Positions 1 to 64,000 of a stretch of 64,000 bases of DNA are shown here, in pieces (the first letter of the stretch is position 1; each line of letters starts with the position of its first letter). This DNA comes from Octopus sinensis (Eukaryota). The notes below the pieces were generated by a model. It was not told the origin of the DNA. It did no database searches and saw only the letters and a list, made by a program, of their open reading frames with translations. Both the position numbers and the translations under genes were made by a program. The DNA is taken from the NCBI RefSeq assembly GCF_006345805.1, contig NC_042998.1, forward strand, positions 157,108,001 to 157,172,000, in the 5' to 3' direction.

Positions 1-496
1 ACGGCTATGACAATTCTTTGAAAATTAACCCAAATACCAAAGGCAAACGATTTAGTGTATTTACGTAATTACATTTATGAGAATTGTAGGAGTGGGCTGT
101 AGCAACAACGTTATTATATACATCATACGGTAGATTATATCTTTTATATAACTGTGTTCACACACACACACATACATACATACACATATACACACACATA
201 TGCACGTGTGTGTGTGCGCGCGCAACACACATGCGCGCACTAATTTATATACGTACATAAATTACTAATTTTTATACGTACATTCAAAAAAGTAATTAAT
301 TTATCTGAAGAGAACGAGCACACTCCTCACTCAATAAGGACACTGGGCGAATGGCTCAAATCATTTTGTATTCTTGACAATATTTGAGGATGGAATTCAC
401 GATGCGTCGTTTAAGTCAGTGTTAAATCGAAGTGAAATTGGGCCTATGTAACATCAAAATACGTATTAACTATTTACTGAATTGGATATTGAATTT

Positions 497-795
497 TATG
501 CGTGCATGTATGCATGTATGCATGCATGTGTGTATGTATGTATGTATGTATGTATGTATGTATGTACGTATGCATGCATGCATGTATGTATGTTTGTATG
601 CATGCATGTATGTATGCATGCATGTACGTCTGCATGCATGCATGTATGTATGTTTGTATGTATGTATGCATGTATGCATGCATGTACGTATGCATGTATG
701 TATGTTTGTATGTACGTATGCTTGTATGCATGTTTGTATGTATGTATGTATGCATGTAGACATGCGTGCATACATGTATGTATGCGTGTATATGT
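497..795. repeat. Compound (TATG)/(CATG) microsatellite with partial 60-bp higher-order periodicity
   Basis: Direct reading; blocks near 570-630 and 630-690 are nearly identical. Confidence 0.9.
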
Positions 796-1628
796 ATACA
801 AGCACCACAAGTATTCGTTTATGTATATTGACATTAAAAGTAGGCTAGTTGATGATAACTTTTGTAAACGTTCAGAGCACGCGCGCGCGCGCACACACAC
901 ACACACACACAATCACGCACACGCATACGCACGCACACATTGTGCAAGTGTGCATTTGCGCGTGTATGTGTGTGTATGGTTATGTGTATGAACGTAGTAT
1001 GTATGTGTATGTGTGCTCATGACAGTTTAAACGTTATGCCTATTTAGTCTTTATCGACCGATTGTATGCGTTTATGACTAACTGTGGTTACGTACATTAG
1101 ATTATATACATTTCTAATACAATTTATTAAGAGTTTTATGCCTTTGTACAATACAAACAATAGCTAAATACAATAACTATACAATATTTACAATGAATAA
1201 CAAAATACCGCATGGTATTTAGTCCATGACCATTAACATAACAATTTCTGACTGGCCCGGTGCCACATATACGAAGAAAAAGGCTGCTAGTCAACTAAAT
1301 CGATCTCGGGAGTTTTTTTTAGCGATCTCTGAAGGATGTAAGTTTCAGGTGACCTGGGCAGGTCGTGAACTCAGATCATAAAGGGCCGCAATTAAATATC
1401 ACGAAGCATTTTGTCTGATATTCAAACAGTTCCGCTGCTAACACTTTCTAACATAGGCACAAAACTTAGGGTTGGATATAATCGATGAAATCGATCCTGA
1501 AAGCAAACACGATCTCGATGGGACTTAAACTCAGAACAAAATAATTTCTGTATTTCGCCACGAGGGCCTCGTCAATACAAAACATTGCGGTATAAATAAC
1601 ATAATAAACAAAGTGTTTTGCTTCTTAC

Positions 1629-1992
1629 CTTTGAGATCGTCCACAGCAATTACAGTGTCGTTATTAACATCTAAGTTTTGAAATGCTTCTTTGACAACAG
1701 CCAGGCGAATTCCTGTCAGTGGTGGGCGTAACTTATGCATGAATTCACCAAAATCAATAGTTTTATTATTGTCTATATCTATGGCATTGAAAAGTATAAG
1801 CAGATCAGAATCGCTAATCTCAATTCCATATCTCTGGATACCGAGTTTCAGTTCATCGAAGCATAATCTTTTAGAAAAATCGATGTCCATTGATCGGAAA
1901 ATGAGACCCAGACCTTTAATACCTGATGTACATCCCCGTTTAATGCATTCATTTCGAAGAAATTCGATGAGTTTTTGTGCCCTCTCTTCCAT
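1629..1992 (-). CDS. CAPSL: Coding exon of a calcyphosin-like EF-hand calcium-binding protein (CAPS/CAPSL/CCBP-23 family); the gene continues off the left edge of the window
   Basis: MEERAQKLIEFLRNECIKRGCTSGIKGLGLIFRSMD... matches the calcyphosin N-terminus (LR..C..RG..GIKGLG..FR.MD) and LRPP motif. Three EF-hand loops: DIDFSKRLCFDE, DIDNNKTIDFGE, DVNNDTVIAVDD. Donor AAG|GTAAGA after 1629; pyrimidine tract and AG acceptor before 2008; ATG at 1992. Symbol is family-level only. Confidence 0.88.
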
Positions 1993-2228
1993 TGTCAAGC
2001 GTCTGTATCTAGTTTATGGATAAAAATACGAAAAAGAAAACTAGGCATGTTAAAAAGGAAATAAAACAAAGTAAAAATATAATATTAAATCAAGTGATTA
2101 AAAAGTAATATGAGTTTGGAAAAACGGTAAACAAGTTTACTACTATTAGAGACATACACACGCGCACACACGCACACAAGCATACGGTATATAAAAAAAA
2201 TCTATCTCATCTCTCTTATGTGAGCTAG

Positions 2229-2259
<31 letters not shown>

Positions 2260-2412
2260 GCGTGTGTGTGTGCGTGTACATGCATGCGCACAAATATATT
2301 TATGTGTATGTGTGTGTGTGTGTGTGTGTGTCCGTGTGCATGTGAACGCATATGATTGTTTATATATATATATAAATGACGTGCATGGTCGTTTGATGGG
2401 CGATACAATTTA

Positions 2413-2451
<39 letters not shown>

Positions 2452-2589
2452 GTATTTCTTTCATTTGTTATCTTACCGTTTTTACCAATATATATATATA
2501 TATATGTGTGTGTGTGTATGTATATATCTTGGTATTACAACGTACTGTTGTTAATTATCATCATCATCGTCATCATTATTATTATTTTA

Positions 2590-2710
2590 TCTTTGACTTT
2601 TGTTTTGCATTTGTACAAGTTGGTTCCAAGTCTCACCCAGAGACCTCAAGAGACAAGTTAGAAGTTCATGTTGGTGTTATGCTTTGGGTGCAATATATTT
2701 GGTTTTGTAC
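2590..2710 (-). mobile_element. 3' UTR stub of R4/Dong LINE (family C) between (TTA)-type tracts
   Basis: Matches 55833-55910 (tttgacttttg...caagtctcac.cagagacctcaagagacaa); flanked by ATT/ATC repeats. Confidence 0.7.
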
Positions 2711-3978
2711 TATTATTATTATTATTATTATTATTATTACATCTACTAACATGGTAGAAATGCTGGAAGTCGCTATTCGTAATTACTTTCTTTCCTCTGT
2801 TGTCGCTTTCGATGTTGGTTCTGTCTATCTATATATGTATGTGGCCTCTCGTTGTCGCGTCGCTGACGATGTTTCTACTGCTGCTTGTTATTTGTGTCTT
2901 ATATATGTAACTATGCTTTATCACACCTCTTCATAAAACAAAGATAGCAAGCAGAAAAAAAAAGACTATAAACAGAACCCACTACTAAGCTTGCTGTCAG
3001 TCAGCAAACGAGCTTAAACTAGTCAGTCAGGGAAGCTAGCAAGAGGGAGATAGGGGGAAGAAAAAAAGAAGGAGAGAGAGAGAAAGAGACAGACAGACAG
3101 AGAGAGGAAAGACATACACACCCCCGCACACACACATACATGCACAAACATACGACCACACACGTACACCTACCCACGTACACAGACTGATACACACATA
3201 ATAATCACCTAACGTGTGTTGTACCTCGAATGGAGTCTACATTCTCGCTTACCTTCTTCCACTCGATCAGGTTGAAGGCAGCTTAGAGGGGTTAACTCGT
3301 TTATTTTACTGCAGTAATCGTTCATTTGAAGTGATTCTCATTGTTGTTTTGGTTACCGAATGCTCATCACTGCATCTCACATATGCATTCCTCGGAGACG
3401 CATGGCACACATATTGTCAATGATGGGCGCCATTCTCATAACTACCCACACATCGACGAGTCATGCCCAGAGCACAGCGAAGCTTCTGCATTTCCATGGC
3501 ATGCAGTACCTCTTCATATTTATAGGTCAACACTCAGATCCATAAAGGTCTACTAGGCACACCCGGGTCAGGATTAACCTAGCATGATGCCATATGCTAT
3601 GGACCCTGCACAAAATGCTTGTAAGCTGTCAATTCCAACTGAATGAATTTGTACATGCTCTGTTGATATATACAATGCTGCTTTCAATGTTTATGAACTA
3701 CAGAGTGTTTAAAGTTGATCCAATACTTAGATTACCTCTGTGGAAAATTACTGATTATCAAATCAAATGGCAACAGTAAATGGATAGATTTAATCCTTTT
3801 GACGGTCTTAACTAATAAATTCTATGCACTAAGTCTGACAGTCGTTAACTCTTATGTTTTATCCTGACAATTCTTTGTTTTACAACATTGAAGAGTTACA
3901 TCATCAGTTTTTGAAATGCAATTAATCGTGTTTGATTATATTATGAGTTTTCTCTTGTAAATCAATTTTTGTGAAACC

Positions 3979-5163
<1,185 letters not shown>

Positions 5164-5187
5164 CTATATATATATATATATATATAT

Positions 5188-5365
5188 TTCCTCTGTCTTC
5201 CCTTCTCTGGATCTTTCCTTCTCCTATGTTTCCGACGAAGAGCTCCGCTTGAAACGTTAAACCATCCTTCTTCAGGATTATTGCTAATCCTGAGCGTCCA
5301 ATAATACTATATTTGTTCCACGTCCTCGCGTTGTTTTTTTTTTGTGTTTTCTTGTTTGGATTAAC

Positions 5366-5366
<1 letters not shown>
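5188..5366 (+). mobile_element. Short PLE-pLTR-like repeat between (TA)n tracts carrying a minimal hammerhead-like motif
   Basis: gttt-CCGACGA-a-gagc-tcc-gctt-GAAACGTT-aaac at about 5228-5262; related to 13397-13580 (shared cctgagcgtc.a..aatac). Confidence 0.55.
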
Positions 5367-5435
<69 letters not shown>

Positions 5436-7204
5436 CGTGTGTGTATATATATATACATGCATACATATATATACATACACACATATATACATATATAAAT
5501 ATATATAGAGAGGGGGAGGGAGAGAGAAGGTGAGAGAGACAGAGAAAAGAAAGAGAGAGTGAGTTAGAACGAGAGGCAGAGAGAGTATGTAAAATAACTC
5601 AAAACGATAGTTATTAAGTTGTTTCCCACCTCCTCACCACACAATGGTCTGCTTGTTGTATCATTAAACTTACACCCACTCGTAATCCAACAAGGAAGTC
5701 TTAACACGGTCGCTCGACTCGCATGAAATAGCTGCCAAATTATATTCCCTCACATATCTTGCCTCAGTTGTATCCTTTAGGGTCAAATGAGGCGAGTACA
5801 TCCGTTCCTCGAAACTTGTTCCAACGTAAGAAGCTATTTCAAAGATAATTTACGATTAAAATATAATGGAACGGTGCAGTTCCAATTATTGACAGAAGAC
5901 TTGCATTCTTCCTTTCATTTTACTTTCTATTATAGACTGACCTGGCAACTACTCTTTTCAAGATGAAGTAGATTGATGTTGTTGATGTTCAGATTGACGA
6001 ATTTTGAAGAAAACATGTGGGTATATGTGGAAGGGGTCTTGCAGTAGGTTCATAAAATAATTAATTCCATAAGTAGAAGGGACAGAGAAGACTAACGCGG
6101 ATGACTGACAGTGGCTGAAACATTTTGATTTTTGCCGTTCAAACAGATGACATTCCTTCAGATAGTAAAAATGAAATACAAAAAAAAAAGCAACAAATAA
6201 AAAGATACTTTTATAAATATACTTTCGATAGACCGATAAAATAAGTACTAGGCTTACAAAGAATAAGTCCTGGGATCGATTTGATCGACTAAAGGCGGTG
6301 CCCCATCATGACCACAGTCACATGACTGAAACAAGTAAAAGAGTAAAGAGTATATTTGGTCTTTAAAAAATAATAATTTTCACTTATTATATCAGATGTA
6401 TTCAACATGCACTTAAACACTTAACCGCATACGCATACACACATACATCCACCCACATACACATATTAACATATAGTCACGCACACTCATATGAAAAAAC
6501 AGTCACACACGGCAAGTTAAATAAACACATTTACACACGCAAATACATACAAATACATCACTTGACTCAACCAACCATGAACTCACTTATATACTTATAC
6601 ATTCTAAGTACTTAGCAAACTAAACAGCTGTCACCATGCAGCAATGTTGTAATTTAGGTTGTATAAACATTGCTAATTTTCTGTGCATGTTTTTTGTGAG
6701 TCGTTCGTCATACACTATTGCACTATAGCAGTTGTAAACGCTTTACAAGATAACTGGATATCTCCCTCTCATGTTGAATGTGGATCACTGACAATTCCGT
6801 AGCTTGTCTATCATCGGTAGAAAGGTCGCTCCATTAACGTCTAGTACAGAGTAATATCATACTGTAGAACATCTAAAATACTGATTACCCCAAATGGTCA
6901 TAAAATGAGGCAGAAAAAGAATTATCAGTTGTGCACAAGTGACAAGCCTTTTAATCGAGCATTACCCGCAGGACTAGGAATTATTGCTAATTTTTCAACC
7001 TGGCTTCAAGCCAAATAGAAATATTGTCGAATAAACTATCCTTCGAAATGTGCATCGACGTCTAGTGTTCAAGAAAGCGCAGTTTGTAGTGACTTTGACG
7101 GATTTTTAAGGATATTTGACTTTGCAAACAAAACACAAATCTGGGGCTTCTAAGCATTTAGATGACTGTTTCATTCATTGATAATATAATCCTTTATACA
7201 GTAT

Positions 7205-7343
7205 GTAAGCTTGCTTTCCAACCACATGATTCTGAGTTCAATCTCACTGAGTGGTATCTTGGGTAAATGTTTTCTACTATAGCCTCGGGCCGACCAAAGC
7301 CATGTGAGTGGATTTGGTAGACGGAAACTGAAAGAAGCCCGTC

Positions 7344-7385
<42 letters not shown>

Positions 7386-7718
7386 TTTCAGCCAAAATTG
7401 TTAAGATATAAGGATTTTCTTAACATGGAACAATAGTAGCATCAACACGCCAATAAAGAAATTCTATCCGCCAATGCAGTGTTGAGCACTCATTCTCGTC
7501 GTTCGACATTTCCGTATGGGTGTGTGTGTATGTGTCTTTGTGTTTTTGTTAGTTCCCCGCCACCGCTTGACAACCGGTGTTGGTGTGCTTACGTCCCCTA
7601 TAAGTAGTAGGCTTATCGGAAAATAAGTACTATCATCGATTCATTCGACTAAAATAATTGTTCAAGGCGGTGCCCCAGCATAGCCACAGTCTAATAACTG
7701 AAACAAGTAAAAAATAAA

Positions 7719-7720
<2 letters not shown>
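7205..7720 (+). mobile_element. tRNA-derived SINE (family 1) with internal microsatellite
   Basis: Head gtaagcttgctttccaaccacatg..gagttcaatc; body ttggg.aa.tgt.ttctactatagcctcgggccgaccaaagc shared with 30633-30800; tail aaggcggtgccccagcat..ccacagtc...actgaaacaagtaaaa shared with 6231-6350. Confidence 0.85.
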
Positions 7721-7755
<35 letters not shown>

Positions 7756-7769
7756 CACACAAATATACT

Positions 7770-7808
<39 letters not shown>

Positions 7809-7818
7809 TATGTGTGTG

Positions 7819-7850
<32 letters not shown>

Positions 7851-9149
7851 TGTATGTATGTGTTTGTGTGCTCTCTTCTGTTTTAACTAATGTAAGTCTT
7901 TCCTGTAAGGAAAGAGTTGGCTTTTAACATAGACATAAAGTTTTATCGCTGGAATGCAGCTAACAAGAACTATTCGCACTTTCACCATGAGAAAAGCCAC
8001 GCATATTTTAACTGCTCTCCTTACAACTTGCATATTGATTTCTTTTTCTGGAAATTCCAACTTTTCCAGATTATCACAAAACTTATTGCACCAGTTATTA
8101 TTGGTATATATGTAAATGTATGTAAGTATGTATGTATGAATATTTACAGCTGTCACTCATTAAAGAACATGACTTCGTATCTTGGTATTACCATGTACAA
8201 TGCTTTCGCTAGTAGTTTTAAGTTACCTCGTCATTGGTAACGCATACGTATACACGCACACAGACAGACAGACACATGCACATACGCACACGTGTGTATG
8301 CATAAACAAGATAGATACAATGTTTTTAGAATGCTATCCTATAGCTTTATTGCTATAAAACCTCTTGTATTGATGTTGTAGTTTTAGGTGGCATGGCAAA
8401 CAATAAAAATGCCTTCAGGTAAAGTGTAACCGTATTTAGAGAGGGGCATATGTCAGAGGAGTGTGTATTTGTTTTGTGGTGTATATATTCTTGAGAAGAG
8501 GTTTACAAGTGCAGAAATATTGTGGAGTGGATAAGTGAGGTCGCGAGGTTTTGGTGTGTGTGTGTGTGTGTGTGTGTAAGTGTGTAAGGAAAGCGTGGAA
8601 TTGAGGTGGAAGCAGGCGCTAGTAGAGGGTTTGACGGAAGTGGGTTCAAGACTGTGGGTGTGAGACGCTGTTATATGGAAGGAAGGTATGAATAAGAGAA
8701 GCGAAAATGAGAAAAAGATGCGCGCTCAAAGCGATTAGAGGAGTAAAAAAAAATTGGAGATAAATTAATTACTATAAAGCACTAGAATAAAAATTTACGC
8801 GTTCTGCATGTGGAGAAAAATCATATAAAAAAATCACAAGACATTTGTGGTAGGAGTGTCCTATGTATGGAGAGTAACTTGTAAAGGAAATTGGGTGACG
8901 CACATAGGCAAGAGGAATGCGATAGAATAGTGTTGGTTCACCAGAGTATAAAGCGTTTCTCACAGAAGAAAGAAAAATACTTTCTTTTAAAAAAATACGC
9001 TGGATGTGAAGAAGTAGTAAATTCCACAGAGGTGGGGTGTAAAAACAACCAGGTAAAATCTGTCGAAGTGAGTTAGTTAGAACGTATGGCACGAAAGGGA
9101 TGGGCAGAATCACATGATAGAGATAAATAGCAGATGGTGGGGATGGGTG

Positions 9150-10520
9150 ATGGAAAAAAATTCTTTTTAGACAGAAGAGTTTGCGAGCCCGTAATGCAAG
9201 TGTTTTTGTTTATATACATTAACCATGTCATGAATAAATAACAATTCTGCAGATACAAGGAAAGGGGAATTTTGAAAGCGAATTTCTTTTAAGAACGAAA
9301 TATCTTAGATGAATATTTCAAAGAGATTCCTTCTATCTGTTTCTTTCCTTTTAGTATCTCTAGCTAACATGTTAAACAAACTGGATTCGAATATAAATGC
9401 GATGGGAGGAACAATAAACTATCCTTTATATCTGGATGACCTCAAGTTACAACCGCAGAAGAACGACTACAACTATTATTAGAGACAGTAGAAGAAATTA
9501 TATGGAATTCGGTTTAAAAGAATATGCTAAAGCGAGTTCGAAAGAACAGGAATGAATGAATACCACTAATACAATGTTAGATAAAGAATCAATGGCATGA
9601 GAATTCTAAACATAGACTTACGCATACTTAGGAGTTAATGAACTTGACTGTGTACAACGCACAAACTCAACAAAAGATTTTACAGACATAAAATTAGTAC
9701 TTTAAACATTTAATATTATGAATAGAATATTAGGAATCGATACATTAGTTATCTCATTAATAATTTATAGTTATGATATTCTTGCCTGGACGCTAAGTGA
9801 ATTAACAAGATCAGGCAAGAAAACAAGAAAAAAAATCGTTTCTAATTTAGGGCACATGCTGGCACGTTTGAAACAAGAGTGTTTTCCGATACTTGACTGG
9901 CAATTTATTTCATCGACCCAGAAGTATGAAAGGCAAAGTTGATCTTGGCGGAATTTGAACTCAGTACATCAAGAGCAATGCATTTTTTCTAAAGCTCCTC
10001 TCAGCAAACTTATATTTACTACGAATAGAGGAAGGAAGAGCCTTCACTATCTCGAAAATTATGATAATCTATCATAGAACTACAAAAATATCCAGTAAAG
10101 GATAAAACATGATCAGAACAGAAACTTGTCCTCAAGGAAGCCAATAAATATAAAAAAGAGGCTAAGGTAACAGATCGATATGAAGAGAATGCCTAAATAA
10201 CAACAAAATTTGTTAAAAAAAACTAAGATAGAAATTTCTATCTTAGACGGTTGCAAGAAAACAGCCTACAAGACTAATATCTGATAAGATTAAACGGAGA
10301 AGAATCTCAGCAGGGGTTGAGAAGCGCATAACTCACAGCCGTGACCGAATGATTTTTATTGCAGCACGAGATCCACACCTACAACATACAGCTAAATTTA
10401 TTACGATAAATTGACATGGTGTCTCTCTTATGTTGTAAATCAAGTTCCATTGTCCAAGAAAAATTGGCATATTAGATACCCAAGTATAAATTGTAATAAG
10501 ATTATCGAGCTCATGTTGGT
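9150..10520 (+). mobile_element. Highly decayed R4/Dong-like LINE remnant
   Basis: Residual motifs LYLDDLKL (about 9426-9449), YAYLGVNE and NRILGIDTLVISLIIYSYDILAWTLSELT, homologous to the better copies at 47-49 kb and 53-55 kb. Confidence 0.7.
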
Positions 10521-11483
10521 AACTTCGAAAGAAAAAAAAAACAACGCACATGATTTTTTTAATACTCAGGAGTGAATGGAAAAAGTGTCGACATGTGTTG
10601 GCTATTAACGATGTTTATAGGGTTGACACATAATGAGATACGTGTAGAAAGTGAATATTGAGAAATACAACAGGTATACAAATATTGCACTACCTCTCAC
10701 GTTCTCTACCTCGTCTCTCTCTAGTTTTGTTGTAATTATTGTTAAACCTCAAATCAGTCTTCATAGAACAAAGCTATGTGAAAGCTGTCTCATTTGTGAC
10801 CATCATATCCTTCTCCGGACACTTTATAAATTGTGTCATTCCATACTTAAAAAATTTCAAGGAAATTTGACTGCTATTAGATAGCATAAAAAACCGTGGG
10901 AACTTGCTGTTCCCACCTTGACTCGGAAGTTGATAAGAATTTATCCAAGAAGTAAATATCTTCAATTAGTAAATCGATAGACAGTCACTTCAATACCATA
11001 AATCTGTGAAAATTATATCCTTCTTAACTTAACCATTTGGGAAAAGGAAAAACTTGAATGAAGTGCATTTTTGAAATGTTAATGTGCGTGGACCAATGCT
11101 AGCAGTATGGTGATACAATATGTTTTCAGTGCTAAGATACATATTTTTTTCCGTTCTGATCTAAAATATGCACCAGCAAAATTTGAAACGTGAGCCTAAC
11201 AGCCTAATTTCATGTTACATTCACAAACATAAGTCATTGGTTCGATTTACAACACGGTTGTCGGGTGACCTTGTTGAGAAATACATATAATTTCCCCTGG
11301 GTCCAAGTCCACACGCCTGAAATGATGGCACTTCGCAGATAATTAGCCCCCAAATCTTACAAATGTTAAAGGTCAATAATCATTGAAAGCTGTGGCATAT
11401 TGGGTGGTGATAGGCGAAATATTGCTGTCGAAGAATTTGGAGTCTCCTGCTAAATTTAGAAATCAACATTCTGTACATTAATA

Positions 11484-11672
11484 AGGCGGCGAGCTGGCAG
11501 AATCGTTATTGTGCCGGATAAAATGCTTAGCAGCATTTCATCCATCTTTACATTCTGAGTTCAAATTCCTCCGCGGTCGAATTTGCCTTTCATTGTTCGG
11601 GGTCAATAAAATAAATACCGGTTACGCTCCCACTCGCAATTGCTGGCCTTTAGCCAAAATTTGAAACCAATA
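11484..11672 (+). mobile_element. tRNA-derived SINE (family 2)
   Basis: ggcggcgagctggcagaatcgtta (A box)...gagttcaaattcc (B box)...gtcgaatttgcctttcat...ggggtcaataaaataaatacc. Confidence 0.85.
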
Positions 11673-13078
11673 TTCTGTACATTAAGAAAGAGGAGTGCAA
11701 TTGGCTTTTGTCTCTTCATGATATAAAAGTAAGAAGTATTTGTACAGCGATGTCGTTATATCTTTATAATATCTACTTTGTTTGTTTATGGCGCTGTTTC
11801 AGTCCGAAAGGGTATCAAGGATCACAACTCAACTCAGGAATAGGCGTGCGAACTCATAGTCAGTGAACCAGGATTCGGAAATGTTATTCACTCGTCCAGT
11901 TTTATTAGTTTGAAATACATTAAATAGAAAATTTGATGAGTGGCACGAAATCCACAAAAGCTGGTGAATATTGTTTAACTATTGTGAAAGCTCCATTGTT
12001 TCCATTCTGTTTGCTATCGTTCAGCTAATATTCAACTGCTGATATGTAATACAATTACATCTAACACAGTCACCACATTAATAAAGAATTTCGCAAATGT
12101 TATCGTTACTAACATTATTTGACACAAAGTTTCTTATTATTCCACTTAACTACTATCCGGTGTAAATAATTGCTTTCTATTATCTATAAATACAGTGAGC
12201 ATAAATATTGAATGATTTTAGTGGAGAATCACAATTAGTAAGAATACATGATAAAATACAACTAAATATTATTTCCTACATTGGAACATGGTTTCGAGCT
12301 GTTCTTTAGCTCGTGGTAAACGCTGATCGAGTAGACCGATGGTTAAAAGCGTTCCACTTGTGATCATCCATCCATTTTTTTTTGGTTAGAACAGGTATTA
12401 ATTTCAGAAACGACAACAGGATATTGTGAAGTAGCATTTCGAGATTTTGAGGTAACACATAAGTAAATATTTCATCATAGAGTCACTTCTGTTTCATTGC
12501 TATAACTTATAAATTCTTCAATGTGGAATAAATATAAATATCCTCTCTTTCTAATAACAGAAAATTGCCAGCCAATTTCATGAGTGTTAGGTCATTTGCG
12601 TGAACACAAATCAGTTGTAGGAATATATGCAACAACACACAATATACGCTTAAAGATTGGTCGCTCATAGAATTATTAATGACAAATGAGGTTTCATTCG
12701 AATGCTCTGTGCGTTGCTTAAAGTTTCCAAATGATCTTTAAAGTAAAAAATACGTCCCGGATTTGGTGGGTGCGAATGGCTATAAGGAGTATTTGGAGTA
12801 AAATAGCCATAAGTCACAGGCACATTGACCTTTCCTATAAACATGAGTTTTTCGCTTTTGACAAACGTATCCTTTAAACAAAAGTTTTTTGCTTTTGTTT
12901 TCAGTTGCAAATTTCATTAAAAAAACACAAGGAAACGATAAGGAGTTGAATATTTAACAAGGAATCACAGACAAAACTAAAGCCTAAGCAAACATCACGA
13001 TCATGAAGTACAAAACAAATTAATGTTATATTCTATGAGGAGAAGCAAGATCTAACGTTTTGGACATTTGGGAGAGAT

Positions 13079-13117
<39 letters not shown>

Positions 13118-13366
13118 TAAAGAGAAGGAGAGAGACAGAGTGGAAATAAAATTGATATATACAGTGGTCAGTCATTTTGGACAAAGAGAAAGTGTTGATG
13201 GTTCTCCATCATTCGACGATGAGGATTCATTGTTCGATCAACTGAATTACCTGTTCCTAGATTAATAGGAGCATATAAGTAGTTAAGCATTCCACAGGTA
13301 CATGTACTCTTAATGTAATTCTCGACAGATCTAATGTAGTGAAAATGTTACACGCTTAGATATAGT

Positions 13367-13396
<30 letters not shown>

Positions 13397-13418
<22 letters not shown>

Positions 13419-13580
13419 GCCATGTTGGGCCACTGAACTCAACACGTTTTTTCCATTCTCTCTCTATTTCCTCTTATTCCTTTCTGTCGAAGAGCGTAGG
13501 CTCGAACCGTAGAAGACTTTTCTATTTTTCCTGAGCGTCAAACTAATACACTTGTTTGTTGTTTCAATACCAGATATACC
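13397..13580 (+). mobile_element. Short PLE-pLTR-like repeat following (TA)n with a degenerate hammerhead-like motif
   Basis: ctgtcgaa-gagc-gtag-gctc-gaaccgta at about 13484-13511; related to 5188-5366. Confidence 0.45.
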
Positions 13581-14026
13581 TCGAACAAGGCCTAGTGCTG
13601 CCATCTCTAGCGGTTATCCTGTGCCAATGAAAAGAAATAACTCAGAAACCATGGTTCGCAGGTGCCGTTTAAGGCTGAATGGGGACATTAGCTTTCTTGT
13701 TCAAGGGACAAGGACGCAGCATGAAAAGATGTTTTCCTTAGGCTAAAAATGGTAGCAATATCTTCCTAACCAGAATTGCTAATTTATGTTGGTAAATAGA
13801 TTTTACTCTGTAGTACTGTTACTACTTGCTTCCCGCTCAGAGATTTATTACTAAATGTTTTTCTCCATATATATATATATGTATGTATGCATGCATGCAT
13901 GCATGCATGTATGTATGTATGTATGTATGTATGTATGTATGTATGTATGTATGTATGTATGTATGTATGTGCGTGTGTAAGCGCTTGTATTTATATATAG
14001 TTATGTATATACATATATGCATATTT

Positions 14027-14253
14027 ATTTCTTTATTGCTCACAGGGGGCTAAACATTGAGGGGATAAACAAGGACAGACAAAGAGAAACGTTGATTACA
14101 TCGACCCCAGTGCGTAACTGGTACTTATTTAATCGAACCCGCAAGGATGAAAGGCAAAGTCGACCTCGGCGGAATTTGAACTCAGAACGTAACGGCAGAC
14201 GAAATACCGCTAAGCATTTCGCCCAGCGTGCTAAAGTTTCTGCCTGTTCGCTG
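14027..14253 (-). mobile_element. tRNA-derived SINE (family 2)
   Basis: Reverse complement of the family 2 consensus (gaaaggcaaagtcgacctcggcggaatttgaactcagaacgt...gctaagcatttcgccc.gcgtgctaa). Confidence 0.88.
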
Positions 14254-15054
14254 CGAATGTACATATTGCCATGCACACGCACCCTCCATGTACATCAATG
14301 GTTAGCTGGAAAATAATCGAATAAGTATTTTAAACTGACTGGACATTGTTTGTGACATTTCAGAATCATTTCATAATCTATGGAGTTTGAATGACGAAAC
14401 ACAATTAATAACGAGTGAGACAAAGTTGAACAAAAACGAAACGTTATGAACTGGTCTTGGGAAATCATTAAAATATATGATGCCTAGGAAAAGTTCCTGG
14501 CAAGACGCGTTTTTAGAGACAAAAAAGGAGCAAATCGACAATAATAATTTAAAAAATTATGAATAATAAATAATAAAACCTAGGGAAAATAGATAAATGA
14601 ATGCATGAATTTGGGAAAAGGAAGTCAAAGAAAAAGCTAAAAAGATATTGATAAAAAGCGAGATAAGTAAAGAGGTTTGTGATATACAACATTGCTGAAC
14701 ATTGATTGATACATAATATCAGGTTGAATAATATCTATCTTTCAATCAATCAACCTATGAGTCTATTGTTAATGAATTACGAAAGAACAAGAACTCCATA
14801 GACACATTCATAAGCTTACACTTTTTTCTGCCATAAAAAGCAATGCATCATCATCCTATAGCTAATGATGGTGCCGACGTGACTCCTGTCCTCTTGTCTT
14901 TTATTAATTCATGTACTCCCCATACCCTTTACTCTAAGGCATTTGTATGTTGACTCCAAAAACCTAAGCACAAGGTAAAGTATATGCTGTTATTCTGCCA
15001 AACTACTCCACGCACGCGCATCCCACTTTCTCTTCCTGCACGTATGTATGTATG

Positions 15055-15088
<34 letters not shown>

Positions 15089-15208
15089 TGTATGTATGTA
15101 TGTATGTATGTATGTATGTATGTATGCATGTATGTATGTATGTATGCGTATATGTGTATATATATATGCATATATAAACATGATATTGCATATATGTGGA
15201 TGCATAGG

Positions 15209-15300
<92 letters not shown>

Positions 15301-15659
15301 AGTCTGTCTGTCTGTCTGTCTGTCTACCTTTTCCTTCTCCCCTCCCCCTCTTTATGTATTTATTATTTGTAGGATTCACTCGAATCAAGATATTTTAATA
15401 TTAAGGACACCAAGCGCGGGTCGAGATCTGCGCATCCTTGTATATACCGTATACAAAACACGCCCGCTTGCACATACACACATATTCATACACTTACATA
15501 TACACGTACATGGCCACATCACTTTATACATAAATATAAATATACCTGTACATGAAATTACATACCCATGCATACCGGCATGCAGTTTCACGAGCCAATG
15601 TAAGTTTCATATCCAACATAGAGTAGAATGGTGTTTACATAAAGAAAGTACACAAATGG

Positions 15660-16885
15660 GTTATGGTTTGCTACAGCTGTTTCAGGCGTGTTTTTCCTTA
15701 TTGGTGATTAATTCGGTTACATCGTGAAAAAAGTATGTTTTTGTTTGATGGTCGGTGGGTCTCATACCACTAGTCTAGCCTCTCTTCACCTTTGTCCCTA
15801 CTTCTGTCTCTCTGTCTTCCTGCGTGGAGTACACGCAGTTCTTGGTCATATTCTCTTCTATTGGTGGTTTTACTAGAAAGAGATATTTGCGAAGTGTATT
15901 ACTTTTGAATACTGTTCTGATGTCATATGGGCCGCATATCTTTTGTATCTTTTCGGAGAGGCCTTTCACGTAGGGTAGATAGACTGTAGACAGTTTAATG
16001 GTTTCATCCTCTCTTTTCTTCATAATTGGCGTGGAGAGTATGTTTTTGGGGTAGTTATTGCTTAATAGATTGTTACTGAGCTTGATCATTTCTTCGAGGT
16101 GGGTATCACGATCGCTACTTATATTCATTGCTCGATGTTTTAAGCACTGAAGGTCGGCTTGCGGTATACGGATGTCCTGAATAGATACTTGGTGCGTGTT
16201 ATTAATACGTCCAGGAATGCTAGCTGATTGTCCTTTTCCTTTTCCATTCTGAACTGTATGGATGGCTTTAATGAGTTCACACGATCAAACAGCGTTTGGA
16301 CATCTTCCTGGTGGGGCCAGAGTATGAAGGTGTCATCAACATATCGTAGCCATAAGGCTGGTTTTAGTGGTGTTGATCCTAAAGCAAAATTCTCAAAGTA
16401 TTCTATGTATATATTTGCTATTATCGCTGAGAATGGCGAACCCATAGCTAAACCCTCTTCTTGTCGATATATATCAGTGTCCATATTGAAATGGGTAGTT
16501 TCTACATAGAAGGTCAACATTTCCATCAAGTTTCTTATTGGTATACTGGTGCGTTTTCCTTGAATCACCGATAGTGCTTCACCAGTTGGGACTTTGGTGA
16601 AGAGACTAATCACATTTAGACTCACCATCTGGTTGGATTCTTTGGGGGTAGACTTGATTGATTCTGTGTAGTGGGTGGAATTATTCACGTATGATGTTGA
16701 CTTTCCTGCTAATGAACTAATTATATCCACAAGGAAGCGGCTCAGTGGATGACATGCTGAACAACACCAACACCAACACAAAACAGCTGATATACAGCTC
16801 ACTGTATATCAGCTGAAACGTTGTGTTAACAACAAACAAGATGAAGACAAATGCCCGTCAAATGTAAATAATGTAAATAATGTAA
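15660..16885 (-). mobile_element. Penelope-like retroelement (Penelope/Poseidon type) fragment: RT plus start of the GIY-YIG region
   Basis: ORF 16140-16802 has VSLNVISLFTKVP, QEEGLAMGSP, WLRYVDDTF, LAFLDVLI, VYRKPT. ORF 15775-16128 has LPYVKGLSEKI...NCVYS. Internal deletions. Perfect 14-bp hairpin at 16784-16815 followed by GAAACGTT at the 5' junction. Confidence 0.9.
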
Positions 16886-16904
16886 AAGGGAAAGGTTTAC
16901 TTAC

Positions 16905-17218
16905 CTCCCGGGGTCTTGTGAAGGTCGGGTGGTTCGACTTCCATAATTGGTGTTTTTTTGGGGGAAACCTCTTTTAGAACATCGATGTGGGTCTCACGTT
17001 CGGGTTTCCCACGTCCTCCGGAAAGCTCTCTCGAATTTTTAAGTAGGAATTGAGCGACATTCGCACCAGTAGCAAATCTTCTGGTATGCGAAATGCGCTC
17101 GATTCGAATATCACTCCCCCTCTTTCGAATTCAGAGTTTTGTGTCATGAAGGCCATTAGCATAAATGGACACGTGAAGACTATTTTTCAATCCTATACGC
17201 TTATTTTGCAGCACTCTT
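16905..17218 (-). other. Candidate host exon of unknown gene
   Basis: Pyrimidine-rich acceptor ttttccttctttgggtag, strong donor GAG|GTAAGT, CpG-richer non-repetitive sequence; one frame open except a single TGA at 17131-17133. Confidence 0.35.
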
Positions 17219-17479
17219 CTACCCAAAGAAGGAAAATATCACAACATATACATATAAATTCTTGAAGTAAAATAACCTAAATAAAGACTTGGATACAGCA
17301 ATGAACCCTAATAAACTAGCTATCAAACGAACATATATTCTGAAAAAGAAAAAAATATCAGAAATAGAAATAGAACACTTAAAAGGAAAAGTACATCAGT
17401 GCTACAGCTCTAAACAAAAGAGGGACTCATAAAAACCAAAGCCATCCTCATTAGAAGAGGAATATTCCAGGGAGACACG

Positions 17480-19184
17480 CTCTTGCCATTTATCAGTAAG
17501 AATATCTAAAGCAGCAGTTTTAGCACGGGTTTTCATGCACTTTAGCTTTTTCTGCGTATATTTCTAGTAAGTCTAATTCTGGAATTTGTTGTCTTAGATA
17601 TTCCTTTGCCTGTTTTGTTACTGGGTATCATGCTTTCTTGAGACAAGTTTTAATATCCAGTCATCAGAGTTTTTCAGGTAGGTGTTTAGGCCAAGTGTAG
17701 CAATCTTCATTGTTAATTCCAGTTGTAAAAGTATACGGACACCCTCTTTTCTTGGCAGGTAAAGTCTTTCTGTATCTATCTTAGGGTAGTGCATTCTGTG
17801 CATTGTCAACAAGTTTCGTAATTTTCTGTCAAGATTACAGATTTCAGTAATTGACCTGTTAATAATATTGAAACTCTAAGTCCCGACTGGCATGGTTAAA
17901 GTATTGATCGCTTCCATCCTCCTTCTTGCATTCATCTCTGTCTTGAGTATTGCCCTCACCCTTCGATAACATTCTCTTCTGCTCCTTTCCCTCATTAGTA
18001 AATGTTTGATTCCGTCCCCTTCAAATACCCATAGGCATTCGTAGCTCTCAGCTGGTTCTAAACCCTTTATGATATTCTGCAGGTCAAGTTTAACGTTGGA
18101 TGTTTCTGTCATTTTTCTTTTATATCAAACATCTTATAACCGTATTGTACATCATCGAGCAATTTTGAGATGGGCATTAATGTGGTGATAGAGAGTCACC
18201 CTGGAAAATGCCATATGAAATTCTTACATCTTCAGCCTTGAGAGATTCATTGTCACTATTCAAAGTCAGTGTGGTTCTCCTCGATCTCATACGTACAGAC
18301 AAGAAGTTTCGCAGAGTAGCTATTTTATACATGTCCAGACATTTCTTAATCAAGATATATGGTAGACTATCAAAAGCTTTTCAATAGTCTATCCAGGCTA
18401 TCGACAAGTTTTTGAGTAGTTTGTGATAATCTTCCAAGATCTTCTTATTGATGAGTAGCTGATCATTACAACCATAGGACCCGTGTTTACATCATTTTTG
18501 CTCATTAGGAAATATGCAACTCTCTATTAAGAAACTATAGGTATATTCAGTCAAGACAGATGTTAGCATTTTATACATTGTTGTTAAGCAGGTCATGGGT
18601 CTATAATTTTTTGGTTCATTTTGTTACACCATTAACTACCCAAGAGGGCTTCATACTAGGTTGTTGCAAAACATTGTTGCAAAGTTTTGTTAGCAGCTCA
18701 TGGCTCTCTAGTATGCAGGAGTGCTGATTTTGTAGTGTTTACATATTTTTCAATGTAAATACAGGTCTACCCTATCGTGGCGATTTTTGTATTCGTTTGG
18801 TGTCAGCACAGGATATCTGGAGACGAGATGGTCTAGTGTTTCGTCAACTGTGTCGCAAAATCTGCATTTAGAGCCACAACCATTTTGAAGAACGTTAGCC
18901 TGGTAGTTTTTTTGTGAGCAAGCTTTGGTCTTGTGCCGCCAATATGAAACCTTCAGTGTCTGCTTTCAGTCCTGAACTTGTCAGCCACTGATGGGTGGTT
19001 GCTTGATCTACATTAACATTTCGACTTCGAAGTATATACTGTCCATGCAGAGGATTCTGGCTCCACCGCTCCTCAATTTGTTTCTGCCCGTTCTTTTTTG
19101 CAGTCTACTTGATCTATTTTGTTTGTTTTGTGGCAGTGGTTTCAGGTTCTTCAACTATTTCAAGGTTAATGCCAAGTTCCTTAT
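17480..19184 (-). mobile_element. Decayed R4/Dong LINE fragments (RT piece plus a zinc-knuckle/C-terminal piece) ending at (TTA)n
   Basis: MHYPKIDTERLYLPRKEG, ECYRRVRAILKTEMNA, GSYGCNDQLLINK and QWLTSSGLKADTEGFILAAQDQSL homologous to the 47-49 kb copy. Confidence 0.85.
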
Positions 19185-19190
19185 ATTATA

Positions 19191-19247
<57 letters not shown>

Positions 19248-19849
19248 GTAGTGTTTGTTCCATTGATGTAGTTGTTATATTTAAGATGAACGGACTTGTC
19301 AAGTACAGCTCGTATTTACTACGTTGTAATTAATGGGGAAAATTTCGTTAGAGTATTTTGTTGATAGAAAGCTTTTGAACACTGACATCGTGACTCCATT
19401 TAGCTTGGGGTGGGAAGATAAGGTTTGCTCTTTTTATAGTCAATATTTTGTAAGCAGTCGTTTACTCGTATTTTATTATTTTATTATGGTTTCTTTTCTG
19501 CGTGTGAGTGGTATTTACTGCAAACATGGAGCACGATCACGCCCCTAAAGCAAAACTATGTGAAAACATTAACTCAGAATTCGAGAAAGATAAACAGAAA
19601 GATCCCAGTGAGTGAATAAAATTGAACAAGAGACAGAGCAAGCGTTCAAACTTACGAGAAACGAAAAAAAAAAAAATAATAAATTTGCTGTTGTGGGTAG
19701 TAATAGCAGTAGTTTTGCTATCGCGGCGAGTTACGGAGACATACGTCGACTTCGGACAAAAATACACGAGAAATTTATTTTACGAGAAATAATGCTTTTG
19801 ACTGAGTAATATATACACGAACGTACAAGGAAAACGATAACATATCTCT

Positions 19850-20490
19850 GGCTTGCCCAAAACTAAAAAGGGTTTTCATATACCTCATATGCTATCAAAA
19901 AGCACAAATGAACGAGTGATATTAGTTTTTTTGTTTGTTTTTGACAGGAATAGTGTCATTCATCATGATTGTGCTAAACGTGGTCCGACATCTCTTTTGC
20001 ATTTGAGCATCAGAATCCTCAAATGTGAGGGTGGTGTCTTTTTCATACGAAGAGTCACGTTAATTATGAATGTCATTCGCGTAGTGTGGCGATCAATAAA
20101 GATTTTTACATGCAAAGGAAGAGGATTGAGGCATGGACAACTAAACGTGGAAGCTGCGCTACAACAACGCCTCATTCCTTATTTGTGACAATTTGGCACG
20201 AGACACTGTACATCGAACAACTGTCCCGAACTCCGTAGTAGTCCCTGTGGATTTTTGTTCTCAAAGTTGAAATTCTACTCGAGAGGTCGCCAATTTCAGA
20301 TGATATAAGATTGAAGACATTTGTTGCAAGAATTGCGCACTATCACTGAAAATGTGTTCCAGAACAGGGAAAACGTTGGGAGTGGGCTATCAATAGCGGG
20401 GATAAATACTTCGAAAGCGGCATTGCTGATTGAATTTTAGTTAAATCAATAACTTTTTATGAAGATAGGTTTCTTTTCGGAACAAACCTC
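19850..20490 (+). mobile_element. Decayed mariner transposase C-terminal remnant with TIR-like end
   Basis: VILVF..FDRNSVIHHD, PCGF/FSKLK..RGRQF, KRWEWAINSGDKYFE, terminal ttttcggaacaaacctc. Confidence 0.7.
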
Positions 20491-20719
20491 CATCCATCCA
20501 TCCATTCATCCATCCATCCATCCATCCATCCATCCATCCATCCATCCATCCATCCATCCATCCAACCAGCCAGCCAACCAGTCAGTCATCTTAACTTCCT
20601 ACAGATATTGGAATGGAATTTGGTGAGGCCAAATATGCATTTTTGACAATAAAACATGGGAAGTTGTACCCTCCTCTCCACCATCGAACACAAGAAAGCA
20701 GATGTTCGAACTCGTAAGC

Positions 20720-20917
20720 TGCGCAGGCCAGCAATTTTGGTGGTGGTAGAAAGTCAATTATATAGATTCCAGAATTCAACTGGTACTTATTTTATCGACC
20801 CCAAAAAGATAAAAGCAAAGTCGACCTCAGCGAAATTTGAATTTAAAATGTATAGACGGAAGAAATGCCGCTAAACATTTTGTCCGGCGTGCTAACGATT
20901 CTGCCATATCGCCGCCA
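20720..20917 (-). mobile_element. tRNA-derived SINE (family 2)
   Basis: actggtacttattttatcgacccc...gcaaagtcgacctc.gcg.aatttgaa...gtgctaacgattctgcca..tcgccgcc. Confidence 0.85.
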
Positions 20918-21315
20918 TAAGCAGAGTTATATTAAGTTTCATTTAACTACGCATATGGCCCCGAAACTTTAAGAGGCATCATAGGAACACTAGACGCTCG
21001 TGCATTCTTAAAGGTATCATTGTCAGCTCAAACAGAATTCACTTCATACTGAGATCAAAATTGTTAATGATGCCGAAACTCTTTGCAGGGTATAAATGTA
21101 AATGCAAATCAGCCTACAATTGTATAAACAAATTTCTGTTAGGTAAACAACGCTGTATCTTTCTTCCTCTCTTCCTCTGCTAGTTTTCTCTCAGACTCTG
21201 CTCCTCTTCCCCTCTCTCCGTCTCATCTTTCTCACTTTTCCTCCTCTCACTCTCTCCTTATATATGCACACGTGCGCGCGCTCACAAACACATATGTTAA
21301 GTGAATATATATACA

Positions 21316-21350
<35 letters not shown>

Positions 21351-21812
21351 GAATTGTGAAACCGTTTCAACTGTATTTCAACTGGAGAAATGTTTTCCAC
21401 ATGGAACTCATCAATGTGTGAGGCTGTGTGGTGGAAGTTATGATGGCGGTGATGGAGTTGGTTGTTGGTAGTTGTAATGACTGTATCAATGACGATGGAG
21501 AAACATTGAAAATAAGAGAATAAAACAGTTAGTAGCAGTAGTAGAGAAGTGTAAAAATAAAGCTGGGTAAGATTGATGATAAAGAAATGAAGAAATGATG
21601 GCAGTAATAGCGGAACAGAATCGTTAGAGCATGAGAAAAAAGTCATTTTGGTTTATTAACCAAGACTACATTCTCTTGCTGGTGACGGATCAATTAATTC
21701 AGTTCTACGCATCAGTTGTTTTTTTAAAACTTTACACCCCTGAAATTATTTCACAGCAGGGCTAAATATTTCTAATGAGGCGAAATCGTTTTGCTCTTTT
21801 CAGGAATTGCAT

Positions 21813-22841
21813 TATTACCACCGCCTTAGTGAAGGCGGGGGTGTTGTTTTCAGTCGAGTTTGTTTGTTTGCTGGTTTGTTTGTCCGTGGACAAGGTATCT
21901 CAAGAACCGCAGGATGGATTTTGATGAAACTTTCAGGGATGTTTGGCCTTGTGACTGGCACGAACTGATTAGATTTTGGGATCGATCCGGTACCTGACTA
22001 GGATTCTGGATTATTTGTAATATTTACTTTACATGATTAGGATCTAACGTTGACTGTCAAGTCTCCCTTGAAAGCACGCTCATGGTTTCCATGTAAGTTA
22101 TGTCGGCGTTGCTGTTTCCAATGTTTTATTTTCGTTTCTCCATTATTAATTTTACTCGTGTCTTTATCTTAGTAGAAACTGATGGAAAGAACTACATAAA
22201 CAAACGGCAGCAAAGCCGTTCAGAAATTGAATAACACTAACGTATTCAGTAACAATGATAAATTTAATTTATCCCCGACAATTTTATGTTTTACCAATTT
22301 TGAATTACTCCTGTTTAAAACCTCTCAACTACTTGACAATTGCATTTCTAGCCCTGCCTTGAAGTAAGCTTTACTTCCTGGACTCACGTTTTTGTGCGCA
22401 ACGATGTTGTTAAACCTCCGTTAACAGCACCGTATGCAGGTCATTTCCGTTTTCTTTCACGCACAAATAAATTTTTCATTATAGACTTTAATGGTCGTAA
22501 AGACACTATATCAGTGGATAGACTAAAAAAAGGCCTTCATAGAGAAAACTGTCCCTGTTCCCACGTAGACAACACACACAACATTACAAACACGGCCCGC
22601 ACATATACCTTCATATTTCATGACTACCATTGGGATTGATCAGGTACCAGACAATGATTCTGGATTATTTTTCCAGTCTTTTTACTTAATTTTTGAGAGC
22701 GGTCGGGTTCATTTTTAGTGTTCTCGTTTGTGAGAGCAGTCGAATTTATCTAAGATTTTCTCATTTTAAAAGTCATCTCCGGCTAATTGTTGAGAGGACG
22801 TTGGTGTTGCCTTGGCAGAAGTTTGCGCTCTCTGAGTGCTC

Positions 22842-22842
<1 letters not shown>
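21813..22842 (+). mobile_element. Helentron/DINE-1-like non-autonomous element containing a Gypsy integrase fragment
   Basis: 5' ttattaccaccgcc...ggcgggggt subterminal palindrome, (GTTT)n, gatggattttgatgaaactt core and 3' ggcagaagtttgcgctctctgagtgct stem-loop. Internal 22382-22530 encodes THVFVRNDVVKPPLTAPYAGHF...DTISVDRLK (GPY/F module). Confidence 0.75.
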
Positions 22843-22921
<79 letters not shown>

Positions 22922-22959
22922 TATTATTATTATTATTATTATCATTATTATTATTATTT

Positions 22960-23175
22960 AGGCGGTGAGCAGGCAGAATTGTTAGCACGCCGGGGAAAAT
23001 GCTTAGCAGCATTTTGTACGTCTTTACGTTCTGAGTTTAAATCCCACCGGGGTCGACTTTGCTTTTCATCCTTTTGGGAGTCGATAAAGTAAGTACCAGT
23101 TGATATACTGGGGTCGATGCAATCAACTACTCCCCTCCACCCAAATTTCGGGCCCTTGTACCTTTATTAGAAAGG
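22960..23175 (+). mobile_element. tRNA-derived SINE (family 2), followed by a second truncated head at 23197-23280
   Basis: ggcggtgagcaggcagaattgttagcacgccggg...ggggtcgactttgcttttcatcc. Confidence 0.85.
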
Positions 23176-23503
23176 ATTATTATTATCATTATTATTAAGG
23201 CAGTGAGCTGGAAGAATCGTTAGCACGTCAGCCAAAAATGCTAAGCGGTATTTCGTCCGTGTTTGCGTTTGAATTTCCTCATGGGTATATATGCGTGTGT
23301 ATGTGCGTGTATGCGTAGACATATATGTATATATGTGTGTTTGTATGTATACGTACACACGTGTGTGAGTATGTATATAGATATATATATATACATACAT
23401 GTGTGTGTATATGTGTGCATATGCGGATTCTATGAACGAAGTATTACTTTTCCCATGCCTATTGGAGTAATTTCCCTTTATTCAATGTTTTTTTTCATAG
23501 CGC

Positions 23504-23578
23504 TTGTCTTAATAACTGATGAGATACCGGAGCAGACTTCAGCCTCGGCATCCAAAACTCTGCGTTTTATTATGACAA
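23504..23578 (+). ncRNA. Type I hammerhead ribozyme, degenerate (GAAA to AAAA)
   Basis: Stem I ttgtc.taataa/ttatta.gacaa; CTGATGA; stem II gataccggag...ctcggcatc; cAAAAC-tctgc-GTT. Confidence 0.65.
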
Positions 23579-24164
23579 CCAACTAATTGTCACATATATT
23601 TTTAGATAAAGTCCTCTATTTTACATATTATTGAGGTCATTCATTCTTTTGTTCTCCGATAAGGAAATGTGGCGATCACGTCTACTACAGAAATTTGGAA
23701 CATCTTGCTAGGTAGATCTATAAGCATAAATACCAAGCTGGGTTGGTCAATAACCGTTTATTGCAGAGAGACATGAACCCTAAAAACAGCTGACAAGATT
23801 TTGAGATTTCAACGTTTGTATTATACTCTTGTATAATGCATGGAAAGAAGAACCGACGATTCCATTCTAAAACTAATACTTCTGTAAACCTAAGGTAACT
23901 TCGCTATTTCAAACAAACCTCAAGAGATGATGCCACAGTGAATAGCAATTCGTTTGAAGGAAAAAGTGTTAGGAAGCTATTCCCATTGCAAATAAAATAT
24001 AACTTGGTCAACATCAAGAAGTTGTCTATATACACACGGTCATGCATACACACATACACATACACATACATACGGATGTGTGAGAATAAATATGTATATA
24101 TATGTTTATATAAGTATGTGTATATGTATACATTTATGCGTATATACTGATATCCGAAATATCC

Positions 24165-24237
<73 letters not shown>

Positions 24238-24281
24238 CATATACATACATATATATATCTATATTTATAATATATATGCAT

Positions 24282-24343
<62 letters not shown>

Positions 24344-24508
24344 GCATACATATACATATATAATGCACTTATATATGGTCATAATACACCATTCTTATAG
24401 AAACAGTATACATAATGCGTGTACATGGGCACAAGAGAGTTAAAGCGGGTGAAATATATATGTATAACTATGTATGTATGTATGTATGTATGTATGTATG
24501 TATGTATG

Positions 24509-24539
<31 letters not shown>

Positions 24540-24540
24540 T

Positions 24541-25910
24541 ATTATTCAGTTTTATTTCAAACTTTCTTGCCAATATAGAAAGAGCCAGTTTATAACCTAG
24601 ATCCAAGGCAGCTTCACTGGAATTTCAACATCAACAGGGTATTTTTGCATGTAATGTGTGCATATGTGAGTTTTTAGAGTCAGGGTGTATTCAGATTTTA
24701 TGTTTTGTTTTATGTAAGTATTCTCATGTATATACTTGCATATATAGACTTCTTTGCATATACATAATGATATAAATTTCTGGTAAGTTTCACAGAATTT
24801 TACATTTCCAGTGACGGATTGGATCAGCAGTCTTCGAATCAGCTTTTTCCTTTCTGGTTTTGGGAAGCCTAATTTCTCAAGATCGGTACTTAGGCAGTGT
24901 GTTACATATCCCAGTGCCCTGATAATTACAGGTATAAACCTGAACTTATAATCTGGGTAGAGTAACTGTAGACTTCTGAATGTCTGAATGTAGGTATTTT
25001 CTTTCTCACTTCCACAACTGTACACAGTTTCTCTTCTCTGTCCCAAATCACTATGCCAAGTCTATTATGTTTACATTTTATTGAGAATTTCACTGAGATA
25101 TTCCACCTTTACTCCTTCATATAATGAGTGGCTATGACTTCTACCATACAGTAGGTTCTTATTTCCCTATCCTCGGGATTATCATTCCACAGCATCGGTA
25201 GATAATACTATCGGGTGATATCTTCAGTGTTAATTCTACAAAGTCTGTATCGGTGATCACATTTTGGTGCTTTCCTTGTGTGTCTATCCTTTTTGTGCAT
25301 CATGTCTTCAGTTGATATTTTCTGTCCCTGGTGCAAACACATGCCTTTAGTAATCCGGTTGTTGGTCCATGATAGATTACTTTGGCTATCAAAATTACTA
25401 TCATCCGGAGCTTTCTGCTAACATATCCATACATAGTCTTCTGATATCACTCATCTGATGATACATTGCAGTAGAGTCGTGCGACTTCTTTGGGTATGTA
25501 TCCAAGGTTATCAAGCAAGGAATGCTGCTCAAGGAGCTGCTTTCCAAGTCCCATGATGTTATCTGCCTCGTGCATGCAAACTTGGTCAAGGGATACACTT
25601 CGACACTTGGTAGTTAAAAGATGTTGTAGAAGGGATATGATAGGAGATTCAAAAGCATCCAAATCGATGTTATGCCTCTGCCCTCTTGTTTTTGTTTTAG
25701 GTGGAGGCGGTTTACATCGTTGCTGATGTGGAAATTATGTGTGCTGGTTTACATCTTCCGGATTTTCACACCAGTAGTTCGGATTTCCTCAAGCGTCCAG
25801 TCAAGTAGTCCAAATGTTGGTATGAGTACTGGTGGTGCAAACACATTGTGGGCCACCGTTTTATTGAATGCAAAGAGTACCGAAGACCATACTTTCTCTA
25901 TTCGGCTCTA
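24541..25910 (-). mobile_element. R4/Dong-like RLE LINE (family D), 5'-truncated and decayed, 3' end on (TATG)n
   Basis: KENTY...LQLLYPDYKFRFIPVIIRALG...LEKLGF C-terminus; same family and 3' UTR as 42841-44515. Confidence 0.82.
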
Positions 25911-25969
25911 ATAATGTTAAATAGATATATAAGGAATTTCGTATTAGAAAATCTTCAGATATATAATAC

Positions 25970-26007
<38 letters not shown>

Positions 26008-26146
26008 CTACTATATATATATATATATTGTTATATTTCGGAATGGTCATTTTGCCAGTTTAGCCAATAAAAACACACGCACTATATATTTGGTGTTATT
26101 TTGCTTCAGTGTTATTTATTTTTTACATTAATCTTAATCTTATTTC

Positions 26147-26191
26147 GGCCAGAGTTCTTTCGTCACACTCCTGTGACCGCGTCAGTGGTCC
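26147..26191 (-). ncRNA. Minimal type I hammerhead, degenerate
   Basis: Minus strand ggacca-CTGACGC-g-gtcaca-ggag-tgtgac-GAAAG-aa-CTC-tggcc; core A9 mutated to C. Confidence 0.6.
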
Positions 26192-26387
26192 TTTGTTTTC
26201 TTCTTTCTTATTTGTGTCTCTCCTTACTAACCGTCAGTCATTATCTATTAGAAGAATTTTTGTTTATATATATATAAATAAAGTTTACCGATAATGGTTC
26301 TTTTAACATGCCGAATTACTTGGTAAATTATATATATATACCTATACATATACATATATATATAATGTAGACTATATTTTTTATGAG

Positions 26388-26422
<35 letters not shown>

Positions 26423-26613
26423 AACAAAAATTCTTATAACTATCAGTATAATTAGGGTTCAGCAAAAAATTTGCTTCACCACATACGGAAATTTAGAAAT
26501 AGCAGCCAAAACTAGCTATTTTTCTACCATAAGAAAATCTCTCGGACAACACTACTCAACAATCCACGTAGGCAAAGAGAAAAAAAATAACGAATTCACT
26601 CGGCTTAGATTAA

Positions 26614-26696
26614 CTGTGGCTGCGTTTCGGAGTTAAATAGATATGAAAACTGCAAAAACCACATTTCCATTCTATCATTCTCGCTCGTCAGCACAG
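26614..26696 (-). ncRNA. Type I hammerhead with long stem II; cleavage triplet mutated
   Basis: ctgtg-CTGACGA-gcgag...ctcc-GAAAC-gc-AGC-cacag; stem I ctgtg/cacag. The sister copy at 27343 keeps GAAACGCGTC. Confidence 0.75.
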
Positions 26697-26839
26697 TATT
26701 TCAATATTTTAAATTTGAGGGCACTGTACAAAATTGAACATACCTTATCTGACATTGAATGTAATTTGTCTGATGCCGCTTGGTCAGATTAGGTATGTTC
26801 AATTTTTTACAGTGCCCTCAAATTTAAAATCTTGAAATA

Positions 26840-26922
26840 CTCTGCTGAAGAGCGAGAATGATATAATGGAAATGTGGTTTTTGCATTTTTCATATCTATC
26901 TAACTCCGAAACGCAGCCACAG
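26840..26922 (+). ncRNA. Type I hammerhead with long stem II (mirror copy); cleavage triplet mutated
   Basis: ctctg-CTGAAGA-gcgag...ctcc-GAAAC-gc-AGC-cacag. Confidence 0.72.
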
Positions 26923-27125
26923 TTAATCTAAGCCGAGTGAATTCGTTATTTTTTTTCTCTTTGCCTACGTGGATTGTTGAGTAGTGTTGTCCGAGAGATT
27001 TTCTTATGGTAGAAAAATAGCTAGTTTTGGCTGCTATTTCTAAATTTCCGTATGTGGTGAAGCAAATTTTTTGCTGAACCCTAATTATAATTATAATTAT
27101 ACTCATAATTATAAGAATTTTTGTT

Positions 27126-27184
<59 letters not shown>

Positions 27185-27888
27185 CTCATAAAAAATATAG
27201 TCTACATTATATATATATGTATATGTATAGGTATATATATATAATTTACCAAGTAATTCGGCATGTTAAAAGAACCATTATCGGTAAACTTTATTTATAT
27301 ATATATAAACAAAAATTCTTATAATAGATAATGGCTGACTCCGAAACGCGTCCACAGTTAATCTGAGCCGAGTGAATTCGTTGTATTTTTCTCTTTTCCT
27401 AAGTGGGTTGTTGAATATTGTTGTCTGGGAGATTTTCTTATGGTAGAGAAATAACTAGTTTTGGCTGCTATTTCTAAATTTCGGTATGTGGTGAAGCAAA
27501 TTTTTTGCTGAACCCTAATTATAATTATACTGATAGTTATAAGAATTTTTGTTTAAGTTTACCGATAACGGTTCTTTTAACATGCCGAATTATTAATTAA
27601 TTAATTAATTTTACCCTTTATTATTATTGATTATATATATATATATATAAATAGATGTGTGTATTTTTCCTTTGTTAACATTTAACAGATGATTTAACAT
27701 TTAACATTTAACATTTAACAGATTTAATAGATAAATAGTTACCAGGGTAGCCAAAAACCACACAAGTAAAAAGAGAAGATTACATTGTTTTGCAGCGTTA
27801 TATTCCTTTGGAATAATATCAGTGATGTCTTCGAAACATGTGCCTGAAGTAAATGAATTTGAATAACACCTGCGTTTAACTCCATGTG

Positions 27889-27924
<36 letters not shown>

Positions 27925-27932
27925 ATTATTAT

Positions 27933-28482
27933 TTCTAAATCTCTCAACGAGACCCATTCAGTAACAATACTCTAAAGTAAAGATTATTTGCCAACATAAT
28001 GTGGCAGTCCCGGTTAGGACGAATGTTACTGTTATTTAGTCCCAGGAAACATTGTCTCCAGCTGGCTATGCGACACACTGTGTCCTTGTATTCTCGTAAA
28101 GCCAGCTGGAGACGATGTTTCCAGGGGCTAAATAACAGTAACATTCGTCCTAACCAGGACTGCCACATTATGTTGGCAAATAATCTTAATTATAGAATAC
28201 TGTTACTGAATGTCTCTCGTTGAGAGATTTAGAATTAATAATTTTTCTCTTTATTAGATCAGTGATGTGTGTCATTTTGAAAATTATATATATTTTCGAA
28301 CAGGAATTTGATAGCGCCAGGCAGTTATTCTAGGCTGAGTGAGGATGCTAAACTCCCCTGTTCGAGAATATAAGGACACAGATAGTGTGTCGTATAACCA
28401 GCTAGAGACGGTGTTTCCTGGGGCTAAATAACAGGAACATTTGTCCCAACCGGGACTGCTACATTATGTTGGCAAATAATCT
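27933..28482. repeat. Fold-back palindrome (arms about 140 bp, 27933-28234) plus a third arm copy at 28365-28482
   Basis: Direct arm comparison; mirrored ORFs 27944-28168(-) and 27999-28223(+); starts just after (TA)n. Confidence 0.92.
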
Positions 28483-29679
28483 ACAGGAAACCTTCGTCAA
28501 CTGTTTAAAAGAGTAAAGAACGGTGAACGTGAATCGCCAAATTGCATTCTTTTGTATATAAACATAAATTCAAGCACTTATATACACACACACACACTAT
28601 CTCTCTCTCTCTCTATCACACGCGTATACACTATAGACATACGCACGCACGTACACATACGCACCAGCTAATGTTTTCTTCCTATGTTCTAATAATTTAT
28701 ACGTTCTGTCTTTATGCTGGTACATAAATGAATTTGAATGTATTACGGACAATGACACCATATTCCCAGTGGTTTCGCAACAATGAAACCTTTGAGAAAA
28801 GATAAAGATAAATTTACACGTGGGCAAGTCATCGGCTTGTATCAATGTGTGAAGTCCAATTGAGAAATAGCCCAATTTTTCAGTGTTAATAATAAAACAG
28901 TGAATAGCATAGCCAGGAGGTGGATTGAAGCAGGGCATTGCAGCATGAAGAAGAAATATGAGAGGGCAAAAAGGATAGGTAAGAAAGAAATGATTAAAGA
29001 TATAAGCCAGAGTGTTTGCGAGGAACTGTTAAATATAAAGAAGATGGAGATATGATATGGGGTAGGAGACAGTCTGGGTGACTGGCAAATCACAGCTCGC
29101 TTTTGCTAAAAATATAGTTAAATGCTAAAAATACTATCAAATCTTCAAAAATGACGACTGTCCATCTGCTCAATTGTTAGAAATGATAAAAGCATTGATT
29201 TTGAAGAAGATAGAGACTCATGGCATACACATTTAGAGATGAACCCAGTAATTCGAATTTCTGAAATAGGCTCTGTATTTTACCATCTTGGTCCGTTAGG
29301 GCATTTATAGGAATATCTTGATAAAAGGGTTGCAAACAAGATTGTCGTAAATTGCATCAATTGCTAACCTTAAAAAACCCCCAAAACAAAACAAAACCCC
29401 CAAAAAACAAAAAACAAAAAAAAACAAACAAAAACCAACAAAAATAAAAGCATTGACCGAAGTGTGAATAAACATGAATCACTAAGCTATTGAAAATTCA
29501 GCCAAATCCGTAATAACTAACCAAATCCATATTATAGGGAGCCTATAAAATACTGAAAAGTTTTCTTCATTTTGGATTATTTTCATTAATTCATTAGAAG
29601 TTTAATTAACGCTGCATTATTACCCTGGTTATAAGCCACTGGGCATGCATATTTATATGTCTATTTGCGTAGCAGCACG

Positions 29680-30079
29680 ACATCGTGAATGATATTTGCC
29701 TCCTAAATGTGGTTGATCCATATGGGACGATGCTAATGTAGTTTATAGTCTCAGGAAGACATCTCCTCCAGCTGGCTAATGAGATCAGCGTCTTTTTGTC
29801 ACTAGAAAAAACATATATATTTGCATTGGAAATATCACTTCCCATACCCTAGCCGATGATTGTCACACTCTGATGACAGGTTACCACTCAGAAACACGGG
29901 TCCGTGTGTATCACGTCAGACTAGAGATGGGAACGATGAATTCCCTTTGCAAATACTGATAGACCACAGACACTGTGTCATTAGCCAGCTGGAGGAGATG
30001 TCTCTTGGGGCTATAAACTACAGTAGTCTCGTGCGATATGGGTCATCCACATTTACATGGCAAATATTCTTCATGATGT
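29680..30079. repeat. Inverted-repeat element (arms about 110 bp) related to 27933-28234, with a central hammerhead-like motif
   Basis: Arms 29680-29793 and 29968-30079 share ctccagctggcta with the 28-kb element. Confidence 0.85.
29864..29908 (+). ncRNA. Hammerhead-like motif in the spacer of an inverted repeat
   Basis: cacac.t-CTGATGA-caggttaccactca-GAAAC-acgg-GTC-c.gtgtg; stem I cacac/gtgtg, weak stem II. Confidence 0.55.
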
Positions 30080-30568
30080 GTGTGTGGGGGGTGGGGTGGG
30101 GGGATGTATGCACATGTATATATACACACATATATGCATATATGCATACACATATATGCATACATATATACACACATATGCATACATATTTACATGCAAA
30201 GGCACACAGACGCACGCACATATAAACGCACACACGCAAACAGAAATGTTTTGATATATGTCACCAAATTTCTATTTTGTTACGCTAAATAGATTTAGGT
30301 GCGAGATATCATTCAATATCTAGCAATACAATATCATTTTTTATCTATTTCAACCGAATTCTCTATGAATTCCTTTACACAAGTGGTATTTTCTTTCAGG
30401 AGCTTTATTTGTTCAGTTTAATGTAAAATACACATTTTGTAAGTTGTCCGTAAAAAATGTAATGACTAATCTTGAAACTTGAGTTCTATGTTACAGAGTT
30501 TTTATATCTTGACTTCCTACTCTCGGTTACCAAAAACAAAATGCTTTGATGTTTGTTTATGTATATAT

Positions 30569-30632
<64 letters not shown>

Positions 30633-30635
<3 letters not shown>

Positions 30636-30855
30636 CGCAGGAGTAAGTGTGTGGTAAGTAGCTTGTTTACCAACCACATGGTTCCGGGTTCAGTCCCACT
30701 GTGTGACACCTTGGGCAAGTGTCTTCTACTATAGCCTCGGGCCGACCAAAGCCTTGTGAGTGGATTTGTTAGACGGAAACTGAAAGAGGCCCATCGTATA
30801 TATGTATATATATATATGCGTGTGTGTGTTTGTGTGTCTGTGTTTGTCCCCCTCA
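30633..30855 (+). mobile_element. tRNA-derived SINE (family 1)
   Basis: ggcgcaggagt...gtgtggtaagtagcttg...ggttccgggttcagtcccactg...accttgggcaagtgtcttctactatagcc. Confidence 0.9.
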
Positions 30856-31344
30856 CGTGATGATCTTTCTTTTCCTTCACGGCTGTTGTAGAGTCTGCAC
30901 GTATCCCATCTGTCTCTCTCTTCGATCTTTTCTCTTGTCAAAGAGAATATTTCTCCAGCGTTCACTATTTTATCTTCGTCTGGTCTAACGACTCTTCATG
31001 CTTGTTTTCGTTCGGTTTCCTTGTATGTCTCCACTGTCTTGTTTTTGTTACCAACTTTTACCCTCCGCAAATCCCAAATATTATTTTGGTTTGCGGTAGC
31101 AACTGCCTTCGAAGACTCATATTGTTGAATGCTCGAAATGAGGAGTAGATGGACAGTCGAGAACTGATGAAGGATCGTTTTTTATGTTACTTGTCTTGTT
31201 TTCCATTTGTTTCTCTCGTTGTTTACGTATTCAACTCTTTTGTTTTCGTATTTCATGTTGTTTACGGTTTGTGAAGTCCTGTATCCACATATGAGTATAT
31301 ATATGTGTGTATGTATGTACACATACATATATGTGTGCATATAT

Positions 31345-32040
<696 letters not shown>

Positions 32041-32293
32041 GGACAGACTTTTTTCAAACTGAAAGTATTTATCTCACATTACAATAGAGATATAATAAGA
32101 AATGGTGTAAGGGATTAGAGATTCCTCTGGGCTCGCATTAGGTAGGAGTCGAAAAGTTTTTGGCCCATGACACTGCATGGACTTTAAATAAGGCATGAAA
32201 TCGGTTGTGTAGTTCTCGCGTTTTAGGGATTCACATAAACAGAGAGACAGGCAGACACACAGACAGACACACATTCTCATCTTTATATAAATA

Positions 32294-33968
32294 CTAGCAG
32301 TGTTACCCGGCGTTTCCCGAGTTACATACAATTGAAGAATTAGACTTTTCTGTTATATTTTCTGTGATGAACTGGACTACCTATGTTTCAAATTTCATCA
32401 AAGTTGCAGATGAGGGTTATTTCCCTCTTTACAGACCCAAACAAAATTGTAATCGTACCACATGTATCCCATACTACTGATTTTTATGCGCATATTCCAA
32501 AATTCCAGTCGTATAGAACCTGTTAAAAGGATTTTGCTCCTGAAAAATGGAGGCCATGGAACTCTAAAATGTGAGAGTTAAGGCCCCTATTGGGGGTGGG
32601 CATCTTAATGTCAACCAGAGAAGTTGAATTGTTGAGAATCTTTTTAACTTGGATCTTATATCTATTGTTTGAATTTCTTTGAAATAGGAAATATATGTTC
32701 ACTGGGTTTGTAAAAGAGAGCAAAGCTACAGGAAACCAAAAGACGAATGATCGCAATAAGCAGTCAGCTACAGTACCCTAGTCATTACCACTCCCAATGT
32801 AGTATTCCTCACCATGCAGGTGACAGGCACAGCCGTAAGATGCATTACGAATCTATAGCAATTGGAAGGGCGTGACCCAACTGAAATAAACATTAACAAC
32901 TGTGTGACGTGAGGGCTAAGGAGAAATGAAAGTTGGAGTTTGCAAATGACCACTATACTGATACGTAACTGGACAGAATAAATATACAATCTATAAATGT
33001 CTTTGAATAACCAGTCACTCATCTGGGAAGGCCTTGAAATCAATGTCACCATGTGGGGACTATGTGTGATCCAGTGATAATAAAAAGACTGAAAGGAAAT
33101 CTGCAACCAAATAACTTTACTCAACACTTTGCAACTGAATCAGTGGAGACAAAAATACCTCTCATTTACTTGACAATTTATGAAGCACATTGCTGAAATC
33201 ACAATCTAAATGTATGTCAAAGCAAACTGTTACACTGTTGTACCACTGAATTACAAATAATGCTCATCTTCTATGCTCGGATGACTCCACAGCTTCCAAG
33301 AGAACAACTATTCGTCTTTGCTTAGATAAAATGACAAAATTGTGGGTGTTAAGTCCTCATGGAGGGGTCTTTCTAACTTGTAAGAAGATGAAATTTTATA
33401 AATATTACTTCATTTGTATCTAATATCTATGGTTTAAATTTCATCAACAGCAAAAATATATGAATTGTAATGGGGGTTGTGGCCCTTATGCATAGAATAT
33501 AATTTCCAAATTTCGTAAAGATCCATTCAGTACTTTTGACTTAGTTTTGGATCATAAAAGAAATTACTAAAATTTAGGAGTTAAGGCCTCCATTAGGGTG
33601 TCTTAGAATCCTAATGTGAAGTGGAAACTTTGAGAATACTTCTTGATGTGTGTCAATTACCCATGGTTGAAATTTCATCAACATCGAAAATTTATGGATT
33701 TTCATGGGGGGTTCTGTCCCCTTTAAGCCATCTGAAATTCAAACCAAACATATTGCATTATATTCGCCCTTATGCATTGAATCTAAGTTTCAAATATCAT
33801 AAGGATCCATTCAGTAATTTTGGTCCATGAAATTGTATGAACACTCAGCATTACCCTTCTCCCTAGGCTTCGATTTTGTGTTCCAAATTTCATTATGATC
33901 GGTGCAGCAGTTTTCGAATGTATAAGTAACACACGAACACATAAAGACATTGTCTTTGATATAATAAA
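32294..33968 (-). mobile_element. Non-autonomous Helitron
   Basis: 3' hairpin gtaactcgggaaacgccgggtaac plus CTAG|T at 32294; 5' atatcaaagacaatgtc...gcaccgatcataatgaaatttgg typical of Helitron-N starts. A second 5' end continues at 32293 toward 32040. Confidence 0.72.
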
Positions 33969-34023
33969 TATGAATGTTCACATATACATACATGTATATA
34001 TAATATATATATATATATATATA

Positions 34024-34073
<50 letters not shown>

Positions 34074-34843
34074 GTGTGTCCGCGTGTGTGTGTGTATTAT
34101 ATATATATATACATATATATATATCTTATTATATCTCTTATAAATACATATATATATTATATATATATATTATATATATTATTATATCTCTTATTATAAA
34201 AGGCAGATTTTATCTGCCTCCCAAACCGTTTGTTTTTTATACAAATCTACAATATAGAATTTCTTCAATTAGAATTTACCTATCACTTTTACGAGTAGAA
34301 TACATCGGGTCGTGGCGTGTACAGTTTTTCCAATTTCACCCCCAATTAAGCAAAAATTCGAGAAAACTCAATATTTTTAGATTTCTCTCTTTCATTTAAA
34401 CTGCTTCACTCATACCATTACCACCACACTTTCTGCTACTTTCTCTTTGCAAGTGTGCGACAATTAAAGTGAAACTATTTATATAACAGGGATGAACTGC
34501 TTCACTCATGCTATCACCATAATTTCTGCTACTTTCTCTTTGCAACTGTACCTTAAACCACTACTAAAAAAAAATACACAGCAAACAGAAACAAATAAAT
34601 ACATAACGATTTACTCCTCACACAATTTCTTCAATTAGAGTTTACCTATGATTTTTCCAAGTACTTCCATTCGGTCATGGCATACAAAATTTCTTTCAAT
34701 TTGACACCCATTTAAGAAAAAATTCGAGAAAACTCAATATTTTACCATTTCACTCTTTCACTTCAAAGCCTTTACTCTGCCTATTACTCCCACTTCCTAT
34801 TTACACACATAGACACGCAAATATATAACTAAAATTGTAAGCT

Positions 34844-34882
<39 letters not shown>

Positions 34883-35262
34883 CAGGGATGAGCCATTCAG
34901 ACTGGTCATCCCTTTTTGCTAGAAGAAGATCCCCTATGGTCTTATATGCTACACCACTGGTTTTCAGTTCAAGAAGGACTATTCATTATAATACATCAGT
35001 TCCACACATTTACCTTGGTTCCATTTCGGACAACTGCACAAACATTTGCCATTTCACACATGTATGTAAACAAATTTCTTTCTTAAAAATTTCAATTCAT
35101 TTCCTTTTTCAATTTACGTTTCTATACACTTTACGCAAATATTTCATTAAACAACTAAAACACTTCACATTTCGAACATGTACGTAAACTACTTCCATTC
35201 TTGCAAATCTAACTTCATTTTCTTGCTTTTAACTCAAATTTCAATACATTTTACACACTCTG

Positions 35263-35953
35263 CTCCATACAAAGTTTTTTAGGACGAAAATAAGATCTAA
35301 AGTTATCTCTAAGTAGTAGGAAGATCGCCCAAAACTGTATATAGATATTTAAATGTATTTATATATTCATCTATACACAGATGTATGTATAATGTGTGTG
35401 TATATACTTCCATAGAGGTAACCATTCACTCCATACAAAGTTATTTAGGACGAATATAAGATCTAAAGTATATCCAAGTAGCAGAAAGATCGCCCAAAAA
35501 TGTATATATATATTTAAATGTATTTATATATTCATCTATACATAGATGTATGTATAACGTGTGTGTATGTATTTCCATAGAGGTATCCATTCACTCCGCA
35601 CAAAGTTTTTTAGGACGAAAATAAGATCTAAAGTTATCTCTAAGAAGCAGAAAGATCGCCCAAAAGTGTATATAGATATATAAATGTATTTATATATTCA
35701 TCTATGCACACATGTATGTATAACGTGTGTGTATATATTTCAATAGAGGTAACCATTCACTCTATACAAAGTTTTTTAGGACGAAAATAAGATCTAAAGT
35801 TATCTCTAAGAAGCAGAAAGATCGCCCAAAAGTGTATATAGATATATAAATGTATTTATATATTCATCTATACACACATGTATGTATAATGTGTGTGTAT
35901 ATATTTCCATAGAGGTAACCATTCACTCCATACAAAGTTTTTTAGGACGAAAA
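35263..35953. repeat. Tandem repeat, unit about 166 bp, about 4.2 copies
   Basis: Unit start ctccatacaaag at 35263, 35429, 35594, 35760 and 35926. Confidence 0.95.
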
Positions 35954-36801
35954 TCTTTATATATAAAAGAAAGGTTGTGTGTCTGTCTACTCCGATTTAC
36001 ATTCCTAACTAATCCCACATTTTGCGATGCAGTTTAACCAAAAGCGGGTATCTTTTAGTCGTGATTCATATCGAGCCCTTCTGGGTATTAGCGCGCGTCT
36101 ACGATGAGTCTACGATTTTAAAAATAATTTACCATCATTGTTTTCCATTTTAATGCATATTTTTTTTAAATAAAGGGAAGTAACTCTCAAACTTCACACC
36201 AATATGCGTGCTCATATGCGACGTAATATCACATCAGCAGCATTTCCTCACACCCTCCTTCCACTTGGCGAAGGCAAAATACCAGGGGATGAAAATGGTA
36301 ATATTGCCATCGATTCCATTTGTACCATTGTTAAGACGCCTTCTGATCTCAGAGATGCAGTGTTCACAGATCTACAAGCTAATTATCAGAATATGGATTG
36401 GATTGGCCAAAAGGCTATACTGGCCCCGAGGAATAAAACTGTTCACCATATTAATGATGAAATGCTAAAACTCATTCCTGGGGAAGTCTATGTATATCAG
36501 TCTATCGATACAACTCCTGACCTAGACGACTTCATCAACTATCCAATAGAGGTATTCAATGCCTTTGAGCACCCCGGACTACCACCACACATTCTCAAAC
36601 TTAAAGTTGGTGCCCCTATAATGCTCATCAGAAATTTGGTTCCCCCAAAACAATGCAATGGCACACGTTTGATCGTTAAGTCCTTATCTCCCACCGTAAA
36701 CTTATATCAATATTTGCCTGAATAATCATCATAATTCAGTGCAATCATTAACAGTACTTTCAAGCAATTCAGCCCCGAGCAACGCCGGGCAATTCTGCTA
36801 G
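35954..36801 (+). mobile_element. Helitron deletion derivative with a PIF1-like helicase fragment
   Basis: A|TC 5' end (tctttatatataaaag); ORF 36204-36725 with AILAPRN, GLPPHILKLKVGAPIMLIRNL, CNGTRL; 3' hairpin cccgagcaacgccggg plus CTAG|T. Confidence 0.93.
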
Positions 36802-36824
36802 TATATATATATATATATATATAT

Positions 36825-37086
36825 ATACGCACACAAAGATAAATTGATAGATACAACTGAGTGGGCAAACAAAAATATGAGACACAGCGTAGTGCTTTTT
36901 TATGTTGATATTAGTTTCTTGATATTAGTTTCTTCTTGTGAAACCAGCAAGTTATGGGGATATAAATAAACGAATAGCAGTGGTGAAGCAGTGATGAGGG
37001 TGAAACATAGAAACAAAGTCACACGCATACACTTAAATATATACATACATATATATACGATTGATTTCTTTAAGTTTCTGTCTACG

Positions 37087-37174
<88 letters not shown>

Positions 37175-37572
37175 ATACACACACACACACATACACACAC
37201 ACAAAGATAAATTGTATGGGCAAACAAAAATATGAGATACTGCATCGTGTTTTTTTTATTTTGATAAGCCTGGTACTTATTCTATCAGTTTCTTCTTGTG
37301 AAACCAGTAAGTTATGGGGATGTAAATAAACGAACACCAGTTGTGAGGCAGTGATGAGGGAGAAACACGAGGACACACACACAGACTTACATATATACAT
37401 ACATATATATACGATTGATTTCTTTCAGTTTCTGTCTACAAAATCCACTGACAAGGCTTTGGTTGGTCTGAGGCTATAGCAGAAGACATGCCAAGTCACC
37501 ACACAGTGAGACTGAAGCCAGGACCATGTGTTTTGAAACGAAGTTCGTTACCACACAGCCACACCTGCACCT
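36825..37572 (-). mobile_element. Family 1 SINE with a tandem duplication of its 3' part (period about 360 bp)
   Basis: 36825-37090 resembles 37195-37445; SINE head at 37480-37572. Confidence 0.75.
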
Positions 37573-37675
37573 ATATATGTGTATGTGTGTGTGTGTGTAT
37601 GTGTGTATGGGTGTATATATGTATGCATGTATGTATGTGAATATATATGTGTACATATTACATGTACATCTATAT

Positions 37676-37721
<46 letters not shown>

Positions 37722-38390
37722 CACATATACATGTATACATATACATCTATACACACATACACACACACACATACATAGGTGCAGGTGTGGCTGTGTGGTA
37801 ACAAACTTCGTTCCAAAACACATGGTCCTGGGTTTAAATTTAAATTTAAAATAATAGGGGTGAGAAATTGAATATTAATTTGATTAATATGAATTGAAAA
37901 CCAGTGGTGTAGCATATAAGACCTTAGCGGATCTTCTTCTAGCAAAATGGATGTCCACTGTTAATGGTTCATCCCTCTTCTATAATAGTTTGGCTTTAAT
38001 AGTTTCAGTATTAAAGTAAAAGTATCTGACATTACAATAGTGAGATGTTTATGTTTCACTTTTAACACGTAATACTGAAATAGTGGAGAAGATATTATAT
38101 TGCGGTGGGCTCGCCATAGGCAAGAAGTTAGAAATTGTTTTGCCCTTGATACTACATGGATCCTAAGTAAGGCATGTGTAAAATTTGAATGGAATTGGTT
38201 GTGTAGTTTTCAAGTTTTAGGGAAACACACAGACATACACACATTCTCAGTTTTATATATATAAAGATGAGAATGTGTGTCTGAACCCAGGACCATGTGG
38301 TTAGTAAGCAAGCTACTTACCACACAGTCACTCCTGCACACACACACACACAGACACAGACACACAGACACAGACACAGACACAGACACA

Positions 38391-38430
<40 letters not shown>

Positions 38431-40156
38431 ACACACACACAGAGTTTCCCTCTACCAAACCCATTCGCAAGCCTTTGATCAACCCGGGGCAGTTGCAGAA
38501 TACACTTGTCAAGGGTGCCACGCAGTTTGGGCGAACCCGGAATTATGTGTCTGTGAATCAAACTTGAATTTTAGATCATATGATCCTAGAAAACTGCATG
38601 AAAATCATACAATAACTTTATCTGATCTTCCACGTTTTTAAACTCAAAGCCCGCATTTAAAATCAATAACTATTGTTCACACAGAATACCTCTTGATGCA
38701 ACGTTATCTCTATTCTTTTCGATGGATGCTGCTTGATTGTAGATATGTGATGATTAAATATGCCACCGAGTCACTGATCTGGTTAGAATTTAAATTTTCC
38801 ATGTTTAATCAAATTACTTTTTATATGCAATGGTTTTATTGTTTTACATTACTGACATTGCAATAGTTTTATTGTTTTACATTACTGACATTGTATAACT
38901 AGCATTACATTTTCCAATGTGTCCTTTCATTTTTATGATTGTTAGGTGTGGTTTTGAAGACGATTTCTCCGCTATTTTTCACGTCATGATTTGTGTTGTA
39001 AGTCAAAGCGTCGCTTCTTTACTATTGATGGTACTGGGTCAGTATGAATATCACAACATTCAACTTTTTATTATGCGTAAAACTTTGTGGTGTAAAAAAC
39101 GCTGGTGAAAACAAGGAAAATTATTGGAGGCGACGGAGGTGAAAGCTGAAAATAGTATGTTTGCATAACTAACGAATGAAATTGATTGTGATTATTGTTT
39201 CTGGGAATTTAAATTCACTTAAGCAGCTAATACTACATTGGCAGCACAATTCCCACAAATGCTAATGGTTTCTAAGGAGCAGAATCAGTGTTGAAACATC
39301 TTGATTATTAAGAAGGCCATTTATGACAAAAAAAAAAGAGACTTTGTAACAGTTATGCTTTTGCAAAAGCATTTTAAATAACTTTCAAAGATGTACAATA
39401 TAATTTCTTGTTTCCAATAAATCCAGAATTTAGTGCTTATGACGCATAAATTATAATTGAAATACTGAGGGTGGTGAAATAACTGAGCAGAAAATATAAA
39501 CGTAGTGTTTATTTACTGCTCTTTATGTTCTGATTCAAGTTCCACCGAACTTCACTTCCCAGATCAATGAGTTAATTATCAGTAATGTATTACAATCGAT
39601 TCAAGGTCTATGTATAAATACGTGACGTGCGTCAAAGTTAGAAACCCCGGTTAAAGCTCTTTTATTTTATTTATGTTTCAAACGCTCTTGGGATGTGTTC
39701 TTCCCTTTTCCTTTTTCAATAAAATATACGACCTTTATCCTGTATACTTCCTCACCACTATATTTTGGACTAAATTGTAGATGTAGTTGTTCATGCAGGC
39801 ATGGCATGGATTCGATCCTCGATCGCCAAATTTCCCTTAACAGTTCAACAGCACTTTTCTCACGGTAAAACAATAGTTTTTCTGTGAGTGACAGCAGTTA
39901 CATTTGCCAGATGCCATCGCTAAGCAGAATAATGTATTTGCCACTTGACCCTTCAAACCTCTTCTAGGCCACCAAAAGCTAGAATAGAGATAACAGACCG
40001 CCAGCGAAATCTATTGTTCTCAGCAATATCTTTCTGACTAGTTTGGATAGTTATAAAAACAAGAACTCTGTAAGCCAAAGCAATTAGAGAGAACGGATTC
40101 TGGCTGACCGGCTGAACAAAACGCCCCCAGGAAAGAAAAGGCACAAAGGGTCAGCT

Positions 40157-40481
40157 ATGGTAACTCACCAACGAAGCAGTTGTTTCATCCCACCACTCTC
40201 ATTTTCACTAACTCACTTTCTTTTCTCTGTAGCATTACCATATCTCTCTATATATACTACTATGAGATCGTGTACACACATATCTTCCGAAATTAACTCT
40301 TTTTACTACGCATGTTTTTCCATTTACTAGTTATACATACCAACACGTCGTGGTTTTGGATATATACAAAGTAACGGTAAATAAATATATCTTTACAACT
40401 TCATTCGGTGTTCTTCTTCCATCCTGCACACTGGCAACATACACCTTAACAACACTACCGTTACAATTGGTGACCCTCGAC
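40157..40481 (+). mobile_element. Gypsy-type 5' LTR remnant with tRNA-Trp-like primer binding site
   Basis: aataaa signal, LTR end ...ttaca at 40465, then TGGTGACCCTCGAC resembling the complement of the tRNA-Trp 3' end (TGGTGACCCCGAC). Confidence 0.6.
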
Positions 40482-40767
40482 TGCAACGAAAACTAACGGG
40501 TTACATGTTCTTCCCTTTTCTCACTTCAATAAAATATACGACCTTTATCCTGTACACTTCCTCACCACTATATTTTGAACTAAAATGTAAATCAGGTTTT
40601 CATGGAGGAATATAGGTCTGTGCGTATGTCTACTGCTCTTGAAACAAGCCGTATATTGCCAGACCTCTCTCTGCATCATAGCTGCTTCATGAAGTTATTA
40701 CACTGCAGTGATATGTGTTTGATGAATGAAGTTGGATCATTATGCTTGAAATTTAATGTATTCCAGG

Positions 40768-40812
<45 letters not shown>

Positions 40813-42514
40813 ATACAGACATGTATCTTCCTACATACGCATATACACATAATAGCATATAAGGCCATAGTGACCGAGTGATGAAGGTGCGGTCTCTCAG
40901 TTACGTTTCTAACTCTAAATTGTTTATGACGTTTTGGTTTGAGTTTAGGAAAATCAATTAAAAGAAAAGAACGAATAAAAATATACTTTCCTTGCCAACA
41001 AACCAGGTAAGAAACGAAATTCTTAGAGATTGAGTGCCAAACTAAATAGAAATGATGCATCTTGTTTGATGGCTTGAAACTGAATCCCTCAAAAACAAGA
41101 ATACGCATAAAACGAGGAGGTAAATTACTACAGACAAGAGGCGTACCATTATTTGCTTATTCTTTTGTGTAGAAATTCAAAAGATCACTACCACCCGGTT
41201 TAATGTTTTCATAGCATATATCAACCAAAAGAATGCAGCTATTTAATGCTACATAAATGTCATTATCTTTTAGTTTGGCTGTAAATAATTCAAGCTAGTT
41301 TTTTTTTTCATTCTGTTGTATGGTATAATACAAACACAACCACTGCCAATTCTGACGTTACGTCTGCAAGGACATTTACGAACTATAAATAATTCTGAAC
41401 GCTGAATAGGCATAACCTGGAGGGTGACGAAATAAATTATTTCTAGCATTTTATTTCGATACTCTACTCTGCTGCAATATCCTTGCATGTTACTCGGGGC
41501 CGATAGAATGAGTACTGAAGGTCAGTTCAACCATCGTTGCCTATACAATAAACTTTCATCTTGTAACTCCTCATTACAAGTCAATTATTTAAAATATGTC
41601 TCCATTGTAATACAATCAAAGCTAATTTAGTCAATAAGGTTTCAGATAACAGATTTTAACTGTTTATAATTTTGTCATTGGCGCTACGTTGCAACTGTAG
41701 ACAATCCATTAAGAAATAATTACATTTTAAATGGTTGATAGATACAACATTGCAATCAACAGCGGCTCTGCGTCAAAACCGATGAATTTTTTATTCTTTT
41801 GAAACTATTACTACAATTTCTCAGTTGAACTGCGGGCGTCATATAACTAATTTTGAAGCTAAATAGTGATGTTCTATCATTGATAGATACCTTCTCTTCC
41901 AGAAAACACTGCGCGTTGAATCTCACCCTTAAACACACACACACACACACACACACACAAACCCTACTCCCACATTATCGATAAGGTTAATTGTTATTAT
42001 ATTGCAGCTATTATGCTAAGTTATGTCTCAACCAGATTGTTTACTGAAAGTGATAAAGGAATTATTTATGTTCAGTGTCACGGAGGAGTGGATGCAGAAA
42101 GCATTCAGGTCAACGAATAAATTCATGTTTACTTACTCCTGGTATATTACTTGTAGTTTATTCGGCTCTTGTAATTCACCATGTAACTTACTTTCGTGGG
42201 GACATTTGGAAAATTCTTCGTTCTTTAATTTAAAATACCGTTTAGATTGGTTGTGATGTTATATGTGATTGAATATTTGAGATGACTAACTGTGATTATG
42301 TAGGGTGTATAGCTATTTGATAGTGTATCAGTCAATATAGAAATGTTTCACACACCTGTCTTTCAATACTCATTCAGAATGGACAATGATGATGTGTTCT
42401 GTTTTACATCATTCCTAAAAGTAGCCGTAACATTGAGGAAACGGATTTTGAAACTACTTTCACATATGTAACACTCACACACACACGTGCGCGCGCACAC
42501 GGACGCGTACACAC

Positions 42515-42592
<78 letters not shown>

Positions 42593-42840
42593 ATGAATAT
42601 CAAAGCAGCTGCAAAAGTTACTTTTACATACATACACACAATTATTACACACATATGGGTTACTTTGTCGTTATATTCAGGGTTCTATAATTTGAAAAAG
42701 TCAGCACTATTACTAGCAAAATATACAGGATTTATTTATTGCAAATTTCCTACAATGAACACTACCATTCAACTATGTATGTATGTATGTATGTATGTAT
42801 GTATGTATGTATGTATGTATGTATGTATGTATGTATGTAT

Positions 42841-43572
42841 GTCATTATTCAGTTTATTTCAAGATTTCTTTCCAATAGAGAAAGAACTGGTTTTTAACCT
42901 AGATCCAAGGTTCCTTCATTGGAATTTCAACATCAGCAACAGAGTATTTTTGTTTAGATGTATGTATGTATGTATGTATGTATGTATGTATGTATGTATG
43001 TATGTATGTTATGTCAGGTCACTTTCGAGTGCTACTGGTAAAATGTAACCCAGTACAACCTATTGCCCGGTCGAGTCGTCGGCGACTAAACCGGCAACCC
43101 CACCAAGCTTGCTTGGTGAGGAGGGTGTTTATTGGACACCCTGCGGGATGAAAAGCAAAACCCGTCAAAGGGCGGAGGAACTTTTGAGAGTCAACGGCCA
43201 TCCAATAAATGTCTTAAGGCTGTATCATGCGCGGGGACATAGAAATAATCGGACTGAATACCCGATTGCGCGGTTAGACCATTGGGAGTGAAGGACTCCT
43301 AGCCTTTGTTAGGGCATCTTTCTAGGAGAAGGTAACTCAGGTAACTGGGATAACTCCGACATAAAACCTGCGGCTCAGTGGTTACCGATGATGTTGACTT
43401 GTTCTTCTTTTTGGATTATGGCTGCTGTTGCTTAGTGAGTGGGATTGACTCAGTGCACAGCCTTTCCTCACTTTAAAAAAAATCTTCTTGCACAGGCTTT
43501 GCACGATAACAACATTGATTAAGCTTCGTGCAATGGCCATACTCGATAACGAGGGGGCAGCCACCATGTATG

Positions 43573-43606
<34 letters not shown>

Positions 43607-44515
43607 TGTATGTATGTATGTATGTATGTATGTATGTATGTATGTATGTGTGTGTGTATAGATGGATAGATGGATAGATGAATGTGCAGATTTGTATGTT
43701 TTATGTATGTATTCTCGTATTTTAATGATAAACTTCTGGAAAGTTTTACAGATTTTTACAGTTTCAGTGATAGATTGGATCTGTAGTCTTCGAATTAGCT
43801 TTCTCAAGATTAGTATTTAGGCAGTATATTACATATACCAGGGTCCCAATGATTACAGCTATAAACCTGAACTTGTAATCTGGATTGTGTAACTGCAGAT
43901 TTCTCAATAGTTCAGCATAAGTGTTCTCTTTTTCATTGATCTTCAGCTTTATGTTAACATCCGCTGGGCAGCTAATTTCCACAATTGTGCATAGTTTCTT
44001 TTCTCTATCCCAAATCATTATATTAGGTCTGTTGTGCTTACATTTTATTGAGGTCTTCACTTGTACATTCCACCACTATTCCTTTTTATTATGAGTGGCT
44101 ATGGCTTCTATCATATTATGCATATTTATTTCTTTGTCCTGGGGATTATCCTTATAGTCCTAGCCACAACATCATGTCTCATAGCTAGATAATACCGTGA
44201 TGACATTTTCGGACAACTGTTTATGATGTGAGTGTTATATTCAGTGTGATCTCCACAAAGTCTGCATTGGTTGTCACATTTTACAAATTTTCTCGCATCT
44301 CTATCCCGTTTGTGCATCAGGTACTTGGCTGATATTTCCTGTTCCTGGATTTCAACGCACACCTTTCAAAGTGGGAGGTAGCAATCCAGCTATTGATCTA
44401 TGAAAAACTGCCTTGATGATCGATTTTACTATCATCATGGAGCTTTCTACAAACATATCCATGCATATTCTTCTGCTCATATAGGCTCATTCGTTCATCT
44501 GATGATATGTTGCGG
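42841..44515 (-). mobile_element. R4/Dong-like RLE LINE (family D), 5'-truncated, bounded by (TATG)n at both ends and interrupted by 43012-43567
   Basis: CRLC..H.E...HIINSC, RHD, NRPNIMIWD..CTIVEISCP, KENTYAEL; 3' UTR matches 24541-24645. Confidence 0.88.
43012..43567 (+). mobile_element. About 555-bp non-autonomous element (RTE-5'UTR-like), copy 2, nested in a (TATG)n tract of a LINE 3' UTR
   Basis: Reverse complement of 31345-31900 with roughly a dozen differences by eye. Confidence 0.8.
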
Positions 44516-44651
44516 TAGATATGTATGTATGTATGATGTATGTATGTATGTATGTATGTATGTATGTATGTATGTATGTATGTATGTATGTATGTATGTA
44601 TAATCTCTCTCTCTCTCTCTTTCTCTCTCCCTCTCTCTCACTCTTTATATA

Positions 44652-44690
<39 letters not shown>

Positions 44691-45289
44691 GGAAATATAC
44701 TTTCCAAGCAAGTAATTTTATCTGAGATCGAGTGTTGAAACTTAGAAAATTTCAACGTGGAAGATATAAACTGGTCATTCAAAGACACACATGTTAGCAT
44801 GACTTAAGCATTTATTATTGTAGCAACTGTGATCGGGTCACGGATATATTTCTACTGCAACTGTTTGTGGCAAGATTTAGTATATCTAAGCTTCAATGTT
44901 TTAAATATGATATAATTCATTAATATCGGTAAGTCATTATAGTTGTCATTACCCGATACTCATGGATATCTCTTATCACTGAAGTCTTCCTTTGTCATTA
45001 TATAGTAGAGCAAGTCCAGAATCAATGACTTCAAAGAAAAGAATCTCCCAGTCCAAGACCAAAGATCAGAAATAATAGCTGGAAAAATTATATTAATTAC
45101 ACTGAAACCTATATATATTAACCAACACACTGCCTCCAAACAGTTATAGTGAAATCATATCAGTGGCCAGGCTGCAGTTGATGCAACGAAAATTTTGATA
45201 CCAAATATTAAATGTTCCAGTGAAATTAACACGTTTTGTGTTTCTGAATGGCTAATATATGTCTCGAACTCTATAATGATATATATATA

Positions 45290-45431
<142 letters not shown>

Positions 45432-45650
45432 TATGTGTGTGTGTGTGTGTGTATTTTTATATATATATAGCAAATAAGAAAATGGAGGAGCACAATAGCT
45501 GGTCCATCAACTTTAGGACATTTAAAATGCTAACTTATATATTTATTAAAATGATAATTATAATAACATACATACATATAGCATATTATTATATGCATAT
45601 AAAATAAGAATATCATTAATTATGAAAAAACAAGAATATAAATTATTAAA

Positions 45651-45780
45651 ATAACTTACAGCTGTTTCAGCCCATAGATAAAAGCATCTCATTCTGCCTA
45701 TATTAATCAAGTGTATTGAGGTAATAGGCAGTTGAAAATGAGATACTTGTATATATCTCTAGTCCTCGTCAGATATTATA
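45651..45780 (-). ncRNA. Type I hammerhead ribozyme with intact core and about 95-nt stem II
   Basis: Minus strand CTGACGA-ggact..aagtatctcatt..ctgcctat..ataggcag-aatgagatgctt..gggct-GAAAC-AGCT-GTA. Confidence 0.78.
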
Positions 45781-45821
45781 AAGTACAATAAATATAAATT
45801 TAAAACAAAATACACACACAT

Positions 45822-45884
<63 letters not shown>

Positions 45885-45970
45885 CAGATATGGTTATAGA
45901 TAATTATATATACTGAAATATACATACACATCCTTATCCATAAGTACATATAATATTAATTTATTACTAA

Positions 45971-46023
<53 letters not shown>

Positions 46024-46648
46024 TATTATTATTATATTATTATTATTATTATTATTATTAGATTACGTGTATTCTGCTATTCACAATACGTTGTATATGA
46101 ATTATAAAATATAGAATATAATATAATACCTAAACAGATGTTCATGAAGGATGTAAGCATATTAATTTTACAATCAATATCAGTATATTAATATATCATA
46201 CAGTTAATATAGTTATTTCAATATTATTCTGCATACATATATATATATGGGTAACAAACACATGCATATACATACATACACATTCGCACAAATATATAGA
46301 AATACATATATAAATTTTTTTCCATTTCATCATACTAAAATATACATACATAATATATTTTAAGTGTAATATAATACGCAGACTAAGAGATAAACTTTGT
46401 GAGCTTTCTTTTCGTTATTTATTAATATTTTAGCAATTAAAATCTTACGGGGATTGGGGAGAGATTATTTTCAATCATTTACTAAATCTAATTAGTTAAT
46501 AATTTTGAATTTCTTTGTCTCGGTTAATGTTGGTTGATTGAAACTAATTGTAAATAGAACATAAATAATTGAAAATATGAATTCATATGTTTTTATATAA
46601 ACATATATACACATACATACACGTACATATAGATATATATACGCAGAT

Positions 46649-46751
<103 letters not shown>

Positions 46752-47080
46752 GGACTACCGTACATATATACATACATATTAATTAATTAATTGTTAAAGT
46801 GATATATTAAGGGGATATTATTAATATATTTTAATATAGTACATACTAGAAGTAAATTATTTATAAATAATAATAATAATAATAATAATGATAATAATAA
46901 TAATATAATAATAATAATATAATAATAATAATATAATAATAATGATAATAATAATAATAATATAATAATAATAATAATACTAATAATAAATAATAATAAT
47001 AATAATGATACTAATAATAATAATAATAATGATACTAATAATAATAATAATAATAATAATAATATAATAATAATAATGAT

Positions 47081-49516
47081 AATTGGAAATCCCCCGGTAA
47101 AGTTAGGGAGCTGAATTTCTGGCTCGCATCGTTCCCATGTGCACACGGTAAGCTAGTTCAGCTGCTCAATGGAATTATGAGAGACCCAAAGAAAACACCT
47201 GAATGGTTAGCAAGTGGTATTACTTACCTACTCCCAAAGAATAACGAAACCAAACTTCCAAAAAAACTATTGGCCTATAACCTGTTTATCCACCACGTAT
47301 AAAATCCTAACATCTATCCTGGCGGAGAAAATATATGCATTCATGGAGAAGAACGATATTTTCCCCATTGAACAAAAAGGGTGCCGCCGAGGCTCATACG
47401 GATGCAAAGATCAACTGCTAATTAATCGTATGATCCTTGAGAACTGTTACAACAAGCACAGAAATCTTAACTCCGCATGGATTGACTATAAAAAGGCCTT
47501 CGACAGTATACCGCATCCATGGATCTTGAAATCGCTGGACATCTTCAAAATTTCCCTTGTGATTTCAAGCTTCCTGAAGCACAATATGTCGTTGTGGAAT
47601 ACGAATCTCCAATTATACCACTTTAATGGAGTACTTGCCTCAGAGAATATACACATCAACTGTGGCATTTTTAAGGTGACTCACTTTCACCTCCAATGTT
47701 CTGCATAGCCCTAATACCCCTTACAAGTGAATTAAACAGAACAGGGTATGGGTATAGAATTGTCAATAAAAAAATAAGCCATCTATTTTATATGGATGAC
47801 TTAAAACTCTATGGTAAAGATGATAATGAACTTGAAGGCCTATTGCGCACTGTGAAAGCATTCAGCGATGACATCGGGATGGAGTTTGGGTTTGAGAAGT
47901 GTGCCAAGGCTACTTTCCGGGAAAGGAAAGTGAAGACCACAAATTCAGTCGTATTAGATGTTGACACAGTCATAAGAGAGCTTGAGCAAGAACAAACATA
48001 CAAATATTTAGGGATAAATGAAGGCTCAGGTATTCAGCATGCAAGCATGAAAGAGAAGATCAGGAAGGAATGTTATAGGAGAGTTCGTGCAGTCCTGAAA
48101 TCTGAACTAAATGCACGTAACAAGGTGTTAGCTATAAATTCCTTAGCAGTTACAGTTGTTACTTATAGCTACAATGTGTTGAACTGGAATATGAGTGAAG
48201 TAAAGAATATAGATAGGAAAATACGCAAGCTGCTGAGTTGTAATAGGATGCACCATCCAAAGGCAGATGTAGATCGCCTTTACCTCCCCAGAGCCCAAGG
48301 AGGTCGAGGCCTGATCCAATTTGAACTAGTTTACAAAACAACCACAATTGGACTGGCCAAATATCTTGAAATAACGAATGACTGGATGCTAAAGCTCGTG
48401 GAAAATCACGAGAGACGAAAGAAGCTTCATTCTATCATAAAGGAAAGCAAAAGATTTGCTATTGATCTCGTGCAGGATACCCAAACTGAACAACCCGAGG
48501 GAAGTACGGCAACTATTGTTGCAAAGAAGGTGAAAATAATGGCAACGAAAAAAGCGCACGAGCTGATAGGTGGGAGGAGAAACCTCTGCACGGCAAATAT
48601 GTGGCCCGTAGCAAACAAGCTGATGTTGACAAGAAGCAAACCCATCAGTGGCTACGGAGCTCAGGGCTAAAAGCAGAGAGTGAAGGTTTCATCCTGGCTG
48701 CTCAAGATCAAAGCCTATTAACCCGGAACTACCAGGCCAATGTGATGAAAAATGGAGCAGACCCAAAATGCCGATTCTGCAACGACATGATTGAAACAGT
48801 GGACCACCTAATCTCTGGATGTAAAGTCTTAGCACCAGTGGAGTATAAATTAAGACATGACAGAGTTGGCCAATATCTGCACTGGCTAATAAATCGGCAT
48901 TACAATATCAAAACTGCCGACAAGTGGTATAATCATCACCCTGAAGCTGTAACTGAAGGAGAAAATGTAACGATTCTGTGGGACTTTCCAGTACATACAG
49001 ACCGAACCATCAAAGCCAATAAACCGGATATTGTTGTGAGAGACCAAAACAATAAAGTTTGCTTATTGATCGACATGAGCATCCCCTGTGATCATAATAT
49101 CTCGGCGAAAGAATTTGACAAGCTCAGAAAATATAAAGACCTGCTCATTAAAATTGAGAAAATGTGGCATCTCAAGGCGGTTACAATACCAGTGATCGTA
49201 GGAGCACTAGGAATGATCAAGAAGGGAACCGAAAATTATATGAGAATGATCCCTGGCTTACCATCCCTGCAAGAAGTGCAAAAGATTGTCTTAACTGGTA
49301 CATCACACGTATTGAGAAGAGCATTGTCGATGAGAGAACTATTACTACCCATGTATTTTAATTTAACTTTATTTCTATCAAAAAAAAAAAAAATGAACGA
49401 ACTAGTGAGTTTAGTTTAATGGCCTACCAATGTATACTATGAGTTTCTTTGCCCTAGGAGTCGGGAAGACACTCGGCAAGAAATGGAAGCAAATTTGAAA
49501 GAAGAAGAAAAACCCA
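47081..49516 (+). mobile_element. R4/Dong-clade non-LTR retrotransposon (family A), 5'-truncated, two frameshifts, inside (TAA)n
   Basis: RT motifs PITCL, EQKGC, WIDYKKAFDS, YMDDLKL, YKYLG; CCHC CRFC..ETVDHLISGC; RHD; RLE KPD..LIDMSIP..KLRKYKDL; (TAA)n on both flanks. Confidence 0.96.
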
Positions 49517-49531
49517 TAAATAATAATAATG

Positions 49532-49563
<32 letters not shown>

Positions 49564-49988
49564 TATGTTATATAATTTTGTATATACATCACATTCCGTA
49601 ATCATATATATGTCCAAGTACACAAATATATATATACACACTTACACATACATATATATATACATGCACACATACATACGCATATAGACATATAAATAGC
49701 CACACATATACATACATATACTCATAGATACACACATACACACATATATATATATATATACAGATACACACACATACTCACACACACATATATATACATA
49801 TATACAAACATACATATACATATATACACACTTAGTTAACTCAACAATCAAACAAATAATCGTATTATTGGTTATATAATTTTATATAGAGATCACATTC
49901 CTCAAATAAACATATAAATACCTATGTCTATAAATAGGTATGTATATGTTTATTTAAGGAAATACGCAAAGGAAGAAATACGCAAATG

Positions 49989-50047
49989 TCAGTTAAATAT
50001 ATTTTGAAATCTGATGAGTAATACAAATGTATGAAAGCGCTAACTGA
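49989..50047 (+). ncRNA. Minimal hammerhead-like motif
   Basis: CTGATGA-gta-atac-aaat-gtat-GAAAG-CG-CTA-actga; palindromic stem III AGCGCT; stem I partner tcagt is displaced upstream. Confidence 0.55.
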
Positions 50048-50372
50048 ACTTCATGAACATCACCAAATATTTTTTTAGTGTTTAACACACTTCAACATTG
50101 TAAATAATTATTTTAAGATACAACAATAAAAAAAGGTAAAAACTAGATCATGTTTTAACTTTATTAACTAATATATATAAGATCCAGGGATGAGGTATAG
50201 GAAGAAAGTTAGCTTCAAGCAACCCGCAGTAAATATAAAAACAATATTCAGGGACTATAGTGGTTTATTGAGACGGAATGTTGTGGATTTTTTTCCGTAT
50301 CAAAATACGATAAATTGACAAAAGTTTCACGGTAAGCGACCGGGGTTGCCGGGTGTGTGAATAAGGATACAT

Positions 50373-50730
50373 GAGTTAAGGAATGGCGTAGACAAAATCT
50401 GGGCTACATATGTTTCATAGCGAGCGGAACCTCAGAGGTGGTAAATATCCAAGTGAGGTGTGTATACCACATGCTACTCTTCAGGCAAAGGACATCTTGA
50501 TTAAATGAAAGTTTACATTGTCGCAAGGAGGTACATGTTAACACACTGATTGAACCTTCCATGTGTTAACATGTACCTCCTTGTGATAATGTAAACATTA
50601 ATTTAATCAAGATATCCTTGGCTTGGAGAGTAGCCTGCGGTATACACCTCACTTGGATATTTATTATTTCTTAGATTTCGCTCGCTATGAAACATGTAGT
50701 CTGGATCTAATCTACTCCATTCATTAACTC
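50373..50730. repeat. Fold-back palindrome (arms about 170 bp, 16-nt spacer) with a hammerhead motif in each arm
   Basis: 50373-50545 versus 50562-50730; arms diverged mostly by transitions; ends on (TA)n. Confidence 0.92.
50402..50487 (-). ncRNA. Type I hammerhead with intact core and long stem II
   Basis: gc-CTGAAGA-gtagc..cctca..tgagg..gctat-GAAAC-ATAT-GTA-gc; mirror copy 50620-50701 (+) is degenerate (TTGGAGA...GAAACATGTA). Confidence 0.75.
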
Positions 50731-50734
50731 TTAT

Positions 50735-50793
<59 letters not shown>

Positions 50794-50794
50794 T

Positions 50795-51288
50795 AATATT
50801 GAGGGGTCAGCAAAAGAAATGCATCACCACATACCGAAGTTCAGAAATAGCAGCCAAAATCTAAGCCATTTCTTCTACTTAAAAAAAGGGTCTACCAGAG
50901 AAACCATAATACTTGAATCTTATTCATCCAGTCAGAGGGTAACGCAACGAAAATCAATCAATATCCGATTATCCATAGACGCGCGTTTCGGAATCAGGAT
51001 TCAAGTAAAGAATATCCAAAAATATAAACTTTACTAACCACATTCCTCTTCAGTATGCAAAAATCCGAAGGTACTAAAACATTAGAATGACTCCTTCAAT
51101 GTAACGGTCGCTAATGCTAGTACCGCCAGATTCAAAACAAGAATGAAAGTCGCTTAGCCTCCTCTGCCTTTCCACGTTTGTCTTCAAGTAAATGCTACAG
51201 AAAAATCAGCAGTAGGTTCTCATGGAGAAAAATCTATTATCAATAGCAATTAAGGGTAAAACTAATTAATTAGTTTTACCCTTAATTG

Positions 51289-51292
<4 letters not shown>
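50795..51292 (-). mobile_element. Hammerhead-bearing non-coding element between two (TA)n tracts, same family as the 26.4-kb arms
   Basis: ggggtcagcaaaagaaatgcatcaccacataccgaagttcagaaatagcagccaaaa matches 26454-26511; ends in a perfect 50-bp palindrome. Confidence 0.8.
50974..51057 (-). ncRNA. Type I hammerhead ribozyme, fully intact consensus, long stem II
   Basis: cata-CTGAAGA-ggaat..agtaaag..ctttact..attcc-GAAAC-GCGC-GTC-tatg. Confidence 0.85.
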
Positions 51293-51340
<48 letters not shown>

Positions 51341-51455
51341 GAAAAGGACAACAAAAACTAAGGCAAGATGAGTATCTCAAGTCATTTAGAATACTAAATT
51401 AGAGTAACATGAATTTGAAGTAATTAATTAACTAGTTAATTATTTAATTATTGGA

Positions 51456-51533
51456 TGTCTTACAGCTGTTTCTGGGATGTCCCAAGTGATAGGTTACCTT
51501 CTCCATATATTGGGTAGTCCATCATAAGAGACA
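51456..51533 (-). ncRNA. Type I hammerhead with a single core mutation (CTTATGA)
   Basis: tgtct-CTTATGA-tgga..cccaa..ttggg..ccca-GAAAC-AGCT-GTA-agaca. Confidence 0.7.
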
Positions 51534-51857
51534 AGGTGAAAGTTCTTGACAGGGAATTCACAGTTTATAAAGGTATGAAATATTAGATAGAAGAATAAAG
51601 AGTAAAACAGTAGATTGAAGAATACAGGGAGGATAATAAAGTTCAAAACTTCAACAGTTGTGAAACGGTGATGAAAAATAAACACAAGCATAGAGATACA
51701 TACACAGATATATAAAGATATATTCGAAAAGCTTCTTCCAATTTCCATCTGACAGATCCACTTACAAGGGTTTGGTTGGCCCCAGGCTATACTAGAAGAC
51801 ACTTGCTCAAGGTGCTACGCAGTGGGACTGAATCCGGAAGAATGTGGCTGAGAGACA

Positions 51858-51912
<55 letters not shown>

Positions 51913-52032
51913 ATCTATCTATCATCTATCTATATTAATAATAATGATATGACAACAAGAGAATGAATGAGACCTCGATATTATGTAAATAGAGGAGTTT
52001 ATAAATATATGTAACAATTAGTTGGTTGTCAT

Positions 52033-52065
<33 letters not shown>

Positions 52066-52166
52066 CATATATGTGTATTTGAGTATGCATGTATGCATAG
52101 ATATATATATATATACATCTAGGCATACATGCATACTCAAATACACATATATGTATCTATATATGT

Positions 52167-52284
52167 AGATTTGTTATTCATATCAATTCACTCGACAAGT
52201 AACGCTTGCAATAAAATATTCCAGCCTGTAGCTAACTATGCACACATTTTTGTAGCTGTTGCAGTTGCCGGTGTGTGTGTGTGA

Positions 52285-52337
<53 letters not shown>

Positions 52338-52475
52338 GTGTGTGTGTGCATGTATATACATACAGACACACCGGCAACTGCAACAGCTACAAAAATGTGT
52401 GCATAGTTAGCTACAGGCTGGAATATTTTATTGCAAGCGTTAATTGTCGAGTGAATTGATATAAATAACAAATCT
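52167..52475. repeat. Near-perfect inverted repeat (arms about 110 bp) around a (TA)n/(TG)n spacer
   Basis: 52167-52277 versus 52366-52475; mirrored ORFs 52183-52383(-) and 52259-52459(+). Confidence 0.95.
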
Positions 52476-52764
52476 GGCACTTTGGGGATTCTGAACGGAT
52501 GTGAGAGAAATGAAATCTGAAACTAATGTGTATGTTGAAAATAAAGAATTATTTTTTACAAAGAGACAGTTATTATATTATATAAGAAACGGCGAGTTGC
52601 AATGAGGATGATTTACCCAACGGAATTTAAGACGCTATTTATATATAAATGGCTACATTAGAGAGTCGAAACGGGCTTCGGTCATGGCTTCCTAGGAAAA
52701 TGTTCGAAAATCTTCTGAATACTTGGTAAAATTATTAGCTATTAATTGATTAATTAATTTTACC

Positions 52765-52850
<86 letters not shown>

Positions 52851-52852
52851 TC

Positions 52853-52886
<34 letters not shown>

Positions 52887-52908
52887 TATTATTATTATTA
52901 TTATTATT

Positions 52909-55611
52909 CAGTAGTTTTATTTTTATAGCGTGCTTTCACTTCACTACCGAGCGCAGCTCTGTGTGCCTTGGGTATGTGCTGTGATTTGTTGTGATGCTCT
53001 GATGGTTATTGTATGGAAAGTGTTCTGCGTAGGATGTGTGCAGTGCCTAGTAGTGCAATTTTCTGTATGTTATATGTGTTTGTAAGTCCTGGTGTTTTTG
53101 TTATGTATTTGTCTGAATATTTTTTTATCATGCCTAATGCACCTACTATGATAGGAATTGTTTCTGTTTTCAGATTCCACATTCTAGTTACCTCTATTTC
53201 CAGGTCTTTGTATTTTGAGAGTTTCTCCATTTCTTTTAGAGACACGTTGACATCTGCCGGTATTGATAGATCAATTAGAAAGCATTTTTTTTCTTCATGA
53301 TCTCTGACAACTATATCTGGTCTGTTGGCCTTAATTTCTCTATCTGTGTGTATCGGCATATCCCAGAGTATGGTTGCTTTCTCGTTTTCTGTGACCTTTT
53401 CTGGTGTGTGCCTATACCATCTTTTTTCTGTTGTTATTCCACAATGTTGGCATAGCTTCCAAAATATGTAGGTTCCAACTCTGTCATGTCTGTGTATATA
53501 TTCCTTCTTAGCCAGGACTGGGCAGCTAGAGATAATATGATTTATTGTTTCTTGTCCATCTCCACATATTCTGCAGTTACTTGTAATATTTCTTTTCATT
53601 ACATGTTTTTGGTAATTTCTGGTGGGGAGGCTTTGGTCTTGTGCTGCAATTAAAAATCCTTCTGTTTCTACTTTGAGTACTGAGCTTCTCAACCATTGCT
53701 GGGAGTTTCCTTTGTCTATTTCTTTTGCGTTTAGTTTAGTGCAGTATTTACCATGAAGGGGCTTTTCTTGCCATCGTTTTATCATGGTTCGTTGCTGTTC
53801 TATTTTTAGTTTGGATTTCATTTGTTTTATAGCTTTTGTTGTTTCTTCATCTTCTTCTTCTTCTTCTTCTTCTTCTTCTTCTTCTTCTTCATGTTTATTA
53901 GGTGGTATGATTTCTTGTTTGTATTTGTCAGCTTCCTTAAATACTGAGAACAGTTTTTTGTTTTGCTCGTGTTTTGCCGCTATTTGTATCAGTTTTCCTT
54001 CCTTCTGAAGTAGATATTTTTGCAGTCCTATGGTGGTTATTTTATAGTAGTTTTCCAGCTGTATAAGGCCTCTACCACCTTCTATACGTTGTATATATAG
54101 TCTTTCAATGTCAGATTTTGGGTGATGCATCCTAGATCCTGTCAGTATTTTTCTTGTTTTCCTATCTATTTTGGTCAGTTCATTTCGTGTCCAGTTAAGG
54201 ATATTGTAGCTGTAACTTTTAACTGGGACAGCTAAAGTGTTGATACCTATTATCTTGTTTTTAGCATTGAGCTCTGTTTTTAGTATTGATCTAACTCGTC
54301 TATAATATTCTTTTTTTATTTTCTCTTTCATTTGTGTGTGTTGTGTCTTATCTAGTTCATGGATTCCTAAGTATTTGTAAGTTTGGCTTTGGTCTAATTC
54401 TTTTATTTCATTAGTGTGATGTTGCTACTCTTAACTAGTTTTTCTCTTTTCATGGTCACTGTGGTGCATTTTTCTAATCCAAATTTCATATCTATTTCTT
54501 TGGTAAATCCATGAACTGTCTTTAATAGTGTTTCCAGCTGTTTGTCATTTGCAGCGTATAGTTTTAGGTCATCCATATATAAAAGGTGGCTGATCGTTTT
54601 GCCGTAACATTTATATCCGCATCCAGTTCTATTTAGTATATCAGATAGAGGTGACAGTGCCAAGCAGAAAAGGAGTGGAGAGAGCGTGTCTCCGTGGAAT
54701 ATTCCTCTTCTAATGGGGATGTCTTTGGTTTTCATGAGTCCCTCTTTTGTTTGGAGGTGTAGGACTGTTTGCCATTTATTCATAGAGTGCTCTATGAATT
54801 TTATGATTGTTGGTGCTACTTTGTTAATGGCTAGTGTTTCGAGGATCCATGTGTGGGGGATGCTATCAAATGCCTTTTTGTAATCAATCCAGGCCATACT
54901 GAGGCCTTTCTTCTTTCTGTGGCTGTCTTCAGTTATGGCTTTATTAATCATTAGTTGATCTTTACAGCCATATGAGCCTTTGCGGCATCCTTTCTGCTCT
55001 TCTGGGAACAGTTTGTTTTCGTCCAGGTGCTTGTTCAACCTTTGCGATATCACTGCAGTAAATGCCTTGAACATAGTAGGGAGGCAGGTTATTGGTCTGT
55101 AGTTTTCTGGTTTTGCTGTTTCATTTGATTTGGGAATTAAGATGGTTTTCCCCTTCGTGAGCCATTCAGGCATTGTCTCTGGCTCTGCTAGTATGTTGTT
55201 AAAGTTTTCAGCCAGCTTTTTGTGCATTCCTGTTAGATATTTCAACTAGAAGTTGGGGATCTTGTCATGCCCAGGTGCCTTCCAGTTGCTTAGTCTTTGC
55301 AGTGCCTGGGTGACCTCTTCAGTTGTTATGGGGGTCCAAAGTTGTTCAGATGCCGAGTTTGTTATTTTGATACTCCTTTTTTTTGGTTGTTCGTTCGCCG
55401 ACCATATTTCTCTCAAGAATTCTTCCAATTCTTCTGCCGCTGGTGCTGCAGTGACTTCTATTTTATTTTTGCCAAGTTCTTGATAGAACTTTTTGGGGTT
55501 GGAGTTGAACTTTTTGTTTTGTTCAAAGAAGCGTTGGCGTTTCTCGTACCGGCGGATCCTTTGTGCTTTGGCAAGGATATCTTACTTCAGCTTTTCTTTT
55601 ATCTCCGGCAA
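52909..55611 (-). mobile_element. R4/Dong-clade LINE (family B), 5'-truncated, one stop and one frameshift
   Basis: WKAPGHDKI, NYRPITCL, WIDYKKAFDS, YMDDLKL, CRIC..ETINHIISSC, RHD, NRPD..LIDLSIP, KLSKYKDL; flanked by (TTA)n. Confidence 0.96.
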
Positions 55612-55691
<80 letters not shown>

Positions 55692-55693
55692 CA

Positions 55694-55761
<68 letters not shown>

Positions 55762-55776
55762 ATTATTTTATTATTA

Positions 55777-55828
<52 letters not shown>

Positions 55829-55829
<1 letters not shown>

Positions 55830-56344
55830 TATGTTTGACTTTTGCTTTATGTCTGTACAAGTTGGATCCAAGTCTCACTCAGAGACCTCAAGAGACAACA
55901 GGTTAGAAGTTCTGTGCCATATATTTGAGCTTTTTTTTATGGTGTTGTACTAGTGAATGTCTAATACATAAAAAAAATAAAATAAAAAAATAAATAAATA
56001 AATAAAAAGTTTGTTTTAAATCTTGGGATTACATAGAGAGTATTTTGCGTAGGTTATGAGCAGTTCGCATGAGCACTATCTTTTGAATTTCTGCCATCTT
56101 GGGGTTTCCTGGTATCTGAGTTAGGTAGCAATCAGTCCCTTTCGCTATCATTCCCAGGGCACCTATGACAACAGGTATTGTTTTAGTCTTCAGCTTCCAC
56201 ATTTTGCTGATTTCTATTTCAATATCTTTATATTTGCTCAGTTTTTGGTAGGTCTTGACAGATACGTTTATATCGATTGGGACAGTCATATCAATGAGGA
56301 GGCATATTCTTTGTCTGAAGTCTTTCAATATAATGTCTGGCCTA

Positions 56345-56345
<1 letters not shown>
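55829..56345 (-). mobile_element. R4/Dong LINE (family C), 3' fragment
   Basis: RPDII.KDFRQRICLLIDMTVP..KLSKYKDIEIE..PVVIGALG; (TTA)n on both sides. Confidence 0.92.
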
Positions 56346-57841
<1,496 letters not shown>

Positions 57842-57847
57842 ATTATT

Positions 57848-58177
57848 CAATAGTTTTATTTTTATAGCGTGCGCAGCTCTGTGTGCCTTGGGTATGTGCT
57901 GTGATTTGTTGTGATGCTCTGATGGTTATTGTATGGAAAGTGTTCTGCGTAGGATGTGTGCAGTGCCTAGTAGTGCAATTTTCTGTATGTTATATGTGTT
58001 TGTAAGTCCTGGTGTTTTTGTTGTGTATTTATCTGAATATTTTTTTATCATGCCTAATGATAGGAATTGTTTCTGTTTTTAGATTCCACACTCTGGTTAC
58101 CTCCATTTCCAGGTCTTTGTATTTTGAGAGTTTCTCCATTTCTTTTAGTTGTCATCTGCCGGTATTGATACATCAAT
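57848..58177 (-). mobile_element. R4/Dong LINE (family B), third copy, 3' stub with small internal deletions
   Basis: Aligns to 52909-53275 with three short deletions. Confidence 0.92.
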
Positions 58178-58235
<58 letters not shown>

Positions 58236-58246
58236 TATTATTATTA

Positions 58247-58317
<71 letters not shown>

Positions 58318-58374
58318 TATTATTATTATTATTAATAATAATTATTATTATTATCATTGTCATTGTTATTGTTA

Positions 58375-58412
<38 letters not shown>

Positions 58413-58437
58413 GTTATTAATTATTATTATTATTATT

Positions 58438-58468
<31 letters not shown>

Positions 58469-58522
58469 TATTATTATTATTATTATTTTTATCATTATCA
58501 TTATTGTGATTATTATTATTAC

Positions 58523-58584
<62 letters not shown>

Positions 58585-58586
58585 TA

Positions 58587-58634
<48 letters not shown>

Positions 58635-58884
58635 TTGTGTGTAGAACAATCTTACTTAGAAATGGATGCATGCGTTCCGTCATATAATAAATTAATAAAT
58701 AAATAAAACAAATGCATATATACATACATATATGTACCTACCTACCTCTACATGTATATATATACAGGACACCAAAAAAACGTCGAACACAATGAGAAAC
58801 GAAAACATAAACACAAAACCAAGGAAATGGCCATTTTTCTTAAACAGCGAAAAAATAGAGTACAGGACATACAAAGCAACTACT

Positions 58885-59200
58885 ACCACAATTTTTAATC
58901 TTTCCATTTTACCAATGTGCTTTCGGATCATCAACACAAATTAGACTAAACAAGGAAACATTCTTCATTGAAAAGTACAAGCCCAGACTCAACCATCCGA
59001 ACATACTGATACAGAGAAATTCACATTAAGGGAAAGAAAAAAAAATTTTAAGCGATTATCTCCCTTACACCGGAAGAAATCACCCACTACCTTCCCTTAT
59101 TTAGAACTCTCCGGAGCATAAACACAAGGATAACTCTATTGAACATAAACATAACGTCACAAGAAATTTGAAAAGCTAAATGCGAAACCGGTCTTTCTTT
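58885..59200 (+). mobile_element. PLE 3' end: GIY-YIG C-terminal tail followed by a degenerate minimal hammerhead (59161-59199)
   Basis: 58892-58993 translates FLIFPFYQC...RLNKETFFIEKYKPRLN; then aagaaa-tTTGAAAA-gc-taaat-gc-GAAACCGGTC-tttctt. Confidence 0.7.
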
Positions 59201-59366
59201 AAAAATTATGTCATTATAAAGGAAAAAAAAATTTTTTTTTAATTTTCTAATATTGTTCAGACATATTGACGCAAATATATATATTTTTTAACATTTAAGC
59301 CTTCTGTCGTTTTTTCACTCTACTATTTTTTATATATTCACCCACGTGCTTTCACATACCAACTTT

Positions 59367-59420
<54 letters not shown>

Positions 59421-59449
59421 ATGTGTGTGTGTGCGTGTGTGTGTATCTA

Positions 59450-59510
<61 letters not shown>

Positions 59511-59900
59511 TCTATTTAAAAAGCTGCAAAATATCACAAAAACTGTTACTCAGAGTTTCACTTTCCCATTCGTGGGACTTTGTTTAAAATGGAGTAAAAT
59601 AAGATTATGTGTATAAATATACAATTACTTTGATAGATACACATTTGAAAATCGTTTTGTTTCAATGGTTATTTCAATAACCGGTTGCATGAAATTACAA
59701 TTGCGGTTTAAAATCATATAAAAACCGGAGAAAACCTTAAATTAAAAATAGCTTATGTAGACTGAAAAAAGACCTGAATATCCAGGGTAAATAACTAGTG
59801 GTAAATAATAATAATAAATTCAAATAAATTAAAAGATATATCCATTTAAAAAACTTTCACGCAAAAATACATATATATTTAGCAATACATATACATACCA

Positions 59901-59936
<36 letters not shown>

Positions 59937-60392
59937 TAACCATATAGGCGTTGATACATATACAAACAAATATAGGCAAAGCGTAAATATATACAAATGC
60001 ATATATATGTATCCATGCACACACATGCGCATAATATCTCCGGGAGTATGCTTATACAACTTAGTTGTTACAGGCGAGAGAAAGAAAACGAAAAGAAATC
60101 AGAAAAATCAAATGGTGGGAGAAAGAAAAAAGGAAAAGAAGAAAAAGAAATAAAAGGAAAAGAAACAGAAAATCAGAAAGAGAAAGAGTAAATTAGATAG
60201 GGGTAGAGAGTAAGATGATTTGGAAGTTGGCGTTCCTAAAAAGTATCTAACGAATGTTAGATACTTTGTTCATCTTGCAAACACACACATAAAACGTCAT
60301 GCATATCTACATAAATACAAACATACATACAAATACACACACGTATAGACACACATACAAATATACAAATATACAAATAAATATTTACGTGA

Positions 60393-60438
<46 letters not shown>

Positions 60439-60815
60439 CTTCACATTAAGATAAATATATACACCATAACGTATATACGCGTACAAACATGCTATATAAA
60501 ACTGTCTGGTATACAGAATATTAAAAGAAGGTAATTGTACAATAAATTAAAATAAGACAATTAAATGTAATTTAAGATAAATATATAAATTTAAAATATG
60601 AAATTTGAATATATAAAAACGCATAAAAATGAGTAAAAAATAAACCTCTGCTAAGCTTAAGTTTAAATTTGTAAAACAGTCGAAGGCTTTCTTAAAAATC
60701 GGACGTAAAATATAAAATGCGAAGTCGAAATATGTGTAATACAAAAATAACTATATATAAGGTGTAAAGCCAAATTCAAATGTGACATTGAAAATTTTTC
60801 GAACGTCAAAAAATT

Positions 60816-61082
60816 TTACCCATACAGTATTTTTTCGGTTGACATTTTAAACCTTACAGCGTGCCTGCAGGAACGTAAGAGCTCGGGTCTCTGGTTCAAT
60901 GCACGTTTATCCTGGAAGAGGATGAAGAACTTTTCTGAGAGGCAAAGATTACATTTCATAGGCCTTCTGTAAGCCCCACATTTGTATGATGGTGCTTTTT
61001 CCAAAATTGTCCAGTTGATATTGAAAGGGCGGGTGTCATTCTCCTTAAGTTGCCAGGTATGTCTTGCAAGACCTGTTGCTGT

Positions 61083-61084
<2 letters not shown>
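60816..61084 (-). mobile_element. PLE GIY-YIG endonuclease C-terminal fragment, truncated at (TA)n
   Basis: TGLARHTWQLKE..INWTILEKA..CNLCLSEKFFI..LNQRPELLRSCRH, the C..C.EK...LN.R.E....CRH signature of one PLE group. Confidence 0.85.
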
Positions 61085-61138
<54 letters not shown>

Positions 61139-61190
61139 ATACGACAGTATAAGAGGTGGTCAGACTCTGCATAAGGAGTGGACAACCACC

Positions 61191-61222
<32 letters not shown>

Positions 61223-62000
61223 GAATAAAAAATGGAGTTAACGCAGGTTTAAACAAGTATTTTTACACTCATCTATTTATATATATATATATATTATATA
61301 TATATATATAAAGCACTTGGAAATTCCTAGCATCTTGTGCACTAATTTTGTGCAGTATATTGGTTTTTTAGACTAATATCATATTACAAATTCTACAAAT
61401 ACTACAATACTTGAAAATTACCACACCTTAATATTTTCTTTTGCAGTAGGATTGTGGAAACTATAATAACGAACGAATTTATAACACGGTGGCGCCCGCC
61501 ATGAGAAATAGGTCTGTGGATTATGTTGAACTAATTCTTTGTAGTAAGGTCTGTTCATCTTCTCCTAAACGGATTTTATGTTGTGTAGTTTAGCCTAAAA
61601 AATGTAGAACTAAAAACTTACTTTTTCCTGTCGGAGATTAGAACTAAGAAGCGTTGATTGTTTCACTAAGCCAATGAATTGCAAACCATTCATACATGCA
61701 TCCAATCAACCAATCAACCAACCAACCAACCAACCAACCAACCAACCAATCAGACAGCTAGCCAGTCAAGTAGCTAGTCAACCAGCCAATCAACCAATCA
61801 GCCATGTGCATGAAATGTTTTAGAATATTTAAATATTTCCTACCTTCTTTTCAGATTCTGTATGTCTTGAACAATTTTGCAATTCTGATGTAAATGAAAT
61901 AAGTATCAGTAATATATTCATGTCATTTTCTGTGTGTGTGCGTGCGTGTATGTGTGTGTGTGTGTTTATGTGTGTGTGTGTGTGTGTGGTGTGTGTGTGT

Positions 62001-62035
<35 letters not shown>

Positions 62036-64000
62036 ATATGTATGTACATATATATATATATAAGTAAACATAACAATAAAAAGTTTTGGCCAAGTGAGCA
62101 ATCAATATCACATTTGGCCTTTTGGTAGCATAAACGGCAGAGAAGATTTGTAAAAAGAAAGCATCTTATTGTATGGAAATGTCAAGTCAGATCGTTGCGG
62201 TCAACGTCATTGTTAACCGATCGTCAAAGGTATGTAATAGACTTAATTCAAACTCAAAGCTAAAGCATGATGCAACTGAAGTAAGTATATTTGTTGGAGA
62301 TTGCTGGAGACGAATAAATTTTTAAAAAGCAAATTAATCACCAAGAAGAAAGAATATAAAATTGCTTTCAGTGGCAACGATATCAATAACCGAATTAACG
62401 ACATTTTTTTTAGCTTTCAGTTCTATGTATTCAATTACCTGTGTTTCTATAGATTATCTTTTCATTGAACATAAACCTTAAAATGAGTAACAAACCCTTT
62501 GAAACAACTACTTTAATGGTCACATCACATGTCACAGCAGTAAGTTAAATATAGCAAATCAATTAAAATAAATTATGAAACAGTTTTCCAAAATCACTTA
62601 TAAAAATAATCATTACAAAGAAAGCATCTTCTATATCGAACACGAAGTTCTCACCTTCCTTCAGACACCAAAAGAGCATTCCACAAACTCAGAGACGTCG
62701 ATAAATATATATAGTAAAGTAATTACCGGTTCAAATACATCTTCAACTAGTTCTACTAATATTTTTTAACAGATTCAGGTAACTTAGTGCAATGAAAACC
62801 TATCCGAAACAGTATTACACAATTCAATCGGCCATGTATACTACCCCTGAAAATACTGATAGGACATGTCTTTGATATCACCGGCCCACATATTCCCTTA
62901 TCCATAGTACATTTCTCACAAAGTTGACTCTCATTCATGGCGGCTTCAACAAAAAACAAAACACTGCGCGTACATTTCTAACTAGTATTATTTATCGACT
63001 CCAGAAAGGTGAAGAGAACGACTATGATGAGATCCGCAATAAGAATGTAACGAACTGTCCCACAGGGATATAGTTCGGCGCTCAATGGATTTGCCATTCA
63101 ATAACGCCCTTCAACATACAATAATATAGATTTCTTTTAATAAGTGTACGTAGCTACATGTACGGTGTTTAGTTAATTTATTGACATTAGTGTATTGCTG
63201 TTCCTTATTTTATCGAGGCTGCAGAAATGATGCACCAAATTGACCTCAGTAGAATTTGAACTCAGAACATAGAAAGCCACGATTAGAAAAATCACCATGA
63301 ATCAGTTATTATAATGCTTCAATGTCTTAAAATTTGTCCGAATTTTGCAGAGAAGGTTTATAGAAAGTCGAAGTAACCCTGATGCCTTACAGATAATTAT
63401 TTTATCGACTTCCTGGATAACATTTGAAATTGATGACAGTGAATGTTTAAATCTAAACTTAAAGGATGACATAAAATATTTTGTTTCTGCCAACTATATT
63501 ACACTGTATACCTGTACAATAATACTGGTTTCTTGGTGTCTGGAGTCTTGGCATAAATACTCTCTATTTGCGCGAGAGAAAGAATAGAAAAGAAAAAAAA
63601 TCCAGATCTGTTTCAAGAGCATAACGGAAAAGAATTAATGCTACCCGGGCATCGCAATACTTGCTAGTCAATGAGTTTGGAATTCATTCTAAGCAATCTC
63701 CCGAGATATGTACACTATTCCTTTTAACTTCTTTAACTGGCACACACGGGATATAGTTCACAGAAAAAATATGTAATAGTATGGCATTCATGACTTGCTT
63801 AAAACTGCGAGAATGGCGTAAGTTTTGTCAGCAGAGAATCGAAACCGATTGGCAGTCTCAAATCTTGTTCTATGGCAGTCTAACATTTTGCTTTACGATA
63901 TTTGGCTACATAAACACGAATATTGTAGACTTGTGTAGTTGTGGAAATATATTGCAAGCTGGTTGTTATATTTTTGGATCTAAGCCGAACAGAGCAAGTT

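What the first reader, a model, noticed from the sequence alone, without database searches (positions are those of the whole stretch)
50373..50730. Second, sequence-unrelated element with the same two-hammerhead fold-back architecture
Seen: arms of about 170 bp around a 16-nt loop. The minus arm has an intact core (CTGAAGA...GAAAC-ATAT-GTA) and the plus arm a decayed one. The sequence is unrelated to the 26-27 kb element, yet the layout is the same: central hairpin, then long-stem-II hammerheads, then (TA)n. Many arm mismatches are transitions, compatible with G:U pairs or with age. Inference: recurrence in two families within 25 kb points to a general mechanism or element class rather than an accident.
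Basis: partly seen in the sequence, partly recalled or inferred. Interest (0 to 1): 0.75.

Follow-up and report, generated by a model that had tools for sequence, protein, structure and literature searches.

The report
Back-to-back Penelope retrotransposon ends
The hairpin is two short, decayed end-pieces of one abundant Penelope-type jumping gene, each carrying that element's hammerhead-ribozyme motif, lying back-to-back in a TA repeat; this layout is already known for these elements, and the fact that one arm always stops at one fixed point and the other at a second point 200 bases further on suggests each insertion is likely started twice, once from each side of the cut DNA.

Summary
The fold-back is real: arms about 82% alike, 16-nt loop, minus-strand hammerhead core intact, plus-strand core decayed. 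It is not a new element class. Both arms are 5'-truncated 3' ends (pseudo-LTR with a type I hammerhead) of one Hydra-clade Penelope-like retrotransposon: 2142 candidate places in this genome, and long copies carry a decayed RT plus C-terminal GIY-YIG with the Hydra motifs. About half of sampled copies have a head-to-head partner. In 32 of 32 classifiable pairs one arm ends at site A and the other at site B, 200 nt downstream, which favours twin priming over snap-back. Arms decay independently, with no G:U bias and no real covariation, so the hairpin is an insertion scar, not a selected RNA. The 26-27 kb element is a sequence-unrelated ~600-nt retrozyme that probably uses the same machinery. 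Head-to-head copies with two hammerheads are published (Penelope-13_HM). This scan has already noted the same pattern, including the two fixed ends, in other families of this genome.

The parts
50180..50545 (-). Left arm: 5'-truncated 3' end of the Hydra-clade PLE, read on the minus strand, ending at site B (pseudo-LTR plus ~200-nt tail)
   Evidence: Profile positions 798-1175; short (TA)n beyond 50180
50180..50372 (-). Tail (site A to site B). In long copies it lies between the pseudo-LTR and the start of the next ORF.
   Evidence: 1341 candidate places; L175 and L173 run from the tail into the ORF start with the RWK motif
50391..50497 (-). Type I hammerhead: core CTGAAGA 50484-50478, 61-nt helix II insert, GAAA, self-complementary helix III ACATATGT, predicted cut after GTA between 50405 and 50404; helix I weakened by a G>T change
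   Evidence: Cleavage was not tested.
50546..50736 (+). Right arm: 5'-truncated 3' end of the same family, read on the plus strand, ending at site A directly into (TA)n
   Evidence: Profile positions ~784-976
50546..50561 (+). The 16-nt 'loop': ordinary family sequence, the extra 5' part of the right arm, starting about 3 nt from the family's 5'-end hotspot
   Evidence: junction aligned to both continuations
50610..50714 (+). Decayed hammerhead (two core changes, 2-nt loss in helix III, helix II changes)
50733..50792 (.). (TA)n target microsatellite, shared with the neighbouring retrozyme copy
   Evidence: (TA)n/(TG)n/(CA)n follows most family 3' ends
50770..51292 (-). Neighbour, a separate insertion: diverged copy of the ~600-nt retrozyme family of the 26-27 kb element, with an intact-looking hammerhead at 51053 (-) and a short inverted end-piece

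Best explanation
The element is two 5'-truncated copies of the 3' end of a Hydra-clade Penelope-like retrotransposon joined head-to-head inside a (TA)n repeat, likely laid down in one event in which the element's enzyme cut both DNA strands and started reverse transcription twice, at site A from one side and at site B from the other. Shown: family identity, the two fixed 3' ends, the A+B pairing rule, the tail running into the ORF start in long copies, the 5'-end hotspot, and independent neutral decay of the arms. Inferred: the RNA begins near the hotspot (pseudo-LTR promoter), so cDNAs primed in the leader run off after about 200 or 400 nt; the two cDNA 3' ends are then joined, often at short microhomologies. 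The hammerhead is the ordinary pseudo-LTR hammerhead, duplicated passively; the present copy is probably inert.
For: Copy gradient typical of 5' truncation: 2142 candidates for the arm, 202 for the adjacent 3'UTR, 156 for the EN end, 13 for the RT N-terminus. Long copies L061-L064 and L172-L175 carry RWK, ADKT, FDVPMG, GLY.DD, FLDVTL, CxCx5C, IVY..YIG and CxxC..E..N..CxH, the features that define the Hydra clade in PMC8557442. The RT fragment hits 9 proteins of 574-743 aa, best E 8e-18; the EN fragment aligns to the C-terminus of the best one, E 3e-14, which has a GIY-YIG match. 3' ends: 63 at site A and 73 at site B of 154. Of 41 head-to-head pairs, 32 have both ends classifiable and all 32 are A+B; 20 of 20 in the sets chosen without the tail, p about 1e-6 at 50:50. 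The A arm reaches further 5' in 15 pairs, the B arm in 13, equal in 4; in 5 pairs the arms do not overlap at all. L061 shows the same layout with a ~3-kb spacer holding the ORF. An Anolis PLE cleaves and extends both strands, starts at two internal sites that bound the tail, and is predicted to be a dimer (PMC11167929).
Against: No biochemical test was done. The family is old and star-like (arm pairs 84.9% identical, random copies 82.6%), so one versus two RNA templates cannot be told apart. No intact copy of this family was found, and Pfam names none of its fragments. Two EN-fragment homolog searches found nothing. Nine of 41 pairs have an end that could not be classified. Target-site duplications cannot be read in (TA)n. 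Microhomologies at junctions were inspected by eye, not tested against a control. No contig was shown to bridge this locus's own junction.
Confidence: 0.85

Rival explanations
1. Self-priming or snap-back: one cDNA (or an antisense template) folds back at the small ACACAT...ATGTGT hairpin and copies itself, as proposed for PLE palindromic junctions.
For: PMC3846280 proposes self-priming for head-to-head PLE junctions. The finding's junction sits on a small family hairpin. The 26.4-27.1 kb retrozyme pair is A+A with 97% identical arms, as a later fold-back would give.
Against: A copied arm must be contained in the first arm. In 5 of 32 pairs the arms do not overlap, and in 15 the tail-less arm holds the spacer while the other arm holds 200 nt that it lacks. 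Junctions are scattered over hundreds of positions. Spacer inversion by later recombination could blur polarity but cannot produce non-overlap.
Confidence: 0.08
2. A functional two-hammerhead fold-back RNA or MITE-like unit (viroid- or retrozyme-like) that spreads as a whole: the first reader's possible new class.
For: Very stable hairpin. Many inverted pairs. Hammerheads are over-represented in inverted repeats in the sample.
Against: Every pair has its own breakpoints, so the fold-back is not copied as a unit. Each strand has only one hammerhead, and in the hairpin its core is paired away. Arms share no more derived changes than random copies (0.0044 vs 0.0037 per site). There is no strand bias of G:U-compatible transitions: chi2 19 on 21 df; this locus 12 vs 6, p 0.24.
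Confidence: 0.04
3. Two independent insertions into the same (TA)n, or an assembly artefact.
For: (TA)n is a hot target: a retrozyme copy did insert beside the finding. The left arm shares four derived characters with L002 that the right arm lacks.
Against: There is no (TA)n between the arms, the arms abut directly, and the A+B rule holds in 32 of 32 pairs. The arms differ by 18%, which a mirror artefact would not give. Identical left-arm pieces occur in runs labelled as two other organisms.
Confidence: 0.03

Closest known systems
Hydra clade of C-terminal EN+ Penelope-like elements (Craig et al. 2021, PMC8557442), especially Penelope-13_HM and Hydra-1_Obim
   Same: Protein motifs, (TA)n target and a type I hammerhead near the 3' end. 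Penelope-13_HM is listed with a 5'-truncated inverted copy at its 5' end and the same hammerhead on both strands.
   Different: A different family: its hammerhead differs from the one listed for Hydra-1_oBim. The helix II insert is 61 nt, against short stem-loops in the listed Hydra hammerheads. The tail is ~200 nt against the usual 30-40 nt. The unit is about 3.7 kb by my rough sum, against <3 kb.
PAc (Poseidon of Anolis carolinensis; Frangieh et al. 2024, PMC11167929)
   Same: Two internal RT start sites downstream of the hammerhead define the tail; both target strands are cut and extended; AT-rich targets.
   Different: Different clade. The two sites there bound a 30-40-nt tail inside the ORF start; here they are 200 nt apart in the 5'UTR. 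In the two of four parts I read, the paper does not link the two sites to the two arms of inverted copies.
Adineta vaga EN+ Penelope insertions (Arkhipova et al. 2013, PMC3846280)
   Same: Head-to-head inverted pLTRs are the commonest arrangement; the tail is optional at one inverted pLTR; microhomology-joined 5' junctions; an Inr-like ACATT.
   Different: They interpret the junctions as self-priming; the data here favour two priming events.
Animal non-LTR retrozymes (PMC7229834; bioRxiv 10.64898/2026.07.22.740005)
   Same: Describes the 26-27 kb family and the neighbour at 50.8-51.2 kb: a non-coding tandem unit with one type I hammerhead.
   Different: The finding itself is not a retrozyme: it is a truncation product of a protein-coding element. 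The ~600-nt unit is longer than the 170-400 nt reported.

Membership tests
Hydra-clade EN+ PLE | Single ORF: RT followed by C-terminal GIY-YIG endonuclease | tested here: met
   Order seen in L061-L064. RT fragment hits 574-743-aa proteins; EN fragment aligns to the C-terminus of P0001; GIY-YIG in P0001 and P0008. All family copies seen are broken.
Hydra-clade EN+ PLE | N-terminal RWK motif | tested here: met
   QMRWKAL in L175, QMQWK in L173
Hydra-clade EN+ PLE | DKG modified to DKT | tested here: met
   ADKT in L172, L174 and L175; TDKT in L177
Hydra-clade EN+ PLE | CxCX5C linker; CxxC and CxH around conserved E and N; no CCHH in EN | tested here: met
   CSCRHPSSC-type linker (middle C often F), KCDLC..E..LNE..CKH, and no CCHH seen in the GIY-YIG core
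Hydra-clade EN+ PLE | Insertion into (TA)n | tested here: met
   3' flanks listed
Hydra-clade EN+ PLE | Type I hammerhead in the pseudo-LTR | tested here: met
   Motif and helices in 117 copies, 89.7% of cells paired. No Rfam match at the gathering score. Cleavage not tested.
Hydra-clade EN+ PLE | Length under 3 kb | tested here: inconclusive
   No full copy. The pieces sum to roughly 3.7 kb, including a 190-nt tandem duplication in the 3'UTR. The paper says 'generally' short.
Hydra-clade EN+ PLE | Placement in an RT phylogeny with published Hydra proteins | not tested
   Published sequences were only read in the supplement and compared by eye
PLE insertion structure | Partial tandem (pLTR + tail upstream of ORF) and an inverted 5'-truncated copy at the 5' end, tail on one side only | tested here: met
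   L175 and L173; L061; 32 of 32 pairs A+B
Non-LTR retrozyme (for the finding) | Non-coding tandem repeat unit with one hammerhead per unit | tested here: not met
   The family continues into a 3'UTR and ORF; no short tandem unit containing the hammerhead was seen
Non-LTR retrozyme (for the 26-27 kb family) | Non-coding tandem unit with one type I hammerhead | tested here: met
   ~600-nt unit in partial tandems in many of 60 loci; no shared ORF found
Non-LTR retrozyme (for the 26-27 kb family) | Expression as linear and circular monomer RNA | not testable with these tools
   No RNA data laid for it

The most novel reading that the evidence does not exclude
Penelope-like elements integrate by obligatory twin priming. 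A dimeric RT-endonuclease primes one target strand at site A and the other at site B of the leader RNA, so every two-armed insertion is asymmetric (A+B). The same machinery mobilises retrozymes, and this genome holds tens of thousands of type I hammerheads, many with a 40-80-nt helix II insert and a self-complementary helix III, as a fossil record of the process.
Probability: 0.6. Interest if true: 0.45.

Novelty: new member of a known kind. Interest (0 to 1): 0.22.

Why it matters
The locus itself is an old, probably inert insertion. Its value is as data on an open question named in PMC8557442: how PLEs make their tandem and inverted structures. The strict A+B rule and the non-overlapping pairs give a sharp prediction for the existing in vitro PLE system: two cDNAs per event, one from each start site, on opposite target strands. 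They also argue against the self-priming reading in print. The 200-nt tail makes the two sites easy to tell apart. The long-helix-II hammerheads are a small addition to ribozyme diversity.

Tried and rejected
Rfam on the window: the 150 listed of 212 matches at E<=1 were microsatellite-type noise with no hammerhead family. On three family loci there was nothing at the gathering score. Pfam on family fragments and on the L195 ORF gave no useful hit. Homolog searches with EN fragments found none. The protein atlas returned only unnamed eukaryote clusters. Single-strand folding of isolated hammerheads was not better than shuffles (z from -1.4 to +0.4). Covariation in 50 of 117 copies was weak: pairs with a change on both sides 6 vs 6.3 shuffled; covariation score reached by 11 of 500 shuffles; double changes mostly at CpG-CpG pairs. 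I do not count this as support. The test for one versus two templates by shared derived changes was uninformative. The G:U hypothesis was rejected. Sequencing runs: no RNA holder listed; no contig shown bridging the hairpin junction. No autonomous partner was found for the 26-27 kb family in 60 loci. A genome-wide inverted-repeat scan was not possible; 800 kb of 2.7 Gb was sampled instead. Paper searches. In none of the passages I read from the papers they returned was the A+B rule stated or a cephalopod long-helix-II hammerhead described. Subscription-only papers (Arkhipova 2006; Cervera and de la Pena 2014) were not searchable, and bioRxiv supplements were closed, so either may bear on this.

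Full report
Observation. The fold-back is there. Local alignment of the two arms gives 137 matches, 18 transitions, 9 transversions and 4 gap columns. The loop is 50546-50561, and the whole folds at -211 kcal/mol, z -26.7. The minus strand has CTGAAGA at 50484, a 61-nt helix II insert, GAAA, the self-complementary ACATATGT and the triplet GTA. The plus-strand copy has two core changes and a 2-nt loss. The finding shows no similarity to the 26-27 kb family by blastn or by profiles in either direction.

What it belongs to. The host is a 2.7-Gb animal genome; earlier scan notes call it an octopus, which I did not test. The left arm has 2142 candidate places, 40 scored. Walking along the family, the candidate count falls to 202, 156 and 13, the gradient of a 5'-truncating retrotransposon. 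Long copies carry broken but clear RT and endonuclease sequence: QMRWKAL, ADKTGNLY, FDVPMG, GLY.DD, FLDVTL, CxCx5CPL, IVY..YIG and KCDLC..E..LNE..CKH. These match the definition of the Hydra clade of Penelope-like elements (PMC8557442, section 11 read) and, by eye, the Hydra proteins in its supplement. An RT fragment finds 9 proteins among 659 candidates, best E 8e-18. An EN fragment aligns with the C-terminus of the best one, E 3e-14, and two of three scanned carry a GIY-YIG match. Pfam does not name the family's own fragments, and two EN searches were empty.

Anatomy. A profile of the 3' 1175 nt was mapped on all family loci. Of 154 distinct segments reaching the 3' region, 63 end at site A (profile ~976), 73 at site B (~1175) and 18 elsewhere, and most A and B ends are followed by (TA)n, (TG)n or (CA)n. 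One query set was tail-selected, which inflates B. The A-to-B stretch is the tail: in L175 and L173 it runs on into the ORF start, the partial-tandem layout of PLEs. The 5' ends cluster too: 52 of 150 segments start at 760-799, many at ATTCTGATTG. The sets were chosen for full arm cover, but the tenfold drop in candidates upstream agrees. I infer that this is the RNA's 5' end. The finding is a B arm (50180-50545, minus) joined to an A arm (50546-50736, plus). Its 'loop' is only the extra 5' sequence of the A arm.

The pairing rule. 22 of 45 arm-selected loci and 11 of 28 tail-selected loci have a head-to-head partner. Of 41 distinct pairs with gaps up to 120 nt, 32 have both ends classifiable, and all 32 are A+B (three B arms cut short inside the tail); 9 are unclassifiable. 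In the sets chosen without the tail it is 20 of 20 including this locus, p about 1e-6 at 50:50. No convergent pair was printed. The A arm reaches further 5' in 15 pairs, the B arm in 13, equal in 4, and in 5 the arms do not overlap. Breakpoints differ at every locus. L061 is the same design with ~3 kb of element between the arms. Many junctions show 2-7 shared bases by eye (no control run).

Mechanism. An Anolis PLE protein cuts and extends both target strands, starts cDNA at two internal sites that bound the tail, and is predicted to be a dimer (PMC11167929, parts 1-2 of 4 read). The simplest reading here is two primings per insertion, one at A and one at B, from opposite sides of a cut in (TA)n, with the two cDNA ends then joined. 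This step is inferred. Snap-back, proposed for PLE junctions in PMC3846280 (passages read), cannot give non-overlapping arms.

The hammerheads are passengers. In 117 copies the majority state forms helices I-III, and 28 of 117 keep the core and helix III intact. Core columns are 92% conserved against 89% overall, and the least conserved columns are CpG. Pair counts on 50 of the 117 give 89.7% paired but no excess of doubly changed pairs. Arms of a pair are 84.9% identical against 82.6% for random copies and share no more derived changes (27 pairs). G:U-compatible transitions show no strand bias over 21 pairs. In a read-through transcript the hammerhead is locked in the hairpin, and this copy's helix I is mutated.

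Why two in 25 kb. The 26-27 kb family (1375 candidates) is a ~600-nt non-coding tandem unit with one hammerhead, i.e. a non-LTR retrozyme (class described in PMC7229834, passages read; PLE origin argued in bioRxiv 10.64898/2026.07.22.740005, part 1 of 5 read). It also has two ends and, by eye, mostly A+B pairs; the window's own pair is an A+A exception with 97% identical arms. A diverged copy sits in the same (TA)n as the finding. In 80 arbitrary 10-kb stretches a strict descriptor found 16 hammerheads against 0 in each of 5 shuffles, about one per 50 kb. Ten of 16 have a helix II insert over 40 nt, and most have a self-complementary helix III. Two of 14 hammerhead loci lie in local inverted repeats covering ~1% of bases, p about 0.01; most of the 28 inverted repeats have none. 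Two such elements within 25 kb is therefore unremarkable.

Known or new. Inverted 5'-truncated copies, a tail on one end and (TA)n targets are described. Penelope-13_HM, a Hydra element, is listed with an inverted copy and the same hammerhead on both strands (supplement part 2 of 59). What I did not find in the passages read from searches is the strict A+B rule, a 200-nt tail, or these long-helix-II hammerheads. Earlier notes of this scan report the two-fixed-ends pattern in other families of this genome; a search by this sequence found nothing. I reached the A+B result before reading them. Verdict: a new family of a known clade in a known layout, interest 0.22.

Noticed in passing
window 50770-51292: Diverged copy of the ~600-nt retrozyme family inserted in the same (TA)n, with a strict-intact hammerhead at 51053 (-) and a short inverted end-piece
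   Followed up: partly
window 50010-50050 (+): Hammerhead-like core (CTGATGA...GAAA) in another high-copy repeat just left of the finding; helix I does not pair
   Followed up: no
window 26417-27131: Retrozyme pair with both arms ending at the same site and 97% identical, unlike most pairs of its family; possibly a later fold-back or conversion
   Followed up: partly
window 27908-28259 and 29680-30079: Two further fold-backs that resemble each other by eye; the second has a decayed hammerhead-like core
   Followed up: no
L195:1-3300 (G000:C1:100000001 onward): Young Hydra-type PLE of another family: 615-aa open frame, 100% identical inverted 5'-truncated copy, hammerhead at +2982, ends in (TA)n
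   Followed up: partly
L206:1-1530, L244, L213, L239: Further hammerhead repeats: ~470-500-nt tandem units, one young and head-to-head (L206), and another fold-back family (L239)
   Followed up: partly
L186-L265 (800 kb sample): About one intact-looking type I hammerhead per 50 kb, which extrapolates to tens of thousands genome-wide; many with 40-80-nt helix II inserts and palindromic helix III
   Followed up: partly
window 50420-50500 and L002:1509-1632: The left arm shares four derived characters, including a 2-nt insertion, with distant copy L002; the right arm has none. This suggests a second template or gene conversion.
   Followed up: partly
window 50693: One contig of run X1 carries the 2 nt that the assembly lacks in the right arm's helix III (allele, assembly slip or another copy)
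   Followed up: no
family 3'UTR, profile 499-687 (e.g. L055, L059, L171): A ~190-nt tandem duplication in the 3'UTR of many long copies, up to several units in L171
   Followed up: no
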